Below are positions 1-64,000 of a DNA stretch of 64,000 nt, piece after piece (the first letter of the stretch is position 1; each line of letters begins with the position of its first letter). Source of the stretch: Bradymonadia bacterium (GTDB lineage Bacteria; Myxococcota_A; Bradymonadia; UBA7976; UBA1532); assembly GCA_046290225.1 (NCBI GenBank), contig JBKAGE010000078.1, positions 64,001-128,000 of the forward strand. Reading direction: 5' to 3'. The notes under the pieces are model-generated. The model was given only the letters and a program-made list of their open reading frames with translations, was not told the DNA's origin and made no database searches. The position numbers and the translations under genes are program-made.

Positions 1-24
1 TCCAAAAAAGATCACCGACCCCGC

Positions 25-768
25 TTAGGACCGCTTGGCGCCTTTGTTTACGGCTGCTCGCAGCATGCGCAGATCGTCTCGGCGAAGGTGACGCCACTTC
101 CCTGGCTTGAGCCCCTCGAGGTCGAGGTTCGCAAATCGGATGCGGCGCAGACGGATCACCGGGTGCCCCACGTGGGCCAGCATGCGCTTCACCATGTGGT
201 TGCGGCCCTCTGCCACCGTCAGCTCCACCCAGTTTGCGTCATCACCGGGGCGACTCGCCCGCTTCGCCTTCAGCGCAATCGCCGGGCCGTCTTCCAGCTC
301 GATGCCCGCCGTGAGCGCTTTGAGGGCTTCATCAGAGGGGTGTCCCTTCACCTTAGCCCGGTACACCTTCGGCACCTGTGTACGGGGGTGAGCCAGCTGG
401 GCAGCCAGACTGCCGTCATCGGTGAGCAGCAGCACACCCTCGGCGTCGTAGTCGAGACGGCCCACGGGGAACAGGCGGCGCCCAGTGCCCGTCACGAGAT
501 CGACCACCGTGCGGCGGCCCAGCTCGTCGGAGAGCGTCGTCACCACCCTGGTGGGCTTCCAGAGGAGCACGTACATGTTGGTCTTGTGCAAGCGCAGTGG
601 CCGGCCATCGACCAGGATCGTGTCCGTAGACGGATCCGCTTTGGCGCCGAGGGTGTCGACAGTCTCCCCATTCACCGTCACTCGGCCCGCGAGGATGTAG
701 GCCTCTGCCTTCCGGCGAGAGGTAATGCCCGCCTGGGCGATCAGTTTCTGTATGCGTTCAGCGGCCAT
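25..768 (-). CDS. rluB: rRNA pseudouridine synthase (RluB/RsuA family) with S4 domain
   Basis: N-terminal S4 (ERIQKLIAQAGITSRRKAE) and catalytic motif PVGRLDYDAEG; EGRNHMVKRM. Confidence 0.9.
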   Translation of the reverse strand: MAAERIQKLIAQAGITSRRKAEAYILAGRVTVNGETVDTLGAKADPSTDTILVDGRPLRLHKTNMYVLLWKPTRVVTTLSDELGRRTVVDLVTGTGRRLFPVGRLDYDAEGVLLLTDDGSLAAQLAHPRTQVPKVYRAKVKGHPSDEALKALTAGIELEDGPAIALKAKRASRPGDDANWVELTVAEGRNHMVKRMLAHVGHPVIRLRRIRFANLDLEGLKPGKWRHLRRDDLRMLRAAVNKGAKRS

Positions 769-1797
769 TTACAGCTCCACCGGCTCATTCATCACCACAT
801 CTTGACCGCCGGGCTTGATCCAGCGGCGCATGGCGGGCTTGTCGCTCAAGGGGCGTCCACGCTCGTCCACACGATCGAGACGCACCAGTACCCGACGCTC
901 CGAAGCAATGTCGATGAAACCTTCGAAGTTCACCGAGAAATGTCGATCGTGCCAGAGGAAGTCACCCTCGATGGCCAGCATCTGCTCGTAGTAGTCGTGC
1001 AGTGCCCGCAGCGCCCCTCGCAGTGCCCGGGCCGGACGCACCACCGAGAGCCCCAGGCGTTTCTCGCAGTCTCTGCGGGTCACGGGGAAGTTGTGGCTGA
1101 GCAGGCCGCCACACATGGCATCGAGAATCTGTTCGACCTGCTGGGCGTTGTCTGGTCCGCTCAGGTGGCTCTCGAGGCAGTGGCGGGCGATTTGGCGCTG
1201 AAGCCGGCGAGCCTTCTCCGTGGCACCCACCACCAGCGGATCGAGTCGATCCACCAACCCGGCGCCGAGCTCCCCGAGGGGGATGCCCTGCACATCGATG
1301 CCGCTGTCGAGGAACTCGATGAAGTGCCGGAAGTCGTCCGCGGTGACCGGGAGCTTCCTCTGACCTTCGAGATCAGCCAGACGAATCCGGACGGGCTCCG
1401 TAGGGGCGAGGCTGGCCATGGGGCCCATGACGAGGTGATCTGCGCCGAGGGCCACCTGACTCGCCGCGGTGCTCGCCGCAAAGGGAATGAGGGCGTCGTA
1501 CCCGTCGAAGAACTCTCTCAAGCTCGACACCAGACGCCAGGACTCCTCGCAGGCTGCGCCGAGGTGCTCGGCGAGCACGTCGATGGTGCCGTCGGCCTTC
1601 TCCGAGAGCGCATCCATCACATCGGTGAGGGGGTGCATCATCTCGGCGTTGAGGCGGGCCCCTCTCACGAGGACCACGGTCATGAGCGGGCGATCCCGCT
1701 CGGCCTCTACAGCCTCGATGAGGCTACGGTTCGCCGTGAGAGGCAGATGCCCCTCCAAGATCTCCGAGAGGCTGCGGCCTGCGACCTGATCTGCCAT
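769..1797 (-). CDS. ClpP/SppA-class (SDH proteinase-like) protein, catalytic motifs degenerate
   Basis: IPFAASTAASQVALGADHLVMGPMASLAPTEP and LSHNFPVT align to family motifs VP..AMSAGTLIAL.ADEIVMG..S.LGPIDP and H..PI; abuts the rluB start. Confidence 0.65.
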   Translation of the reverse strand: MADQVAGRSLSEILEGHLPLTANRSLIEAVEAERDRPLMTVVLVRGARLNAEMMHPLTDVMDALSEKADGTIDVLAEHLGAACEESWRLVSSLREFFDGYDALIPFAASTAASQVALGADHLVMGPMASLAPTEPVRIRLADLEGQRKLPVTADDFRHFIEFLDSGIDVQGIPLGELGAGLVDRLDPLVVGATEKARRLQRQIARHCLESHLSGPDNAQQVEQILDAMCGGLLSHNFPVTRRDCEKRLGLSVVRPARALRGALRALHDYYEQMLAIEGDFLWHDRHFSVNFEGFIDIASERRVLVRLDRVDERGRPLSDKPAMRRWIKPGGQDVVMNEPVEL

Positions 1798-1964
1798 GTA
1801 TCTCTCACCTGATCAGTGGGTAGAGGCAATCGCCGAGAGGGTCGTCGGCGAGGGTCCCAGGGTCTCTGAAGCGCCTCAGCCTGTCAATGTGACGGAGGTG
1901 AACAACTTGCCCCGCCTACCCCCCCGTGATAACTCGGAAACCACCCAGATCACCGAGGTTGAAC

Positions 1965-2327
1965 ATGGCTGACGTCTTCTCCGAGACCCTGCAGGACCTC
2001 ATGGCCCGCTGTCCGGGCATCTCCGGTGCCGCCTTCACCGACTTCGACGGTGAGGAGATCGCGCTCCAGCCGGCCCAACAACGTGAGCAGCTGCGGACCT
2101 CTGCTGTATACGGCGGCATCGCGCTGCGACGCATCAGCGACGCTGAAGAGAAAGCCGGTCGAAGCGCCCCGGCTTCCGTGATCATCAAGGGCGACGAGGG
2201 TGCCCTGGTGTCTCTGAAGGTGGCTGACGCCTACCAGCTGGTGCTCACCGTCAACAGCGCCACCCCCCCTGCCCTCGCCATCGACTCTGCCCGCTCTGCG
2301 GTTCAAATCATCGAAGAGAACATCTGA
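1965..2327 (+). CDS. Roadblock/LC7 domain protein (MglB/MglC-like)
   Basis: 120 aa; LMARCPGISGAAFTDFDGEEIA is a typical roadblock N-terminus; ATG at 1965 preceded by GAGG. Confidence 0.7.
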   Translation: MADVFSETLQDLMARCPGISGAAFTDFDGEEIALQPAQQREQLRTSAVYGGIALRRISDAEEKAGRSAPASVIIKGDEGALVSLKVADAYQLVLTVNSATPPALAIDSARSAVQIIEENI

Positions 2328-2498
2328 TTCCCCTCGGCTGATTCTCTTCGGCGCGCTCGCGTTGAACAGGCTGGCCTCGTCACCGTCCACGCCCAACGCC
2401 ATCTCGAAGTACGACGCTCCGACGCATCGACGAGGTGTGTAACACCTGGCCTCGAACCGTCGTAGTGACCGGCAAACGGAAACTCAAAGGAACGCCAC

Positions 2499-3233
2499 AT
2501 GAAGATGCTCGCCGCTCTCTTTGCTCTCCTGCTCCTCCCTGCCGCGGGTCACGCCCAGGATGTGGATCACAGCGCCTTCGACGCCCTGCTCAAGGCCAAC
2601 GTCAAAGGCAGCTCGGTGAAGTACTCCGGGTTCCAGAACAACGACAGCTTCAAGGCGTACTTGAAGACCATCCAGGAGACGGACCCGAAGGCGCTGCCCT
2701 CTCGCAACGCCCGCCTCGCCTTCTGGATCAACGCCTACAACGCCCTCACCATCAACTCGGTGCTGCAGCACATGCCCGGCATCAAGAGCGTGCAGGATCC
2801 CTACCCCGAATTCGGGTTCTTCAAGCGCAAGGACCACACCATCGGTGGCAAGAAGCTCTCTCTCAACGACATCGAGAACAACATCATCCGCCCGCGCTTC
2901 AAGGATGCGCGCATCCACGCCGCGCTGAACTGCGCCAGCGTCTCGTGCCCGCCTCTGGCCCCCTTCGCCTTCACGGCCAAGAAGCTCAACGGGCAGCTGC
3001 AGCGCCAGATGAAGAAGTTCATCAATGATAAGAGCCGCAACGCCATCGGCGCCGAGGTGAAGCTCTCTCAGATCTTCAACTGGTACGGAGACGACTTCAA
3101 GGCTGCCGGTGGGGTCGCAGCCTACATGGCGAAGTTCCTCGACGCTGATCAGGCCAAGGCCGTTGCCGACGCCGAGGCCGCAGGCAAGGTGCAGTTCCTC
3201 GAATACAACTGGGGCCTCAACGCCGCCCGCTGA
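2499..3233 (+). CDS. Secreted DUF547 domain protein
   Basis: Signal peptide (AGHA-QD); LAFWINAYNALT, LSLNDIEN, DARIHAALNCASVSCPPL, LSQIFNWYGDDF, YNWGLN. Confidence 0.9.
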   Translation: MKMLAALFALLLLPAAGHAQDVDHSAFDALLKANVKGSSVKYSGFQNNDSFKAYLKTIQETDPKALPSRNARLAFWINAYNALTINSVLQHMPGIKSVQDPYPEFGFFKRKDHTIGGKKLSLNDIENNIIRPRFKDARIHAALNCASVSCPPLAPFAFTAKKLNGQLQRQMKKFINDKSRNAIGAEVKLSQIFNWYGDDFKAAGGVAAYMAKFLDADQAKAVADAEAAGKVQFLEYNWGLNAAR

Positions 3234-3302
3234 GCCTCTACACCCGGCACATCGTGCTGTGGTGAGTCGAGCAACGGACCGTAGCCCCGCGCCCCATCTC
3301 TC

Positions 3303-4586
3303 TCAGGCCGCTGCGCCCGCAGCACGGGCCTTCAGGGAAATCACCCCCTTCAGCCGCTGGTCGATCTCCATCATCGAGGCGTTCTCGTCTGGACTCATCT
3401 TGGGCCGGTTCGAGTTGCCGATGACCACGCGCTCAGGCACAGAGGCACCAATGGCCGTGCTCGCAGCAACGAGGGCTGCGTGCAATGCCTGGCCCCGAGA
3501 GACGAGCGCCTCAAAAGCGGGCATCTCTTCTTTGGAGTGCTCGGCCCGAGCCGACTCAAGGGCGCCGTCGAGGTGTTCGAGCACGTAGGCGCTCAAGGCG
3601 TCGTAGATCGGCCGCTTCTCTTCACCCTTGAAGTCACGCTCGGTGCCTGGGAGCACGCATGAACCCTCGAGGGTCTCTCCCGGGCGCATATCGCGGGTCA
3701 TCACGAAGGCTCGAGCCACGTGATAGAACGGCTTCATCAGGCCTTTTCGATCGACGTAGCGCGGTGGCTCGCCTTCGAACTCGGGGGCCCCAGCCTCGTC
3801 AGAGACCTCTTCGGCGGCCGGTGCTTCTGGCGCTTCAGATGGTGCAGGCTCCGGGGCTGCCTGGGGCTTGTTCTGGGACTCGCTCTGGGGCGTCTCGTCA
3901 GGGGCCGAGGGAGGCTCTGCCGCTGCCGTAGGTGGTGACGGGGCTTCAGGTGCAGCAGGCGCCTCAGCAGGTGCTGAAGGCGCCTTGAGGTCATCTGCAG
4001 CCACCGCACCGCCAGTCGGACCTGGCGTGACGACGTTCAACTCCATCACCGTCTCAGCAATGGAATCGGAGCCCTCTGCAGGCTTCGCCGGAGCGCTGGG
4101 CGCGCCGACCTCTGCGCCGAAGCTCTTCGCAGCGAGCTCGGCCGTGGCGCCGAGGGACTGCCCCGCCCACGCCCCTGAAGATGCAGCACGCTGTTGCGCA
4201 GGGAATCGGCTCACGAGCTGCGGCGAGTCACCGGCGCGGAACCACTTGCCATAGGCAGGATGGAAGATGAGATCGTCGGGGTTGATGTTGCCGGCGCTGG
4301 CCCACTTGAGCACAGTCTCCAGGCTGTCGGCGGGGTAGTTCTTGTCCCCTTTTCGCAGCCAGAACTGCTGGGTGGCAGAAGACGCCACGGGTTGTGGCTG
4401 CTCCACCCGGGGCAGCACATCGCGCAGGCCCCGCAAATCGTGGGCCCTGTACCAGCTCTGGTACACAGGCGAATACACCATATCCGTGGGCAACACCCGC
4501 CCATCTTGAGCCCATCGACGGAGGGTCTCGAGATCGGGGGCCTGATAGTCCCGGCCGTCGCGGCGAAGAATGTAGACCTGAGCCAT
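3303..4586 (-). CDS. Protein with two tandem GYF_2 (DUF4339)-like domains, a Pro/Ala/Glu linker and a helical C-terminal domain
   Basis: Two repeats: YILRRDGRDY..DLETLRRWAQDGRVLPTDMVY..W and WLRKGDKNY..SLETVLKWASAGNINPDDLIF..W; start moved to ATG 4586 to avoid overlap with the CoA transferase. Confidence 0.7.
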   Translation of the reverse strand: MAQVYILRRDGRDYQAPDLETLRRWAQDGRVLPTDMVYSPVYQSWYRAHDLRGLRDVLPRVEQPQPVASSATQQFWLRKGDKNYPADSLETVLKWASAGNINPDDLIFHPAYGKWFRAGDSPQLVSRFPAQQRAASSGAWAGQSLGATAELAAKSFGAEVGAPSAPAKPAEGSDSIAETVMELNVVTPGPTGGAVAADDLKAPSAPAEAPAAPEAPSPPTAAAEPPSAPDETPQSESQNKPQAAPEPAPSEAPEAPAAEEVSDEAGAPEFEGEPPRYVDRKGLMKPFYHVARAFVMTRDMRPGETLEGSCVLPGTERDFKGEEKRPIYDALSAYVLEHLDGALESARAEHSKEEMPAFEALVSRGQALHAALVAASTAIGASVPERVVIGNSNRPKMSPDENASMMEIDQRLKGVISLKARAAGAAA

Positions 4587-4691
4587 GGGGTCCCTTTTAC
4601 GTGACGGCTTCGAATCTATCACAGGGTGGTTTCGGCGCAAGCGAATGCCCTCCATCTTGCTCTGGCCAGGGTGGGCACCTAAGCTGCGGCC

Positions 4692-5318
4692 ATGGCACGT
4701 ACACGCGACGAAATGGCGGCGCTCGCCGCTCAGGAGATCGAGGGGGGCTTCGCGGTCAACCTCGGCATCGGCATCCCCACTCTGGTAGCGAACCACATCC
4801 CCGAGGATCTGCAGGTCTGGCTGCACAGCGAGAACGGTCTTCTGGGTATGGGCCCGTTCCCCTATGAGGGAGACGAAGATCCGCAGATCATCAACGCAGG
4901 CAAGCAGACGGTGACCGCGCAGCCTGGAGGCAGCTTCTTCGACAGCGCCACCAGCTTCGCCATGATCCGCGGCGGTCACGTCGACCTGGCCATCCTCGGG
5001 GGCATGCAGGTGGACGCCACTGGGGCACTGGCCAACTGGATGGTGCCCGGCAAGCGCGTCACCGGCATGGGAGGCGCCATGGATCTGGTCTCAGGGGCCA
5101 AGCGCGTGGTGGTCCTGATGACCCACTGCGCCAAAGATGGCTCGGCGAAGCTGCTCGATCGATGCACCCTCCCCCTCACGGGTGAAGCCTGCGTCGACCG
5201 CGTGATCACTGATTTGGCGACGTTGGATGTGACCCCCGAGGGGTTCAAACTGGTCTCTGTCGCTGAGGGACACACCGCAGAAGAGGTGCGAGAGAAGACT
5301 GGGGCCATGGTGGCCTGA
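4692..5318 (+). CDS. scoB: 3-oxoacid CoA-transferase subunit B
   Basis: [13 protein letters not shown], catalytic [29 protein letters not shown]. Confidence 0.9.
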
Positions 5319-5376
5319 GCTAGGCCGGTACTTCGGCTCTGTCAGTTAAGAGGTCTGCCGTTCTGTTAGGAGGCCT

Positions 5377-6261
5377 CTAGAGCTGCCTCACTCGATCCAG
5401 AGTGACTTCCACCAGGGCCTGCTCCCGCTCGGAGAGCCCTCCTGAGCGGGCCAGCTGGGCCAGCTCCATGAGCACCTGGCCCTTCCGGCCATGTCGGGCA
5501 TCGAGCTCCGCAGCCATCAACTTCACCACGAAGACTTTCGAGTGTCGTTTCTGTGCTTCGGCGAGCACCGCTCTGGCCCCCTCAAGATCTCCGGCGGCGA
5601 ACCGGACCTCGGCGTCGAGCAGATCGGGCATGGCCTTCCTGATCTCGAGGTCCTCTCGGGTGAGCTTGAAGCTGATCAGAATGCCCAGGCCATCGGTGAC
5701 CTGCCCCTCCGCAGTCCGCCGTGGGATGAGGTTGTTGATGGCGCCGACGAGCGCTGCCGCAGCGACGCTCTGGATCGCGATGACGGACAACGCCGTCGAC
5801 GCAGAGGTCATCGTAGTCCACCCGAAAATGAGCAACAGCAAAGCCACGACAGCAAGTTCGGCCCCTGGGCCCGCAGCGAAGATGAGCGCGTTGGCGAGTC
5901 GAGGGCGATCCGTACGCTCTGGTACAGGCAGTACGTAGCCGCCGATGGGGATCATCCGCAGCTCTACGGGCACACCGTCCACCGAGAAGCCCTTCCAGAG
6001 TGGTCCGAAGCCGATGACCACACGCTCGACACGCCAACCCATGAGTCGCGCCATGATCGCATGACCCGCTTCGTGGATCGCCGTGAGCACCACGTAGGCG
6101 GCGAGGAAGAACACCACTGCGATCTTGACGGGGGTGAAGTCACGCACCACCTCGGCGCCAAGCAGGCCGACGAGGAGAGCCATGAACCAGATGACGAACC
6201 GGCGCTCCTGAGGGGTCAGAGGCCGCTCTTCGTTGCCCGGGGGACGGTGGGGATCAAACAC
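5377..6261 (-). CDS. M50 family (site-2 protease-like) membrane metallopeptidase with TPR-like C-terminus
   Basis: HEAGH zinc motif in TM segment; IGFG, IPIGGYV, AAGP, NNLIP...TDG. Confidence 0.85.
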   Translation of the reverse strand: MFDPHRPPGNEERPLTPQERRFVIWFMALLVGLLGAEVVRDFTPVKIAVVFFLAAYVVLTAIHEAGHAIMARLMGWRVERVVIGFGPLWKGFSVDGVPVELRMIPIGGYVLPVPERTDRPRLANALIFAAGPGAELAVVALLLLIFGWTTMTSASTALSVIAIQSVAAAALVGAINNLIPRRTAEGQVTDGLGILISFKLTREDLEIRKAMPDLLDAEVRFAAGDLEGARAVLAEAQKRHSKVFVVKLMAAELDARHGRKGQVLMELAQLARSGGLSEREQALVEVTLDRVRQL

Positions 6262-6285
6262 AGGGTGAGGCAGGGAGTGGTGGGA

Positions 6286-6993
6286 TCAGTCGTCGCCAGC
6301 GAAAGACATCACCAGCTGCAGGATGTACCAGAACAGGGTGGCGAAGGAGGCGAAGAGCGCCAGCGCCGCCGCCACGTGAGCGCCCACGGGGTAGTGATGC
6401 ACCACGTTGGAGGTCTGGTAGAGGATCCAGCCGGACATCAGCAGCACCATGGCCAGGGAGAAGAAGCTCCCGAGGGTGATGCCGAAGAGGATGGCCACCA
6501 GGATGAAGCCCATGGCGGCAAAGGTGCCGATCATGAGGAACCGCTGCAAGAAGGAGAAATCCTTCTTGGTGAACAACACGGTCAAGGTCAGACCACCAAA
6601 GACCGCCCCCGTGAGAATGCCCGCCGTGGGGATCACGCTGGGGTCCGAGTAGTAGGCGGCGATGAACATCAGCGGCACGAAAATGATGGCTTCAGCCACC
6701 ACATAGAGGGCCAGACCAGCGTACTGCATGCCGAGAGAGCTGCTGTTCATGGCCCAGCGCTCGGCGATGGTGCCCACCACCATGAAGGCGCCGAGCACGA
6801 TGAGCCACATGAATCGGCTGCCGGAGAGCATGTCGAGCATGGCCGGCGCGATCGGGCTCTGAATCAGCGCGGCGGTGAGCAACACGAAGGCGATCACCGC
6901 CCCGCCGAGGTGCAGATAGGTCTTGCGGATGAAGTCCGCACGGGCGTCGACAGATTGTCGACTGCTCTCAACCTGGTGAGAAAGATAGGACAT
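6286..6993 (-). CDS. Bax inhibitor-1/YccA family membrane protein
   Basis: FIRKTYLHL, about 7 TM segments, TKKDFSFL, ILYQTSNV, LFASFATLFWYIL. Confidence 0.9.
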   Translation of the reverse strand: MSYLSHQVESSRQSVDARADFIRKTYLHLGGAVIAFVLLTAALIQSPIAPAMLDMLSGSRFMWLIVLGAFMVVGTIAERWAMNSSSLGMQYAGLALYVVAEAIIFVPLMFIAAYYSDPSVIPTAGILTGAVFGGLTLTVLFTKKDFSFLQRFLMIGTFAAMGFILVAILFGITLGSFFSLAMVLLMSGWILYQTSNVVHHYPVGAHVAAALALFASFATLFWYILQLVMSFAGDD

Positions 6994-7076
6994 GGTGCCT
7001 CCTCATCGCGTTAAGCCGTTGGGTACAGGCTCAAGTTAAACACCGGGCAGGGTTTGTCCATTCCGGCCCCCAATTT

Positions 7077-7235
7077 GAGGTCCTAACATAACTGCTCCCG
7101 TCGCCAGTGAGGTGATGCACTTCGCGATGCAGCCGAAAGCGTCCTCGACGGGCCTTTGGGCCCGCCTGCGGGTCTTTCAACAGCCTCACTCGCGCCTCAC
7201 CTCCCTGACTCGGTCCGCCGTTGTGTTAGGACCTC
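7077..7235. repeat. ~160-bp palindromic (MITE-like) intergenic element
   Basis: Terminal inverted repeat GAGGTCCTAACATAAC (7077-7092) / GTTGTGTTAGGACCTC (7220-7235), 15/16; inner IR 7105-7115 / 7197-7207. Confidence 0.65.
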
Positions 7236-7273
7236 TAAGATTCTTATTGGTGTGATGCCAGGGTGACCAGTTG

Positions 7274-7999
7274 TCAAGTTGCGGCCTCTGGCCTGGGCCG
7301 AGTGGTGCGGTACTCAATCGGATCCACATAGTTCGACCCCTGGAAGATGCGCTGCACGAAGATGCCCGGCAAGTGCACGTCATCAGGGCCGAGATCACCG
7401 AGGCCCACCATCTCCTCCACCTCCACCACGGTGACCGCGCTGGCCATGGCCACCAAGGGGCTGAAGTTGCGCGAGGTGCCGTAGAACCGCAGGTTGCCGT
7501 AAGGGTCTCCCACCCGCGCCCTCAAGATGCCGAAGTCAGCTTTGAGCGGCAGCTCGAAGACATAACGGCGGCCATCGAGCTCCCGAACCTCTTTGCCCTC
7601 GGCGATGACCGTGCCCACCCCAGTGGGGGTATAGAAGCCGCCGATGCCCGCGCCTCCTGCCCGCATGCGCTCCGCGAGGGTGCCCTGAGGGTTGAGTTCG
7701 ACCTCGACCTCTTTGGAGAGCATCTGCGCCTCGAGATCAGGGTTCCCGCCCACGAAGCTGGCGATCACCTTCTTGATTTGGCGCTGCTGCAACAACACGG
7801 CGAGGCCTTTGCCCTGGTTGCCGCAGTTGTTGCTGATGATGGTGAAGTCTTTCTTGCCGCAACCGGCGAGGGCCCGGATGCAGTGCTCGGCGTTGCCGCT
7901 GAGACCGAAACCGCCAGCCATGATGCGGGCACCATCGAAGACGTCGTGCAGCGCCTCTTCGGCGGAGGTGAAGATCTTGCTCTTGCTCGAGGCGGTCAT
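7274..7999 (-). CDS. scoA: 3-oxoacid CoA-transferase subunit A
   Basis: GGFGLSG, ISNNCG, PQGTLAERMRAGGAGIGGFYTPTGVGT, GNL..RNF; ATG 7999 overlaps the upstream stop (ATGA). Confidence 0.9.
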   Translation of the reverse strand: MTASSKSKIFTSAEEALHDVFDGARIMAGGFGLSGNAEHCIRALAGCGKKDFTIISNNCGNQGKGLAVLLQQRQIKKVIASFVGGNPDLEAQMLSKEVEVELNPQGTLAERMRAGGAGIGGFYTPTGVGTVIAEGKEVRELDGRRYVFELPLKADFGILRARVGDPYGNLRFYGTSRNFSPLVAMASAVTVVEVEEMVGLGDLGPDDVHLPGIFVQRIFQGSNYVDPIEYRTTRPRPEAAT

Positions 8000-9351
8000 G
8001 AAGCCTTCTCTGGAGGTTGATGATGGAACACTTCGCCGAGGGCCTCGTCGACAGCGGCGAGGCCCTCTCGCAGGGTCTCGGCGTCGATGCACAGCGGCGG
8101 CGCGATGAAGATGTAGCTCCACTTGTAGGGGATGTGCAGCCCCCGGCGCCGGAGGGCCTCGCCAAGCTGGGCTGCTTGCCCCTGGTGGCTCTGCGCATAC
8201 GCCGTGAGCGGCGCTCGGCTGTCTCGATCGCGGACCAGCTCGATGGCGCCCCACAAGCCCTTGTTCCGGACATCGCCGATGACCGGGTGCCGATCTGCGA
8301 GCTGCTGCAACTCCTCGGCGAGCACATCACCAAGGGCCGCAGCGTGATCGATGAGCCCTTCGCTCTGATAGGCCTCGATGGCGGCTACAGCGGCGGCACA
8401 GCTGAGCGGGTGCGCGTAGTTGGTGAGGCCACACCACAGCGTCTCATCTTCGAAATGCGCGGCGAGCTCCGGACGCATGGCCACGGCCCCCATGGGGGCG
8501 TAACCACCGGTGATGCCTTTGGCCATGGTGATCATGTCGGGCACCACCCCGTAGTGATCGACGGCGAACCACTGCCCTGTACGACCAAAACCAGAGAGCA
8601 CCTCGTCAGCGACGAGCAGGATCCCGTGGGCGTCGCAGATCTCCCGGACACGGGGCCAGTAGTCGTCGGGGGGGATGAACCCGCCGACGGCGCCGGTGAT
8701 GCCCTCCATGAAGACCGCAGCGATGGTGTGGGGGCCTTCCATTTGAATGACGTGCTCGAGGTGCTCGGCACACCGCACACCACAGCTCGGGTAGCTCTGC
8801 CCGAAGGGGCACCGATAGCAGTACGGATCTTCGACACGGGCCACCCCCGTGAGGCCTGGCTCCACGGGCCAACGTCGAGGATCTCCGGTGATCGAAGCCG
8901 CCCCCATGGAGGCGCCGTGATAGCTCTGCCGCCGGGCGATCACCTTGTGGCGCCCAGTGACCATGCGGGCGATCTTGTAGGCGTTCTCCACTGCCTCGGC
9001 CCCAGAGAGGCACAGGAAGAAGTGGTTCAGATCGCCCGGGGTGATGGCTGCGAGGGCCTCGCCCACAGCAGCCTTGGCCTCAAAGACCGCCGCCGGGTGG
9101 GCACAGCCCAGGATCTCGGCCTGCTTCTGGATCGCCTCGATGACACCGCGGTGGTTGTGACCGAGGTTGCAGTTGAACACCTGGCTCTCGAAGTCGAGCC
9201 ATCGGCCGCCGTCGTGATCGTAGAACACCGCGCCGTCGCCATGGGCGATCTTCACTGGTCGAGCCCTGGCCTGGGCAGCCCACGTGTAGAGCACATGGGC
9301 CCGCTGTCGGGCCTCGAGCTGCGCAGCGTCAGGGTTGTTCGAGCCGCTCAC
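7996..9351 (-). CDS. Class-III (omega-amino acid) aminotransferase
   Basis: SGAEAVENA, SYHG, ADEVLSGFGRTG, PDMITMAKG (PLP Lys), APPL; GTG 9351 overlaps the upstream stop. Confidence 0.9.
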   Translation of the reverse strand: MSGSNNPDAAQLEARQRAHVLYTWAAQARARPVKIAHGDGAVFYDHDGGRWLDFESQVFNCNLGHNHRGVIEAIQKQAEILGCAHPAAVFEAKAAVGEALAAITPGDLNHFFLCLSGAEAVENAYKIARMVTGRHKVIARRQSYHGASMGAASITGDPRRWPVEPGLTGVARVEDPYCYRCPFGQSYPSCGVRCAEHLEHVIQMEGPHTIAAVFMEGITGAVGGFIPPDDYWPRVREICDAHGILLVADEVLSGFGRTGQWFAVDHYGVVPDMITMAKGITGGYAPMGAVAMRPELAAHFEDETLWCGLTNYAHPLSCAAAVAAIEAYQSEGLIDHAAALGDVLAEELQQLADRHPVIGDVRNKGLWGAIELVRDRDSRAPLTAYAQSHQGQAAQLGEALRRRGLHIPYKWSYIFIAPPLCIDAETLREGLAAVDEALGEVFHHQPPEKAS

Positions 9352-12300
9352 GGAAGCCCCTGATCGACGCGCCTGAGGGCATCGACGAGCCGATCGATGT
9401 CGTACTCGGTGGCAGTGAGGGCCGGAACCAGGGCGATGACGTCCCACGAGGGCCGAGCCACCTTGACCCCGCTGGCGGCGAGGCCATGCTGAATCTGGCT
9501 GGCCCGCTTCGCACCGACGCGCAGGGTACGATAGAGGCCCATGCCGCCCAGAACCCCTGGGCCATATCCTGCCGCAACGAGGCCGTCTTCGAGACGGCGT
9601 GAGAGCATGCTCAAGGGCAGATCGCGTGTCAGATAGAGCTGCCGGAGCAGCCGCGTGGCAGAGAGCTCGTCACCATCCCAGGTGCTGATGAGCGTCAGAG
9701 GCTTCTCCACGTACCAGCGATCGTTGCTGAAGATGTGGCCGATCTGACCACCGCTCCACCACAACACCACGTCGGGATCACCCTTCACGCTGTCAAGCCA
9801 CCACAGGTCCTTGCCATTGCGGCCCATGCCAGTGGTGGTCTCCACCAGAACGAGGGGCACCCCGGTGCGATCGCGGAACGCCACCAACGCGGCCCACTGT
9901 TCCGGCGTGATCACCCGGCCTGTCCGGCGCTGGACGGACTCGATGTAGAGGCCGAGCAAGGCGTCAGCGCCGTGGGTGGAGACCAGCGCCTCGAGGGCAG
10001 CGAGGGTCTCTTGGAGGCCGTTGGCCGGGTGAGGCACCATGGGCCAGCCGAAGTGGCCATAGCGTTCAGCCTGCCCCTTGCTGGCGCTGATGGAGAGCGA
10101 GCGCGCGGCGGCGGTGACGGAGCCGAGCTGGCCGCCCTCGACGCCAATGGCCGTGGAGGCGTGCTTGCGATGATGCTTCAGCGCGCGGAAGGACTTGTCC
10201 ACCATCTCGTCGGCACTGCTGGTGAAGTACAGGTGTCCACAGCCCCGTGGGGTCATCTCGCGCAGGTACTCCGCATAGCGCACGTACGGCCGCGTGATGA
10301 AGTTGCTCAGCGTCAGCTTGGTGAGGGCGCCCTCGTCGAAGACCCCGAGCTGGCGTGCCCGGACGAGCTGCGGGTGGGCGGCGCCTGTGGGCTCGCTCAC
10401 CCCGTGGGCTGCATCGAGCACCCGCATGGCCGGGGCCACATTGTCCGCCTCGAAAGCCCGGCGATCGGACCGACGAAGCGGGATGCGGTAGTACCAGGCC
10501 TGAGCGCCGGCGGCGCCATATTGATCTTGCAACAGCTGCGCGCAGTAGGCGCCGAACCGCTGGTTGATGCCCCACATGGCGTCGGTGTGCCCCACACGGT
10601 TTCTGCCCGTGATGAAGGCGTACCGCGGGGCACCAGAGGCGCGCTTCACGTTGAGCGCGGCCTTGATCTGCGCCTCTCTCAACCGCAGACCCACACCACG
10701 CCCCTGAGCGCGGGGATGCACAGTGATGTCAGCGCTGTACAGCGTGTTGTGTCGACGCAGGTTCGGATCCTGCCGAGGGCCGTCCAGGGCCCACCAGAGC
10801 TCTAGAGGACCGGCGAGGGTCAGACCCACGAGGCCCTCGGGATCTTCCGCGACGAGGGCCACCGCCTCTGCGCTCTGGGCCACGGTCTTCAGGTAGGCGG
10901 GCTCGTCCTGGCGTGCGGGCTCATACACCTCACTCTGCAAGGCCTCGATGGCCCCAGCCACAGCGTCGAAGTCACCTGGACCGAGGGCGCGGATGCGGGT
11001 GCCAAGGCAGTCGGCGAGCCAGCGCACCAGGGGCACCCCCACGGCGGTCTCGAATGCCGCAGGATCAGCAGCCTTTGCAGCATCGAGGGCAGCAGCCCCG
11101 CGCACATCTGTGGAGAGGCCCAACGTCACCGCCCCGAGGCGCCGGTCTTGAGGCGAGAGCTCCCCTTCAGTTCGCAACAGCCGATCAGCGTTGAGCGCCG
11201 TAGGCTCTGCGAGCAACGCCTGCAGCGTCAGCGCTGGCGCCGATGCCGGTGCGGCCAGTGGCGTCACCCATTTGGGGACCTCAACAGCCTCCATCCGAGT
11301 CAACCAATCATCCCCATCGAGACCACCTGCCAACTCCACGAGGGCCGCCAACGAGGTGTCGATGATGTCGAAGATGGCCTCGACGTCAGCGGGGCGCATG
11401 GCGCGGTTCATGCGGTACCGCAGGGTGCGGGCGCCGGCGATGTAGACCATGTAACCGCGGTAGAAGCGCTGGGCGATGAGCTTCTGGGCCACCGGCCCCG
11501 AAGGCAGATCGAAGGCGAAGGCGTCACCATACACCCGCGGCCGTGAGACCAGCTGGGGCCAGCGCTCCACCAGGGCAGCGAGGCGTTGCTCGGCGAGCCC
11601 GGCGTGGGTGACGTTGCGCTCCACGATGTCGAGGTGGATCGACCCGCGGACGAGGCTGGCGCTGTGGAACGGCGCCGGATCAGGATCGGGCCACCGGGAG
11701 AGCACAAGGCCCACCTGGGCCCGCTTGGCGCACACGATCAGGTCCGGGCCATCCGGCTGCCCGTCGGCGTCCAGCATCCAGAACAGGCTGTGCCAGAAGA
11801 CCGGGCCACCGAGGCCAAAGCCCACCTGCACCTCGTCGAAGATGAGCGGCACACCATAGGCCCGCGTGAGCGCCCGGAGGCCGTTCACGAACCGGCTGCT
11901 GGCCCCCCGATCACCGCCTTCACACTGGTAGGGCTCGAGCATGCAGGCCATCACATCGCCCGCCTGTAGCGCCTTCTCCGTGGCGATGAGAGACTGCACC
12001 TCTGCCGTAAGGAGCGCGTCCCCCTCGGCAGCGGTCACCCACGCCGCGCGGTCGGCGCCAGCGGTCGCCCAGCTCTTGCGCCACCCCTCGGGGATGACGG
12101 GATCCGCGAGTTCGACGTCGAGAGGGAACGGCAGGAAGTCGGTTTCGAAGCCCGGGATCTGATAGGGCGCCCGCTTCACCGGGTTCCAGGTGCTGTAGAG
12201 CGACAACAAAGTGCGGCCGTGGAACGAGCCTTCGAAGGCCAGCACTCGACGCCCGCCAGCGCCGTTCACTCGGGCGATGTGCAGCGCCTTCTCGTTGGCC

Positions 12301-13058
12301 TCAGCACCACTGTTCACCCAGGCCACGTGACGGATCCCCGGAGGGGCCGCCCGGAGCAGGCCCTCGAAGAAGGCCTGGGTCTCGCGCTGCACTGCCGGGT
12401 GGTTCGGAGAGAGCGCCGAGACCATGTGAGGATCGAAGCGCCCCTCGTCGAGGGCCGCCTGGACCTGACCTGGGCGAAAGCCTGCAGCGAGTGAAGCGAT
12501 CTGGCTTGCGGCGTCGACGATCTGCAGAGCATCTTCGTCGACTGACCTGAGGAATGGCCCCTGGCACCGGGCGAGATCCACCACAGCGGGTTTCTTCTCC
12601 CGGGGCAGGAAGCTCTCGCCATAGAACCGCGCGAGCCAGCCCGCGCTCGTGGGCAGCGCCCCTTCGGGGGGCACGTTGATCTTCTGAGGAGGCATCTCCA
12701 GGAATGGCCGGGGATCAGCCTCCTTCAACGCCGTGAGCCACTGGGTCAGCGCGTGCTCCACGCGATCGATGCCCGGCTCCACCGTATCGAAGGCGAGGCG
12801 AATGCCCACATCGTCGGCGACGAGCCCGGCGGCGCGGGCGCGATCTTTGAGTTGTGCCGCCGTGGCCTTCCGGCCGGCGAGCCTCACCTTCAAATCGGAG
12901 AACGGCAGCCACCCGACGTTGGGCTCTGCAGGGTCAACCTCGATGTGGCAGCGAAAGCGCTCTGCCACTTCTTCCAGACGTTGGCGGCGCTCCAACTGAC
13001 GCAACAATCCTTGTCGATCTGCCCGTGCAGTGATGGCCGTGGATTCGGCGTCGAGCAT
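9348..13058 (-). CDS. Fusion: class-III aminotransferase (lysine-6/GABA-AT-like) + GNAT acyltransferase + degenerate second aminotransferase domain
   Basis: NSGAEANEK, FEGSFHGRT, EPYQCEGGD, FDEVQVG, CAKRAQ; GNAT motif A ADITVHPRAQGRGVG; second AT-like unit with VETTTGMG and ISTWDG but no PLP lysine; ATG 13058 overlaps the upstream stop. Confidence 0.85.
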   Translation of the reverse strand: MLDAESTAITARADRQGLLRQLERRQRLEEVAERFRCHIEVDPAEPNVGWLPFSDLKVRLAGRKATAAQLKDRARAAGLVADDVGIRLAFDTVEPGIDRVEHALTQWLTALKEADPRPFLEMPPQKINVPPEGALPTSAGWLARFYGESFLPREKKPAVVDLARCQGPFLRSVDEDALQIVDAASQIASLAAGFRPGQVQAALDEGRFDPHMVSALSPNHPAVQRETQAFFEGLLRAAPPGIRHVAWVNSGAEANEKALHIARVNGAGGRRVLAFEGSFHGRTLLSLYSTWNPVKRAPYQIPGFETDFLPFPLDVELADPVIPEGWRKSWATAGADRAAWVTAAEGDALLTAEVQSLIATEKALQAGDVMACMLEPYQCEGGDRGASSRFVNGLRALTRAYGVPLIFDEVQVGFGLGGPVFWHSLFWMLDADGQPDGPDLIVCAKRAQVGLVLSRWPDPDPAPFHSASLVRGSIHLDIVERNVTHAGLAEQRLAALVERWPQLVSRPRVYGDAFAFDLPSGPVAQKLIAQRFYRGYMVYIAGARTLRYRMNRAMRPADVEAIFDIIDTSLAALVELAGGLDGDDWLTRMEAVEVPKWVTPLAAPASAPALTLQALLAEPTALNADRLLRTEGELSPQDRRLGAVTLGLSTDVRGAAALDAAKAADPAAFETAVGVPLVRWLADCLGTRIRALGPGDFDAVAGAIEALQSEVYEPARQDEPAYLKTVAQSAEAVALVAEDPEGLVGLTLAGPLELWWALDGPRQDPNLRRHNTLYSADITVHPRAQGRGVGLRLREAQIKAALNVKRASGAPRYAFITGRNRVGHTDAMWGINQRFGAYCAQLLQDQYGAAGAQAWYYRIPLRRSDRRAFEADNVAPAMRVLDAAHGVSEPTGAAHPQLVRARQLGVFDEGALTKLTLSNFITRPYVRYAEYLREMTPRGCGHLYFTSSADEMVDKSFRALKHHRKHASTAIGVEGGQLGSVTAAARSLSISASKGQAERYGHFGWPMVPHPANGLQETLAALEALVSTHGADALLGLYIESVQRRTGRVITPEQWAALVAFRDRTGVPLVLVETTTGMGRNGKDLWWLDSVKGDPDVVLWWSGGQIGHIFSNDRWYVEKPLTLISTWDGDELSATRLLRQLYLTRDLPLSMLSRRLEDGLVAAGYGPGVLGGMGLYRTLRVGAKRASQIQHGLAASGVKVARPSWDVIALVPALTATEYDIDRLVDALRRVDQGLP

Positions 13059-14554
13059 CACTGACCTCCCTTCTCGTCGAGGCCCAGGGCCCGGTCCAGG
13101 TTGCCGTGGGCGGTGATCTGCCCAAAGGGCACCTGCATCACTGCCACCGGGTAAGTGCACAGACGCGGTGCCATGGCACCGGCAGGTCGCCAGTTGCCGC
13201 TCATGCCCACGCCGCCGAAAGACAACAGCCCCGAAGCGCCGTTGGTGCTCCGGTTGAAGTTGAGCACCCCCGCCGGGATCTCGTCGTAGAAGCGCTCGAA
13301 GGCCTCCGGGCGGGCGCTGAAGAGACTCGCCGAGAGACCGTAGGTGTTCTCACCGCCCCGGGCGAAGGCGTCGTCCTCGCTCTGCGCCACCTCGAAGGCC
13401 ACGTGAGGCCCGAAAAGCTCCTCGTGCAGCAAACGCTCGTGGCCCTTCACCTCGTACAGACTCGGAGTGACGAAAGCACCCCCGTCGAGGCTCTCGCTCT
13501 CCACGAGCACCTGAGCCCCCTCTTCGCGGCCCTTCTGCAGCAGATCGAGGAAGCGGGTCTTGCTGGCCTCATTCGCCAGCGGCCCCATGAAGGTGGTGTC
13601 TCCTGCAGGATCGCCGGGCTTGATGCGACCAAAGGCCTGCACCAGGCGATCCCTCAGGCCGTCGGCGGCGCCGGGAGTGACGATGACGCGAGAGGTGGCC
13701 GTGCAGCGCTGCCCTGTGGTGAGCAGCGCACCGAGCATGATCTCCCGGGCGGCCTGTTCGAGATCGGCATCATCGAGGACCAGAGCGGGGTTCTTGCCAC
13801 CGAGCTCCAGGCAGACTTTCTTGTAGGGCTGGTCGAAGGTGGCCTGCCGAATCAAACGGCCGGTCCGATAGCTCCCAGTGAAGATCACCCCCCGGACCCC
13901 ACTGTGAGAGACGAGAGCTGCCCCAGTGTCTCCAAGGCCATGAACCAGGTTGAACACCCCTGCGGGGAACCCTGCCGCCTCGAAGAGCTCGGCGTAGCGC
14001 TGGCCTGCGAGGGGTGTCACCTCAGAGGGCTTGGCCACGACGGTGTTGCCCGTGAGCAACGCGGGGATCACGTGGGTGTTCACCAAATGCACGGGGAAGT
14101 TGAACGGGCCGATGATGGCCACCACCCCGAGGGCGTGAAAACGCTGCTCTCCAGGGGCGCCAGGACCTGCAGGGGGCAAGGCGTGGCCGATCTGGCTGAT
14201 GACACCGTCGATCTTGCCGGCGATGCTCCGGGCCTCGATGAGGGCCTCGTTCCGGGTCTTGCCCATCTCAGCAGTGATCGCTTCGGCGATGCGCTCTGCA
14301 TGATCACCCACTTTGTCCCGCACGGCCTTCAGCGCTTCGATGCGCCCTTCCAGACCGGCCCCACGCCACCCTCGGAGCGCGCTTCGGGCAGCGGTGACCG
14401 CACGATCCACGGCGCCCACGTCAGCCACGACCTCGAGGACGGGCTGATGACCATGGGCGGGGTTGCGGGAGACAAAGGTCTGCCCTCCAGCGGAGGGCTC
14501 GAATCGGCCATTGATGAAGTGGCCGCGGAAATCATCGAGGTAGGGGTGCGTCAA
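13058..14554 (-). CDS. astD: Aldehyde dehydrogenase, succinylglutamate-semialdehyde dehydrogenase (AstD)-like
   Basis: GPFNFP, KPSE, FTGS, LELGGKN, GQRCT, EELFGP; AstD-type C-terminus FGGVGMSGNWRPAG..CTYPVA; exact substrate uncertain. Confidence 0.75.
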   Translation of the reverse strand: MTHPYLDDFRGHFINGRFEPSAGGQTFVSRNPAHGHQPVLEVVADVGAVDRAVTAARSALRGWRGAGLEGRIEALKAVRDKVGDHAERIAEAITAEMGKTRNEALIEARSIAGKIDGVISQIGHALPPAGPGAPGEQRFHALGVVAIIGPFNFPVHLVNTHVIPALLTGNTVVAKPSEVTPLAGQRYAELFEAAGFPAGVFNLVHGLGDTGAALVSHSGVRGVIFTGSYRTGRLIRQATFDQPYKKVCLELGGKNPALVLDDADLEQAAREIMLGALLTTGQRCTATSRVIVTPGAADGLRDRLVQAFGRIKPGDPAGDTTFMGPLANEASKTRFLDLLQKGREEGAQVLVESESLDGGAFVTPSLYEVKGHERLLHEELFGPHVAFEVAQSEDDAFARGGENTYGLSASLFSARPEAFERFYDEIPAGVLNFNRSTNGASGLLSFGGVGMSGNWRPAGAMAPRLCTYPVAVMQVPFGQITAHGNLDRALGLDEKGGQ

Positions 14555-14636
14555 GTGGGGTGACCTCGTCGGGGCTCTGGTGTTGAGGGCTCTTTGATTT
14601 GAGGATCTCGGGCTTCGAACGCCGGGATGTGAAACT

Positions 14637-15461
14637 TTACGACCGCTTTTTGGGGATCTCCAGGTTCAAACGGCTCATGACCTTTTTCAGGTCACCCCAG
14701 ACCGGACGCTTGAGATCAGGGTGCTTGAGCAGCAGCCCTGGGGGGAACGTCACCATCACGGGACGACCCGGGCCTTCGCCATAGGTGTGCCAACGGCCGC
14801 GCATTCGCGCCATCGAGGCGCGGACGTCCAGCAGTGAGCGTGCAGGGAACACACCCATGGCCACGATGACCTCAGGCTGAAACGCCTGGACCGCCTCGGC
14901 GAGGTGCTCTCGACACCATCGCGTGCCCCCACCCTCGAGCAGGTTCACCAGCGCCACGTCGGCCACCGACAACCCCATGGCCCGGATCATCTTGTGCAGC
15001 AGAGTGCCTGCTGCGCCGTGGAAGGGCTCGAGAGGCTCCGGGGGCTGCTCTGTATGCGGCTCCCCGAGGAACATGAGGCGGGCCGGCTGCGGGCCTGTGG
15101 CCACCAGCGCCGGGCGTCCCCCCTCCCCCGGGAGCACGATGTGCTCTCCCTCCACGACACCCAGGGTGGACCACGTGGACATGGAGGGCATCTGGGAGAG
15201 CGAGGCTTCCGTGGGCGCTCCAGGGCTGGCGGGTGCTGATGGCCCAGGTGATGTGGCAGCAGGTGCCACTCGGGCCACAGGTGCAGGAGGATTCTGGGGG
15301 GCCGGCCTTCGCTTCGGCGGGGTGCGGGGTGCGATGCGACCCAGGGGTGGCATGTCGAACCCCTCGGGGATCGGCAGGGCCAGCTCTCCGGACTCCTGCA
15401 TCCAGGCCACAGCACCTCGGGCCGCAGCCACCAGCCGGGCCAGCTCAGCGCGATCGCTCAC
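14637..15461 (-). CDS. Family-4 uracil-DNA glycosylase-like protein, catalytically degenerate
   Basis: ARLMFLGE..PFHGAAGTLLHKMIRAMGL, QPEVIVAMG, RMRGRW, LLKHPDLKRPVWGDL; lies after coaBC with a GTGA overlap. Confidence 0.8.
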   Translation of the reverse strand: MSDRAELARLVAAARGAVAWMQESGELALPIPEGFDMPPLGRIAPRTPPKRRPAPQNPPAPVARVAPAATSPGPSAPASPGAPTEASLSQMPSMSTWSTLGVVEGEHIVLPGEGGRPALVATGPQPARLMFLGEPHTEQPPEPLEPFHGAAGTLLHKMIRAMGLSVADVALVNLLEGGGTRWCREHLAEAVQAFQPEVIVAMGVFPARSLLDVRASMARMRGRWHTYGEGPGRPVMVTFPPGLLLKHPDLKRPVWGDLKKVMSRLNLEIPKKRS

Positions 15462-16681
15462 CCCTCACCTCCAATTCGAGCACACGCCCAGTCCACGATG
15501 GCCTGGGCGAGGGCTGTCTTCTGCTCCAGCGCCCTCTGTGTCACCGCCTCTGCAGTGACAAACCATGTCTGGTTCGTCTGGCCAGCGAAGCCGCTGCCCT
15601 CAGCGGTGATGTCGTTCGCCACGATGAGATCAGCACCCTTTCGAGCCAGCTTGCCCTGAGCCGAGGGCACAGGGTGGCCCGTCTCGGCGGCGAAACCCAC
15701 CAGGACCTCAGGGCCACGCCCCGCTCGGCGCATGGCCCCCACGTCGGCGAGGATGTCGGGGTTGCGCACAAGCTCGAGGTGCATGGGCCCCGCCTTCTTC
15801 TTGATCTTGCCCGGTGCCGCCTCGGCGGGGCGGTAGTCTGCCACCGCAGCGGTCATGATGGCTGCGGCCACAGGGGCCTCGTGGGCCGCCATCACCGCCG
15901 CGTGCATCTGCACCGCCGAGGTCACGGGCACTGCAGTGACACCTGCAGGTGGCTCGATGGACACTGGACCGTGCACCAGGATCACCTCTGCGCCAGCCTC
16001 GGCTGCCGCTGCAGCGATGGCGAAGCCAGTACGACCACTGGAGGGGTTCGAGAGAAAGCGCACCGGGTCGACGTGCTCTCGTGTGGGTCCCGCGGTGATC
16101 ACCACACGGCGACCGACGAGGCGTTTAGGCCGCCTGTCGCGGGCGACGATCTCTGCCACGGCCTGCACGATGGCGTCGGGCTCGGCGAGGCGACCAGGCC
16201 CTGTGTGACCACAAGCGAGCTCTCCAGAGTCCGGCGTGACGATGTGCACGCCACGAGCCTGCAAGCGCTCGAGGTTCTCCTGCACAGGGGGCTGTTGGTA
16301 CATGAACGTGTTCATCGCCGGGCACACCACCACCGGCACGTTCGCCGCCAGCAACACCGTGGAGACGATCTCGTCACCCAGCCCGTTGGCCATCTTGCCG
16401 ATGAGGTTCGCCGTCGCCGGCGCCACCACCAGCACGTCGCATTGCTGGGCGAAGGCGATGTGGCCGATCTCCATCTCTTCTGAAGGATCGAGCGTCTCGG
16501 TGAGCACGGGCTGATGGGTCAGGCCCTGAAACGTGAGGGGGCCGATGAACTGTCGGGCGTTGGGCGTCATGGCCACCTGCACGGTGGCACCAGCCTTGAT
16601 GAGGCCTCTGGCCACCTCGGCGGCTTTGTAGGCGGCGATGCCCCCAGCGACGCAGAGGTGCACTCGGGTGTTGTTCAACAT
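15458..16681 (-). CDS. coaBC: Phosphopantothenoylcysteine decarboxylase/synthase
   Basis: GGIAAYKA, APATAN, PAMN, ELACG, TAGPTRE.DPVRFLSNPSSG, AAVADY, GFAAET. Confidence 0.97.
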   Translation of the reverse strand: MLNNTRVHLCVAGGIAAYKAAEVARGLIKAGATVQVAMTPNARQFIGPLTFQGLTHQPVLTETLDPSEEMEIGHIAFAQQCDVLVVAPATANLIGKMANGLGDEIVSTVLLAANVPVVVCPAMNTFMYQQPPVQENLERLQARGVHIVTPDSGELACGHTGPGRLAEPDAIVQAVAEIVARDRRPKRLVGRRVVITAGPTREHVDPVRFLSNPSSGRTGFAIAAAAAEAGAEVILVHGPVSIEPPAGVTAVPVTSAVQMHAAVMAAHEAPVAAAIMTAAVADYRPAEAAPGKIKKKAGPMHLELVRNPDILADVGAMRRAGRGPEVLVGFAAETGHPVPSAQGKLARKGADLIVANDITAEGSGFAGQTNQTWFVTAEAVTQRALEQKTALAQAIVDWACARIGGEG

Positions 16682-16781
16682 GCTGACACCAGATGATCGG
16701 CGGCGCTCGGCGACCGATCGGCGTGGGGTTCAGGGCACGAGGGGTCAGGGCAGTATGTGCCGGGGCTCCCCGAGGGGCAAC

Positions 16782-17378
16782 TCAATCGGGCAAGCCCACA
16801 TCGTTCCAGGGCAGATTGAAAGGCGCCCCAACAGAGGAGAGCGACAACACGTGCAGCGTGATGTACGCCGAGAGACCCCAAAGGGTCTCGTCATCGTACT
16901 CGAAGAAGTAGACCGGCCAGTCCTTGCGGCGGTGGGGCATCGTCTTGATCTCCCAACCCTCCGCCTGAGTGAGCGCCGCCATTGGGATGGTGAAGATCCG
17001 GGCGACCTCTGAAGGTTGGGGGATCAACTCAGGCAGCGCAGTGACCCGCCCCACCACCGGCGTCACCGCCATGTCGTCACGGATCGTGGGGAAGTCGTCG
17101 AGGATGCCCCAGACATCGACGGCTTCAGGAGGCAACCCCACCTCTTCATGGGCCTCACGCAACGCAGTCTGGATGATGTCGGCATCTCCGGGCTCTGCAG
17201 AGCCGCCGGGAAACGCCACCTGACCTGAGTGAGACTTGAGTTGCTCCGTTCGACGCGTCAACAGCACACGCAGGGGCCCGCCGTCGTCGATGATCGCCAC
17301 CAGCACACCTGCGTGGCGCGGGCGATCAAGCACACGACGTGTCCGCCGCGTGACGATGCTCGACGTGTCATCGAACAT
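16782..17378 (-). CDS. Nudix hydrolase, CoA pyrophosphatase (NudL-like)
   Basis: LLTRR..LKSHSGQVAFPGG (NuCoA motif), ALREAHEEVGL, LWGLSA. Confidence 0.9.
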   Translation of the reverse strand: MFDDTSSIVTRRTRRVLDRPRHAGVLVAIIDDGGPLRVLLTRRTEQLKSHSGQVAFPGGSAEPGDADIIQTALREAHEEVGLPPEAVDVWGILDDFPTIRDDMAVTPVVGRVTALPELIPQPSEVARIFTIPMAALTQAEGWEIKTMPHRRKDWPVYFFEYDDETLWGLSAYITLHVLSLSSVGAPFNLPWNDVGLPD

Positions 17379-17935
17379 CAGCGGCCCATGAGGGGGACGA
17401 GTACAGAGGGCACCACCACGTTGGGCTGTTTCTGAAGCGGACCCAGGTGCACCTGAGCCGGCGTCACCGCTTTGTGGTCGATGAAAAGCTCCAGCTCGAT
17501 GGCATCGGCCCCCTTGGGCACCTTGAAGTCCATGCCCTCTACGCCGGCGGGCAGACCCTCGATGGTCTTGCCTTCGGTGATCACCCCTTTGAAGAAGGCC
17601 CGCTGCTGATCGATCCGGCTCATGGAGTCGTCACCGCCGACCATCACCGGCCGCACCGCCTTCACCCCGTTCTGTACCTTCACGATGCCCGTGAACGTGA
17701 GTGGCTTCTTCTCGGGATCAGTGTGGGCTGGCGCCGTCCAGCGCAGATGCCAGCCCTGATCGTCCGCCCACAGATAGTACGCAGGCCCCGAGATGCGGCT
17801 GATGACCGGGGCTCCGGTGAGCTGAGACAGCGTGAGCATCTTCTCGCCGGGCTGGGCCTGAGCACCGGCGAAGAGCCCGCCGGCCAACATCGTGACGCCC
17901 ACTGCGGTCATACCGATCGTTTTCAGAAGACGCAT
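17378..17935 (-). CDS. Secreted hypothetical protein
   Basis: Signal peptide (AGAQA); GGAGG RBS before ATG 17935; 1-bp overlap with the Nudix start. Confidence 0.7.
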   Translation of the reverse strand: MRLLKTIGMTAVGVTMLAGGLFAGAQAQPGEKMLTLSQLTGAPVISRISGPAYYLWADDQGWHLRWTAPAHTDPEKKPLTFTGIVKVQNGVKAVRPVMVGGDDSMSRIDQQRAFFKGVITEGKTIEGLPAGVEGMDFKVPKGADAIELELFIDHKAVTPAQVHLGPLQKQPNVVVPSVLVPLMGR

Positions 17936-17953
17936 GATCACCTCCGTTCGGGT

Positions 17954-18592
17954 CTACTCGCCGAGATCCGTGGGCTCGGCGAGGCGTCGATGCAGAGCAT
18001 CAGCCACCATACCGATGGCCACCTCGTTGCGGCCGCCTCGAGGGATCACCACGTCGGCGTGGCGACGAGAGGGCAGCACAAAGGCGAGATGCATGGGACG
18101 CACTGTGGCTTCATATTGTCCCAGCACATGCTCCATGGAGCGACCACGCTCCATGGTGTCCCGTCGCAGTCGACGCATGAGGCGGACGTCATCTTCGGTG
18201 TCGACGAAGATCTTCACATCCATCAGGTTGCGCAGCTCAGCGTTCTCGAGCACCAGGATGCCCTCGATGATGATGAGCGCCGCAGGGGCCACAGGGTGGG
18301 ATTCACCCGTACGCACCGACTCGGTATAGCTGTACACCGGCTTCTCGACTGCCAGCCCCTTCTTCAAGGCGCGGACGTGCTCGCCGAGGAGCGCGTTGTC
18401 GAAGGCGTCGGGGTGATCGAAGTTCACCTCGCGGCGATCTTCGAGGGCGAGGTGGCTGAGATCTTTGTAGTAGGCGTCCTGGTCGAGATAGGCCACCCGA
18501 CTGTGGCCGATTTCGTCGACGATGCGCCGGGCCACGGTGGTCTTTCCCGAACCGGTCCCACCGGCGATCCCAAGAGTGACAACGGCCGTCAC
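17954..18592 (-). CDS. udk: Uridine kinase
   Basis: GIAGGTGSGKTT, QDAYYKD, NFDHPDAFD, IEGIL, RRLRRD, VRPMH. Confidence 0.95.
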   Translation of the reverse strand: MTAVVTLGIAGGTGSGKTTVARRIVDEIGHSRVAYLDQDAYYKDLSHLALEDRREVNFDHPDAFDNALLGEHVRALKKGLAVEKPVYSYTESVRTGESHPVAPAALIIIEGILVLENAELRNLMDVKIFVDTEDDVRLMRRLRRDTMERGRSMEHVLGQYEATVRPMHLAFVLPSRRHADVVIPRGGRNEVAIGMVADALHRRLAEPTDLGE

Positions 18593-18871
18593 AGGCGCTC
18601 CTTCATGGCGGGCCAGGGCCTCCCCAGCTGATCCGATCGCAAGGGCGGATCGGAGGGGTTTTCTTTGGTTTGGCCTGAGGCTAGAGTACGCCCCACACCG
18701 TGCTCTTTCATCTGCGAAATAGATGTCCGCGCCGCCGGCCCGGGCATCAGCGCTTCGCTGACGATTGGGGGCGGTATCACGGGCTTCGATGCACTGTCAA
18801 GGCGCCGACCCCGTGAGCCACAAGCCATACAATCCCAGACGCCGGGTGCCGGCCAACAGGTGCGCCAACCG

Positions 18872-21490
18872 ATGAGTGTGCAGCCCAGCCCCGAGCTGGA
18901 AGAAGTCTACGCCCAGGCCCTCGACATTGCCTACAAAGCCGGCCAGCAGCTTTCCAGCGCCCATTTGCTGCTGGCGGTCTTCACTCTGCCCAACCTCGCC
19001 GAGGTGCTGCTCCTCGACCGCGCCGTCGACGAGATCACCCTCCTCGATCGCATCACCCACATGGAGCATGAGCCGCCAGACGTGGTGGATCGACTGATGG
19101 AGCGCGCCGCCCGCCTCGCCGCGGGTTGTGGGCAGAGTCAGATCAGCTGTTTGCATCTCGTGGGGGCCCTCACCCGCATGCCCGACGCATTCGCCCACCG
19201 CCTGCTGGCGCGATCGGGGGTGAACATCGCGGAGCTGCGCAACACCTCGATGCGCTACGCCACCGATGGCGTGCCGCCGCGGCTGCTCACCCTGACCCGG
19301 GCCATGGAAGGCGCTGATCTCGGCGCTTCAACGGCACAACAGGGCCAGCGCAGCAACTCGCGTGGGGGGCGACCGCAGGGACCAAAGGGCTCCGGCGGAG
19401 GCCGGGGCACCACCCAGCGCACCCCCCGAGGGCATCAGGGCGGTGAGCGGGACACGGTCATCGAAGACGACATCCCGACCGCGGTGTTCCACAAGGTGCC
19501 CTCCAAGCCTGGAGGCGGGCGGAGCAAGGCCAAAGCGCCCTCCCCCACCTTCGATCGGCGACAGAGCCGTGGCCGCCGCCGAGAAGATCGCAAGGTAGAG
19601 CGCCGCATCGCCGTGGGCAGCCCCAACGTCGGTGCCCGACACACGACGCCGCCCAAGGCCATGGGCGACGACACCCGGCCGAGCCCCTATGTGCTCAGCC
19701 GCGATCGCTTCAAGTGGCTCACCCTGCTCGGACGAAACCTGAGCCATCTGGCCTACCTCGACCACTTCGATCCGGTCCTCGGCCGCGATCAAGAGATCGA
19801 AGAAGCCATCGACATCTTGAACAAGCGCCGGTCGAACAACCCCTGCCTCATCGGGCGCCCTGGGGTGGGCAAGACCGCCATCGTCGAAGGCATGGCCACC
19901 CGCATGGTGACCCAGGACCAGCTGCACCGAGCCGGCCGGCCCGGTAAGGTCGTGGTGCAGATCGACGTGGGCACCGTGCTCGCCGGCACCCACCTGCGGG
20001 GCTCGCTCTCGGAGCGCTTGAGGGGTCTGCAGGCCGAGGTCGAGATGGCCGAGGGCCAGATCATCATCTTCATCGACGAGCTGCACACGCTCATCGGTGC
20101 AGGGGGCGCCGACGGCGCTGCCGATGCAGCCAACGAGCTCAAGGCCGCCCTCGCCCGGGGCAGCTTCCCGTGCATCGGTGCCACCACCATCGACGAGTAC
20201 GCCGAGTACATCGAGTCTGATCCCGCCATGGTGCGGCGGTTCACCTCGGTGCACGTCGAAGAGCCCGACGAGCAGACCACTGTAGAGATCCTGCAAGGTG
20301 TCGTGGGCCGTTACTCCCAGCACCACGGTGTGGATTACAGCGACGAGGCGGTGCGGGTGGCGGTGAAGATGAGCCGTCGCTACATCACCGACAAAGCCGA
20401 TCCCGATCGCTCGCTGGCCATCCTCGATCTCGCCGGCGCCGTGGCGCGGCGGGCGGAGAAGGCCGTCGACCGCCACGCCGTGGCCGAGGTCGTGGCCCGC
20501 ATGGCCCGCGTACCTCTCGATCAGCTGGTGCTCGACGATCCGAGCCGGTTCCTGGAGATGGAGTCCCTCCTCGCCCGACGCATCGTGGGCCAGGCCCACA
20601 CCCTCACCGCCATCGGGGAGACGATCCGCCGTAACCTCGCGGGTTTCAGCAGCAAGCGCCCCATCGGCAGCTTCCTGTTCCTCGGATCCACCGGCGTGGG
20701 CAAGACCGAGGTGGTGAAGGCCCTGGCACAGTTCCTCTTCGGCAGCGTGGACTACCTGACCCGCATCGACATGAGCGAATACCTCGAGTCTCATGCCCTC
20801 GCCCGCCTCATCGGAGCGCCGCCGGGCTATGTGGGCCACTCCGAGGGTGGGCAGCTCACCGAAGCCGTACGTCGCCGGCCCTATCAGGTCGTGCTCTTCG
20901 ACGAGATCGAGAAGGCCCACCGAGATGTCTGGAACGTCTTGCTGCAGGTCCTCGACGAGGGCCGCCTCACCGACGGCCGTGGGCGCCTCGTGGACTTCAC
21001 CAACACTGTGGTGGTGATGACCAGCAACCTTGGTGCCGACGTCTTCGAGAACCCCGACCGGCGCCCCATCGGCTTTGCCGGTGGCACTGCAGGCGACAGC
21101 TTCGAGAAGCAGTCCGAGGCGGCGAAGACCAAGGCGCGCAAGCAGTTCCCCCCAGAGCTGTGGAACCGCATCGAGCGCCGCCTGGTGTTCCACCCGCTCT
21201 CCAAGGCCGACATCCGCGCAGTGGCCCGGCTCATCATCGAAGATCGCGCCCGCATGCTCGGCGACGAGAAGAACATCCGGTTCACCGCTGACGACGCGGC
21301 CATCGAGGTCCTCATCGAACGTGGTGGTTACGAGCCGGCCCTGGGCGCCCGGCCCATGCGTCAGACCATCAGTCGGGAGATCGAGGGCCCGCTGGCTCAG
21401 AAGATCCTCGCCGGCGAGGTGGTGAGCGGTGACGCCGTGCAGGTCGTGGGCGAAGACGGTGAGCTTCGCTTCGAGATCATCGACGCCTGA
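18872..21490 (+). CDS. ClpA/ClpC-type AAA+ ATPase (Clp N domain, two NBDs, IGF loop, no M domain)
   Basis: GRPGVGKT/FIDELH and GSTGVGKT/FDEIEKAH, GAPPGYVG, RPIGF, GARP; likely start ATG 18872. Confidence 0.92.
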   Translation: MSVQPSPELEEVYAQALDIAYKAGQQLSSAHLLLAVFTLPNLAEVLLLDRAVDEITLLDRITHMEHEPPDVVDRLMERAARLAAGCGQSQISCLHLVGALTRMPDAFAHRLLARSGVNIAELRNTSMRYATDGVPPRLLTLTRAMEGADLGASTAQQGQRSNSRGGRPQGPKGSGGGRGTTQRTPRGHQGGERDTVIEDDIPTAVFHKVPSKPGGGRSKAKAPSPTFDRRQSRGRRREDRKVERRIAVGSPNVGARHTTPPKAMGDDTRPSPYVLSRDRFKWLTLLGRNLSHLAYLDHFDPVLGRDQEIEEAIDILNKRRSNNPCLIGRPGVGKTAIVEGMATRMVTQDQLHRAGRPGKVVVQIDVGTVLAGTHLRGSLSERLRGLQAEVEMAEGQIIIFIDELHTLIGAGGADGAADAANELKAALARGSFPCIGATTIDEYAEYIESDPAMVRRFTSVHVEEPDEQTTVEILQGVVGRYSQHHGVDYSDEAVRVAVKMSRRYITDKADPDRSLAILDLAGAVARRAEKAVDRHAVAEVVARMARVPLDQLVLDDPSRFLEMESLLARRIVGQAHTLTAIGETIRRNLAGFSSKRPIGSFLFLGSTGVGKTEVVKALAQFLFGSVDYLTRIDMSEYLESHALARLIGAPPGYVGHSEGGQLTEAVRRRPYQVVLFDEIEKAHRDVWNVLLQVLDEGRLTDGRGRLVDFTNTVVVMTSNLGADVFENPDRRPIGFAGGTAGDSFEKQSEAAKTKARKQFPPELWNRIERRLVFHPLSKADIRAVARLIIEDRARMLGDEKNIRFTADDAAIEVLIERGGYEPALGARPMRQTISREIEGPLAQKILAGEVVSGDAVQVVGEDGELRFEIIDA

Positions 21491-21508
21491 GCCACGCCAA
21501 ACGCTGAA

Positions 21509-22951
21509 TCATTCAGAGGCGAGTGCCTCCTCGAAGTCTGCGACCTGGTCAGGCGGCAACTGCATGGCCCTTGCCGTGGCCATCACCACCTCTCGATAGA
21601 GCGGGATCCAGTCAGGGCATCGCGCGCTCAACGCTGCCATGTGATCGGCAATCGCGGCAATGTCGCCTCGTGATACAGGCCCTGTGAGATGCCTGTGCAC
21701 GGGGCCCTGAGCCAAAGCCTCCACAGTGCCCTCTTGTAGGGGGCTGAGCACGCCACGGGCGGCAGCATCATCGAGGCCGAGGGCTCGAAGCAGGGCGACT
21801 CCACCAGCCATCAGCGCGCCGATCCCGTTGCCTGCCAGCACGGCAGCGGCATGCCAGGCGCCCTTACCGCCTTGAGGGATGTGCACAGCCTCACCCGACC
21901 AGGCTGCGACCAGATTGCGACCGATGCCCACGGCATCCTCGTCGCCCTCGACAGCACACCAGGCACCTTCCAAGGCCTCCACCGCCCCAGTGACACCATG
22001 GAGCGTCTGCACCGGGTGCACCGAGCCCAACGCCCTGGCATGCGCCGCCAGCGGATGGAGCGCCTCACGGCCTAGGCGTCCTGCGCAGTGCATCACCGTC
22101 GTGTGGTGCAGGCGCTCGCCAGCGGCCACCGCGATTTGATGAGCCACAGTCTCGATGGCCTCGTCTGTCACCGCCAGGATCCACACCGGCGCCTGAAGCA
22201 TCGCAGACATGTGCGACGCCAACGGCCCGGAGTGGGTTGCACCCGCCCGCAGGGTACGGTTCCACACCACAGGGACCTCGACCCCAGCAGCACGGAGCGC
22301 AGTGGCCAGTGCCAGACCTGCGCGGCCGGCTCCGAAGATGGCCACAGGCCCCACCTCTGGTGGAGAAGCCAGACGCCCATAGATCTCCTGCGCCTGCTGA
22401 CGAATTTGAGGTGGCAGCCACCGCAAGGTCTCTTCCGGCCCCCCTGAGGCCAGGGCGTTGCGCAGAAGCGTACTGGAGATCCCGGTGAGCACCGGCCCGG
22501 GCAAGCACCACGGGGCCTGGGCGAAGTGCTGCAGCGCTGCCTCGTGACCCGGCCGACCAAAGACGATGACCTGCCAGCGGGCCACCAGCTCGTCGAATCG
22601 ATGCCACCGATGAGACTCGGTGAGGTTGTCGGCCCCCATCACCCACATGAAGGCGTGCTCCGGGTGGGCGTGCTCGAGGGCCTCGAGGGTGTCGTAGGTC
22701 CTGCTGATGCCTTTGCGCTCCCCCTCGAACTCGGAGATCTTGACCGGCGCACCGCCGAAGCCCTCGAAGGTGGCCTGGAGCATCTCCACCCGCTCTTCGA
22801 AGGCCGCCATGTGTTTGCCAAAAACATGGCCGTAGGCCGGCATCACCCACACCTCGTCGACGTCCGACCGGCTCAACAACGCCGAAACGGTGAACACATG
22901 GGCCAGGTGGGGTGGGTTGAACGCCCCGCCGTACACAGCAACACGGGCCAT
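21509..22951 (-). CDS. nadD: Nicotinate-nucleotide adenylyltransferase fused to a Rossmann-like/DUF2520 (PanG-like) domain
   Basis: YGGAFNPPHLAH, MGADNL..WH, ISSTLLR; then GAGRAG, LAVTDEAI, HCAG, SVHP, WHAAAVLAGN, LTGPVSRGD; ATG 22951 overlaps the upstream stop. Confidence 0.85.
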   Translation of the reverse strand: MARVAVYGGAFNPPHLAHVFTVSALLSRSDVDEVWVMPAYGHVFGKHMAAFEERVEMLQATFEGFGGAPVKISEFEGERKGISRTYDTLEALEHAHPEHAFMWVMGADNLTESHRWHRFDELVARWQVIVFGRPGHEAALQHFAQAPWCLPGPVLTGISSTLLRNALASGGPEETLRWLPPQIRQQAQEIYGRLASPPEVGPVAIFGAGRAGLALATALRAAGVEVPVVWNRTLRAGATHSGPLASHMSAMLQAPVWILAVTDEAIETVAHQIAVAAGERLHHTTVMHCAGRLGREALHPLAAHARALGSVHPVQTLHGVTGAVEALEGAWCAVEGDEDAVGIGRNLVAAWSGEAVHIPQGGKGAWHAAAVLAGNGIGALMAGGVALLRALGLDDAAARGVLSPLQEGTVEALAQGPVHRHLTGPVSRGDIAAIADHMAALSARCPDWIPLYREVVMATARAMQLPPDQVADFEEALASE

Positions 22952-24156
22952 CAGGGCTGCTCCGGATAGAGCAAAGCCTGAGATCTGAGGGGCAGGAATG
23001 TCTCGAGGGCCTGCTCCCCCGCCTGCCACACGGCATCGATGTCACCACCGGCCTCGATCGTCTCCCTCACCGTCGTGCCACCACAGAGCAAGTCGATGGC
23101 CAGTCGATCACTGACATACTCATAGCGCTCAGTTCGCCAGCGCAGGGCCTCACCATGCACCGCCTGTACGGCGGAGAGGAAATGCAGGCCTGCTCGCCAG
23201 GGCTGAAAGGCGCTTCGATCACGTACGTGCAGGGCCACGCCACCGATGGTCTGCCCACCGAACTTGTGAAACGTGGGCCGGTACCAGACCGGGCGCCAGA
23301 CGATGCCCTCCACAGGTCGAGCGCTGAGCGCCTCACACACCGCAAAAGGATCGACATAGTCGGCGCCGATGAGTTCGAAGGGGCGCGTGGTCCCCCGCCC
23401 CTCGTTCATCAGGGTGCCCTCGATGAGGCACATGCCCGGGTAGACCACCGCAGTTTCCACCGTGGGCATGTTCGGAGACGGTTGCACCCAGGGCAGGCCC
23501 GTTTCGTCGAAGTACATGCTGCGCTGCCAGCCACGCATCTTCACTACGGTGATGTCTGCGCCAAAGCCTTCTCGGGCGTCGAGCAGGGTCACCACCTCAC
23601 CGATGGTGAGCCCATGGCGGATGGGCAGCGGCCACATCCCCACGAAGCTGGCGTAGGCCCGATCGCCGAGCCCGCCCTCCACCTGAGCGCCTCCGATGGG
23701 GTTCGGGCGATCGAGGATGACGACGGGCACCCCCACCTTCGCCGCCGCCTGAGCGCACAGCGCTGCGGTGTAGATGTATGTGTAGTAACGGGCCCCGACG
23801 TCCTGCAAATCGACGACGAGTACGTCGAGATCTGCGAGGTGCTCTGCCTTCGGTTGCAAGCTCTCAGGCGTATCACCATAGAGACTGATCAGCTCCGCTC
23901 CGGTGATGCGCTCCGTGGGGACTTCGGCCACAGCGATCATATCCTGAGCGTCTGCCCAGATGCCGTGCTCGGGACCAAAACAGCGGGTGACGTTCACCCC
24001 TGCAGCCTTCATCCGAAGCAAAACATGAACAAGTTGAGCGTCTACGCTCGCGGCGTGGCAGACCACGCCGACTCTCTGGCCTCGGAGAGCAGAGAAGCCC
24101 TCTTCGACCCAGAGGTCGAGGCCAGTGGCAACTGCAGGTGAAGTGTGGGTATGCAT
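22951..24156 (-). CDS. namZ: DUF1343 family exo-beta-N-acetylmuramidase
   Basis: FGPEHGI, SLYG, DLQDVGARYYTY, LDRPNPIGG, RHGLTIGE, PSPNMP, EGRGTTRPFE. Confidence 0.9.
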   Translation of the reverse strand: MHTHTSPAVATGLDLWVEEGFSALRGQRVGVVCHAASVDAQLVHVLLRMKAAGVNVTRCFGPEHGIWADAQDMIAVAEVPTERITGAELISLYGDTPESLQPKAEHLADLDVLVVDLQDVGARYYTYIYTAALCAQAAAKVGVPVVILDRPNPIGGAQVEGGLGDRAYASFVGMWPLPIRHGLTIGEVVTLLDAREGFGADITVVKMRGWQRSMYFDETGLPWVQPSPNMPTVETAVVYPGMCLIEGTLMNEGRGTTRPFELIGADYVDPFAVCEALSARPVEGIVWRPVWYRPTFHKFGGQTIGGVALHVRDRSAFQPWRAGLHFLSAVQAVHGEALRWRTERYEYVSDRLAIDLLCGGTTVRETIEAGGDIDAVWQAGEQALETFLPLRSQALLYPEQP

Positions 24157-24203
24157 GCCGGTCAGTCTACACCGGCATCAGATGGGGGGCGAATCCGGGC
24201 TGC

Positions 24204-25835
24204 TCAGGCGATGGGTACGGGGCGCAGCGACACGCCCTGCTCGCGGATGTTCACCAGGAAACGGATGCGGGAGCAGTTGTAGCGACCCTTGAGATCATCG
24301 GCGTGGCTGTTCAGCTGATCAGCGAACTTCTGGAAGCTGATGCCCTTCACCGGTGCGCCGGCCTCCTGGCTGGCGTTGAGGTACTCCTGGTACACGCGGC
24401 GCAGGTAGCTTTCTTCAGGCTCGTTCACCAGGGCCAGAATCTCAGATGACAAACCCGACTGATCTGCCAGGGGCACCGGCGTCACGGGATCCGTGAACTG
24501 GCTGGCCATGGCAGGCACGGGGCTGCGCTCGCTGGAGACCGGGCCGCTCTGAGGCGCCTGAGGGGTGGCAGGGGCAGGCTTGCTGGCCCCTTCTCCCTGC
24601 CACTGCAAACGCTTCACTGGTCGCGGAGGCTCGTCCTCGTCTTCGGGGAGCGGGCGACCAGAGAGGTGACACACCATGATGTTCAAGTTCTGGCCCATGG
24701 TGTCGGCGAGCTCCTTGGAATCACCGTCCACCTCGAACCAGTAGTCCAGGTTGCCATTGATGATCTCCAGCACCCCGCCGTCGATGCTCTCGAGAGGCTT
24801 GACGAACTGATGATGGAAGAAGGCGATGAGACCAAAGATGACGAAGGCCGCCAGCATCACCGTGAGGGGCACCATGGGGGCATGGCTCGTGGCGGCGATG
24901 ATGGCCTTGTCGAGGTTGGCCATGACCAGGAAGCCAGCCTTCTCAGCACCAGCGTTGCTCCCGAGGTGACCGGCCATCCCCTGCCAGGTGCGGTTGCCCA
25001 GGGTGAACGTGAAGGCCTGGCCGTCTTCGATGCGGCTCTGAACATCCATCCCCTTTACCACCTGCCTGGCCACAGCGGCCTCTGCAGAGGAGTCGAGGGT
25101 GGAGCCCTGGCGTAGGTGTTCACCGACGAAGTAGGCCACGTCGGCGTGCACGACTTCTTTGTCCTTCCGGGCCTCGGCGCCGGTCAAGCGGTAGCCCAGC
25201 ACCACCGAGCCCACCACCTTGCCGCCGAAGCGGATCGGCGAGACGGCGACGTCCATGGGGGCGCCCTTCCACTGCCAGAGATCCTTGAAGGTCTTGCCCT
25301 TGCGCTGGCTCAGGATCGGATACTCGCGGGCCACCGAGGCCTCTTTCGTGCCGTACCAGGCGGGATCACCATCTTTGGCCACCCCGACGCCGTTGGTGTT
25401 GAGCACCATGAAGAGGTCGGGCTTCTCGCGGCGGTAGAGGGCGAGCACAGCGCCGTCGGCATCGCTGGGCGCGTTGGCGGCCCGCTGCTCGAACTTGCGG
25501 GACCACACGTGCACCTCGGTGTGCATGCGGTTGTGCACCTCAAGCAGGAACTCGTCGTCTGACGGCAAGGTGCCATCTTCCCGGACGAAGTCTTGCGGTC
25601 TGAGGTTGAGGGTCTTGCCGATGGGCACGAAGCGGGCCACCTCTTCGGCCTTTGCCACGAGGGCAAAGTCTTGGAGCTGGCGCACCTTCTCCAGGGCATT
25701 GCGTGCCTGGGTCAGGCGTTCGGTCATGGCCGCTTTGGCCTGCTCTTCGCCCTTCTCGATGGTCTGGAAGTAGAGCACCCCGCCCACTACGGCGGAGATG
25801 GTGAACAGCGTCGCGGCGACCTTGATGCGGAACAT
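24204..25835 (-). CDS. Membrane protein: periplasmic Cache-like region, HAMP-like linker, MXAN_5187-type C-terminal domain
   Basis: Two TM segments; FVKPLESI..INGNL (HAMP-like); C-terminus YLRRVYQEY..ISFQKFADQL..RYNCSRIRFLV. Confidence 0.7.
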   Translation of the reverse strand: MFRIKVAATLFTISAVVGGVLYFQTIEKGEEQAKAAMTERLTQARNALEKVRQLQDFALVAKAEEVARFVPIGKTLNLRPQDFVREDGTLPSDDEFLLEVHNRMHTEVHVWSRKFEQRAANAPSDADGAVLALYRREKPDLFMVLNTNGVGVAKDGDPAWYGTKEASVAREYPILSQRKGKTFKDLWQWKGAPMDVAVSPIRFGGKVVGSVVLGYRLTGAEARKDKEVVHADVAYFVGEHLRQGSTLDSSAEAAVARQVVKGMDVQSRIEDGQAFTFTLGNRTWQGMAGHLGSNAGAEKAGFLVMANLDKAIIAATSHAPMVPLTVMLAAFVIFGLIAFFHHQFVKPLESIDGGVLEIINGNLDYWFEVDGDSKELADTMGQNLNIMVCHLSGRPLPEDEDEPPRPVKRLQWQGEGASKPAPATPQAPQSGPVSSERSPVPAMASQFTDPVTPVPLADQSGLSSEILALVNEPEESYLRRVYQEYLNASQEAGAPVKGISFQKFADQLNSHADDLKGRYNCSRIRFLVNIREQGVSLRPVPIA

Positions 25836-26103
25836 CCGTCACTCCCCTGGGTCAGCCCTCCAGGGGCAGAGCCCCTCGAAAGCAAGTCCTTGAAATCAAT
25901 GGATTTCACCCTTGCGTCCAGCCATCGTAGACCGGCCCGGAGGGGGTGTCAATCATCCCCGGGCCACCCACCATGGTGGCGGTGTCGCCTCAACAATTCG
26001 GCAACTTGGCGCGGTAAAATGAACTGAAGCGGTCCCTGAGGACTCAGGGGAAAATGCAGAAGGATTACAAGACTGAATCAGTCCGAAACACTTCCATTGA
26101 CCC

Positions 26104-26994
26104 CTATTGGGCCACGAAGCCTGCCTGGATGCCGGTGATGGTGGCGGAGAGAGGGTAGGCCTCCACGGGCTCGCCACCATCCGTGAGGGTGGTCATCACT
26201 CGCTCCACGTTCAACTCGTCGAAGAGCTCTGACAGGATCCGCTGGGTGTCAGCGTTGCCGGGGACCAGCTCAAAGAGGGTCTCCGAGGCGTCAGCCACGG
26301 TGATGAAACCGCTGAGGCTGGCGTCCATCAGCGCCAGGGAGTCGGGGCCCTCGGTATCCTCGAGACCGGGGGTCACGGTGCCGGAGATCTCCACGGACTT
26401 CAGGGGGATGATCAGCTTGAGATCTTCGCTGTAGATGTTCAGGTCGCCCTTGGAGGTGCTGGTGAACATGTCACCGCTCCTGCTGGCCATGAGGCTGCCC
26501 ACATCGACGTTGCAGGGGTTGGCCTCGCCGTCGAGGTTGATGCACTCCCCCTCGGTGAGCCAGGTGAAGATGTTGTCGACGACGGGCTCGGTGTCCCCAC
26601 CGGCGGTGTACTGCCCGGCACCACCGTTGACGGTGATGTCGCCCGTGGCCCAGTCGTTGAGCTGCACGAGGATGATGACCGAGTCGTCCCCGAAGGATCG
26701 GTTGAGCAAGGTGCCGAGGATGTTGCGCACGGCAGAGGGCTCTTCGATCTGAATGCTGTCGATGTCGAAGGTCAGCTGGTTGATCTCACCCCCGCCGGCG
26801 CCTGCGCCTCCAGCGCCACCCCCGGCGCCTCCACCAGCGGCTCCACCGGCACCTCCTGCCATCGCCGCGCCAGCGCCTCCGGCCCCCCCGGAGTCGCCAT
26901 CACCACCATCGTCGTCACACCCGAAACAGGCCAGCGCAGCCATGGCGCTCACCAGCAGCCCACCGCGCAGGTGGTGCGTTACTTTGCCGAACAT
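26104..26994 (-). CDS. Lipoprotein with Gly-rich tether, unknown function
   Basis: Signal ending LACFGC, followed by DDDGG and a poly-GA linker; likely ATG 26994. Confidence 0.75.
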   Translation of the reverse strand: MFGKVTHHLRGGLLVSAMAALACFGCDDDGGDGDSGGAGGAGAAMAGGAGGAAGGGAGGGAGGAGAGGGEINQLTFDIDSIQIEEPSAVRNILGTLLNRSFGDDSVIILVQLNDWATGDITVNGGAGQYTAGGDTEPVVDNIFTWLTEGECINLDGEANPCNVDVGSLMASRSGDMFTSTSKGDLNIYSEDLKLIIPLKSVEISGTVTPGLEDTEGPDSLALMDASLSGFITVADASETLFELVPGNADTQRILSELFDELNVERVMTTLTDGGEPVEAYPLSATITGIQAGFVAQ

Positions 26995-27187
26995 CGGCGC
27001 TCCTTCTCGTGAATGCGTCGCGGGAATGTAACACGATGTGGGGGGTAAAGATTCAAGTGGAGTGATGTCGCTTGGGGCGTCGCCGACCTTGACAGCTGAC
27101 TCCAGCATTGCCAATAAGGGGCCCAAACGCCTTTCGGGCGACCGTCCTGGCGATCATCCAGCCCCGCCCCGCGTATTCAGGAGTCGA

Positions 27188-29479
27188 ATGACCACGCCCC
27201 GTTTCTCAGACCTCGGCCTGTCAGAGGGTATGCTCAACGCCCTCGAGAAGATGGGCTACGAGACCCCCACCCCCGTACAAGCCAACGCCATCCCCATCGC
27301 CCGCACTGGCCGCGACATGATGGTGCAGTCCCAGACCGGCACCGGCAAGACCGCCGCCTTCGGGATCCCGGTCATCGAGAACATCGGGGACAAGCCCAAG
27401 GGCATCAAGGTGCTGGCCCTCTGCCCCACCCGGGAGCTCGCCCGGCAGGTGGCCGAGGAGTTCACCCGGCTGGCGCAGTTCAAGAAGTTCCACGCCGCAG
27501 CCGTCTACGGCGGCGCCCCCATCGAGAAGCAGGTGGCGGAGATCAAGTTCGCCCATGCCGTGGTGGGTACGCCCGGGCGCGTGCTCGACCACCTGCGCCG
27601 GCGCACGCTGAACCTGAACGATCTGCAGGCGCTGGTCCTCGACGAGGCTGACGAGATGCTCTCCATGGGCTTCGCCCGTGAGCTCGAGCAGATCATGCGC
27701 TATGTGCCCAAAGAGCGGCAGACCCTGCTGTTCTCCGCCACCATCCCCGAGGACATCAAGCGCTACGCCAAGCGCTACATGCAGTCCCCGGAGTTCCTCT
27801 CCATGGTGGAGGAGAACGTCGCCGCCGACGAGGTGGAGCACCACTACTACATGATCTCCGGCGTGAGGCGCCCGGCGGATCTGGTGCAGGTCATCGAGTA
27901 CGAAGATCCCAAGAACGCGCTGATCTTCACCAACACGCGGGCCGACTCCCAGATGGTGGCCAACTACCTCAAGCGCCAGGGCTACAACGCTGAGTACCTC
28001 AACAGCGATCTGCCCCAGAAGGAGCGCGAGCGGGTCATGGGCCGCATGAAGGCCAAAGATCTGCGGTTCCTCGTGGCCACGGACATCGCCGCCCGAGGCA
28101 TCGACATCAGCCAGCTGAGCCACGTGATCAACTACGTGCTCCCCGACTCCCCCGAGGTGTACATCCACCGCACGGGGCGCACGGGCCGCGCCGGCAACCA
28201 GGGCACTGCCATCAGCCTCATCGGCCCTCGAGAGATCGGGGTCTACTACTACCTCAAGCGCATCTACAACGTAGCGCTCCAGGAGATGAACGTCCCCACC
28301 AACGCGGAGATCGAGTTGCGTCGCCAGGAACGTCGAATTCAGACCGTCGTCACCGAGATCATGGAGACCACCGGTGGCACTCGCCCCCTCGACACCGAGC
28401 TGAAGGCTCAGGCAGTGGGCTTGCTAGAGCGTGAAGACGCCGTCGATCTCTTCGGCGCTCTGCTCCGTCACATGCGCGAGTCCGCCAAGGCCCTCACCGA
28501 GCAGCCGGCGGCAGCGCCTGCCCTCGCCGGCGGCATGCTCCGCGACGTGCCTCAGACTGCCAAGGTCCGCCCCGGCTCAAAGCGTGACTCGGTGGAAGAC
28601 GTGATGAACCGCGTGGCCATCGTACAGAGCGAGTACCGTGGCCTGCGTGACGGCCGCAAGGTGAAGCGCAAGCAGCGCGACCGCCTGAGCGAGGCCGATC
28701 GCGCCGTCATCGAGCGTGCCCAGGGTGGTACCCCGCCCGAGGCAGAGATCGACGCCGGCCCCGCCGCTGACGATCCGACCCCGGCGGAGATCGAAGCCGC
28801 CCTCGGCATCTCCCAGGCCGCCGATGCCTACGCCGCGCCTCAGGACGACGTGCCCGAGACGGAGGCGGCAGAGACGGAGGCTGCAGCCGAGCCCGCCGAG
28901 GAAAAGCCGGCACCGAAGAGGTCCCGTCGCCGGAACACGCGAAAGCAGGCTGCGGAGAAGCCCGCGGAAGACGTCCCAGCTGAGACTGCAGTTGAGGCTG
29001 CAGTCGAGGCAGCGGCAGAGGCCTACACCGCCCCTGTGAAAGACGAAGAAGCATCGGAGCCCGAGCCGGAGGAGAAGACCGCTCGCCGTCGTCGGCGTCG
29101 TCGGCGCCCCTCCGCCGAGGTGACGCCCGAGGTCGCCGCAGAGGCCTACACCGCCCCCGAGCCTGAGGTGGAGACCGCCCCAGAGCCCGAGCCGGTGGCG
29201 GATCCCGAGCCCGAGGCTCCGGCCGTTTCCGAGGATGACGACGTGATCCGCCTCTATGTGAACCAGGGCCGCAAGGATCGCATCGGTGCTGATGATCTCG
29301 TCGATCACCTCGCCGAGCTCGCCGGCCTCGACCCTGAGGACTTCTCCGACGTGGTGGTGCTCACCCGGCACTCCTTCATCACCGTGGAAGACATCTTCGT
29401 AGATGACTTGCTCGCGGCGGTGAATGGAGAGAGCATCGGAGGCCGACCCCTGAAGGTCGAGCGTGCCCGAGGCGAGTGA
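27188..29479 (+). CDS. DEAD-box RNA helicase with C-terminal DbpA-type RNA-binding domain (DeaD/CsdA-like)
   Basis: Q motif, QTGTGKT, PTRELA, DEAD, SAT, ARGID, HRTGRTGR; LYVNQGRKDRI C-terminal domain. Confidence 0.95.
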   Translation: MTTPRFSDLGLSEGMLNALEKMGYETPTPVQANAIPIARTGRDMMVQSQTGTGKTAAFGIPVIENIGDKPKGIKVLALCPTRELARQVAEEFTRLAQFKKFHAAAVYGGAPIEKQVAEIKFAHAVVGTPGRVLDHLRRRTLNLNDLQALVLDEADEMLSMGFARELEQIMRYVPKERQTLLFSATIPEDIKRYAKRYMQSPEFLSMVEENVAADEVEHHYYMISGVRRPADLVQVIEYEDPKNALIFTNTRADSQMVANYLKRQGYNAEYLNSDLPQKERERVMGRMKAKDLRFLVATDIAARGIDISQLSHVINYVLPDSPEVYIHRTGRTGRAGNQGTAISLIGPREIGVYYYLKRIYNVALQEMNVPTNAEIELRRQERRIQTVVTEIMETTGGTRPLDTELKAQAVGLLEREDAVDLFGALLRHMRESAKALTEQPAAAPALAGGMLRDVPQTAKVRPGSKRDSVEDVMNRVAIVQSEYRGLRDGRKVKRKQRDRLSEADRAVIERAQGGTPPEAEIDAGPAADDPTPAEIEAALGISQAADAYAAPQDDVPETEAAETEAAAEPAEEKPAPKRSRRRNTRKQAAEKPAEDVPAETAVEAAVEAAAEAYTAPVKDEEASEPEPEEKTARRRRRRRRPSAEVTPEVAAEAYTAPEPEVETAPEPEPVADPEPEAPAVSEDDDVIRLYVNQGRKDRIGADDLVDHLAELAGLDPEDFSDVVVLTRHSFITVEDIFVDDLLAAVNGESIGGRPLKVERARGE

Positions 29480-29522
29480 TCTCGGTGATGAGGTCGATGC
29501 AATGAGCGCAATGGAGGTGGCA

Positions 29523-30104
29523 GTGAAGCGGGTGTCGAAGTCTTCTGGCCTTTGGAGCACCTCCGTAGGGGCGATGTGCCTGGCGTTGTCTCTCGGGGCC
29601 TGTACCGCCCCAGAGATGAACACCCCAGAGGTCGACGCCAGCGCAGGCCCCCCTGCACGGGTCGATCTCCCCGCCCCCATAAAGCTCGAAGGCACCATCC
29701 CCCCAGAGACGCATCCCGACGGCCGCATGCGGGTCGACGGCCTCATGGTGCGCCGCGACCAATACTTCGGCCAGAAGGTCATGGTGCGTGGCTACGTCGT
29801 CGAGACGTATGTGTGTCCCAAAGACGCCAAGAAGTGCCAGCAACCCCATGTCTACCTCGCCGACACCCCTGCTGGAGGCGACAAGCGCCTTCTGGTGGCC
29901 CATGTGAGCGAAGACCGGGTGGGCAAGCTCGAGGTGGGCAAGGATTACGTGTTCACCGGCACCTTCGACAAGCGCTCTCAAGACGGCTTCGCTGCCTCGA
30001 TGGGTCTTCTGATGCACGAGGGCATCGAGGGCTTCGAGACCGTCGAAGAAGAGCAGGCCCGCCTCGATGGTGAGCGGAAGAAGAAGCGCCGTCGCCGCCG
30101 ATGA
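29523..30104 (+). CDS. Lipoprotein, probable OB-fold
   Basis: Lipobox LGAC; GQKVMVRGYVV..C....C..P; GGAGG before GTG 29523. Confidence 0.65.
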   Translation: MKRVSKSSGLWSTSVGAMCLALSLGACTAPEMNTPEVDASAGPPARVDLPAPIKLEGTIPPETHPDGRMRVDGLMVRRDQYFGQKVMVRGYVVETYVCPKDAKKCQQPHVYLADTPAGGDKRLLVAHVSEDRVGKLEVGKDYVFTGTFDKRSQDGFAASMGLLMHEGIEGFETVEEEQARLDGERKKKRRRRR

Positions 30105-32812
30105 GCGCCCTGAAGCACGATGTCCAGCGCTGGTTGAACATCGTCTTTCCGCAGCCGGGCCCCGATCAGCCGCCCTGGTACGGCGATCAGACTTTTCCTG
30201 AAGAGACCGAGACTTCGCAGAAGTGGCCCGCAGAGCTGTGGTGGCCTGCGGTCCTCGAAGAGGCTCTCGCCCACCCCCACGGGCTCATGCTGACCCCACT
30301 GGCACCTGCGCTCGACGGGGCCACTCCAGTACAGCGTCTTGCCCTCGTCGATCGGTACCGCCCCGGTGTACGGCCTGTGGCGATCTGGTCCGGCTGGGCC
30401 GAGGAGCTCGCGCTGTTCGAAGCACTGCTCGACGGCCTGACACCCAAGGATGCTGAACACGCCCGCCCCATGGTGGACGCAGCAATGATGCGCCCCATTG
30501 AGCGGGAGACCGCCTACGCTGGTGGGGGCACCTTCACCGAGAAGCTGGGTCACTTCAACGAGTTGCTGTGGGCCGCCGTATGCGTTCAGGTCGGCCTGCT
30601 CGAGCATGTGTTGCCCCTGTGGCAGCGCCCCCACGTGGAAGATCACCACCTGCCCGAAGCCATCGTCTGCGCCGAGGCGCTCAAGGTGAGGATCATTACC
30701 GCCATGCCCGAGGCTGATCGGCCGACTTTGCTCACCGATCACAACCCGCTCCCCTTCACTGGTGTTGCCCTGGCCCCGACCGCCGAGGTGCTGGAGAAGA
30801 TGCTGGGGGCGTTGGGTTTCATCACGCCCGCATATGATCATGCCCCCAAGTGGATGGCGGCGATGGTGAGCCTCGGTCCAATGCTCAGGCCTGCGTTGAT
30901 CAAGGCCCTCAAGGTGCTCCCGCGCTACGCCCCTGGCAGGTTGATGCTCATCACAGCTCTCGGTGAAGTGACCCCATTGGAGGCAGCCGATGAAGTCTTC
31001 CCCACTCTGAAGCAGATCATCGACAGCGGAGAGACGAAACATCGAGGGGCTGCCCTCGAGGTCTGGGGACGCCTCGGTGGTGATCCGCAGGTGTTGTTGG
31101 GCCAGCTGCTCTGCACCTCGAAGATCCTCCAGGAGGGTGCCCAAGCGGGCCTCGCTGCTCACCCACATCCCAAGACAGCCCGCACCGCTCTGCTCCCCAA
31201 CCTGCACGGTCTGCTCACAGAGCGGAAGAAAGTGTACCGGGAGGGCGCAGCCCGCGCTCTGACAGTCTTGCCGGGGCCTGATTCACAGGGGCCCCTTGAG
31301 ACTGCGTTGGCCAAGGAGCGCTCGGCGGGCACCGCCACCCTGCTCGCTCAGGCCCTCGCCGCCTGCCTGCCCGGCCTGGAGAATATGGATCCGGATAAAC
31401 TCGACGAAGCGCTCAGCCAGCGTAGCCCCACGAAGGTGCCCGCTCTGGCCGATCCTGAAGGCCTGCCCACGCTGACCTGGCGCCACGGGCAGGTCATGAG
31501 CGCTGGCGCGTTGCGCTGGCTGCTCGATCGGGCCCTTTCGGACACGGCCATGGAGGATCCCGACTTGCCGTGGGTCATCGGTCATCTGCCTGAAGGCACC
31601 AGCGAGGCCCTGTGCCATGCCATCACTCTGCGGGCCTCGACGTCGACTCACGCAGATGAGGCCCGCAGCCTCCGCGTGATGGCCATTCTCGGTGCCGAAG
31701 CGCAGATCATGAAGTTGGGCCAGGGGCTCGAGAAGCGTGTCAAGACGCCGAGTTTCTCCAAGGCCCTCAAGGCCCTCGCGGATCATGCCCGCCTTCGTCG
31801 GGGCGGTCCGGCGGTCTACTGGCTCGATCACTGGAGTCGCCACGCCAAACGGCCGCGCATTCGTCGTCAAGTCGGCGAGACCCTCACCGCGCTCTGTGCC
31901 GATCTCCAGCGTGACGCTGACGATCTCATCGATGAAGGCATCCCCCGCTTCGGCTTTGACACTGAGGGCCTGCAGCACTGGCCCATCTCGGAGGCCGACG
32001 TCATCGAGCTGCGCCTGGCGGAAGATCTGTCTCTCTCGATGTCTCGTAAGGGCAAGACCATCAAGAGCCTGCCCAAGGCCGCCCCTGAGGCCATGAGAGC
32101 CCGCCTCAAGATCCTCAAAGCGGGTTTGAAGAAGGTGGGGCCCATGGTCATCGAGCGGCTGGCGTTGAGCGCCTGTGCTGATCGCCGATGGTCAGCTACG
32201 ACCTGGAAGGCGCTGTGCATCCATCACCCCATCACCCGGGCCCTCGCCCGAAACCTCGTCTTCGAATCAGGGCGCTCGGGTACCCCCGGCACAGTCTTTG
32301 ATTCGATGGGCGTGTTCACCCTCGACGCACTGGCCGACGACCTCACTGATGAGACCTGGGTGCGCCTGGCCCACCCAATCGATCTCGACGAGGCCCGGCG
32401 GTCGCGCTGGCTCGCGTGGGAGAGCGCCCGGAGAACCCCCTTCCCTCTGATGACCCGGCTGGTCGTGGAGGGCACTCAGGTGGAGGCGATGAAGGCGCGC
32501 ATTCGCACCGAGGGGCAGAAAGTCTGGCGTCGCGATCTGCGAAAACGGATTGAGCGAGAGGGCTACCGTTCAGGAGCCATCGCTGATCGGGGCCTCATCT
32601 GGACAGCAGTCAGAGACCTGGGCGCCCTGGGCAAGATCGTCATCGCCCACGAAGGCTATCCCTTCGAGCGGGACTACGAGGGTGAGCCTGTGGGCTTCAC
32701 TGACGTCTGGGTGGTGCTCGGACCAAAGGTGGAAGATCGAGCAGGTGTGTCGCGTAAGCTGACCAGCGAAGGCCTCAAGGACGCAGCCCACATCTTCGCA
32801 GTGCTTCTCTGA
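30101..32812 (+). CDS. DUF4132 domain protein with HEAT-like repeats
   Basis: DDLIDEGIPRFGFD, GKTIKSLPK, RRWS..W..HHPI..LARNLVF, VRLAHP, PFPL; ATGA overlap with the upstream gene. Confidence 0.7.
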   Translation: MSALKHDVQRWLNIVFPQPGPDQPPWYGDQTFPEETETSQKWPAELWWPAVLEEALAHPHGLMLTPLAPALDGATPVQRLALVDRYRPGVRPVAIWSGWAEELALFEALLDGLTPKDAEHARPMVDAAMMRPIERETAYAGGGTFTEKLGHFNELLWAAVCVQVGLLEHVLPLWQRPHVEDHHLPEAIVCAEALKVRIITAMPEADRPTLLTDHNPLPFTGVALAPTAEVLEKMLGALGFITPAYDHAPKWMAAMVSLGPMLRPALIKALKVLPRYAPGRLMLITALGEVTPLEAADEVFPTLKQIIDSGETKHRGAALEVWGRLGGDPQVLLGQLLCTSKILQEGAQAGLAAHPHPKTARTALLPNLHGLLTERKKVYREGAARALTVLPGPDSQGPLETALAKERSAGTATLLAQALAACLPGLENMDPDKLDEALSQRSPTKVPALADPEGLPTLTWRHGQVMSAGALRWLLDRALSDTAMEDPDLPWVIGHLPEGTSEALCHAITLRASTSTHADEARSLRVMAILGAEAQIMKLGQGLEKRVKTPSFSKALKALADHARLRRGGPAVYWLDHWSRHAKRPRIRRQVGETLTALCADLQRDADDLIDEGIPRFGFDTEGLQHWPISEADVIELRLAEDLSLSMSRKGKTIKSLPKAAPEAMRARLKILKAGLKKVGPMVIERLALSACADRRWSATTWKALCIHHPITRALARNLVFESGRSGTPGTVFDSMGVFTLDALADDLTDETWVRLAHPIDLDEARRSRWLAWESARRTPFPLMTRLVVEGTQVEAMKARIRTEGQKVWRRDLRKRIEREGYRSGAIADRGLIWTAVRDLGALGKIVIAHEGYPFERDYEGEPVGFTDVWVVLGPKVEDRAGVSRKLTSEGLKDAAHIFAVLL

Positions 32813-32892
32813 TCCCAGGCTGACTCATGCCAGAGTGAGCTCATCACCCACCGTCTCGGCGTGCTGAGCATGAGATGAACTCAGCGTCAGTT

Positions 32893-35800
32893 TCACTTGC
32901 TCTTGAGCAGAACTCGAGCCAGCCCGGAGAGGGTTCGATCTTCAGTGAAGAGAGACTGAGGGATCGGTCGCTCGAGGTGCTCCTCCAGCGCGCCGACCAG
33001 CTGAACAATGGTCAGTGAATCCAGCCCCAAGGCACTCAGACGCGTGTCGGCGAGACTCTGGGGACCAGCGCTCGAAAGCAGATCTGTCTCCTGGGCCAGC
33101 CATGCAGTGACGAAATCGATCAGCGCCCGAACATCATCCGTCACTTCCGGGACCTCTGATGGGTTGTTGGTTGATGTCGCGTCGCCCAGTGAAGTCACAT
33201 ACCGCTTTGCCAGCCCGATGAGCGCACGTGCAGAAGCGGTGTGATCAGGTGTCTGAACGTGACCGATGGAAGCTTCACTCACAGACAGGCAGTGCTTCCA
33301 GAAGACCAGCGCGCGCAGCCGGTGGGGATCTTGTCGAGGTGTCTCCACACTCAGAGCACTGCACACGACAGCGGTGATGTAGAGACGCCCCAGCTCGATC
33401 AGAGCGCTCAACTGAGGCTCAGCTTTCGAGAGGGCGCGGGCGGTGTCGACGCCAGAAACGATGCGTTCGACCCAGGCTGAGCCCAAGAGGGCATGGCCCG
33501 GGATCTGCTCAGTGCTCTTCGCCTCGATCAACACTCGGCCGCATTCGGCCAGACCTCTCTCTGTTGAAATCGTGGCATCCGTCTCTAATGCCTGCAGCGC
33601 CTGTCGAAGATGACCGCCTGGCGTGCCAGGCAACTCGGGATATCTCTCAATTGCGGTGCGCAAGGTCGCCACAGCAAGCTGACACAACAACGGTGCGCCG
33701 AAATCGAGGGCCTCAGTCGACGCCCTTCGCTCAGCAAACAGATCGAGTGCTGCTCGAACCCCCTCCAACTCGGCGCTCGTCTCCGAGAGCAGGTGACACA
33801 TGAGCGGATCATCGACGAGCCATTGATGCTCGGGCCAGGTGATCGTGCCCTCGTGCACCAGCCTCTGAAAGTAGCGCTGCCCTGCGCCCAGCAATGCGGC
33901 TGACCACATGAGGGACGCGGATTGCGGAGATGCTTCCTTCGGCCCCTTCAGTGCCAGGTTTTCTCTCACCACATCGACGGCAACAGACACATCCACTGCG
34001 CCCAGCTGAGCCACCACACGCAACAGCGCCTCATCCTCGAGGGCCAGCCCTCCCAGGTCGAGAGGCGCCGTCATGCGCATCAGCCCGATGCGACGCAGCG
34101 TGTCCAGGACCGCCACCTTCTCGGCCCCCTCAGTGATCAGGGGCGCAATGTCAGTCTGCAATCTGGAGACGATCTCGTCGGCGCTCATCCGCTGCCGAGC
34201 AACCTTCGACGTGGCCACCACCTGCAGCTCGGAGAGATCACCCTCGGCAAATGCCCGCTGACACTGATGGCGCATGACCTTGCCGCTGGAGGTCTTCGGC
34301 AGTGCACCTCGGGCCAGGAGCACCACCGCAAAGGGGCTGATCTCGTGAGCCTGTACGACGGCCTCTCTCAAGCGGGCCATTGTCTGCTCCGCGTCAAAAG
34401 ACACACGCTCGTCAATCTCTTGAAAGACCACCAGCCTGCTTTGCTCATCGGCCTCGATGGAGACTGCCGCAGAGCATCCTGGGCGGATCTCGGGATGCAG
34501 CGCACGGCACGTGCCCATCGTCTCCTCGATGTCGTGGGGGTACAGGTTGCGCCCGCGGATGATGATGAGATCTTTGAGTCGCCCGGTGACGAACAGCTCA
34601 TCATCGAGCACGGCGCCCAAGTCCCCCGTACGCAAGAATGGGCCAGCCTCATGATCTGAGGAGAGCCGTGCAGAAAAAGTCTCTGCAGACTCCACTGGTC
34701 GTTGCCAGTAGCCCGCAGCCACATGAGCCCCTGCCAACCAGATCTCCCCCACCCTGCCTAGTGGGCACTGTAGATGAGTCTGAGGATCCACAATCACCAC
34801 CTCTGACTGGCCCCAGGGCTTGCCAGAGCTGACCAGTGTCGTCGCAGGGGTGTTGCCCTCCGCGGGCTTCAGCTGTCCCTGCTCCAGGGCCACAGGATCC
34901 ACTGCGCACACGACCGGCCGCGTCGTCGAGGTGCTCGTCGTGGCAAAGAGGCCCACCTCCGCCAGTCCGAAGGAGGGCGCCATGGCTGATCGGCGCAGGC
35001 CTGTGGGTGCGAAGTGCCTGGTGAACCGCTCCACCGTCTCTGCCCGCACCGGCTCCGCGCCGTTGACGAAGACTCGCATTGCGCTGAGATCGAGATCACC
35101 AAAGGCTTCTTCGGGTACTTTTCGCACCACGAGATCGTAGGCGAAGTTCGGCGCAGCGGTCTGCGTCGCCCGGGTTCTACTGATCAGCGACAGCCAGGAC
35201 CTGGGGTTCTTCAAGAAGGCGTGGGGGGGCATGAGATGGGCCTGCCCACCAAGGAGGACGGCGTTGAGCAGATTTCCGAGCAGACCCATGTCGTGATAGA
35301 GCGGCAGCCAGCACGCGATGATGGGCTCAAGGGCCCGGAGCCCGTAGGCTTCCGTGAGCATCTCGAGGTTCGCCAGCAGGTTGCGGTGTCGAATCATCAC
35401 CCCTTTAGGATCTGCGGTAGAGCCTGAGGTGTATTGAAGAAACGCCAGTGACTCAGGGCTGAGATCGTCGGGACGTCGCCAGTCCGATGCGGCAGATTTG
35501 CGGCACTGCTCCACCGTCAGCCAGTTCAGTGCCTTCAGCCCAGCATGCTCCGTGCTGGAGATCAGTCCGTCCGCAAAGGCGAGGATCATCTCTGAGGTCA
35601 GCAGCACGCTCGCTTCAGCATCTTTCACGATGCTGTGTAGCCTGCGCAGGCTGTGAGTGAGCCGATGTGGCTCAGGCGGATAGGCCGGCACCGGCACCAC
35701 CCTGGTGAGCATGCACCCCATGAGGGCCACGGCGAAGTCGAGGCCCGGTGCAAAGATCAGGATCGCTCGCTCCCCAGAGAGCCCCATGGACTGCAGCGAC

Positions 35801-35955
35801 GAGGCCACCGAGCGGGCCTGTGCGTACAGGGCGCCATAGGAGAGCGTCTCCGAGAGCGTCTCTCCATCTTCGTAGAAAGCGTAGAGCAGGTGATCCGGGT
35901 GCTCGGTGGCCCGCGCCGTCAACACATCGACAAACGTGTGCATGTTTTCCCTCAT
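32893..35955 (-). CDS. Fatty acyl-AMP ligase + truncated acyl-CoA dehydrogenase-like region + acyl carrier protein
   Basis: FLQYTSGST.PKGV, WLPLYHDMGL, GAEP, FGLAE, LRTGDLG, LPKTSSGK; ACAD-N-like GLMRMTAP..LGGL; ACP LGLDSL. Confidence 0.88.
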   Translation of the reverse strand: MRENMHTFVDVLTARATEHPDHLLYAFYEDGETLSETLSYGALYAQARSVASSLQSMGLSGERAILIFAPGLDFAVALMGCMLTRVVPVPAYPPEPHRLTHSLRRLHSIVKDAEASVLLTSEMILAFADGLISSTEHAGLKALNWLTVEQCRKSAASDWRRPDDLSPESLAFLQYTSGSTADPKGVMIRHRNLLANLEMLTEAYGLRALEPIIACWLPLYHDMGLLGNLLNAVLLGGQAHLMPPHAFLKNPRSWLSLISRTRATQTAAPNFAYDLVVRKVPEEAFGDLDLSAMRVFVNGAEPVRAETVERFTRHFAPTGLRRSAMAPSFGLAEVGLFATTSTSTTRPVVCAVDPVALEQGQLKPAEGNTPATTLVSSGKPWGQSEVVIVDPQTHLQCPLGRVGEIWLAGAHVAAGYWQRPVESAETFSARLSSDHEAGPFLRTGDLGAVLDDELFVTGRLKDLIIIRGRNLYPHDIEETMGTCRALHPEIRPGCSAAVSIEADEQSRLVVFQEIDERVSFDAEQTMARLREAVVQAHEISPFAVVLLARGALPKTSSGKVMRHQCQRAFAEGDLSELQVVATSKVARQRMSADEIVSRLQTDIAPLITEGAEKVAVLDTLRRIGLMRMTAPLDLGGLALEDEALLRVVAQLGAVDVSVAVDVVRENLALKGPKEASPQSASLMWSAALLGAGQRYFQRLVHEGTITWPEHQWLVDDPLMCHLLSETSAELEGVRAALDLFAERRASTEALDFGAPLLCQLAVATLRTAIERYPELPGTPGGHLRQALQALETDATISTERGLAECGRVLIEAKSTEQIPGHALLGSAWVERIVSGVDTARALSKAEPQLSALIELGRLYITAVVCSALSVETPRQDPHRLRALVFWKHCLSVSEASIGHVQTPDHTASARALIGLAKRYVTSLGDATSTNNPSEVPEVTDDVRALIDFVTAWLAQETDLLSSAGPQSLADTRLSALGLDSLTIVQLVGALEEHLERPIPQSLFTEDRTLSGLARVLLKSK

Positions 35956-38498
35956 CTGGCCATGTGCTCGAGCACGGCGTGGCTGTATATGTCTTTGGAT
36001 TCGACGAACACGCTGGTGGCCCTCGGTCGGGCCCCCAGCTTCTTTTTCTCCAGCGTCGCGGTGAAGGCGAGGTCAAGCCGATCACACTGGAGCGACCATG
36101 CCCGCTGCACGGTCTGATAGAGCGCCTGCTTGTAGGTGTTGTGAGAGCGGATGAAGGCGTCGTCGAGGCCCACGACAAGGGCCGAGCACGTGCCTCCGGC
36201 CAGGTGGGTGTACATCACCGCCACTGGGGTACGTGCCGAGGGGGGTCGAGGATCAGCCCGCAGATAGAGCCGCAACACCTCGTACTCGGGATGTCGGGCC
36301 ATGGCATCAAAGAGCCGTTGGGGCAACTTGAACACGTTGAGGGCGAACGAGCGGGCGAAGACCGCGCTGTAGAGCGCATAGCACTCCTCGAGTTCCTCCG
36401 GTGTACCCGGCCTCTCAGTGGTCACCTCGAACTGGGAGATATACGGCAGCACCTCCCGCCGGACGTTGTAGCGATACTTCTGCCCCAGGCGAGCGAGGTA
36501 GGCGTCGTGATCAGCCCACCCCAGGTCGTCGAAGACCAGGGCGTCGCCTGCGTGCACGTCGATCAGCCCATGATCCAGCATGAACTGTCTCAGCTCGGGA
36601 TCAGCGCCCGTCTCGAACTCTCGCACCATGACCTGTCGAGCCCCGCTGGCCTCTGCCGTCTGGTTGAGGGTCTCGAGCAGGCAGCGCAGGGCGCGCTTCC
36701 ACTCTGGGTGCTCGCGTTTCAGGTAGAGCGGGCAGCCTCGTGAGATCAGACAGCCCAACATGACTGTTCGCGAAGTGAGGTAGTACGGATCGTGTCTGCG
36801 GACCTGTTCCACCTGCTCGGACACAGCCGCTTCAGCGAGCATGTCGTCTTTGACCAGCGCACAGGTAAAGAAGGTGGCCAGGACCACCTCCCCTGCCTGA
36901 TCTCGAACGATCAGATAGTGAAAGTCCCAACAGTGCTCTCGGACATCGGCCTGTGTGAAGCACGCCTCGAGCATCTGGAGGCTGCTGTGGGTGATGTTGC
37001 CGCGCCCCGAGAAGAGCGTACCCCAGAGCTCGGGCTCAATCTCCGAGATGCTTCGGGTGTGCTCTATCTCCAACTCCACGGGCGCCTCGACGACAACGCC
37101 CGGTTGGGCCTTGCCCGGACTCACCTCGTGTGGTCGCACGGAGAACGGCTCGATGCCGAAGACGCGGGCCACCTGCTCCGGCGAGCTCCCTTCCTCGTGG
37201 AGCACCTCGAGGTAGTGGCGGTGCACACAGTCCACCAGAGCATCTACATCATCGTGGATGAGGTTGCAGTTCATCATGAACCGTAGACCACCTTGACGCA
37301 TGGGCGTGGCGGGGAAGGTCGCAGAGTTCACATAGTGACCCTCGTCGTGCATCCGGCGCACGAGGCCCGCCACCACCCGTGGCAGCCCCATGGGGATGAA
37401 GAAGACCGGGCTCGACGTCACCGCGAACTGTGGCAACCCACGGGCCAGGAGCGCCTCGTTCGTATGACTGACCAGGTCAGCGAGCGTACGCTGCAGATGA
37501 ACGATCTCTTCCGAGAGATGGAGCTGGGCAGAGGCCAGGGCGGCGCCGAGCATGGGCGGCTGTATCGGCCCGGAGAAGATCATCGGGCCTCCTCGGGTGC
37601 GCACCAGATGGGCAGTCTGCTCGTCCGGGCACACCAGCGCCCCCCCTGCGCTGGCGAAGGCCTTGTTGAGGGAGACGGCGAGCAGCATTTGCGGGTGATG
37701 GGGCTTCTCGCTGCGCACATAGCCGCAGCCATGGGGTCCGCACCAGCTCATACCGTGGGCGTCGTCGATGTACAGCCGGAAGCAGGGATAGCGGTCCATC
37801 AGCGCATACAGGGCGTCGAGGGGGGCAAAGTCGCCGTACATGGAGTAGACCCCATCGGCGAAGTACCACACCTTGCGATGTCGCCCCCGAAGCTGACGGA
37901 TCTTCCGCTCAAGGTGATCCATGTCGTTGTGTCGAATGATGTGGATCGGGATCCCGCGGGCCTTGAGCTGCTGCGCCGCGGTCTGCACGCTGTGGTGCAC
38001 TTGAAGGTCGAGCACCACGGCATCTTGATCGTCTACGAGCACTGGAAGAGCAGCGAAGTGCCCCAGCGTGGTCGAAGGCGTCACCACCACGGGCTGATGA
38101 AAGATTTGAGAGAGGCGCGCCTCAAGGGGTGTATAGAGGCCCACCGAGACAAACGCCCGAGAGGAAGAGAACTGGGTGCCATAGGTCTGCACCGCCTGCA
38201 CCACCCCCTCGATGAGAGCGGGGTGTTTCTCCAGACCGAGATAGCTGCAGGATCCGAAGTTCACCATGTCCCTCTGGCCGATGGAGATGATGCGGCCGTC
38301 GTGGGGGCCGAGATCGGTGGCGTGACAGGCGAGATCCCGGCGTAAGTAGTCGTCGGCGATCTGTCCCAAGACATCATGGGTGGTCTGGCGAGTTTCGAGA
38401 TGAGACACAGGCTGCCTTCCAGCGTTTTGACTCAGGATGCGAAGTTCCTTCGCAGGCTTTGAAACCGGCCAGCGTTCGGATGGCAAAACAATCCACAT
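35952..38498 (-). CDS. Alpha-oxoamine synthase (BioF/SPT family) fused to a C-terminal GNAT/FemAB-like acyltransferase
   Basis: NFGSCSYLGL, HND, DGVYSM.GD, DDAHG, SLNKAF (PLP Lys), IFSGP; C-terminal YLARL..KYR..VRREV, LDLAFTA..EKKKLGA; start uncertain. Confidence 0.85.
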   Translation of the reverse strand: MWIVLPSERWPVSKPAKELRILSQNAGRQPVSHLETRQTTHDVLGQIADDYLRRDLACHATDLGPHDGRIISIGQRDMVNFGSCSYLGLEKHPALIEGVVQAVQTYGTQFSSSRAFVSVGLYTPLEARLSQIFHQPVVVTPSTTLGHFAALPVLVDDQDAVVLDLQVHHSVQTAAQQLKARGIPIHIIRHNDMDHLERKIRQLRGRHRKVWYFADGVYSMYGDFAPLDALYALMDRYPCFRLYIDDAHGMSWCGPHGCGYVRSEKPHHPQMLLAVSLNKAFASAGGALVCPDEQTAHLVRTRGGPMIFSGPIQPPMLGAALASAQLHLSEEIVHLQRTLADLVSHTNEALLARGLPQFAVTSSPVFFIPMGLPRVVAGLVRRMHDEGHYVNSATFPATPMRQGGLRFMMNCNLIHDDVDALVDCVHRHYLEVLHEEGSSPEQVARVFGIEPFSVRPHEVSPGKAQPGVVVEAPVELEIEHTRSISEIEPELWGTLFSGRGNITHSSLQMLEACFTQADVREHCWDFHYLIVRDQAGEVVLATFFTCALVKDDMLAEAAVSEQVEQVRRHDPYYLTSRTVMLGCLISRGCPLYLKREHPEWKRALRCLLETLNQTAEASGARQVMVREFETGADPELRQFMLDHGLIDVHAGDALVFDDLGWADHDAYLARLGQKYRYNVRREVLPYISQFEVTTERPGTPEELEECYALYSAVFARSFALNVFKLPQRLFDAMARHPEYEVLRLYLRADPRPPSARTPVAVMYTHLAGGTCSALVVGLDDAFIRSHNTYKQALYQTVQRAWSLQCDRLDLAFTATLEKKKLGARPRATSVFVESKDIYSHAVLEHMAR

Positions 38499-38618
38499 TT
38501 TTTTGCCAACCGGTTGAGCGACGCTCGCCGCAGGCCCTGCCCCCCTCCAGATCTCGGCGAAGAAAAATCAGCCAATGTCCCCAGCCCTTGCCCAAGAAGC
38601 TCGTACTGGTGTCACACC

Positions 38619-39590
38619 ATGGGTGTAGAACACCCGAGTGTGATCGCTGAACATCAGGAGAGCCGGTTGAACACCCTGGCCGAGTACGCAGAAGTCGTCC
38701 CCCTCTGGATCACCATCGCCGCCATCGCCGTCGTCGGGCTGGAATGGCTCGCGCTGACCCTCACCGGGCGCGTCGAGCGCCATCGGGAGGGCTGGGTGAA
38801 CATCCTCTGCGGTGCGGCCTCGTTCCTGCCCGTCTTCGCCTTGAGCATGGTGGTCACCCTCACCCTCATGTTCGCCCTCTACTCAGTGCGCATCTTCGAT
38901 CTGGGGCTCGACCTGTATGTCTGGGTGCTGGCCTACATCGCCTACGATCTCATGTCGTTTCTGGTGCACCTCGCCTCCCACAAGGTCAGACTGCTCTGGT
39001 GCATGCACAGCGTTCACCACGCCCCAGAAGAGATGAAAGCCTCGGTGTCGTTTCGCGGCTCACTGGCGGACTGGCTCGTCACTCCACACACTACGCTGTG
39101 GCTGCCCTTGTTCGGCTTTCACCCGCTGTTGGTGGTCCTCGTGGAAGGCGTGGGGTTGATCTATGGGGTGTTCTTGCATCTGAGCGATGCCTATATGCCG
39201 GCCCGAGAGCCCAGCTGGCTGCAGCGCGTGCTGATCACGCCGGCGTTCCACAGGCTGCACCACGCCAAGAACCCCATCTACCTCGACACCAACTATGGCC
39301 TGACCTTCAGCCTGTGGGACGTGATCTTCAGAACTCGGCAGGTGCCTGTGTCCTCAGAGCAGCCCGCCTATGGGCTCACCGTTCAGCACGACGCCTCCAA
39401 GTTCGGGGAGACCCAGCTGGCAGAGTTCAAATCTCTTTGGCGAGATGTGCGATCCACCCCCCGACTCGGGGACAAGCTGGGGTTCTTGCTCCGGCCACCG
39501 GGCTGGCACCCTCTTGGGTTGGGGCAGACAGCGAGACATATTCGTGAGGAAGCCCTCAGAGCGGCGGATGCAGGGGCTGGAGCCCCATGA
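38619..39590 (+). CDS. Sterol desaturase/fatty acid hydroxylase family protein (alkylglycerol monooxygenase-like)
   Basis: His boxes HLASH, HSVHH, FLH, HRLHH; DTNYG...WD..F; PPGW. Confidence 0.88.
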   Translation: MGVEHPSVIAEHQESRLNTLAEYAEVVPLWITIAAIAVVGLEWLALTLTGRVERHREGWVNILCGAASFLPVFALSMVVTLTLMFALYSVRIFDLGLDLYVWVLAYIAYDLMSFLVHLASHKVRLLWCMHSVHHAPEEMKASVSFRGSLADWLVTPHTTLWLPLFGFHPLLVVLVEGVGLIYGVFLHLSDAYMPAREPSWLQRVLITPAFHRLHHAKNPIYLDTNYGLTFSLWDVIFRTRQVPVSSEQPAYGLTVQHDASKFGETQLAEFKSLWRDVRSTPRLGDKLGFLLRPPGWHPLGLGQTARHIREEALRAADAGAGAP

Positions 39591-39605
39591 GGGCGAGAGC
39601 AGCCC

Positions 39606-40877
39606 TCAGTGGGCGCCCTTCTTTGGCCGCAGCGTGGCCTCGCCGGCGATGTGCTGGTTCCAGGTGGCGGGGGTGTAGCCGTTGTCCACCTGCACCATGC
39701 TGATGCAGTCGGGCACTGGGCACACGATCTGACACAGGTTACAGCCCACGCACTCCGACTCGTCCACGATGGGCACCCGCAGACCGGTGGGGTTCTTGTG
39801 AATGCACTGATGAGCGCCATCGTGGCAGGCCACCATGCAGTCGTTGCAGCCGATGCACTTCTCGGGATCGATCTTGGCGATGGTCTCGTAGTTGAGGTCG
39901 AGGTTGCCCCACTCCGACTTGGTCTGCACCGCCTTGCCCACCATGTCGTCGATGGTCTCGAAGTTGTGGGTGCGCATGTACTCTTCGAGGCCTTCGATCA
40001 TGTCCTCGACGATGCGGTAACCCCGGAGCATCACTTCGGTGCACACCTGCACGCTCGTGGATCCGAGCAGAATGAACTCCACGGCGTCACGCCAGTTGCT
40101 GACGCCGCCGATGCCCGAGATGGGCAAGTTGAACCCGGGATCCGTGGCCAGCTCGGAGAGCATGTGCAACGCGATGGGCTTCACTGCGGGGCCACAGTAA
40201 CCGCCGTTGCTCGACAGGTTGCCCACCCGGGGCTCGATCACCATGCGATCGATGTCCACGCCGATGACGCTCTTGATGGTGTTGATGAGCGACACGCCAT
40301 GGGCGCCACCGCGCTGCGCCGCGTGACCGTGGGGCAGGATGTCGGAGACGTTGGGGGTGAGCTTCACCAGCACCGGCACCGAGCTGTACTTCACCGCCCA
40401 GCTGGTGATGCGCTCGTTCACCGAGGGCTCCTGGCCCACGGCAGAGCCCATGCCCCGCTCGCACATGCCGTGAGGACAGCCGAAGTTGAGCTCCAGGCCA
40501 TCAGCGCCAGCATCGATCGAGCGCTTGATGATGTCCTTCCACTCTTCTTCGGTCTCCACCATCAAGCTCACCACCACGGCGTGCTTGGGGAACCGCTTCT
40601 TCACCTCGTAGATCTCTTTGAAGTTCACGTCGAGGGGGCGGTCGGTGATCAACTCGATGTTGTTGAAGCCGATGGCCTTGGTGGTGCGGTAGTCCAAGGC
40701 GCCGAAGCGGCTGCTCACGTTCTGGATGGGGGTGCCCAGGGTCTTCCAGACCGCCCCACCCCAGCCGGCGTCGAAGGCCCGCATGACCTGCGCTCCGGAG
40801 TTCGCCGGAGGGGCCGAGGCCAGCCAGAAGGGGTTCGGGGACTCGATGCCCGCGCAGTTCGTCGTCAAATCAGGCAT
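39606..40877 (-). CDS. preA: Dihydropyrimidine dehydrogenase subunit PreA
   Basis: NPFWLASAPP, NNIELI, ELNFGCPHG, KLTPN, GGYCGPAVKP, two 4Fe-4S motifs. Confidence 0.95.
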   Translation of the reverse strand: MPDLTTNCAGIESPNPFWLASAPPANSGAQVMRAFDAGWGGAVWKTLGTPIQNVSSRFGALDYRTTKAIGFNNIELITDRPLDVNFKEIYEVKKRFPKHAVVVSLMVETEEEWKDIIKRSIDAGADGLELNFGCPHGMCERGMGSAVGQEPSVNERITSWAVKYSSVPVLVKLTPNVSDILPHGHAAQRGGAHGVSLINTIKSVIGVDIDRMVIEPRVGNLSSNGGYCGPAVKPIALHMLSELATDPGFNLPISGIGGVSNWRDAVEFILLGSTSVQVCTEVMLRGYRIVEDMIEGLEEYMRTHNFETIDDMVGKAVQTKSEWGNLDLNYETIAKIDPEKCIGCNDCMVACHDGAHQCIHKNPTGLRVPIVDESECVGCNLCQIVCPVPDCISMVQVDNGYTPATWNQHIAGEATLRPKKGAH

Positions 40878-42217
40878 CACTCTCCCCCTTCGGCCGCAGC
40901 GGCCTGAAGCATCTCGCCAGCGAGCATTTTGTCGATGGCCAGGGCCGCATCACGGCCCTCTGCCACGGCGTTCACCACCTCTTTGCCGCCGTTGGCGCAG
41001 TCGCCGCCGGCGTAGACGCCCGGGCGGCCCGTGGCCCCGGCCTCGCCCACCTTGATCTTGCCCCACTCCACCTCGACGCCGTCGAGGCCCGACACCAGAT
41101 CGCCGAGCTTGCTCTGGCCGATGGCCAGCAGCACGAGATCAGCGTCGATGACGTGCTCGGAGCCGTCGATGGTCTGCTTCTGATCATCGAGGCGCACGCA
41201 GGTGACCCCGGTCACCTGGCCCTCGCCGGTGAAACCCACGGGCTGGCGCTGCCAGAGGGCACGCACCCCGAGTTGCTTCGCCGCGGCGAACTCGTGCCGG
41301 TAGCCGCTCATCTTCGCTTCGCTGCCTCGATACACCAGCAGCACTTCTTCGATGCCCAGACCCGCGAGCTCTCTGATGGCGTCCATGGCGGTGTTGCCGC
41401 CGCCAAGCACCACGGCCCGCTTCACCCCGTCGAGGCTCACCGAGCCGAGCTTCATCTGCTCGATGTAGTCCACAGCACCGTGCACACCGTCAGGGGCGTC
41501 GCCGAGCAATCGATCAGGGCCCAGGCCGAAGCCCAGGAACAACGCGTCATGCTTCGCCTCGAGATCCGCCCAGGTGAGATCTTTGCCGATCTCCACCCCG
41601 GTCTGGATGTCGATGCCGCCGATCTCCAGGACCCACGCCACCTCTTCCACGGAGCGGTCGGCCTTCATCTTGTAGGGCGCCACGCCGGTGGTGTTGAGCC
41701 CACCGATGACGTCGCGCTTGTCGTAGATGGTGCAGGCGTGGCCCTTGCGCCGAAGCATGTGGGCTGCGGCGAGAGAGGCCGGCCCGGCGCCGATGAGGCC
41801 CACGCTCTTGCCGGTGTCGGGGCCCGCCTCGTAGTACCGCCAGCCCGCCTCGAAGGCGGCGTCGGTGGCGAAGCGCTGCAGCTTGCCGATCTGGATCGCT
41901 GGCTGGTCCATCAGGTTGTAGACGCAGTCACCGACGCAGAGCACCTCCACAGGGCAGACGCGGGCGCAGCTCATGCCGAGGATGTTCGACTCGAAGATCG
42001 TCCGGGCCGAGCCTCTGAGGTTGCCCGTGGCGATCTTGCGGATGAACTGGGGGATGTCGATCCCCGTGGGGCACGCCTTGATGCACGGCGCGTCCTCGCA
42101 GTAGAGGCAGCGGTAGGCCTCTACCTCGGCCTGGTGCGCCGTGTAGGGCGGCTTGTAGTCGTCGAAGGCCTCTTCCGTACGCGCGTCGGCGAGGGCCAGT
42201 GGGTTTCGATCGTTCAT
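40877..42217 (-). CDS. preT: Dihydropyrimidine dehydrogenase subunit PreT (GltD-like)
   Basis: RCLYCEDAPC..ACP, CARVCP..LC, GAGPA, GGGNTAMD, AGGDC. Confidence 0.92.
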   Translation of the reverse strand: MNDRNPLALADARTEEAFDDYKPPYTAHQAEVEAYRCLYCEDAPCIKACPTGIDIPQFIRKIATGNLRGSARTIFESNILGMSCARVCPVEVLCVGDCVYNLMDQPAIQIGKLQRFATDAAFEAGWRYYEAGPDTGKSVGLIGAGPASLAAAHMLRRKGHACTIYDKRDVIGGLNTTGVAPYKMKADRSVEEVAWVLEIGGIDIQTGVEIGKDLTWADLEAKHDALFLGFGLGPDRLLGDAPDGVHGAVDYIEQMKLGSVSLDGVKRAVVLGGGNTAMDAIRELAGLGIEEVLLVYRGSEAKMSGYRHEFAAAKQLGVRALWQRQPVGFTGEGQVTGVTCVRLDDQKQTIDGSEHVIDADLVLLAIGQSKLGDLVSGLDGVEVEWGKIKVGEAGATGRPGVYAGGDCANGGKEVVNAVAEGRDAALAIDKMLAGEMLQAAAAEGGE

Positions 42218-42252
42218 GGGTCTCCCGGTGCCATGGGACAGTCAGGCGGGGC

Positions 42253-43602
42253 TCAGCCTTCGAAGGCCTCGTCGGTGATGTTCAGGGCGTCGTCGATGAT
42301 GTCGAAGGCTTCGGCGAGCTGCGCTTCACTGATGCACAGCGGCGGGTTGCACATGAAGTGCGACCACCGCACGAAGGTGAACAGGCCCTTCTCCCGCAGC
42401 CGCTTGCCGAAGGCCTGCATCGCGGGGTGGGTGCCGTTGTAGGGGGCGATGAGATCGCCGGCGCTGTTCTTCTGCACGTCCATCATGCCGAAGAGGCCGA
42501 TCTGGCGACCCTCCTTGAGAGAGGGGTGGGCGGCGATCAGACGGTCCATGTGGGCCCGCATCTGAGCCCCCATGGTCACCGCCCGCTCGATGAGGCCCTC
42601 TTCTTCCATGACCTCGATGACCGACAGGGCCGTGGCCGCCGACAACGCGTGGGCGTTGTAGGTGAGGCCACCCCAGAAGACGTTGTCCTGGAAGTGGGCG
42701 GCGATCTTGTCCCGTACGCCCATGGCCCCCATGGGGATGTAGGCGCTGGTGAGGCCCTTCGCCATGGTGACGATGTCGGGGACGATGTTGCCGTGCTCGA
42801 AGGCGAACCACTTGCCGGTGCGGCCGAAGCCCGCCATGACCTCGTCGCAGATGAGCAAGATGCCGTACTTGTCCAGCAGCGCCCGCAAGCCCTGCAGGTA
42901 GCCCTCCGGCGGAGGCAGGATGCCGTTGGTCCCCGTCACCGGCTCGATGATCATGGCCGCGATGTGGTCGGGGCCCTCGTACATGATCACTTCTTCGAGG
43001 TAGCGCAGGTTGTTGGCCACCTTCTCGGCGTCGGTCTCCCCGAACGAGTAATCGTAGGGCCGCGGATCCATCACCCGGACCACCCCGGGCATACCGGGCT
43101 CGTTGGCCCAACGCCGTGGATCACCGGTGAGCTGCATGCAGGCGTTGGTGCCCCCGTGGTAGCTGCGGTACCGGCTCAAGATCTTGTGCTTGCCGGTGTA
43201 CAGCCGCGCCGCGCGTATCGCGTTCTCGTTGGCCTCGGCGCCGCCGAGGGTGAAGAAGAACGTGTTGATGTCGCCGGGCACGATCTCCGCGAGCTTCGCC
43301 GCGAGGCGAGCCCGAGGCTCCGTGGCCGTGGCGGGGAACACGTAGGTCAGCTTGTCGATCTGGGCCTTCATGGCCTCGCGGACCTTGGGGTGCCCGTGGC
43401 CGATGTTGACGCACATGAGCTGGCTGTTGAAGTCGAGGTACCGCTCGCCATCGGGGGTGTACATGTAGACCCCCTCGGCGCGCTCGATGGGCAGCGGATC
43501 GACCTTGCCGCTCGCCGCCCAGCTGTACATCGAGTGGGCCTTGCACAGCCGCACCATCTCTTCGGTGGACATCTTCTCGTGGCTCGAAGAATTCTCGCTC
43601 AT
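42253..43602 (-). CDS. Class-III aminotransferase, probable beta-alanine aminotransferase
   Basis: GGAEANENA, SYHG, CDEVMAGFGRTG, PDIVTMAKG; operon context. Confidence 0.88.
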   Translation of the reverse strand: MSENSSSHEKMSTEEMVRLCKAHSMYSWAASGKVDPLPIERAEGVYMYTPDGERYLDFNSQLMCVNIGHGHPKVREAMKAQIDKLTYVFPATATEPRARLAAKLAEIVPGDINTFFFTLGGAEANENAIRAARLYTGKHKILSRYRSYHGGTNACMQLTGDPRRWANEPGMPGVVRVMDPRPYDYSFGETDAEKVANNLRYLEEVIMYEGPDHIAAMIIEPVTGTNGILPPPEGYLQGLRALLDKYGILLICDEVMAGFGRTGKWFAFEHGNIVPDIVTMAKGLTSAYIPMGAMGVRDKIAAHFQDNVFWGGLTYNAHALSAATALSVIEVMEEEGLIERAVTMGAQMRAHMDRLIAAHPSLKEGRQIGLFGMMDVQKNSAGDLIAPYNGTHPAMQAFGKRLREKGLFTFVRWSHFMCNPPLCISEAQLAEAFDIIDDALNITDEAFEG

Positions 43603-43612
43603 GGGGCCCTCC

Positions 43613-45121
43613 TCAGCTCATCCAGGTGGCGTCTTTGGCCACCTCCCAGCGGCTGGTCACCTTCCGGGGACGGGTCCAGAAGCGGAACCCGTCGTAGCCG
43701 GTCATGTCACCATTGCCGAACTTGGAGTCGTTCCAGCCACCGAAGGCGAAGGGCTCCCGGGGCACGGGCACTCCGATGTTCACCCCGCACATGCCCGCGG
43801 AGAACCGCTCGATGGCGTAGCGGGCTGCCCCACCGTTGGTGGTGAAGATGGCGGCGGCGTTGCCATAGGGGCTACTGTTCTCGATGGCGATGGCCTCGTC
43901 GAGCGTGTTCACCCGGATGATCGACAGCACCGGGCCAAAGATCTCCTCGCAGCTGGCGGGCATGTCGGGGGTGACGTTGTCGAGGATGGTGGGGCCCACC
44001 CAGTTTCCGGGCTGACCGTCCACGGAGGCGCCGCGGCCGTCGACGAGCACCTTGGCCCCCTTGGCCTCGGCGGCGTCGATGTAGCCGGTGATGCGCTCCA
44101 CGCTCTGGGGGTTGATGATGGAGCCCATATCCTCGCCGAGGGTCATGGCCGAGGTGATCTCCACCATGCGATCGATGATGGGCTGCACGTCGCCTACGGC
44201 CACCATGACCGAGGCGGCCATGCAGCGCTGACCCGAGCAGCCATATGACGAGGCCACCAGAGTGCTGGCGGTGAGCTCGAGCTCGGCGTCGGGTACCACC
44301 ACGAGGTGGTTCTTGGCGCCGCCGAGGGCGAGCACCTTCTTGCCGGTGATCGCGCCACGGGCGTAGACGAGCTTGGCCACCTTGGTGCTGCCCACGAAGG
44401 CCAGAGCGCCGATGTCGTTGTGATCACACAACGCCTCCACGGTCTCCTTGCCCCCGTTGACGATGTTGAGCACGCCGTCGGGCAGGCCCGCCTCTTTGAA
44501 GATCTCCGCCAGGCGCATGGCGCTGTAGGGCACCTGCTCCGAGGGCTTGAGGATGAAGGCGTTCCCCATCACCAGGGCCTGGGGCAGCATCCACAAGGGC
44601 ACCATGGTGGGGAAGTTGAAGGGCACCACGCCGGCGCAGATGCCCACGGGCTCGTGAGTGATGGCGCAGTTGATGCCCCGGCTCACGTCGAGCTGCTCCC
44701 CCTGGCCGAGGTTGGGGATCGAGCAGCCGTACTCGACGCACTCGATGCCCTTGAGCACGTCGCCTCGGGCTTGCGCGATGGTCTTGCCGTTCTCGTGGCT
44801 GAGCAGCCAGGCGAGCTCGTCGAGGTTGGCCTCCATGATCTGCTTCACCCGGTAGAGCACCTGGGCCCGCTCCTTGAGGGGCGTGGCGGCCCATCCGGGC
44901 TGAGCGGCTTTGGCAGCCTCTACAGCGGCGGCCACGTCGGCGGTGTCGGACCACACCACGTTGCCCATGGATTTGCCGTGGCGGGGGTTGTCCACGCTGA
45001 TGGTCGACCCGCTCGCCGCGGGCACCCACTCGCCACCGATCCAGTTCTTGCAGTCGATGTAGGGGGTGAACTCGTAGCTGCGCGTGGCAAAGGGGAACGC
45101 AGGCAGGTTGTGTGTAGTCAT
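43613..45121 (-). CDS. mmsA: CoA-acylating (methyl)malonate-semialdehyde dehydrogenase
   Basis: PFNFP..PLWM, FVGST, LGGAKNH, GQRCMA, EEIFGP, VNIGVPVP. Confidence 0.92.
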   Translation of the reverse strand: MTTHNLPAFPFATRSYEFTPYIDCKNWIGGEWVPAASGSTISVDNPRHGKSMGNVVWSDTADVAAAVEAAKAAQPGWAATPLKERAQVLYRVKQIMEANLDELAWLLSHENGKTIAQARGDVLKGIECVEYGCSIPNLGQGEQLDVSRGINCAITHEPVGICAGVVPFNFPTMVPLWMLPQALVMGNAFILKPSEQVPYSAMRLAEIFKEAGLPDGVLNIVNGGKETVEALCDHNDIGALAFVGSTKVAKLVYARGAITGKKVLALGGAKNHLVVVPDAELELTASTLVASSYGCSGQRCMAASVMVAVGDVQPIIDRMVEITSAMTLGEDMGSIINPQSVERITGYIDAAEAKGAKVLVDGRGASVDGQPGNWVGPTILDNVTPDMPASCEEIFGPVLSIIRVNTLDEAIAIENSSPYGNAAAIFTTNGGAARYAIERFSAGMCGVNIGVPVPREPFAFGGWNDSKFGNGDMTGYDGFRFWTRPRKVTSRWEVAKDATWMS

Positions 45122-45154
45122 GGCAGATGCTCCAGCGTCAGCTGATACGCGAGA

Positions 45155-48078
<2,924 letters not shown>

Positions 48079-48088
48079 TCACAGCAGC

Positions 48089-48955
48089 TCAGGGGTCGAC
48101 GATCTCGTCGTAGGCGTCGGGGCGGCGGTCCCGGTAGAACTGCCAGGTCTTGCGGACCTCGTCGATCATGGAGAGATCGAGATCGGCCACCACCACCTCG
48201 TCGTCGTCCTCGCTGGCCTCGGCGAGGAACTCACCGCGGGGGTTCACGAAGTAGCTGGTGCCGTAGAACTTGCCGATGTTCCACGGGGCCTCGGTGCCCA
48301 CCCGGTTGATGGCGCCGACGTAGTAGCCGTTGGCTACGGCGTGGGCGGGCTGCTCCAGCTTCCAGAGGTACTGGCTCAGGCCAGCGACGGTGGCGCTGGG
48401 GTTGAAGACGATCTCAGCACCGTTGAGACCCAGGCAGCGAGCGCCCTCGGGGAAGTGCCGGTCGTAGCAGATGTACACACCCACCTTGGCGTAGCGGGTC
48501 TCGAAGACGGGGTAGCCGCCGTTGCCGGGACGGAAGAAGTACTTCTCCCAGAAGCCCGAGGTCTGCGGGATGTGCTGCTTGCGGTACTTGCCGAGGTAGC
48601 TGCCGTCGGCGTCGATGACCGCGGCGCTGTTGTAGTAGACGCCCCGCTGGGCCTCTTCGTAGAGGGGCAGCACGATGACCATCTCGTGCTTCTTGGCGAT
48701 CTCCTGGAAGATCTCCGTGGTGGGCCCGGGGATGGGCTCCGCGGCGTCGTACCAGCGCTTGTCCTGAGACGGGCAGAAATAGGGGCCGTTGAAGATCTCC
48801 TGCAGACACAAGATCTGCACCCCCTTGGCCGCCGCCTCCTCGATGAGGGGCAGGTGCTTGTCCAGCATGGCCTTCTGAATGTCGGCCACGGGCACCGACT
48901 CGTCATTGATGGGGTTGCTGCACTGGATCAATCCACAGCGCACGATCTCGCTCAT
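48089..48955 (-). CDS. Beta-ureidopropionase (nitrilase family)
   Basis: Triad LQE, YRK.HIP, ICYDRHFPE; FYRDRRP; GAGGAG RBS before ATG 48955. Confidence 0.92.
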   Translation of the reverse strand: MSEIVRCGLIQCSNPINDESVPVADIQKAMLDKHLPLIEEAAAKGVQILCLQEIFNGPYFCPSQDKRWYDAAEPIPGPTTEIFQEIAKKHEMVIVLPLYEEAQRGVYYNSAAVIDADGSYLGKYRKQHIPQTSGFWEKYFFRPGNGGYPVFETRYAKVGVYICYDRHFPEGARCLGLNGAEIVFNPSATVAGLSQYLWKLEQPAHAVANGYYVGAINRVGTEAPWNIGKFYGTSYFVNPRGEFLAEASEDDDEVVVADLDLSMIDEVRKTWQFYRDRRPDAYDEIVDP

Positions 48956-49214
48956 CTGCGACTCCTCTGCCCTCGCGGGCAACTGCGGGGCCATGCTCCA
49001 CCACAGCATCGCACTGCGGTCTCCCATGAGCATGGTCACATCGACTCAAGGTGGGGGATTCGGTTCTAGCTGAGGATTCGGCCGATGAGCAAGGATACTG
49101 TGATTATGATTCAGTAATTTCCAGATGTGGTCACAACATGTGGGGGTCAGTGGTGAATTCGCGGTGGCCTGAGGATGTACTGAGGCTACTGAGGAGCGTG
49201 ATAGACTCATCGCC

Positions 49215-50816
49215 ATGCTCGACCTACCCAAAGAGTTCAATACAGCAGGCCCTTGCAATGCCCGGATGCACTACATGCTCCCGGCCCTGGAGCGCCTTGA
49301 AGCACTTCCAAAGCTCGCTCGGCGAGGCAAATACTTCGTCTTGCACGCCCCACGACAGACGGGAAAGACGACGCTGCTCAAGCACTTCGCACGACACGTC
49401 AATGCCGAGGGAGAGATGACGGCGGTGTACTTCTCCTGTGAGGCAGGTGAGGCGTCAGGGGATGATTATGTCGCAGCACAGCAGACGGTCATCGAGAGCA
49501 TTCGACTCGCCGCCGAGCACCAACTCGACCCCGACCTGAGGCCTCCACCTGCTGACGCTTCAGCGACGACGGCGCCTGGCAGCCTGTTACAGGCCTTCCT
49601 GAGAGGATGGTGCGCCACGTGCCCAAAGCCGCTGGTGCTGCTCTTCGACGAGATCGACGCTTTGAGAGGGCCCAGCCTGCTCTCGGTCCTACGCCAGCTC
49701 CGGGCAGGCTACGACGATCGTCCTGAGCACGCGCCCTGGTCGGTCGTGCTTTGTGGCCTGCGCGACGTGCGGGACTACAAAATGGCCAGTGGGGGCAGCG
49801 CCCGGCTGGGTACATCGAGCCCTTTCAACATCAAGGTTGAGTCTTTGACTCTGAGTAACTTCACACCCGAGCAAGTGAAAGCGCTGTATCAGCAGCACAC
49901 TCAAGCAACAGGGCAAACCTTCGATGAGGTTGCACTCAGCCGCGCGTTTGAGCTGACTCAAGGGCAGCCCTGGCTCGTCAACAGTTTGGCAGCTGAGGTG
50001 ATCGAGAAGATGCAGATCGCCGAAACCATCACCCTCGACCACATCGAACATGCCAAAGAGCGCCTGATTCTCGCTCGAGCCACTCACTTGGATTCTCTCG
50101 TCTCCAAACTCCACGAGGCATCCGTGCGGCGTGTGTTGGAGCCTCTTGTTTCGAGTACTTCGCCTCAGACGAGCTCTGATGTGACGTACAGCGATGACGT
50201 GAGCTATGTGGCCGACCTCGGCCTCATCGCCCGCAACCCACCCGTGCGTCCAGCAAACCCCATATATCGCGAGGTGATGGTTCGAGCCCTCACGGCGAAC
50301 TTCACCCCCCGCATCGTCACCGATCCAACACGCTTTGTTCTGCCTGATGGACGCTTCGATATGCGGGCAGCCTTGGAAGCCTTCGCACAATTCTGGGTTG
50401 AGAATGGTGAGGCCATGGCCCGGCCGGGCCAGACCTACCCAGAAGCCACCGCGCAGATCGTGATGATGGCTTTCTTGCAACGTGTGGTGAACGGCGGAGG
50501 CACCATCGACCGGGAGTACGGCATCGGCCGAGGCCGCATCGATCTCATGGTGCGCTGGCCTTACGAGACAGCAAATGGCAGGCAGCTGCAACGCGAGGTC
50601 ATCGAGCTCAAGCGCTGGGCCACGGGTGATCGCCATGGAGATCCCCTGCCCCGGGGTCTGGAACAGCTCGACGAGTACATGGGGCGCACGGAGGTGGATC
50701 ACGGCTGGCTCATCATCTTCGACATGCGAGATGACGCCGCTGATGTGTGGGATCGAACTCGTTTCGATGAGCACACCGCCCCATCAGGCAAAGCTGTGAT
50801 CCTACTTCGGGCCTGA
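49215..50816 (+). CDS. AAA-like ATPase with C-terminal PD-(D/E)xK nuclease-like domain
   Basis: FNTAGP, Walker A APRQTGKT, Walker B LLFDEID, GQPWLVN; REY..GRGRIDL...VIELK...QL..Y. Confidence 0.8.
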   Translation: MLDLPKEFNTAGPCNARMHYMLPALERLEALPKLARRGKYFVLHAPRQTGKTTLLKHFARHVNAEGEMTAVYFSCEAGEASGDDYVAAQQTVIESIRLAAEHQLDPDLRPPPADASATTAPGSLLQAFLRGWCATCPKPLVLLFDEIDALRGPSLLSVLRQLRAGYDDRPEHAPWSVVLCGLRDVRDYKMASGGSARLGTSSPFNIKVESLTLSNFTPEQVKALYQQHTQATGQTFDEVALSRAFELTQGQPWLVNSLAAEVIEKMQIAETITLDHIEHAKERLILARATHLDSLVSKLHEASVRRVLEPLVSSTSPQTSSDVTYSDDVSYVADLGLIARNPPVRPANPIYREVMVRALTANFTPRIVTDPTRFVLPDGRFDMRAALEAFAQFWVENGEAMARPGQTYPEATAQIVMMAFLQRVVNGGGTIDREYGIGRGRIDLMVRWPYETANGRQLQREVIELKRWATGDRHGDPLPRGLEQLDEYMGRTEVDHGWLIIFDMRDDAADVWDRTRFDEHTAPSGKAVILLRA

Positions 50817-50854
50817 AGATCGGGGGTTAAAATCCCAGCTCAAATCGCGCTGTA

Positions 50855-51346
50855 TCATTGACGGCGCCGGGCCTGCCGCATCAGGCGCCCCTTTTTGCCC
50901 AATCGGGCAGCTGGGTACGTCTTCGCTCTCTGTGTTCGAGCTACGCCGGACTTCATCTTTGATGGTTGGGCATTTGTCAGGCTCCCATCCAGCGGACGGT
51001 CTTCGGGCAAGTGGTGGTCCCACTCACCCTCATCGAGGTCGTAGCAACACCATCCTCGCTCACGACAAACCGGCCTGAGGCGCGAGAGCAGAACGGACTT
51101 GCCGTCCACCCCAATGGAGTCGACCTCCCCATCACTGACACTCAGCGAAAACCTGACGAACATACCCCCGTCAAGCGCGCACCACCCCTCTCGTGATGAG
51201 TCCCACCGAAGCTCGCCAAAGCAGCTCTCAAGAATGGCACGGACGTCTTCGATGGCGCCAAGTGGCTCGCCCACCCAGTCGCTTGGCATCTCATCAACCG
51301 GCGGAAGTGGACGCGTGGAGGCCAGGATCATCATATCGAGGTTCAT
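50855..51346 (-). CDS. Hypothetical protein
   Basis: Fills the gap downstream of ligA on the same strand; GGGAGG upstream; no recognised family. Confidence 0.5.
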   Translation of the reverse strand: MNLDMMILASTRPLPPVDEMPSDWVGEPLGAIEDVRAILESCFGELRWDSSREGWCALDGGMFVRFSLSVSDGEVDSIGVDGKSVLLSRLRPVCRERGWCCYDLDEGEWDHHLPEDRPLDGSLTNAQPSKMKSGVARTQRAKTYPAARLGKKGRLMRQARRRQ

Positions 51347-51382
51347 CCCCACAGCTGACCTCCCATCCTCTGCGTAGGGCGC

Positions 51383-53305
51383 TCACTCGGCCCCGGCGCT
51401 CACCTCTTCGAGCAGAGCGATGAACTCCGCCTCGCTCAACACCGGCACGCCGGCCTTCTCGGCTTTGGTGAGCTTGCTGCCCGCCTTGCCCTCGGCGCCC
51501 ACCACGAGGTAGCTCAGCGACTTGCTCACGCCAGAGGCGGCGGTGCCTCCGAGGGCCTTCACCCGCTTCTGAGCGTCGCCGCGGCTCATGGCCGAGAGGG
51601 TCGCCGTGAAGAGGAACGACTTGCCCTCAAGGGGGCCGCCCTCGGCCACCTCGGGCACACCTTCGTCGTCCACCACATCGACGTGCTCGAGCAGCGCGTC
51701 GATGAGCTCGGCCTTGTCGATGAGGCCCTGCACCACAGTGCGCGATGTCTTCTCGGCGAACTTCGGCAGCTCCGCCACCTGTGAGGGCTTCGCCGCCCGA
51801 ACTCCGGCGAGGCTCTTGAAGTGCATCGCCAACGTGGCCGCCTGACTCTTCCCTACCCCGGGCACGCCCAGCGAGATCAGGAACACCTTGAGGGGGATAC
51901 TCTTGTGAGATTCGACGTTGGCCACGAGCTTCGCCGCGAGGGTCTCCCCCATGCGCTCGAAGCCCAGCAGATCGTCGGCCTTGAGGGTGTAGTAATCCTC
52001 GGGGCTCTGGAGCAGGCCCGCCTCGTGGAAGGTCTCGAGCCAAGTCTCGCCGAAGCCCTCGATGCCCACGGCGTCGGCGTAGTGCTTCAGGCTCTGCACC
52101 TGCTGCTCGGCGCTGGCGTAGCCCTCGGCGAGGGACACGAAGTCGCCGTCGACCACCACGGGGATGCCCTTGTAGGTCTCCGGGGGGGTGATGGGGGTGT
52201 CGCCGGGCTCCACCACAGCCTCGAGGTACGGGATCACCCCGCCACGACGCATGGCCACCACCTTGGCGTTGATGCTCAGGTTCTTCGCCTGCACCAGCCC
52301 CCAGTTGTGCAAGCTGATGCGGGTCACCACAGCGCCGCTCAGCTTCACCGGGGCCACGATGCCCACGGGGGTGAGCGTGCCATTGCGGCTCACGCTCCAC
52401 TCCACATCTTCGAGGATCGTGGTGGCGCTCTCGCCCTGCAGCTTGTAGGCGATGGCGGCGCGGGGGTGATGTGCTGTGGCGCCGAGGCGCACCTGCTCGC
52501 TCACGAGGTTGGCGCGGTACACCACCCCGTCGATCTCGAAGTCGATCTTGTCGCGACGGGCCACATAGCTCTCGTAGCCCGCCTGCATCTGCGCGCGCTC
52601 GAGGAGCGTGTGCTCCACGGGGCTGAAGCCCCAGGCTTCCAGCTGAGCGAACTTCTCCATCTCCGTGGGCAGATCGACACCTTTGAGATCGTAGGCGAAG
52701 AACGCGAGGTTCTTGCTGGCCGACTCGTCGGGATCTTTGGTCTTGAGGGCCCCGGCGGTGGTGTTGCGGGGGTTGGCGAAGTCGGCGGAGATCTTGGCGA
52801 ACTCGCTGAGCGGCAGGTAGACCTCGCCGCGGATCTCTGCCGCCTGGGCCACGGGCAACCGCTGGGGCACGTTGGCGATGCGCCGCACGTTGGCGGTGAT
52901 GTCTTCGCCCACGGTGCCGCTGCCCCGGGTGGCGGCGAGGAACAGGAAGCCGTCGTCGTCGTAGCGGATGCTGCAGGCCACGCCGTCGATCTTGGGGCTC
53001 ATGACGATGGGCCCGTCGAACTTCACCGACCACGACATGAGATCGTCTTCGTTGTAGCACTTGTCGAGGCTGAGCATCGCCTCGAGGTGCGTCACCTCGT
53101 CGCCGGATCGGCCCGCCTCTTCGCCGAGGCTGATCAGCACCGGGTGATCGGGAGCCAGCTCGCGCAGGCGCTCCACGAGGCGGTCATAGTCGTAGTCGCT
53201 GATCTCGGGGTTGGCCTCGCCCCAGTAGAGTTGATTGTGGTGGGCCACAGCCTCGGCGAGGGCCGAAGCGTCCCAGTCCATCCAGCCATCGGGGAGCGGG
53301 TTCAC
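51383..53305 (-). CDS. ligA: NAD-dependent DNA ligase (zinc finger absent)
   Basis: ISDYDYD, MLSL, KIDG, TRG.G..GEDIT, EIRGE, NPRN, DGVV, AYK, SLHN, HhH repeats, BRCT. Confidence 0.95.
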   Translation of the reverse strand: MNPLPDGWMDWDASALAEAVAHHNQLYWGEANPEISDYDYDRLVERLRELAPDHPVLISLGEEAGRSGDEVTHLEAMLSLDKCYNEDDLMSWSVKFDGPIVMSPKIDGVACSIRYDDDGFLFLAATRGSGTVGEDITANVRRIANVPQRLPVAQAAEIRGEVYLPLSEFAKISADFANPRNTTAGALKTKDPDESASKNLAFFAYDLKGVDLPTEMEKFAQLEAWGFSPVEHTLLERAQMQAGYESYVARRDKIDFEIDGVVYRANLVSEQVRLGATAHHPRAAIAYKLQGESATTILEDVEWSVSRNGTLTPVGIVAPVKLSGAVVTRISLHNWGLVQAKNLSINAKVVAMRRGGVIPYLEAVVEPGDTPITPPETYKGIPVVVDGDFVSLAEGYASAEQQVQSLKHYADAVGIEGFGETWLETFHEAGLLQSPEDYYTLKADDLLGFERMGETLAAKLVANVESHKSIPLKVFLISLGVPGVGKSQAATLAMHFKSLAGVRAAKPSQVAELPKFAEKTSRTVVQGLIDKAELIDALLEHVDVVDDEGVPEVAEGGPLEGKSFLFTATLSAMSRGDAQKRVKALGGTAASGVSKSLSYLVVGAEGKAGSKLTKAEKAGVPVLSEAEFIALLEEVSAGAE

Positions 53306-55557
53306 GCGATCTCCTGAGCCTGGACCGCGGTGATGGCGGTCACGTTGACGATGTTTCTCACGGGGCAGTCACGCTCCAGCACGTTCACCGGCCGGGCCAT
53401 GCCCATCAAAATCGGGCCCACGAGGTCGACGTCGGCGAGACGCCCCATGAGCTTGTAAGCGATGTTGCCACTGTTGAGCTCGGGGAACACCAGCACGTTG
53501 GCCTCGCCCCCGAGGGTGTTGAAGGGGAACAGCCGCTGCAGCTGCTCGGGATCGAGGGCTGCGCTCGCCTGGATCTCGCCGTCGATGGGCAGATCGGGCT
53601 GCTGGGCCTTCACGATCTCAACCGCCCGAGCGGCGCGGGTGGCAGAAGGATGCTGGGTCTGACCGAAGTTGCTGAAGCTCAGCATGGCCACCCGCGGGTC
53701 GACATCCATCGACCGGGCCAACGCCGCAGAGGCGATGGCGATCTCTGCCAGGGTCTCCGCGTCGGGATCGATGTTCACCGTGGTGTCGGCGAACAGCTTG
53801 AGCCCCTCGGGCAAGATGAGCAGGTAGGCCCCGCAGACCTTCCGGGTGCCCTCGGCGGTGCCGATGATCTGCAATGCCGGGCGGATCACCTCGGGGTAGG
53901 CAGACCGGATGCCACCCACCATGCCGCCGGCCTCGCCGAGATGCACCATCATGGCGCCGTAGTAGGCGGGGTTGCCCATGGCGAGGCGGGCGTCGGCACG
54001 GCTCATCCCCTTGCGCTGGCGCAGCTGCCACAGGGCCTCGGCGTACCGGTCGCGCTCTTCTGAGCGCACGGGGTTGATGAGGGTCATGCCCTCGAGGGGC
54101 ACGTCGACTTCTTGAGCGACCTGCCGAATCTTGTCGACGTTGCCGAGCAGAATCGGCTTCGCCACGCCTTCTTCCATGGCGATGTGGGCCGCCCGGATGA
54201 TGCGCGGATGATCCCCCTCGGGGTACACCACCGAAATCGGCGCCCGGGCGGCCTTTCGGGTGATGGTGCGCATGACCTCGCGCTCACGGCCGAGGATCTT
54301 CACCAGGCGCTCGTGGTAGGCGTCCCAGTCGGTGATGGGGGTACGGGCGACGCCGCTCTCCACGGCGGCTCTGGCCACCGCTGGGGCCACCCTGAGCAGG
54401 GCCCGATAGTCGAAGGGCTTGGGGATGATGTAGTCGGGCCCGAAGGTGATGGGGGCGTCACCATAGGCTCTGCGCACCTCGTCGGGGACGTCTTCCTGAG
54501 CGAGCTCCGCCAGGGCGTCGACGGCGGCGAGCTTCATGGCGTCGCTCACCCCAGTGGCCCGCACGTCGAGGGCGCCACGGAAGATGAACGGGAAGCCGAG
54601 CACGTTGTTCACTTGGTTGGGGAAGTCGCTGCGCCCCGTGGCCACGATGGCGTTGGGCCGCGCCGCCCGAGCGTCGTCGTAGGTGATCTCGGGATCAGGG
54701 TTGGCGAGGGCGAAGATGATGGGCTGATCCGCCATGTTCTTCACCATCTCCTGGGTCACCGCGCCACCGACGCTCACCCCGACGAAGACGTCGGCCCCCA
54801 CGAGGGCCTCTTCGAGGGTGCGGTGCTCGGTGTCCACGGCAAAGCGAGCCTTGTAGGGATTCATCCCTGCCTCGCGACCGGTGTAGATGACCCCCCGAGA
54901 GTCGCACATGATCAGGTTCTCCCGCTTCACCCCGGCGAGCAGGAACATCTTGGCGCAGGCGATGGCGGCGGCCCCTGCCCCGCTGTACACACAGCGTACA
55001 TCTTCTGCCTTCTTACCGGTGAGCTTCAGGGCGTTCCTGAAGGCGGCGGTGGCGATGATGGCGGTGCCGTGCTGATCGTCGTGGAACACGGGGATGCTGA
55101 GGCGCTCGGTGAGGGTCTCTTCAATATAGAAGCAGTCCGGGGCCTTGATGTCCTCGAGGTTGATGCCGCCAAAGGTGGGCTCGAGGGCGGTCACCGCGGC
55201 GATCATCGTGTCGGGATCAGGGGCGTTGAGCTCGATGTCGAAGCAGTCGATGTCGGCGAACCGCTTGAAGAGCACGGCCTTGCCCTCCATGACAGGCTTG
55301 CCGGCTTCGGGGCCGATGTTGCCGAGGCCGAGCACGGCGGTGCCGTTGGAGACCACCCCCACGAGGTTGCCTCGGGCGGTGTAGTCGAAGACCGAGTTGG
55401 GATCTTCTTTGATGGCGATGCAAGGCTCGGCGACGCCGGGGCTGTATGCCAGCGAGAGATCGCGCTGGGTCTCGAGGGGTTTGGTGGCGCGGATGGCCAG
55501 CTTTCCTGGGCGACCCTGGCGGTGATACTCGAGGGCGTCGGTCTTGCGGCGTGTCAC
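53302..55557 (-). CDS. maeB: NADP-dependent malic enzyme with phosphotransacetylase-like domain
   Basis: [42 protein letters not shown] domain DGEIQ..GNIAYKL. Confidence 0.95.
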
Positions 55558-55652
55558 GGCGGCTCCTGCTCTGACTTCGGTGCACGAGCTTTATCACAGA
55601 GCCCACCACAGGGCGATGCCTGCAGTTGCATCCGTCACTTCGCTGTGACACA

Positions 55653-55666
55653 GGTGAACGCTCACA
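55653..55666. promoter_or_regulatory. Putative LacI-family operator
   Basis: GGTGAACGCTCACA, 12/14 identical to the symmetric TGTGAGCGCTCACA, just upstream of a sugar symporter. Confidence 0.4.
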
Positions 55667-55692
55667 CGTGAAATCAATCAGAAGAGGCGCAC

Positions 55693-57255
55693 ATGGGCTC
55701 CATCGAGACCGTGGACTACATCGTCATCGGGGTGTACTTCGCCGTGGTCTTCACCATCGGCTTGACCATCGCCCGCAAGACCCACTCCGGCGAAGATCTG
55801 TTCCTCGCGGGTCGTACCCTGGGCTTTGCAGCCATCGGCTTCAGCCTCTTCGCCTCGAACATCTCGAGCACCTCACTCATCGGGCTCTCCGGCGCCGCCT
55901 ACAAATCGGGCATCGCGGTCTCGGCGTACGAGTGGATGGCGGCGGTGGTGCTCATCTTCATGGCGGCGATCTTCATCCCGCTCTATTTGAAGGCCCGCAT
56001 CACCACAGTGCCCGAGTTCCTCGAGAAGCGCTTCGATCGACGATCGCGGGTGTACTTCTCGTTGATCACCATCTTCCTGAGCATCGTCGTCGACACCGCC
56101 GGCGGTCTCTATGCTGGGGCCCTGGTGCTCAAGGTGTTCTTCCCGGATCTCGTGGTGTGGCAGACCTGTGTGGTCCTGGCACTCATCGCGGGTCTCTACA
56201 CCGCCGCGGGAGGCCTCGCCGCAGTGGTCTACACCGATGTGATCCAGGCCGTGGTGCTGCTCATGGGCACCGCACTGCTCACCTACTATGTGCTCGACGC
56301 CTACGACTTTTCCTGGGCTGCGGCCACGGCGGCGACGCCTGATGCCCACATGCATTTGATACGGGGGAACGACGATCCCGACATGCCCTGGCTGGGCCTC
56401 ATCACCGGGGTACCAATTTTGGGGTTCTGGTATTGGACCACCAACCAGTACATCACCCAGCGCGTGCTCGGAGCTCGCTCCGTGGCTCACGCCCGGTGGG
56501 GTGCCATCCTCGGTGGCCTACTCAAGCTGGTGCCTTTGTTCACGATGATCCTGCCTGGGGCCCTGGCCATCGGGCTCTACCCCGATTTGCAGGATCCGGA
56601 TCTGGTGTTCCCCACCCTGGTGACCGAGTTGCTGCCCGCGGGTGTAGTGGGCTTGGTCCTCGCCGGTCTCATCGCCGCCATCATGTCCAGCGTAGACTCG
56701 ACGCTGAACTCGGCCTCAGCGCTGGTGGTGTGCGACTTCATCGGCGCAAAGCAGAGCTTGACCCCGAAGGCTGTGGCCAAGGCGGGTCGATTGACGACGC
56801 TGATCCTCATGGTGGTGGCGGCGGCCTGGGCGCCGATGATCGAGGAGTTCGGCGGGCTCTTCGACTACATCCAGAAGTCCTACGCGATCCTGGTGCCGCC
56901 CATCGCCACGATCTTCTTGCTCGGCGCCTTCTGGCGGCGCGGTACCGGCACCGCGGCGCTCACAACACTGGTCGTGGGCCACGGCGTGGGTCTGGTGTTC
57001 ATGGTGCTCTCGGAGCAAAAGATCTGGAACGCCCACTTCACCATCACCTGCGCCCTGATGACCGCGGTGAGCATTGTGGTCTTCGTGATGGTCAGTCTTC
57101 AGACGGCACCAACGCCAAAGGCACAGTTGGCCGACTCGCTCTGGCAACCTGAGATGGCCCGCCCGACAAAGGGCGCTACGGGCTGGCGGGACTACCGTGT
57201 GTTGTCTGCATTGCTGGCGGCGCTCACGCTATGGATGGTGGCGAGCTTCTGGTGA
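55693..57255 (+). CDS. Sodium:solute (SGLT-type sugar) symporter
   Basis: FLAGR, SLFASNI, YEW, TVPEFLEKRF, GGLAAVVYTD, WYW..NQYITQR, AAIMSS. Confidence 0.92.
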   Translation: MGSIETVDYIVIGVYFAVVFTIGLTIARKTHSGEDLFLAGRTLGFAAIGFSLFASNISSTSLIGLSGAAYKSGIAVSAYEWMAAVVLIFMAAIFIPLYLKARITTVPEFLEKRFDRRSRVYFSLITIFLSIVVDTAGGLYAGALVLKVFFPDLVVWQTCVVLALIAGLYTAAGGLAAVVYTDVIQAVVLLMGTALLTYYVLDAYDFSWAAATAATPDAHMHLIRGNDDPDMPWLGLITGVPILGFWYWTTNQYITQRVLGARSVAHARWGAILGGLLKLVPLFTMILPGALAIGLYPDLQDPDLVFPTLVTELLPAGVVGLVLAGLIAAIMSSVDSTLNSASALVVCDFIGAKQSLTPKAVAKAGRLTTLILMVVAAAWAPMIEEFGGLFDYIQKSYAILVPPIATIFLLGAFWRRGTGTAALTTLVVGHGVGLVFMVLSEQKIWNAHFTITCALMTAVSIVVFVMVSLQTAPTPKAQLADSLWQPEMARPTKGATGWRDYRVLSALLAALTLWMVASFW

Positions 57256-57388
57256 GGGTACTCAGAGCTTCATGGTGTGCCCTCCACCCCTGTCATCGAT
57301 GCACTCGATGAGTCGCTCAAACTGTGGGTGTCGCATCTTCCCGGCTCAAGCACTGATTTACATCAGCCCGTGCACCACAGAGGCGTGG

Positions 57389-57880
57389 GGCTGAGCCTGT
57401 GTAGGCAGTCGTCGCTTCGCTCCGCCTGCGTAGGCAGCTTTGTCGGCCGGCCTTCGGCCCGCCTTGGAGCTGCGTACACGTCGGCACACTCGCTGGCGCG
57501 AGCAGGCCTCCGGGTAGGCAGGGTCGCTCAATGCTTCGCATTGTTTGCTCGCTCCCCTGCGTAAAGAGCCAGTTTTGGTGTGGCTTTGCACTGATTCCGG
57601 CGCTGCTGGGGCTTTCGCCCAGCGCCGGGGCTCAGAGGCTTGCACGTTCGCGGTAGGTCGAATCCCGGCGGGGTTCAGCAACGAGATACAGAAGAAGCTC
57701 TTTACGCAGGGGAGCGAGCAAACAAGGCGAAGCCTTGAGCGACCCTGCCTACCCGGAAGGGTGTCCGCGCAAGCGGATGCCCGAACGTGTACGCGCCAGA
57801 CGAGGCGGTCCGAAGGACTGCCGAAGGCCCGGCGCCTACGCAGGCAGAGCGCAGCGATGACTGCCTACAAGGGCTCAGCC
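57389..57880. repeat. Long inverted-repeat element (two ~180-bp structured units, REP/REPIN- or MITE-like)
   Basis: 57509-57569 vs 57697-57757 are 59/61 reverse-complement identical; 57389-57435 vs 57834-57880 are 42/47; GTAGGCAG motifs; central hairpin 57597-57628. Confidence 0.9.
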
Positions 57881-57998
57881 TGACACTGCGTCCTCCAGCA
57901 ATGACAGCTCATTTTTAATGCGCCCCCGTTCCCTAGAACTGTGTCTTCAGCATAGAATCCGCGGCCACACACCACACCACACGAGCTGGAGTCAGCAC

Positions 57999-60584
57999 AT
58001 GCGCCCCACCTCCCCTTTGACGCTGCGCTCAGCGGCCTTGGGCCTCGCCGCCCTGTGCCTCATCGCCTGTGACGACGCCGAGATCGGCGACGCAGCCCCA
58101 GGAAACGGCGGCAGCGGTGGCATGATCACAGGCGGCTCTGGGGGTACACCGCTCGGCGGCTCGGCAGGGGCCCCCATGGGTGGAGAGTCAGAAGGTGGTT
58201 CAGGCGGTGCCGCCGTTGGCGGCGCTGGTGGCGAGGTCGGTGGTGCCGGCGGCGAGCCTGTAGGCGGCATGGGCGGAACACCCGTTGGCGGCGAAGGCGG
58301 CGCTGGTGGCGAGGTCGGGGGTGCCGGCGGTGGCCCTGTCGGTGGTGAGATGGGTGGCGCAGGTGGAGGCGAGCCCTTCGACTGGGCCAACATCACCTTC
58401 CCTCAGCGGAGCTGCACCACGACGCTGAGGTACGAAGGCCAGGCGAACCAGGTCGTCGTCGCCGGCAGTTTCACCAACTGGGCCGATGCGCCCCTGCCCC
58501 TCCAACGTGATGGCGGTGGCTTCAGCATTGAACTCGGCGAGGCTCAAGGGCTTACGCGAGGTGAGCTGCACCCCTACAAGTTCATCGTCGATGGCAACTG
58601 GATCCTCGATCCTCAGGAGCGTCACCGGAAATACGACGGTGACTGTGTGAACTCCGCAGTGATGTTACCCGATTGCAGCGACGGCCCCGAGATCATGGCC
58701 GCCCCCATCGACATGACTTGGCGCAACGGCACCGGCGATGTGGTGGCCACGTTGTCCCCCATGGTGGCCGAGGACGGCGCTGGCCTCACCGAGGTCGTAC
58801 TGACCCTCGACGACCAGCCCATCGGCAGTGACAACGTCGAGGTGGATGCAGAGAGCGGTGAGGTGACCATTCGTCTGGTCGGTGTGCCTGCTGGCCGACA
58901 CACCCTCTCGGTTCGGGCCACTGATGCTCAGGGGCGAGATGCAACCCCACTCGACCTGGCCTTCTGGGTCGAGGAGACGCCCTTCGACTGGCGCGACTCC
59001 ACGATGTACATGGTGGTCGTCGACCGATTCGCCAACGGCAACAGCGACATCGACGAGCCCATCGGTGATCCCGTGGGCTATCCCGCCGACTGGCATGGTG
59101 GCGACCTCTGGGGCCTCGAGCGGGTCATCGAGGCCGGCTACTTCGACGACCTCGGGGTGGACACCATCTGGCTCAGCCCCATCAACACCCAGACCGACGA
59201 TCACTTCGTGGGCCGGGATGACGCCCAGCGATACGCCGCCTATCACGGCTACTGGCCCATCGAGGGCCGCGGTGTGGAGCCCCGGTTCGGCGGCGACGCC
59301 GCTCTGCATGCCGTCGTCGAGGCTGCCCACGCCCGGGGCATTCGGGTGCTGCTCGATCTCATCAACAACCAGATCCATGAAGAGCACGAGTACTTCGAAT
59401 CGAACCCCGAGTGGTTCCGCACGGGGTGTGTCTGCGGCATCGATCCTGGCTGTGGCTGGAGCGAGCGCCCCCTCGACTGCCTGTTCGCCCCCTACCTGCC
59501 CGACATCAACTGGCGCAACGCCGGCGCCGAGCAGCAGTTCATCGACGACGCCATCTACTGGATCGAGGAGTTCGACGTCGATGGCTTCCGGGTAGACGCC
59601 GTCAAGCATGTGGAGACCAACAGCATCTACAACCTGCGAGCGGCCCTGGCGAAGCGATTCGAGCAGGGCGGCACCCCGGTGGTGATGTTCGGGGAGACCG
59701 CCGTCGGTGAAGGCGACGACTTCAACGACGGCTGCGGGGTGTACTACGCCAACGGGTACGAGTGGGTGGACGCGTACACCGGCCCCAACGCCCTCAATGG
59801 TCAGTTCGACTTCCCCACCCACCACCGCATCCAGTCGGGGCTGCTCAACGGCAGCCTCGCCTTTGGCGATCTCGACACGTCGCTGCGTCTCATGGAAGAG
59901 CGCTACCGTCCCGAGGGCATTCACGTGCGCTTCCTCGGCAGCCACGACAAGACCCGCATGGCCAGTCAGGCCGTCGGTGATCCTGCGGTGGACTGTCGCT
60001 GGGCCGACAACGGCGGCTGCCGCACGATGCCCCAGGCGGTGAACGACGCCGGCGCCTTCCAGCGGCTGCGTCATGCCTTCACCATCTTGATGACCATCCC
60101 TGGCATTCCCCTCATCTACTACGGCGACGAGGTGGCCATGGCCGGCGGCAACGATCCCGACAACCGTCGCGACATGCAGTGGTCCGGCGCCCTCACCGAC
60201 GTGGCCATGCCTGCAGGCGAAGGCCCCGCTCCCTCAGCTCAGCAGCTGGCCCTCACCGACTGGATCGGCGCCCTGGGTCAAGCCCGGCGCCAGAGCGACG
60301 CCCTCACCCGTGGGGCCCGTATCCCGCTCATGGTGAGCTCGGATCTGTATGTCTTCGCCCGCGTCGGCGATGCCCCCGGTGAGTCGGCTGTGGTGGTGGT
60401 GAACCGAGGGCCTCAGCGCAACAACATGGGCATGAGCCTGCTCGGCGCCACTCAAAGGGCGGTGAACGGCGTGGCTCGCTTCGAGGCCGTCGTCGGCGAA
60501 GGTGAGCTCACGGTGGATGGCAACAATCTCAGCCTCTCCCTGCCCGCCGGTGGTGCCGCAGTGTTCCTGGGGCGCGCTCGGTGA
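57999..60584 (+). CDS. Lipoprotein alpha-amylase family (GH13) glycosidase with CBM48-like domain and Gly-rich tether
   Basis: Lipobox LIAC; VAGSFTNW..YKFIVDGNW; DRFANG, GGDL.G, YHGYW, DGFRVDAVKH, GE, SHD, IYYGDE, DPDNRR. Confidence 0.92.
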   Translation: MRPTSPLTLRSAALGLAALCLIACDDAEIGDAAPGNGGSGGMITGGSGGTPLGGSAGAPMGGESEGGSGGAAVGGAGGEVGGAGGEPVGGMGGTPVGGEGGAGGEVGGAGGGPVGGEMGGAGGGEPFDWANITFPQRSCTTTLRYEGQANQVVVAGSFTNWADAPLPLQRDGGGFSIELGEAQGLTRGELHPYKFIVDGNWILDPQERHRKYDGDCVNSAVMLPDCSDGPEIMAAPIDMTWRNGTGDVVATLSPMVAEDGAGLTEVVLTLDDQPIGSDNVEVDAESGEVTIRLVGVPAGRHTLSVRATDAQGRDATPLDLAFWVEETPFDWRDSTMYMVVVDRFANGNSDIDEPIGDPVGYPADWHGGDLWGLERVIEAGYFDDLGVDTIWLSPINTQTDDHFVGRDDAQRYAAYHGYWPIEGRGVEPRFGGDAALHAVVEAAHARGIRVLLDLINNQIHEEHEYFESNPEWFRTGCVCGIDPGCGWSERPLDCLFAPYLPDINWRNAGAEQQFIDDAIYWIEEFDVDGFRVDAVKHVETNSIYNLRAALAKRFEQGGTPVVMFGETAVGEGDDFNDGCGVYYANGYEWVDAYTGPNALNGQFDFPTHHRIQSGLLNGSLAFGDLDTSLRLMEERYRPEGIHVRFLGSHDKTRMASQAVGDPAVDCRWADNGGCRTMPQAVNDAGAFQRLRHAFTILMTIPGIPLIYYGDEVAMAGGNDPDNRRDMQWSGALTDVAMPAGEGPAPSAQQLALTDWIGALGQARRQSDALTRGARIPLMVSSDLYVFARVGDAPGESAVVVVNRGPQRNNMGMSLLGATQRAVNGVARFEAVVGEGELTVDGNNLSLSLPAGGAAVFLGRAR

Positions 60585-61405
60585 GTGAGACGACTTCCGG
60601 GGGCCTGCTCGCGGGCCGCCGCGGCCTGATCTTCGGTGTGGCCAACGCCCGCTCTCTCGCATGGGCCATCGCCGAGCGCGCACACGCCGAAGGCGCCACG
60701 CTGGCGCTCAACTATGGCTCGGAACGTCTCGCCCGACGTGTTCAGCCCCTCGCCGAGTCCATCGGCGCCGCCCACGTGGGCCTGTGCGACGTCACTGATG
60801 ATGCCCAGCTCGAGACATGGTTCGCAGAGGCCATCGCGGCCCTGGGTGGCTCTGTGGATTTTCTGGTGCACAGTGTGGCCTTCGCACCGAGCGCGGATCT
60901 CAAGGGCGACTTCGTCGATGTCAGCCGTACGGGCTTTGCTCACGCACTCTCCGTGAGCGCCTACAGTTTGCTCGAGATCACGCGGCGGGCGCTGCCTCAC
61001 ATGACACCCGGGGCCTCGGTGCTCACCCTGAGCTATCTCGGTGCCGAGCGGGCCATGCCGGGTTACAACCTCATGGGCGTCGCCAAGGCCGCCCTCGAAT
61101 CCACTGTGCGATACCTCGCCGCCGAGCTGGGTCCGCAGGGCATTCGAGTGAACGCACTGCGACCAGGGCCCGTCCGTACCCTCGCCGCCTCTGGTGTACC
61201 TGGCTTCAAAGCCAAAGCGGCCTACGCCTCCCGGACCGCCCCCCTCCGGCGCGCTGTGGGTGCTGAAGAAGTCGCCGGCACCGCCATGTCGCTGCTCTCT
61301 GATCTCGGCAGCGCCATCACGGGCGAAATCATCCACGTTGACGCGGGTTTTCACGCCGTGGGCGCTCCGCCGCTCTCCGCCTTGGGTGTGCTGCCAGAAT
61401 CCTGA
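60581..61405 (+). CDS. fabI: Enoyl-ACP reductase
   Basis: GVANARSLAWAIA, VHSVAFA, SAYSL, YNLMGVAKAALE, GPVRTLAA, ITGEIIHVDAG. Confidence 0.9.
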   Translation: MSETTSGGLLAGRRGLIFGVANARSLAWAIAERAHAEGATLALNYGSERLARRVQPLAESIGAAHVGLCDVTDDAQLETWFAEAIAALGGSVDFLVHSVAFAPSADLKGDFVDVSRTGFAHALSVSAYSLLEITRRALPHMTPGASVLTLSYLGAERAMPGYNLMGVAKAALESTVRYLAAELGPQGIRVNALRPGPVRTLAASGVPGFKAKAAYASRTAPLRRAVGAEEVAGTAMSLLSDLGSAITGEIIHVDAGFHAVGAPPLSALGVLPES

Positions 61406-61462
61406 GTGTTTACCGTGCCGTGGCCTGAGGCCCTCGCCTTGCGGCAGACCCGCGCGAGCCGT

Positions 61463-61539
61463 ATCCTGCCTTGTGGGGGTGCTCACTTGATCGCCGGCTG
61501 CGCTGCCGGCCAGCTCGGGTGAGAACCTCCGCACAGGAT
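61463..61539 (+). other. Long imperfect hairpin (candidate structured RNA or leader)
   Basis: Stems ATCCTG/CAGGAT, TGTGGGGGT/ACCTCCGCA, CTCACTTGA/TCGGGTGAG, GCCGGC/GCCGGC; non-canonical pairs are G-U on the + strand. Confidence 0.5.
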
Positions 61540-61568
61540 CCCTGTCCCAACATCCTGACGAGGCACAG

Positions 61569-64000
61569 ATGAAACATCTCGGTGGGCACGTCATTTTGAC
61601 TCTGGCCCTCATCCTCCAAGGCTGCTTCTTCGGCGGCGGCGTCGACGCCACCGACGCCACCCTCACGGACGCCGGCATGGGTGGTGCCGGCGCTGGTGCC
61701 GTGGGCGGCATGGGCGGCGGCCTCATGGACGACGCCGGTGCCGACTTCGACATGGGCGTCGATGACGCAGGCCCTGACGATCTCGACGAGGGCGTGGGGG
61801 ATGCCGAGCTCGACATGGGCGATGAGGGAGATGTGCTTCTCCCCGATGACATGTTCATTCCCCCAGACGCCATGCCCCCCGCCGACGGCTGCGAGATGGA
61901 CATCACCCTCGACGCCCTGGCCTTCGAAACCTTCGACTTCGGCGGCGGCAATCGGTGGATCGAAGAAGCGGGTACACTCCTCGTTCAGGAGCGTACCCAG
62001 GACGTGGTGCCCACCGTAGCCCTGAGACCTTGGACCGAGACCTGCACTGAGTTCCGAGCTGAGGTGACATTCGAACTCATCGACGGCGGCGCCTTTCCCG
62101 TGCTCGCCGGCCGCTTCGATGATCAAAACCGGTGGTTTGGCGTGGGCTTCAATGCCCTCGAAGGTCGCCTGAGAGTCTTTGGTGGCATCAACCTGCAGCC
62201 CACTCAGACCACGGGTCAGAGCGCGCCGATCCGCCTCACCGCAGGTGCCCGATATCGACTCATGCTCGAAGTGGTGGATCAGTCCATCTTCGGGGCGCTC
62301 TTCCTCGAAGATGGCGAACGCCCTCTGGTCACCGCCGAGGGGCCGGGGCCCCGCTACCTCTCCCCGGGGCGTCTGGCCCTCAACGAGGTCAACGGCCAGC
62401 GAGTTCGGTACCTGAGCCTGAAGTCCACCCCCATCACCCGTCCGCTCATCGGGCGCCCCACCATCGAGAACGTGAAGGTGCTGGAGCCTCGCCGTGTGCG
62501 GGTGTTCACCAGCCCTGCCCCCACGGTGCCCTACCGCCTCGATGATGAGGCCAGCGGCCTCGTGATTCTGCAGGATGGGGTGCCGATCCCCATCACAGGG
62601 CTCGAATCTGTCGAGGGCAGCGCCTCGTCGTTCTCGGCGTTCCTCGGTCAAGCGGTGGAAGGCGCAGGCAACATCACCGCAGGCTACATTCCCGGTGAGG
62701 GGCAGGTACTCAACGCCGTCGAGGACGAGATCCAGCCCCTCGAGGACTTCGCCACCGAGAACATGCTCTATGTCGATCCGCCGGACCTGCCCGACTGGAC
62801 CGACGAGTTCGAAGAAGGCTTGCTTGATCCCAGCTGGCTCGTGGAGCAGCCCAACGCCAGTGCCGTGGAGGATGGCGCGCTCACCTTCCGGCCTCTCGCG
62901 GCGCAGCTGACAGGGGCGCTGGCGTACCGCCCCATCGAGGAGCTGCGCCAGAACGTCACCATCTCCACGGACTTCTTCTACAACGACGAGCCCGATCGAC
63001 AGGGCGGCCGCGTCGAGGCCTTGCTGGCCCTGCGCATCCGAGAAATCGAGCGCGTGCGTCTGCAGGCCGTCTTCATCGCCGGCAACTTCGAGAACATTCT
63101 CGGCTTCAGGCGTCGCTCAGGCGGGTTCCAGGACACCAACATCGGCGAGTTCCGGTTCCCGCGAGATCTCGCCCCCCCACTCACCCCCATGCGGCTCGAG
63201 TTCAGCGCGTACAACGCATTGCTGTGGGCCCGGCTCTACCGGCTCGACGGCGAGGTGCCCATGCTCATCGCTGAGCACAGCGTCATCGATGACGATCCTC
63301 AGGGTCCGGGCGCCTTCGGCCTTGGGGCGAACTTCGACGGCTCCGTGCACTTCGAGCACTTCCAGGTGGGCTCCGCCGTCGCGCCCCCACCGCGGATCAC
63401 CGCCGCCAAGATCCCTGGCTCCAACCCCAGCACGATCCAGCTCGACGTGCTCACCACCAGCCCACTCCAGGGGCTCAGCCCGGAGGGCTTCTCCGTGCTC
63501 GCCGGCGAGCCCAGACAGGTGGAGTCGGTGACGCTGCGGGAAGGTGGGATCGCCCTCACTCTCGTGGGCGATCGGCTGCAGAGCGGGCAGTCTGTCTTCG
63601 TCAGCTACGACAACGCTGCCGGCACCATCACCGACAGTACCCGACCCGATCCGTTGTCCATGGAGAGCTTCGACCAGCTCGAGGTGGTGAACGAAGCCGC
63701 CCCCGGTGATGATCTCGTACTCGCAGAGGCCATCACCATAGACGAGCGCACCCTCGATCTGGTGGTGGCCGACAACGGCGCCTTGCCACCACAAGTGGGG
63801 CGAGCCCGGGGGTTGCTGGTGCTGATCAACGACGAGCCCACCCTGATCAGGGCCATTCGACCACTGGAGGACAAACCCACCCGGCTGCGCGTCTCCCTCA
63901 ATGATCGGCTGACCCCGGACGACATCATCACCCTGCAGTACAGCCAGGGTGAAGATGGCCCCATTCGGGACCAGCGCGACATCGAGCTGCGCGCCATCGA
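61569..64000 (+). CDS. Large surface lipoprotein (partial, runs off the window) with Gly/Asp tether, beta-sandwich domains and SwmB-like repeats
   Basis: Hand-translated MKHLGGHVILTLALILQGC (lipobox); frame open at the points checked up to the end; repeats LTLVGDRLQSGQSVFVSYD and VSLNDRLTPDDIITLQYS..GPIRD; missing from the ORF track, consistent with no stop codon. Confidence 0.85.
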   Translation, partial: MKHLGGHVILTLALILQGCFFGGGVDATDATLTDAGMGGAGAGAVGGMGGGLMDDAGADFDMGVDDAGPDDLDEGVGDAELDMGDEGDVLLPDDMFIPPDAMPPADGCEMDITLDALAFETFDFGGGNRWIEEAGTLLVQERTQDVVPTVALRPWTETCTEFRAEVTFELIDGGAFPVLAGRFDDQNRWFGVGFNALEGRLRVFGGINLQPTQTTGQSAPIRLTAGARYRLMLEVVDQSIFGALFLEDGERPLVTAEGPGPRYLSPGRLALNEVNGQRVRYLSLKSTPITRPLIGRPTIENVKVLEPRRVRVFTSPAPTVPYRLDDEASGLVILQDGVPIPITGLESVEGSASSFSAFLGQAVEGAGNITAGYIPGEGQVLNAVEDEIQPLEDFATENMLYVDPPDLPDWTDEFEEGLLDPSWLVEQPNASAVEDGALTFRPLAAQLTGALAYRPIEELRQNVTISTDFFYNDEPDRQGGRVEALLALRIREIERVRLQAVFIAGNFENILGFRRRSGGFQDTNIGEFRFPRDLAPPLTPMRLEFSAYNALLWARLYRLDGEVPMLIAEHSVIDDDPQGPGAFGLGANFDGSVHFEHFQVGSAVAPPPRITAAKIPGSNPSTIQLDVLTTSPLQGLSPEGFSVLAGEPRQVESVTLREGGIALTLVGDRLQSGQSVFVSYDNAAGTITDSTRPDPLSMESFDQLEVVNEAAPGDDLVLAEAITIDERTLDLVVADNGALPPQVGRARGLLVLINDEPTLIRAIRPLEDKPTRLRVSLNDRLTPDDIITLQYSQGEDGPIRDQRDIELRAI

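Follow-up and report, generated by a model that had tools for sequence, protein, structure and literature searches.

Why would one polypeptide carry two class-III aminotransferase units, one with the catalytic residues and one without them, on either side of an acyltransferase? This question is raised by P0001, a long reading frame in the window (the whole stretch of 64,000 nucleotides analysed here). A preliminary description had read it as a tandem duplication subfunctionalised into one composite active site, in an architecture that it did not recognise as characterised. In our analysis this interpretation stands in part: the composite site is supported at the level of prediction, and our literature searches found no paper on this architecture, in agreement with its uncharacterised status, while the likeness of the two units hints faintly at tandem duplication.

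One reading frame with two aminotransferase units

The reading frame proposed at the outset proved to be single and intact. In addition to its uninterrupted translation, its ATG at 13058 is preceded by AAGGGAGG, a strong ribosome-binding site (Shine-Dalgarno), and forms a TGATG overlap with the TGA stop of the gene upstream, which encodes an AstD-like aldehyde dehydrogenase. The nine motifs named in the preliminary description were all found in the translation at confirmed coordinates: SGAEANE at residue 250, FHGRT at 279, DEVQ at 408, CAKRAQ at 443 (with Lys445) and PDPDPAPFH at 457 in unit 1, and SADEMVD at 948, QLGSV at 977, VETTTG at 1072 and ISTWDG at 1124 in unit 2. The parts follow each other as N-terminal domain, live unit 1, helical linker, GNAT and dead unit 2 (Table 1).

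Table 1. Positions of P0001, its parts and the neighbouring genes in the window
Feature	Position	Strand	Remarks
Whole reading frame P0001	9348..13058	(-)	1236 aa + stop; translation stop-free
N-terminal domain	12669..13058	(-)	residues 1-130; no family match
Unit 1, class-III aminotransferase	11316..12668	(-)	residues 131-581; GAEANEK, FHGRT, DEVQ, AK445RAQVG, TLRYR
Codon of Lys445, Schiff-base lysine of unit 1	11724..11726	(-)	from alignments; contacts unit 2 in the two-chain prediction (A1 numbering 408-409)
Helical linker	11004..11315	(-)	residues 582-685; helices at model residues 549-649; poorly conserved, mean identity 0.35
GNAT acyltransferase domain	10473..11003	(-)	residues 686-862; acyl-CoA motif Q785-x-x-G788-x-G790
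Unit 2, class-III homologue without catalytic Lys (Ser1102) and Asp (Val1072)	9351..10418	(-)	residues 881-1236
Codon of Ser1102, lost-lysine position of unit 2	9753..9755	(-)	from alignments
Partner-subunit loop S1125-T-W-D-G-D1130 of unit 2	9669..9686	(-)	invariant; predicted to complete the unit-1 PLP site
AstD-like aldehyde dehydrogenase	13058..14554	(-)	translationally coupled (TGATG); in-frame fusion to the big protein in many relatives
Second class-III (omega-type) aminotransferase, AT3b	7996..9447	(-)	listed GTG start 9447
3-oxoacid CoA-transferase subunit A	7274..8254	(-)	likely start near 8000
CoA-transferase subunit B	4692..5318	(+)	opposite strand, displaced from subunit A

Unit 1 has the features of a live enzyme. 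It matches the Pfam family Aminotran_3 (PF00202) with E 8e-44 (150.3 bits against a gathering score of 30.5), and its Lys445, its Asp408 (the Asp to the pyridine N) and its G251-A-E phosphate loop, all provided in cis, align with solved enzymes and are invariant among relatives. In a MAFFT alignment of the 120 relatives listed, mostly myxobacterial, the lysine is present in 119 of 119 ungapped rows and the aspartate in 118 of 118. The best matches were the L-lysine epsilon-aminotransferase of M. tuberculosis (2cin, 2jje) and pig GABA aminotransferase (1ohv), with phmmer E 2e-21 to 2e-18 and a Foldseek TM of 0.83 on the target, and VIA-align gave Z 38 to acetylornithine, lysine and GABA aminotransferases (model residues 98-542). 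Unit 1 nonetheless falls below the equivalog cut-offs of L-lysine 6-transaminase (LAT, TIGR03251; about 116 bits (116.2) vs 520.8) and of AstC (TIGR03246; 74.1 bits vs 609.95).

The statement that unit 1 has no STW-type loop after the lysine needs to be qualified. It holds in that HMMER opens a gap opposite FNTWLGD of pig GABA aminotransferase, that no column of the loop contains a conserved Thr among the 120 relatives listed (T in at most 44 of 120 rows per column) and that no column with a conserved Thr or Ser is found across phyla. However, this is not a plain absence: the mostly myxobacterial set carries a conserved post-lysine loop of a different type, S-R-W-P-D-P..H-x-A-S-x-x-R-G, which has not simply decayed, because D458 (118/120), H465 (112/120) and R471 (119/120) are conserved.

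Unit 2 had been described as lacking the catalytic motifs while keeping ISTWDG, and the relatives bear this out. In two alignments, to chain 2eo5 and to unit 1, Ser1102 takes the lysine position and Val1072 the Asp position. Lys is found in 0 of 120 rows at residues 1096-1108 and in 0 of 118 at the lysine site itself, and Asp at position 1072 in 3 of 118 relatives, whereas Thr1126 and the entire S-T-W-D-G are present in 118 of 118 (same alignment of the 120 listed), STWDGD being invariant. Mean identity to the query is 0.47 in unit 2, 0.48 in the GNAT and 0.55 in unit 1, and unit 2 is under purifying selection akin to that on the GNAT. Scanned alone, unit 2 matches Aminotran_3 over positions 38-401 of 403 (E 5.8e-10, 38.8 bits vs 30.5), nearly the full profile, and has PDB matches down to E 2e-9, and the objection that it might not be a fold-type I homologue fails. 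The evidence for this fold is its sequence homology together with the secondary structure seen in the model, because fold searches with the full model reported unit 1 alone; a family-profile search of the PDB (A1) was dominated by aldehyde dehydrogenases and gave no alignment of unit 2 with a lysine aminotransferase. The two units are alike at 31% identity over 62 residues (E 1e-4) and both have Q-[VI]-G three residues past the lysine position, a signature that we take to be typical of the LAT/GABA-AT branch; these are the likenesses that hint at a tandem duplication.

The claimed GNAT between the two units is confirmed by its predicted fold, although it is sub-threshold by sequence. The region scores 15.8-18.4 bits against the gathering score of 20.7 for PF00583 and has no meaningful PDB or NCBIfam match by sequence, and some relatives carry a precomputed PF00583 match. 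In the model (pLDDT 94.5) it has the strand-helix order of the fold, with a Foldseek probability of 1.00 and E 7e-10 to GNATs, and the glycines of its acyl-CoA motif, a Q/R-x-x-G-x-G/A pattern, are widely conserved (G788 in 116/120 and G790 in 119/120 relatives). The top structural matches were PA4866/YncA/phosphinothricin acetyltransferases, Ard1/Naa and SpeG, and because the E-values of these families are near-tied, the substrate is not readable from the fold matches. The N-terminal domain has no Pfam or NCBIfam match and a mean identity of 0.31; it corresponds in fused relatives to the stretch between aldehyde dehydrogenase and unit 1, is absent from the Bdellovibrionota forms, and its profile matches only L001 and L002 among the loci.

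The architecture recurs in Myxococcota, Bdellovibrionota and Pirellulaceae. In these three groups the complementary loss, with catalytic residues in one unit and the partner loop in the other, is seen in all 15 genome loci with a correct frame, a count that leaves out L010 and L013 (wrong frame). Judged from the aligned proteins, the pattern is far beyond chance.

Predicted pairing of the live and the dead unit

According to excerpts of one account, PLP in class-III-type enzymes is fixed by residues of the other subunit, including a Thr, and homodimers are the rule (PMC6698932). In P0001, unit 2 would likely lend its invariant Ser-Thr-Trp loop to the PLP phosphate of unit 1 in the style of a partner subunit. 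The full-length AlphaFold2 model, in which the units are predicted to pack as a pseudo-dimer, is rigid and confident throughout (mean pLDDT 94.5, pTM 0.94 over 1200 residues). We also predicted units 1 and 2 as two chains from an alignment of our own making, with PLP included but outside the score, and obtained 0.94, 0.95 and 0.94 in three runs, against 0.00 for controls (best of 3). In a calibration without small molecules, the mark that these runs pass was attained by 116 of the 157 solved complexes and by 2 of the 215 mismatched pairs. The contacts agree between the runs to 93% or more, and the pLDDT of the partner is at least 91. The confident interface comprises residues 248-253, 281-285, 444-445 and 460-471 of unit 1 and residues 947-951, 1103-1105 and 1116-1127 of unit 2, the last of which holds Ser1125-Trp1127; it would have the symmetric pattern of a canonical dimer. 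The Lys445 region and the STW loop, which the preliminary description had proposed to meet at one PLP, thus both lie in the predicted interface. The pass may reflect a resemblance to solved class-III homodimers and not binding of this pair, because such homodimers are abundant among solved structures; moreover, the prediction scores separate chains, and pairing within a chain and between chains looks alike to it.

Family-wide conservation, the rigid model and the two-chain prediction support, at the level of prediction, a composite active site built from the live and the dead unit. The explanation that we favour, and regard as fairly probable, is that unit 1 and its loop donor unit 2 form one composite site per live/dead pair, in the service of an acylating catabolic route. 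The same pairing could occur between chains, in a head-to-tail dimer with two composite sites and no intrachain pseudo-dimer; the linker and GNAT, some 300 residues between the units, are long enough for either arrangement, and the two-chain prediction cannot separate them, but the single-chain pTM is hard to reach unless all domains pack confidently in one chain, and for this reason we consider pairing between chains unlikely. Still more doubtful in our view is that the unit-1 copies of two chains homodimerise and leave unit 2 outside the active site as a pseudoenzyme, be it a GNAT scaffold, a regulator or a ligand site. Such homodimers are usual for class III in the excerpts cited above (PMC6698932), and the post-lysine loop of unit 1 is itself conserved at D458, H465 and R471; yet this loop offers no conserved Thr or Ser column across phyla, the two-chain prediction sets the Lys445 region against unit 2, and an invariant STWDGD in a lysine-less domain is hard to explain unless it serves the live site.

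The preliminary description had allowed for a frameshift or assembly artefact joining separate genes. We give this practically no credence, since the fusion recurs in relatives of three phyla, often with the dehydrogenase fused as well. Recurrence among listed proteins and genome loci rules it out: the part order is identical in 25 of 29 loci, the remaining 4 ending at contig ends, and the model is confident throughout. No support for an artefact was found. Most of the 31 short relatives are on short contigs; P0127, P0138, P0139 and P0145, on longer contigs, might be split forms.

Gene neighbourhood and a candidate catabolic route

The coupled dehydrogenase lies directly upstream of the big gene in 18 of 29 loci, is fused to it in 67 of the 120 relatives listed and is not adjacent in Bdellovibrionota, Pirellulaceae and Enhygromyxa. 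Its closest solved structures are AstD (family profile, E 1e-123), with scores below both the AstD equivalog TIGR03240 (355.2 bits vs 579.3) and the subfamily model PRK09457 (378.7 vs 514). Across 30 stretches (29 loci and the window), the second aminotransferase is found in 22, CoA-transferase A in 20, a C45/AAT gene in 20 and CoA-transferase B in 18. The GTG start of AT3b is probably too far upstream, as relatives align from about 9300. A C45 amidase gene is absent from the cluster here and from L002, and its sole homologue in the genome, located elsewhere, is 28% identical. No AstA (PF04958), AstB or AstE was among the Pfam matches of the neighbours in the window, L015 or L025, no synthetase or exporter is conserved near the gene in the examined loci, and the conserved neighbours include no KamA-like gene; of the KamA family, the genome carries two members, both far from the cluster, with 322.6 and 274.2 bits against a lysine 2,3-aminomutase cut-off of 525.4.

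From the conserved neighbours (C45 amidase-like gene, second aminotransferase, CoA-transferase) we infer a route of acylation, transamination, oxidation and deacylation. The GNAT would cap one amine of a diamino compound with the acyl group of an acyl-CoA, and unit 1 would transfer the remaining amino group to 2-oxoglutarate by transamination, leaving an aldehyde. The AstD-like dehydrogenase would then oxidise the aldehyde to the acid, a C45-type amidase (in most relatives, not in this cluster) would take the cap off, and the remaining steps would fall to the second aminotransferase and the 3-oxoacid CoA-transferase. P0001 likely serves the breakdown of a compound with two amines, and a putative tethered acyltransferase that channels an N-acylated substrate, as suggested in the preliminary description, fits the conserved gene neighbourhood. 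Conversion of beta-lysine to 3-oxoadipate is a candidate substrate route that uses every conserved gene; none of the papers listed in our literature search contained '3-aminoadipate'. A more elaborate proposal joins two ideas, and taken together they strike us as a long shot: that a cap-transaminate-oxidise machine takes beta-lysine (3,6-diaminohexanoate) through N-acyl-3-aminoadipate to 3-oxoadipate in an aerobic, undescribed pathway to be completed by AT3b and the CoA-transferase, and that the second, lysine-less pocket is a remodelled conserved site and not a relic, made up of WW-A-GGQ and TS..DE..DK from unit 2 and W-P-D-P..H..R from unit 1, in which the acylated substrate or an effector would be kept between live site and GNAT.

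The chemistry could also run towards synthesis: starting from an aldehyde or a keto compound, unit 1 would form an amine, and acylation of this amine by the GNAT could yield, for example, a siderophore precursor, a compatible solute or an N-acylated diamine. This reading is helped by the reversibility of transamination, by reports of N-acetylated lysine derivatives as osmolytes, and by the mostly marine or saline origin of the taxa. Against this, an irreversibly oxidising aldehyde dehydrogenase is fused or coupled, the conserved neighbours are catabolic in type (both CoA-transferase subunits, an amidase-like gene and another omega-aminotransferase), and a synthetase or exporter is not among them, which makes a biosynthetic role quite improbable in our estimation.

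Comparison with known systems

Fold-type I PLP enzymes need two subunits, each active site borrowing residues of its partner. If the favoured catabolic pseudo-dimer is true, this requirement would be solved within one chain, where one copy keeps only the own-subunit residues and the other only those lent to a partner. Class-III aminotransferases would thereby gain their first example of this kind, in which a duplicated unit has cleanly divided its functions in nature, the two halves being separated by an acyltransferase and often preceded by a dehydrogenase. Enzyme engineers would then have a useful template, a transaminase scaffold with one site in one chain and an acyltransferase tethered to it. 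The uncharacterised catabolic operon is common to predatory and marine lineages (Myxococcota, Bdellovibrionota, Pirellulaceae), and its substrate could reveal a new diamine or beta-lysine route.

Lysine and GABA aminotransferases (2cin/2jje and 1ohv) share the K-x-x-Q-V-G signature with unit 1 and the S/N-T-W loop with unit 2, but they are homodimers with lysine and Thr loop in every subunit. The AST pathway (AstA, AstC, AstD, AstE) consists of capping from an acyl-CoA, class-III transamination, AstD-type oxidation and removal of the cap, and the logic proposed here is the same, with a dehydrogenase closest to solved AstD. In contrast to AST, the GNAT is an ordinary one, AstA-type, AstB and AstE genes are missing, the enzymes are fused, the aminotransferase resembles the lysine and GABA enzymes more closely than AstC, and all NCBIfam scores lie under the AST equivalog cut-offs. 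The Puu pathway of E. coli protects, oxidises, dehydrogenates and deprotects its substrate and then transaminates the freed omega-amino acid, an order from protection to transamination in which AT3b would match PuuE. However, the Puu cap is a gamma-glutamyl group added at the expense of ATP, the amine is oxidised by an oxidase and not by a transaminase, and Puu has neither a fusion nor a CoA-transferase.

The closest precedents for a pair of live and dead units lie outside class III. In serine palmitoyltransferase, LCB1 is without the lysine and the LCB1/LCB2 pair has one composite site; a single-chain form from Emiliania huxleyi viruses was reportedly described by Han et al. in 2006. The viral enzyme resembles P0001 as a fold-type I PLP enzyme with two subunits fused, but it belongs to the alpha-oxoamine synthase family, has no inserted domain, is membrane-associated, eukaryotic/viral and catalyses a condensation. 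Excerpts of one paper place both of its subunits in one gene in these viruses (PMC5371807). SerTA (Ser5/Ser4) of Serratia sp. ATCC 39006 is likewise of fold-type I, and in the excerpts available its active subunit works only with a lysine-less paralogue that touches the PLP phosphate of the live site (PMC11726168), a contact which for P0001 is predicted. Unlike P0001, SerTA is encoded by two genes, belongs to the DegT sugar-aminotransferase class and forms a heterotetramer, and its dead subunit is truncated, its substrate is bound to a carrier protein and an acyltransferase domain is lacking, as far as these excerpts go (PMC11726168). In P0001, both units are of class III and lie in one chain, with the GNAT between them.

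Two aminotransferase units in one open frame

The gene for P0001, the fused aminotransferase protein studied here, runs uninterrupted for 1236 codons and a stop. All nine motifs quoted in the preliminary description are found in its translation, three of them confirmed again from their coordinates, and the observation of a live unit (unit 1, residues 131–581), a GNAT domain (residues 686–862) and a dead unit (unit 2, residues 881–1236) in one ORF is confirmed. An alternative, longer reading is GTG-initiated and reaches 13160. Directly 5' of the ATG at 13058 lies AAGGGAGG, and in the TGATG at 13056–13060 the stop codon of the dehydrogenase gene overlaps the P0001 start; the ATG at 13058, rather than the GTG at 13160, is the likely start.

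Unit 1 matches Pfam Aminotran_3 over residues 152–454 (E = 8e-44). Scanned by themselves, the last 357 residues also exceed the gathering score of this family (E = 5.8e-10, profile positions 38–401 of 403), and they match solved structures down to E = 2e-9; because of this full-profile match and the structural matches, unit 2 is, by homology, a true fold-type I, class-III homologue. Two alignments, to chain 2eo5 and to unit 1, both place Ser1102 at the lysine site and Val1072 at the aspartate site of unit 2, and in both its S-T-W-D-G lies opposite N-T-F-G-G, the loop in the active enzyme. In the HMMER alignment of unit 1 with pig GABA aminotransferase, F-N-T-W-L-G-D coincides exactly with a gap in unit 1. 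The TLRYR arginine is retained in unit 1; it lines up with IRFR of the pig enzyme and presumably binds the 2-oxoglutarate carboxylate.

This complementary loss is conserved. In a MAFFT alignment of 120 listed relatives, mostly myxobacterial, the unit-1 catalytic residues Lys445 (119/119) and Asp408 (118/118) are invariant, as is Thr1126 with the S-T-W-D-G loop of unit 2 (118/118). Position 1102 is A, G, S, T, P or C and never K, no row of the 120 has any K within 1096–1108, and Asp stands at 1072 in 3 of 118. No column of this alignment holds a conserved Thr in the post-lysine loop of unit 1, which is conserved in its own way as W-P-D-P..H-x-A-S-x-x-R-G. The same pattern recurs in 15 of 15 translated loci from Myxococcota, Bdellovibrionota and one Pirellulaceae genome (17 were translated; the mis-framed L010 and L013 were left out). 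Mean identity to P0001 is 0.55 for unit 1, 0.48 for the GNAT, 0.47 for unit 2, 0.35 for the linker and 0.31 for the N-domain, which puts unit 2 roughly level with the GNAT in conservation.

A word-seeded search gave 341 relatives at E ≤ 0.001 among 7993 scored candidates. Exhaustive HMMER comparison of residues 640–1236 with 1.84 billion representatives gave 435 matches at E ≤ 0.001, of which 296 reach ≤ 1e-10 and 100 reach ≤ 1e-30; where the matched protein is long (about 1000–1760 residues), the match occupies its C-terminal end. Seventeen of 201 sampled genomes of the phylum, the source genome included, match at E ≤ 1e-30, each with a single copy. All three parts of P0001 are present in 25 of the 29 genome loci (L001–L029), the remaining four ending at contig boundaries. 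One cultivated carrier is Enhygromyxa salina SWB005 (L019). The preliminary description had allowed for a fusion produced by frameshift or assembly; relatives carry the same architecture, and their conserved pattern, the exhaustive-search matches and the distribution within the phylum together mean that the fusion is real, old and patchily distributed.

The GNAT is weak by sequence (15.8–18.4 bits vs a threshold of 20.7). An AlphaFold2 model of residues 670–870 has a pLDDT of 94.5 and the strand-helix order of a GNAT, Foldseek matches it to GNAT structures (probability 1.00, E = 7e-10 at best), and the acyl-CoA motif Q-x-x-G-x-G is conserved in relatives. Residues 1–130 have no family match in Pfam or NCBIfam. 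In fused relatives they correspond to the stretch that links the dehydrogenase to unit 1; they are absent from Bdellovibrionota forms and may be a docking site for the dehydrogenase.

Predicted pairing of the two units

Because the AlphaFold2 model of residues 37–1236 (custom 105-row alignment) reaches a mean pLDDT of 94.5 and a pTM of 0.94 across five domains, these 1200 residues are predicted to form a single, confidently packed body. Model residues 98–542 compare with acetylornithine, lysine and GABA aminotransferases at a VIA Z of about 38, and the top Foldseek match is the lysine aminotransferase of M. tuberculosis. Predicted as two chains with PLP, units 1 and 2 scored 0.94, 0.95 and 0.94 in three runs, the best of three controls scoring 0.00; this level is attained by 116 of 157 solved complexes and by 2 of 215 mismatched pairs (ligand-free calibration, custom alignment as input). 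Contacts agreed to at least 93% between runs and partner pLDDT was at least 91, PLP being unscored. On unit 1 the predicted interface comprises the phosphate loop 248–253, G281–L285 of FHGRT, Ala444–Lys445 and the post-lysine loop 460–471; on unit 2, the corresponding degenerate loop 947–951, G1103–Q1105 at the lost-lysine site and 1116–1127, including Ser1125-Thr1126-Trp1127. In the models these contacts are symmetric, as in a canonical class-III dimer, and set the STW loop of unit 2 against the live site of unit 1. According to PMC6698932, a Thr and adjacent residues contributed by the other subunit anchor PLP, so that the dimer is the minimal unit.

Since class-III homodimers have been solved in number, the two-chain result may stem from likeness to them, and the score fits pairing of the units either within one polypeptide or between two alike. 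P0001 is predicted to be a pseudo-dimer with one composite active site. The core of the preliminary description, which had proposed such a site arising by tandem duplication, is supported by these predictions; the duplication is weakly indicated by 31% identity between the units over 62 residues (E = 1e-4) and a common Q-[VI]-G signature.

Conserved neighbours and a candidate route

Coordinates of the P0001 gene and associated features (window positions unless a locus is named; the count is of 30, that is, L001–L029 plus the window)
Feature	Position	Strand	Count	Remark
P0001 gene	9348–13058	-
N-terminal domain, residues 1–130	12669–13058	-		well folded in model, pLDDT mostly >90
Aldehyde dehydrogenase	13058–14554	-		upstream of P0001; closest to succinylglutamate-semialdehyde dehydrogenase, under NCBIfam cut-offs
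Second class-III aminotransferase	7996–9447	-	22/30	conserved neighbour
CoA-transferase subunit A	7274–8254	-	20/30	conserved neighbour
CoA-transferase subunit B	4692–5318	+	18/30	conserved neighbour; displaced, opposite strand to subunit A
C45 / acyl-CoA:6-APA acyltransferase-family protein	L015:11171–12283 (relative)		20/30	conserved neighbour, about 370 residues
Bax1-I family gene	6286–6993
M50 peptidase gene	5377–6261
Uracil-DNA-glycosylase-superfamily gene and coaBC	14637–16681	-		directly upstream of dehydrogenase
KamA-family radical-SAM aminomutase gene L083	G000:C78:144923–145864			about 17 kb past window end
KamA-family radical-SAM aminomutase gene L084	G000:C37:382795–383847

We clustered every ORF of the 29 loci and the window, with Pfam assignments from L015 and L025 (see table). 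The remaining recurrent clusters were shadow frames of the listed genes or lineage-specific. Long shadow ORFs opposite real genes, such as 9735–10805, 8017–9363 and 13106–14563 (+), are expected at 65–68% G+C, and yielded false clusters of conserved neighbours in this comparison.

The dehydrogenase part of the family profile matches solved AstD structures (4kna, 3ju8, 5u0l) at E about 1e-123. The gene lies directly upstream in 18 of the 29 loci and is non-adjacent in Enhygromyxa, Bdellovibrionota and Pirellulaceae. Since 67 of the 120 listed relatives carry the dehydrogenase as an extra N-terminal domain in one frame with the large protein (length about 1500–1800 residues), the TGATG overlap shows the source genome in the unfused form at a fusion/fission boundary. 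The uracil-DNA-glycosylase/coaBC order recurs in L001 and L002 and is therefore lineage-specific synteny with no tie to the pathway.

The second aminotransferase is nearest to taurine:2-oxoglutarate aminotransferase (6jix, E = 1e-82). Its listed GTG start, with a basic low-complexity extension, overlaps the end of the P0001 gene by 100 bases; because the relatives' alignment begins only at about 9300, translation probably starts beyond the P0001 stop. CoA-transferase subunit A belongs to the PcaI/ScoA 3-oxoacid family. The subunit genes are adjacent and co-oriented in L015 and L025; in the window they are about 2 kb apart and separated by the Bax1-I and M50 peptidase genes, a layout indicative of local rearrangement. 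The C45 gene is missing from L002 and from the window cluster, where it would be expected at about 9300–9350, between P0001 and the second aminotransferase; its sole homologue in the source genome is 28% identical and on another contig (L081).

This neighbourhood, taken together with how the AST and Puu pathways operate, suggests a route in which the GNAT would use acyl-CoA to acylate one of the amines of a diamino compound, a cap that would keep the amino-aldehyde from cyclising. Unit 1 would transaminate the remaining amine, the coupled dehydrogenase would oxidise the resulting aldehyde, an amidase would then take off the cap, and the second aminotransferase and the CoA-transferase would complete the route. 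A substrate carrying its other amine at the beta position would be converted to a 3-oxoacid, as needed by a 3-oxoacid CoA-transferase, and we infer that conversion of beta-lysine to 3-oxoadipate would employ every conserved gene. Clustering of the 30 stretches revealed no KamA-like gene among the conserved neighbours. Both KamA-family genes of the source genome lie far from the cluster and under the lysine 2,3-aminomutase cut-off, their top NCBIfam models being AblA_like_2 (384 bits vs 396) and lysine 2,3-aminomutase (274 vs 525). Diamines such as putrescine or cadaverine are possible substrates too, the CoA-transferase then recycling the released acid.

Comparison with known systems

P0001 falls below all NCBIfam cut-offs for the LAT, AstC and AstD models and so would work like an AST-type module without being a member of the AST pathway. 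Our searches of open-access papers and bioRxiv turned up neither a single-chain class-III pair nor one containing a GNAT, and our models suggest a fold-type I PLP enzyme, uncharacterised in that literature, that is completed by a dead paralogue. The primary paper on the viral fused serine palmitoyltransferase is reportedly that of Han et al. from 2006. PMC5371807 places both subunits of this enzyme in one fused gene in Emiliania huxleyi viruses. The nearest mechanistic precedent for the live/dead pairing predicted in P0001 is SerTA of Serratia, in which, according to PMC11726168, a full-length aminotransferase depends for its activity on a paralogue that lacks the lysine and extends residues to the PLP phosphate. 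SerTA is encoded by two genes and belongs to another aminotransferase class, whereas P0001 is a single class-III chain.
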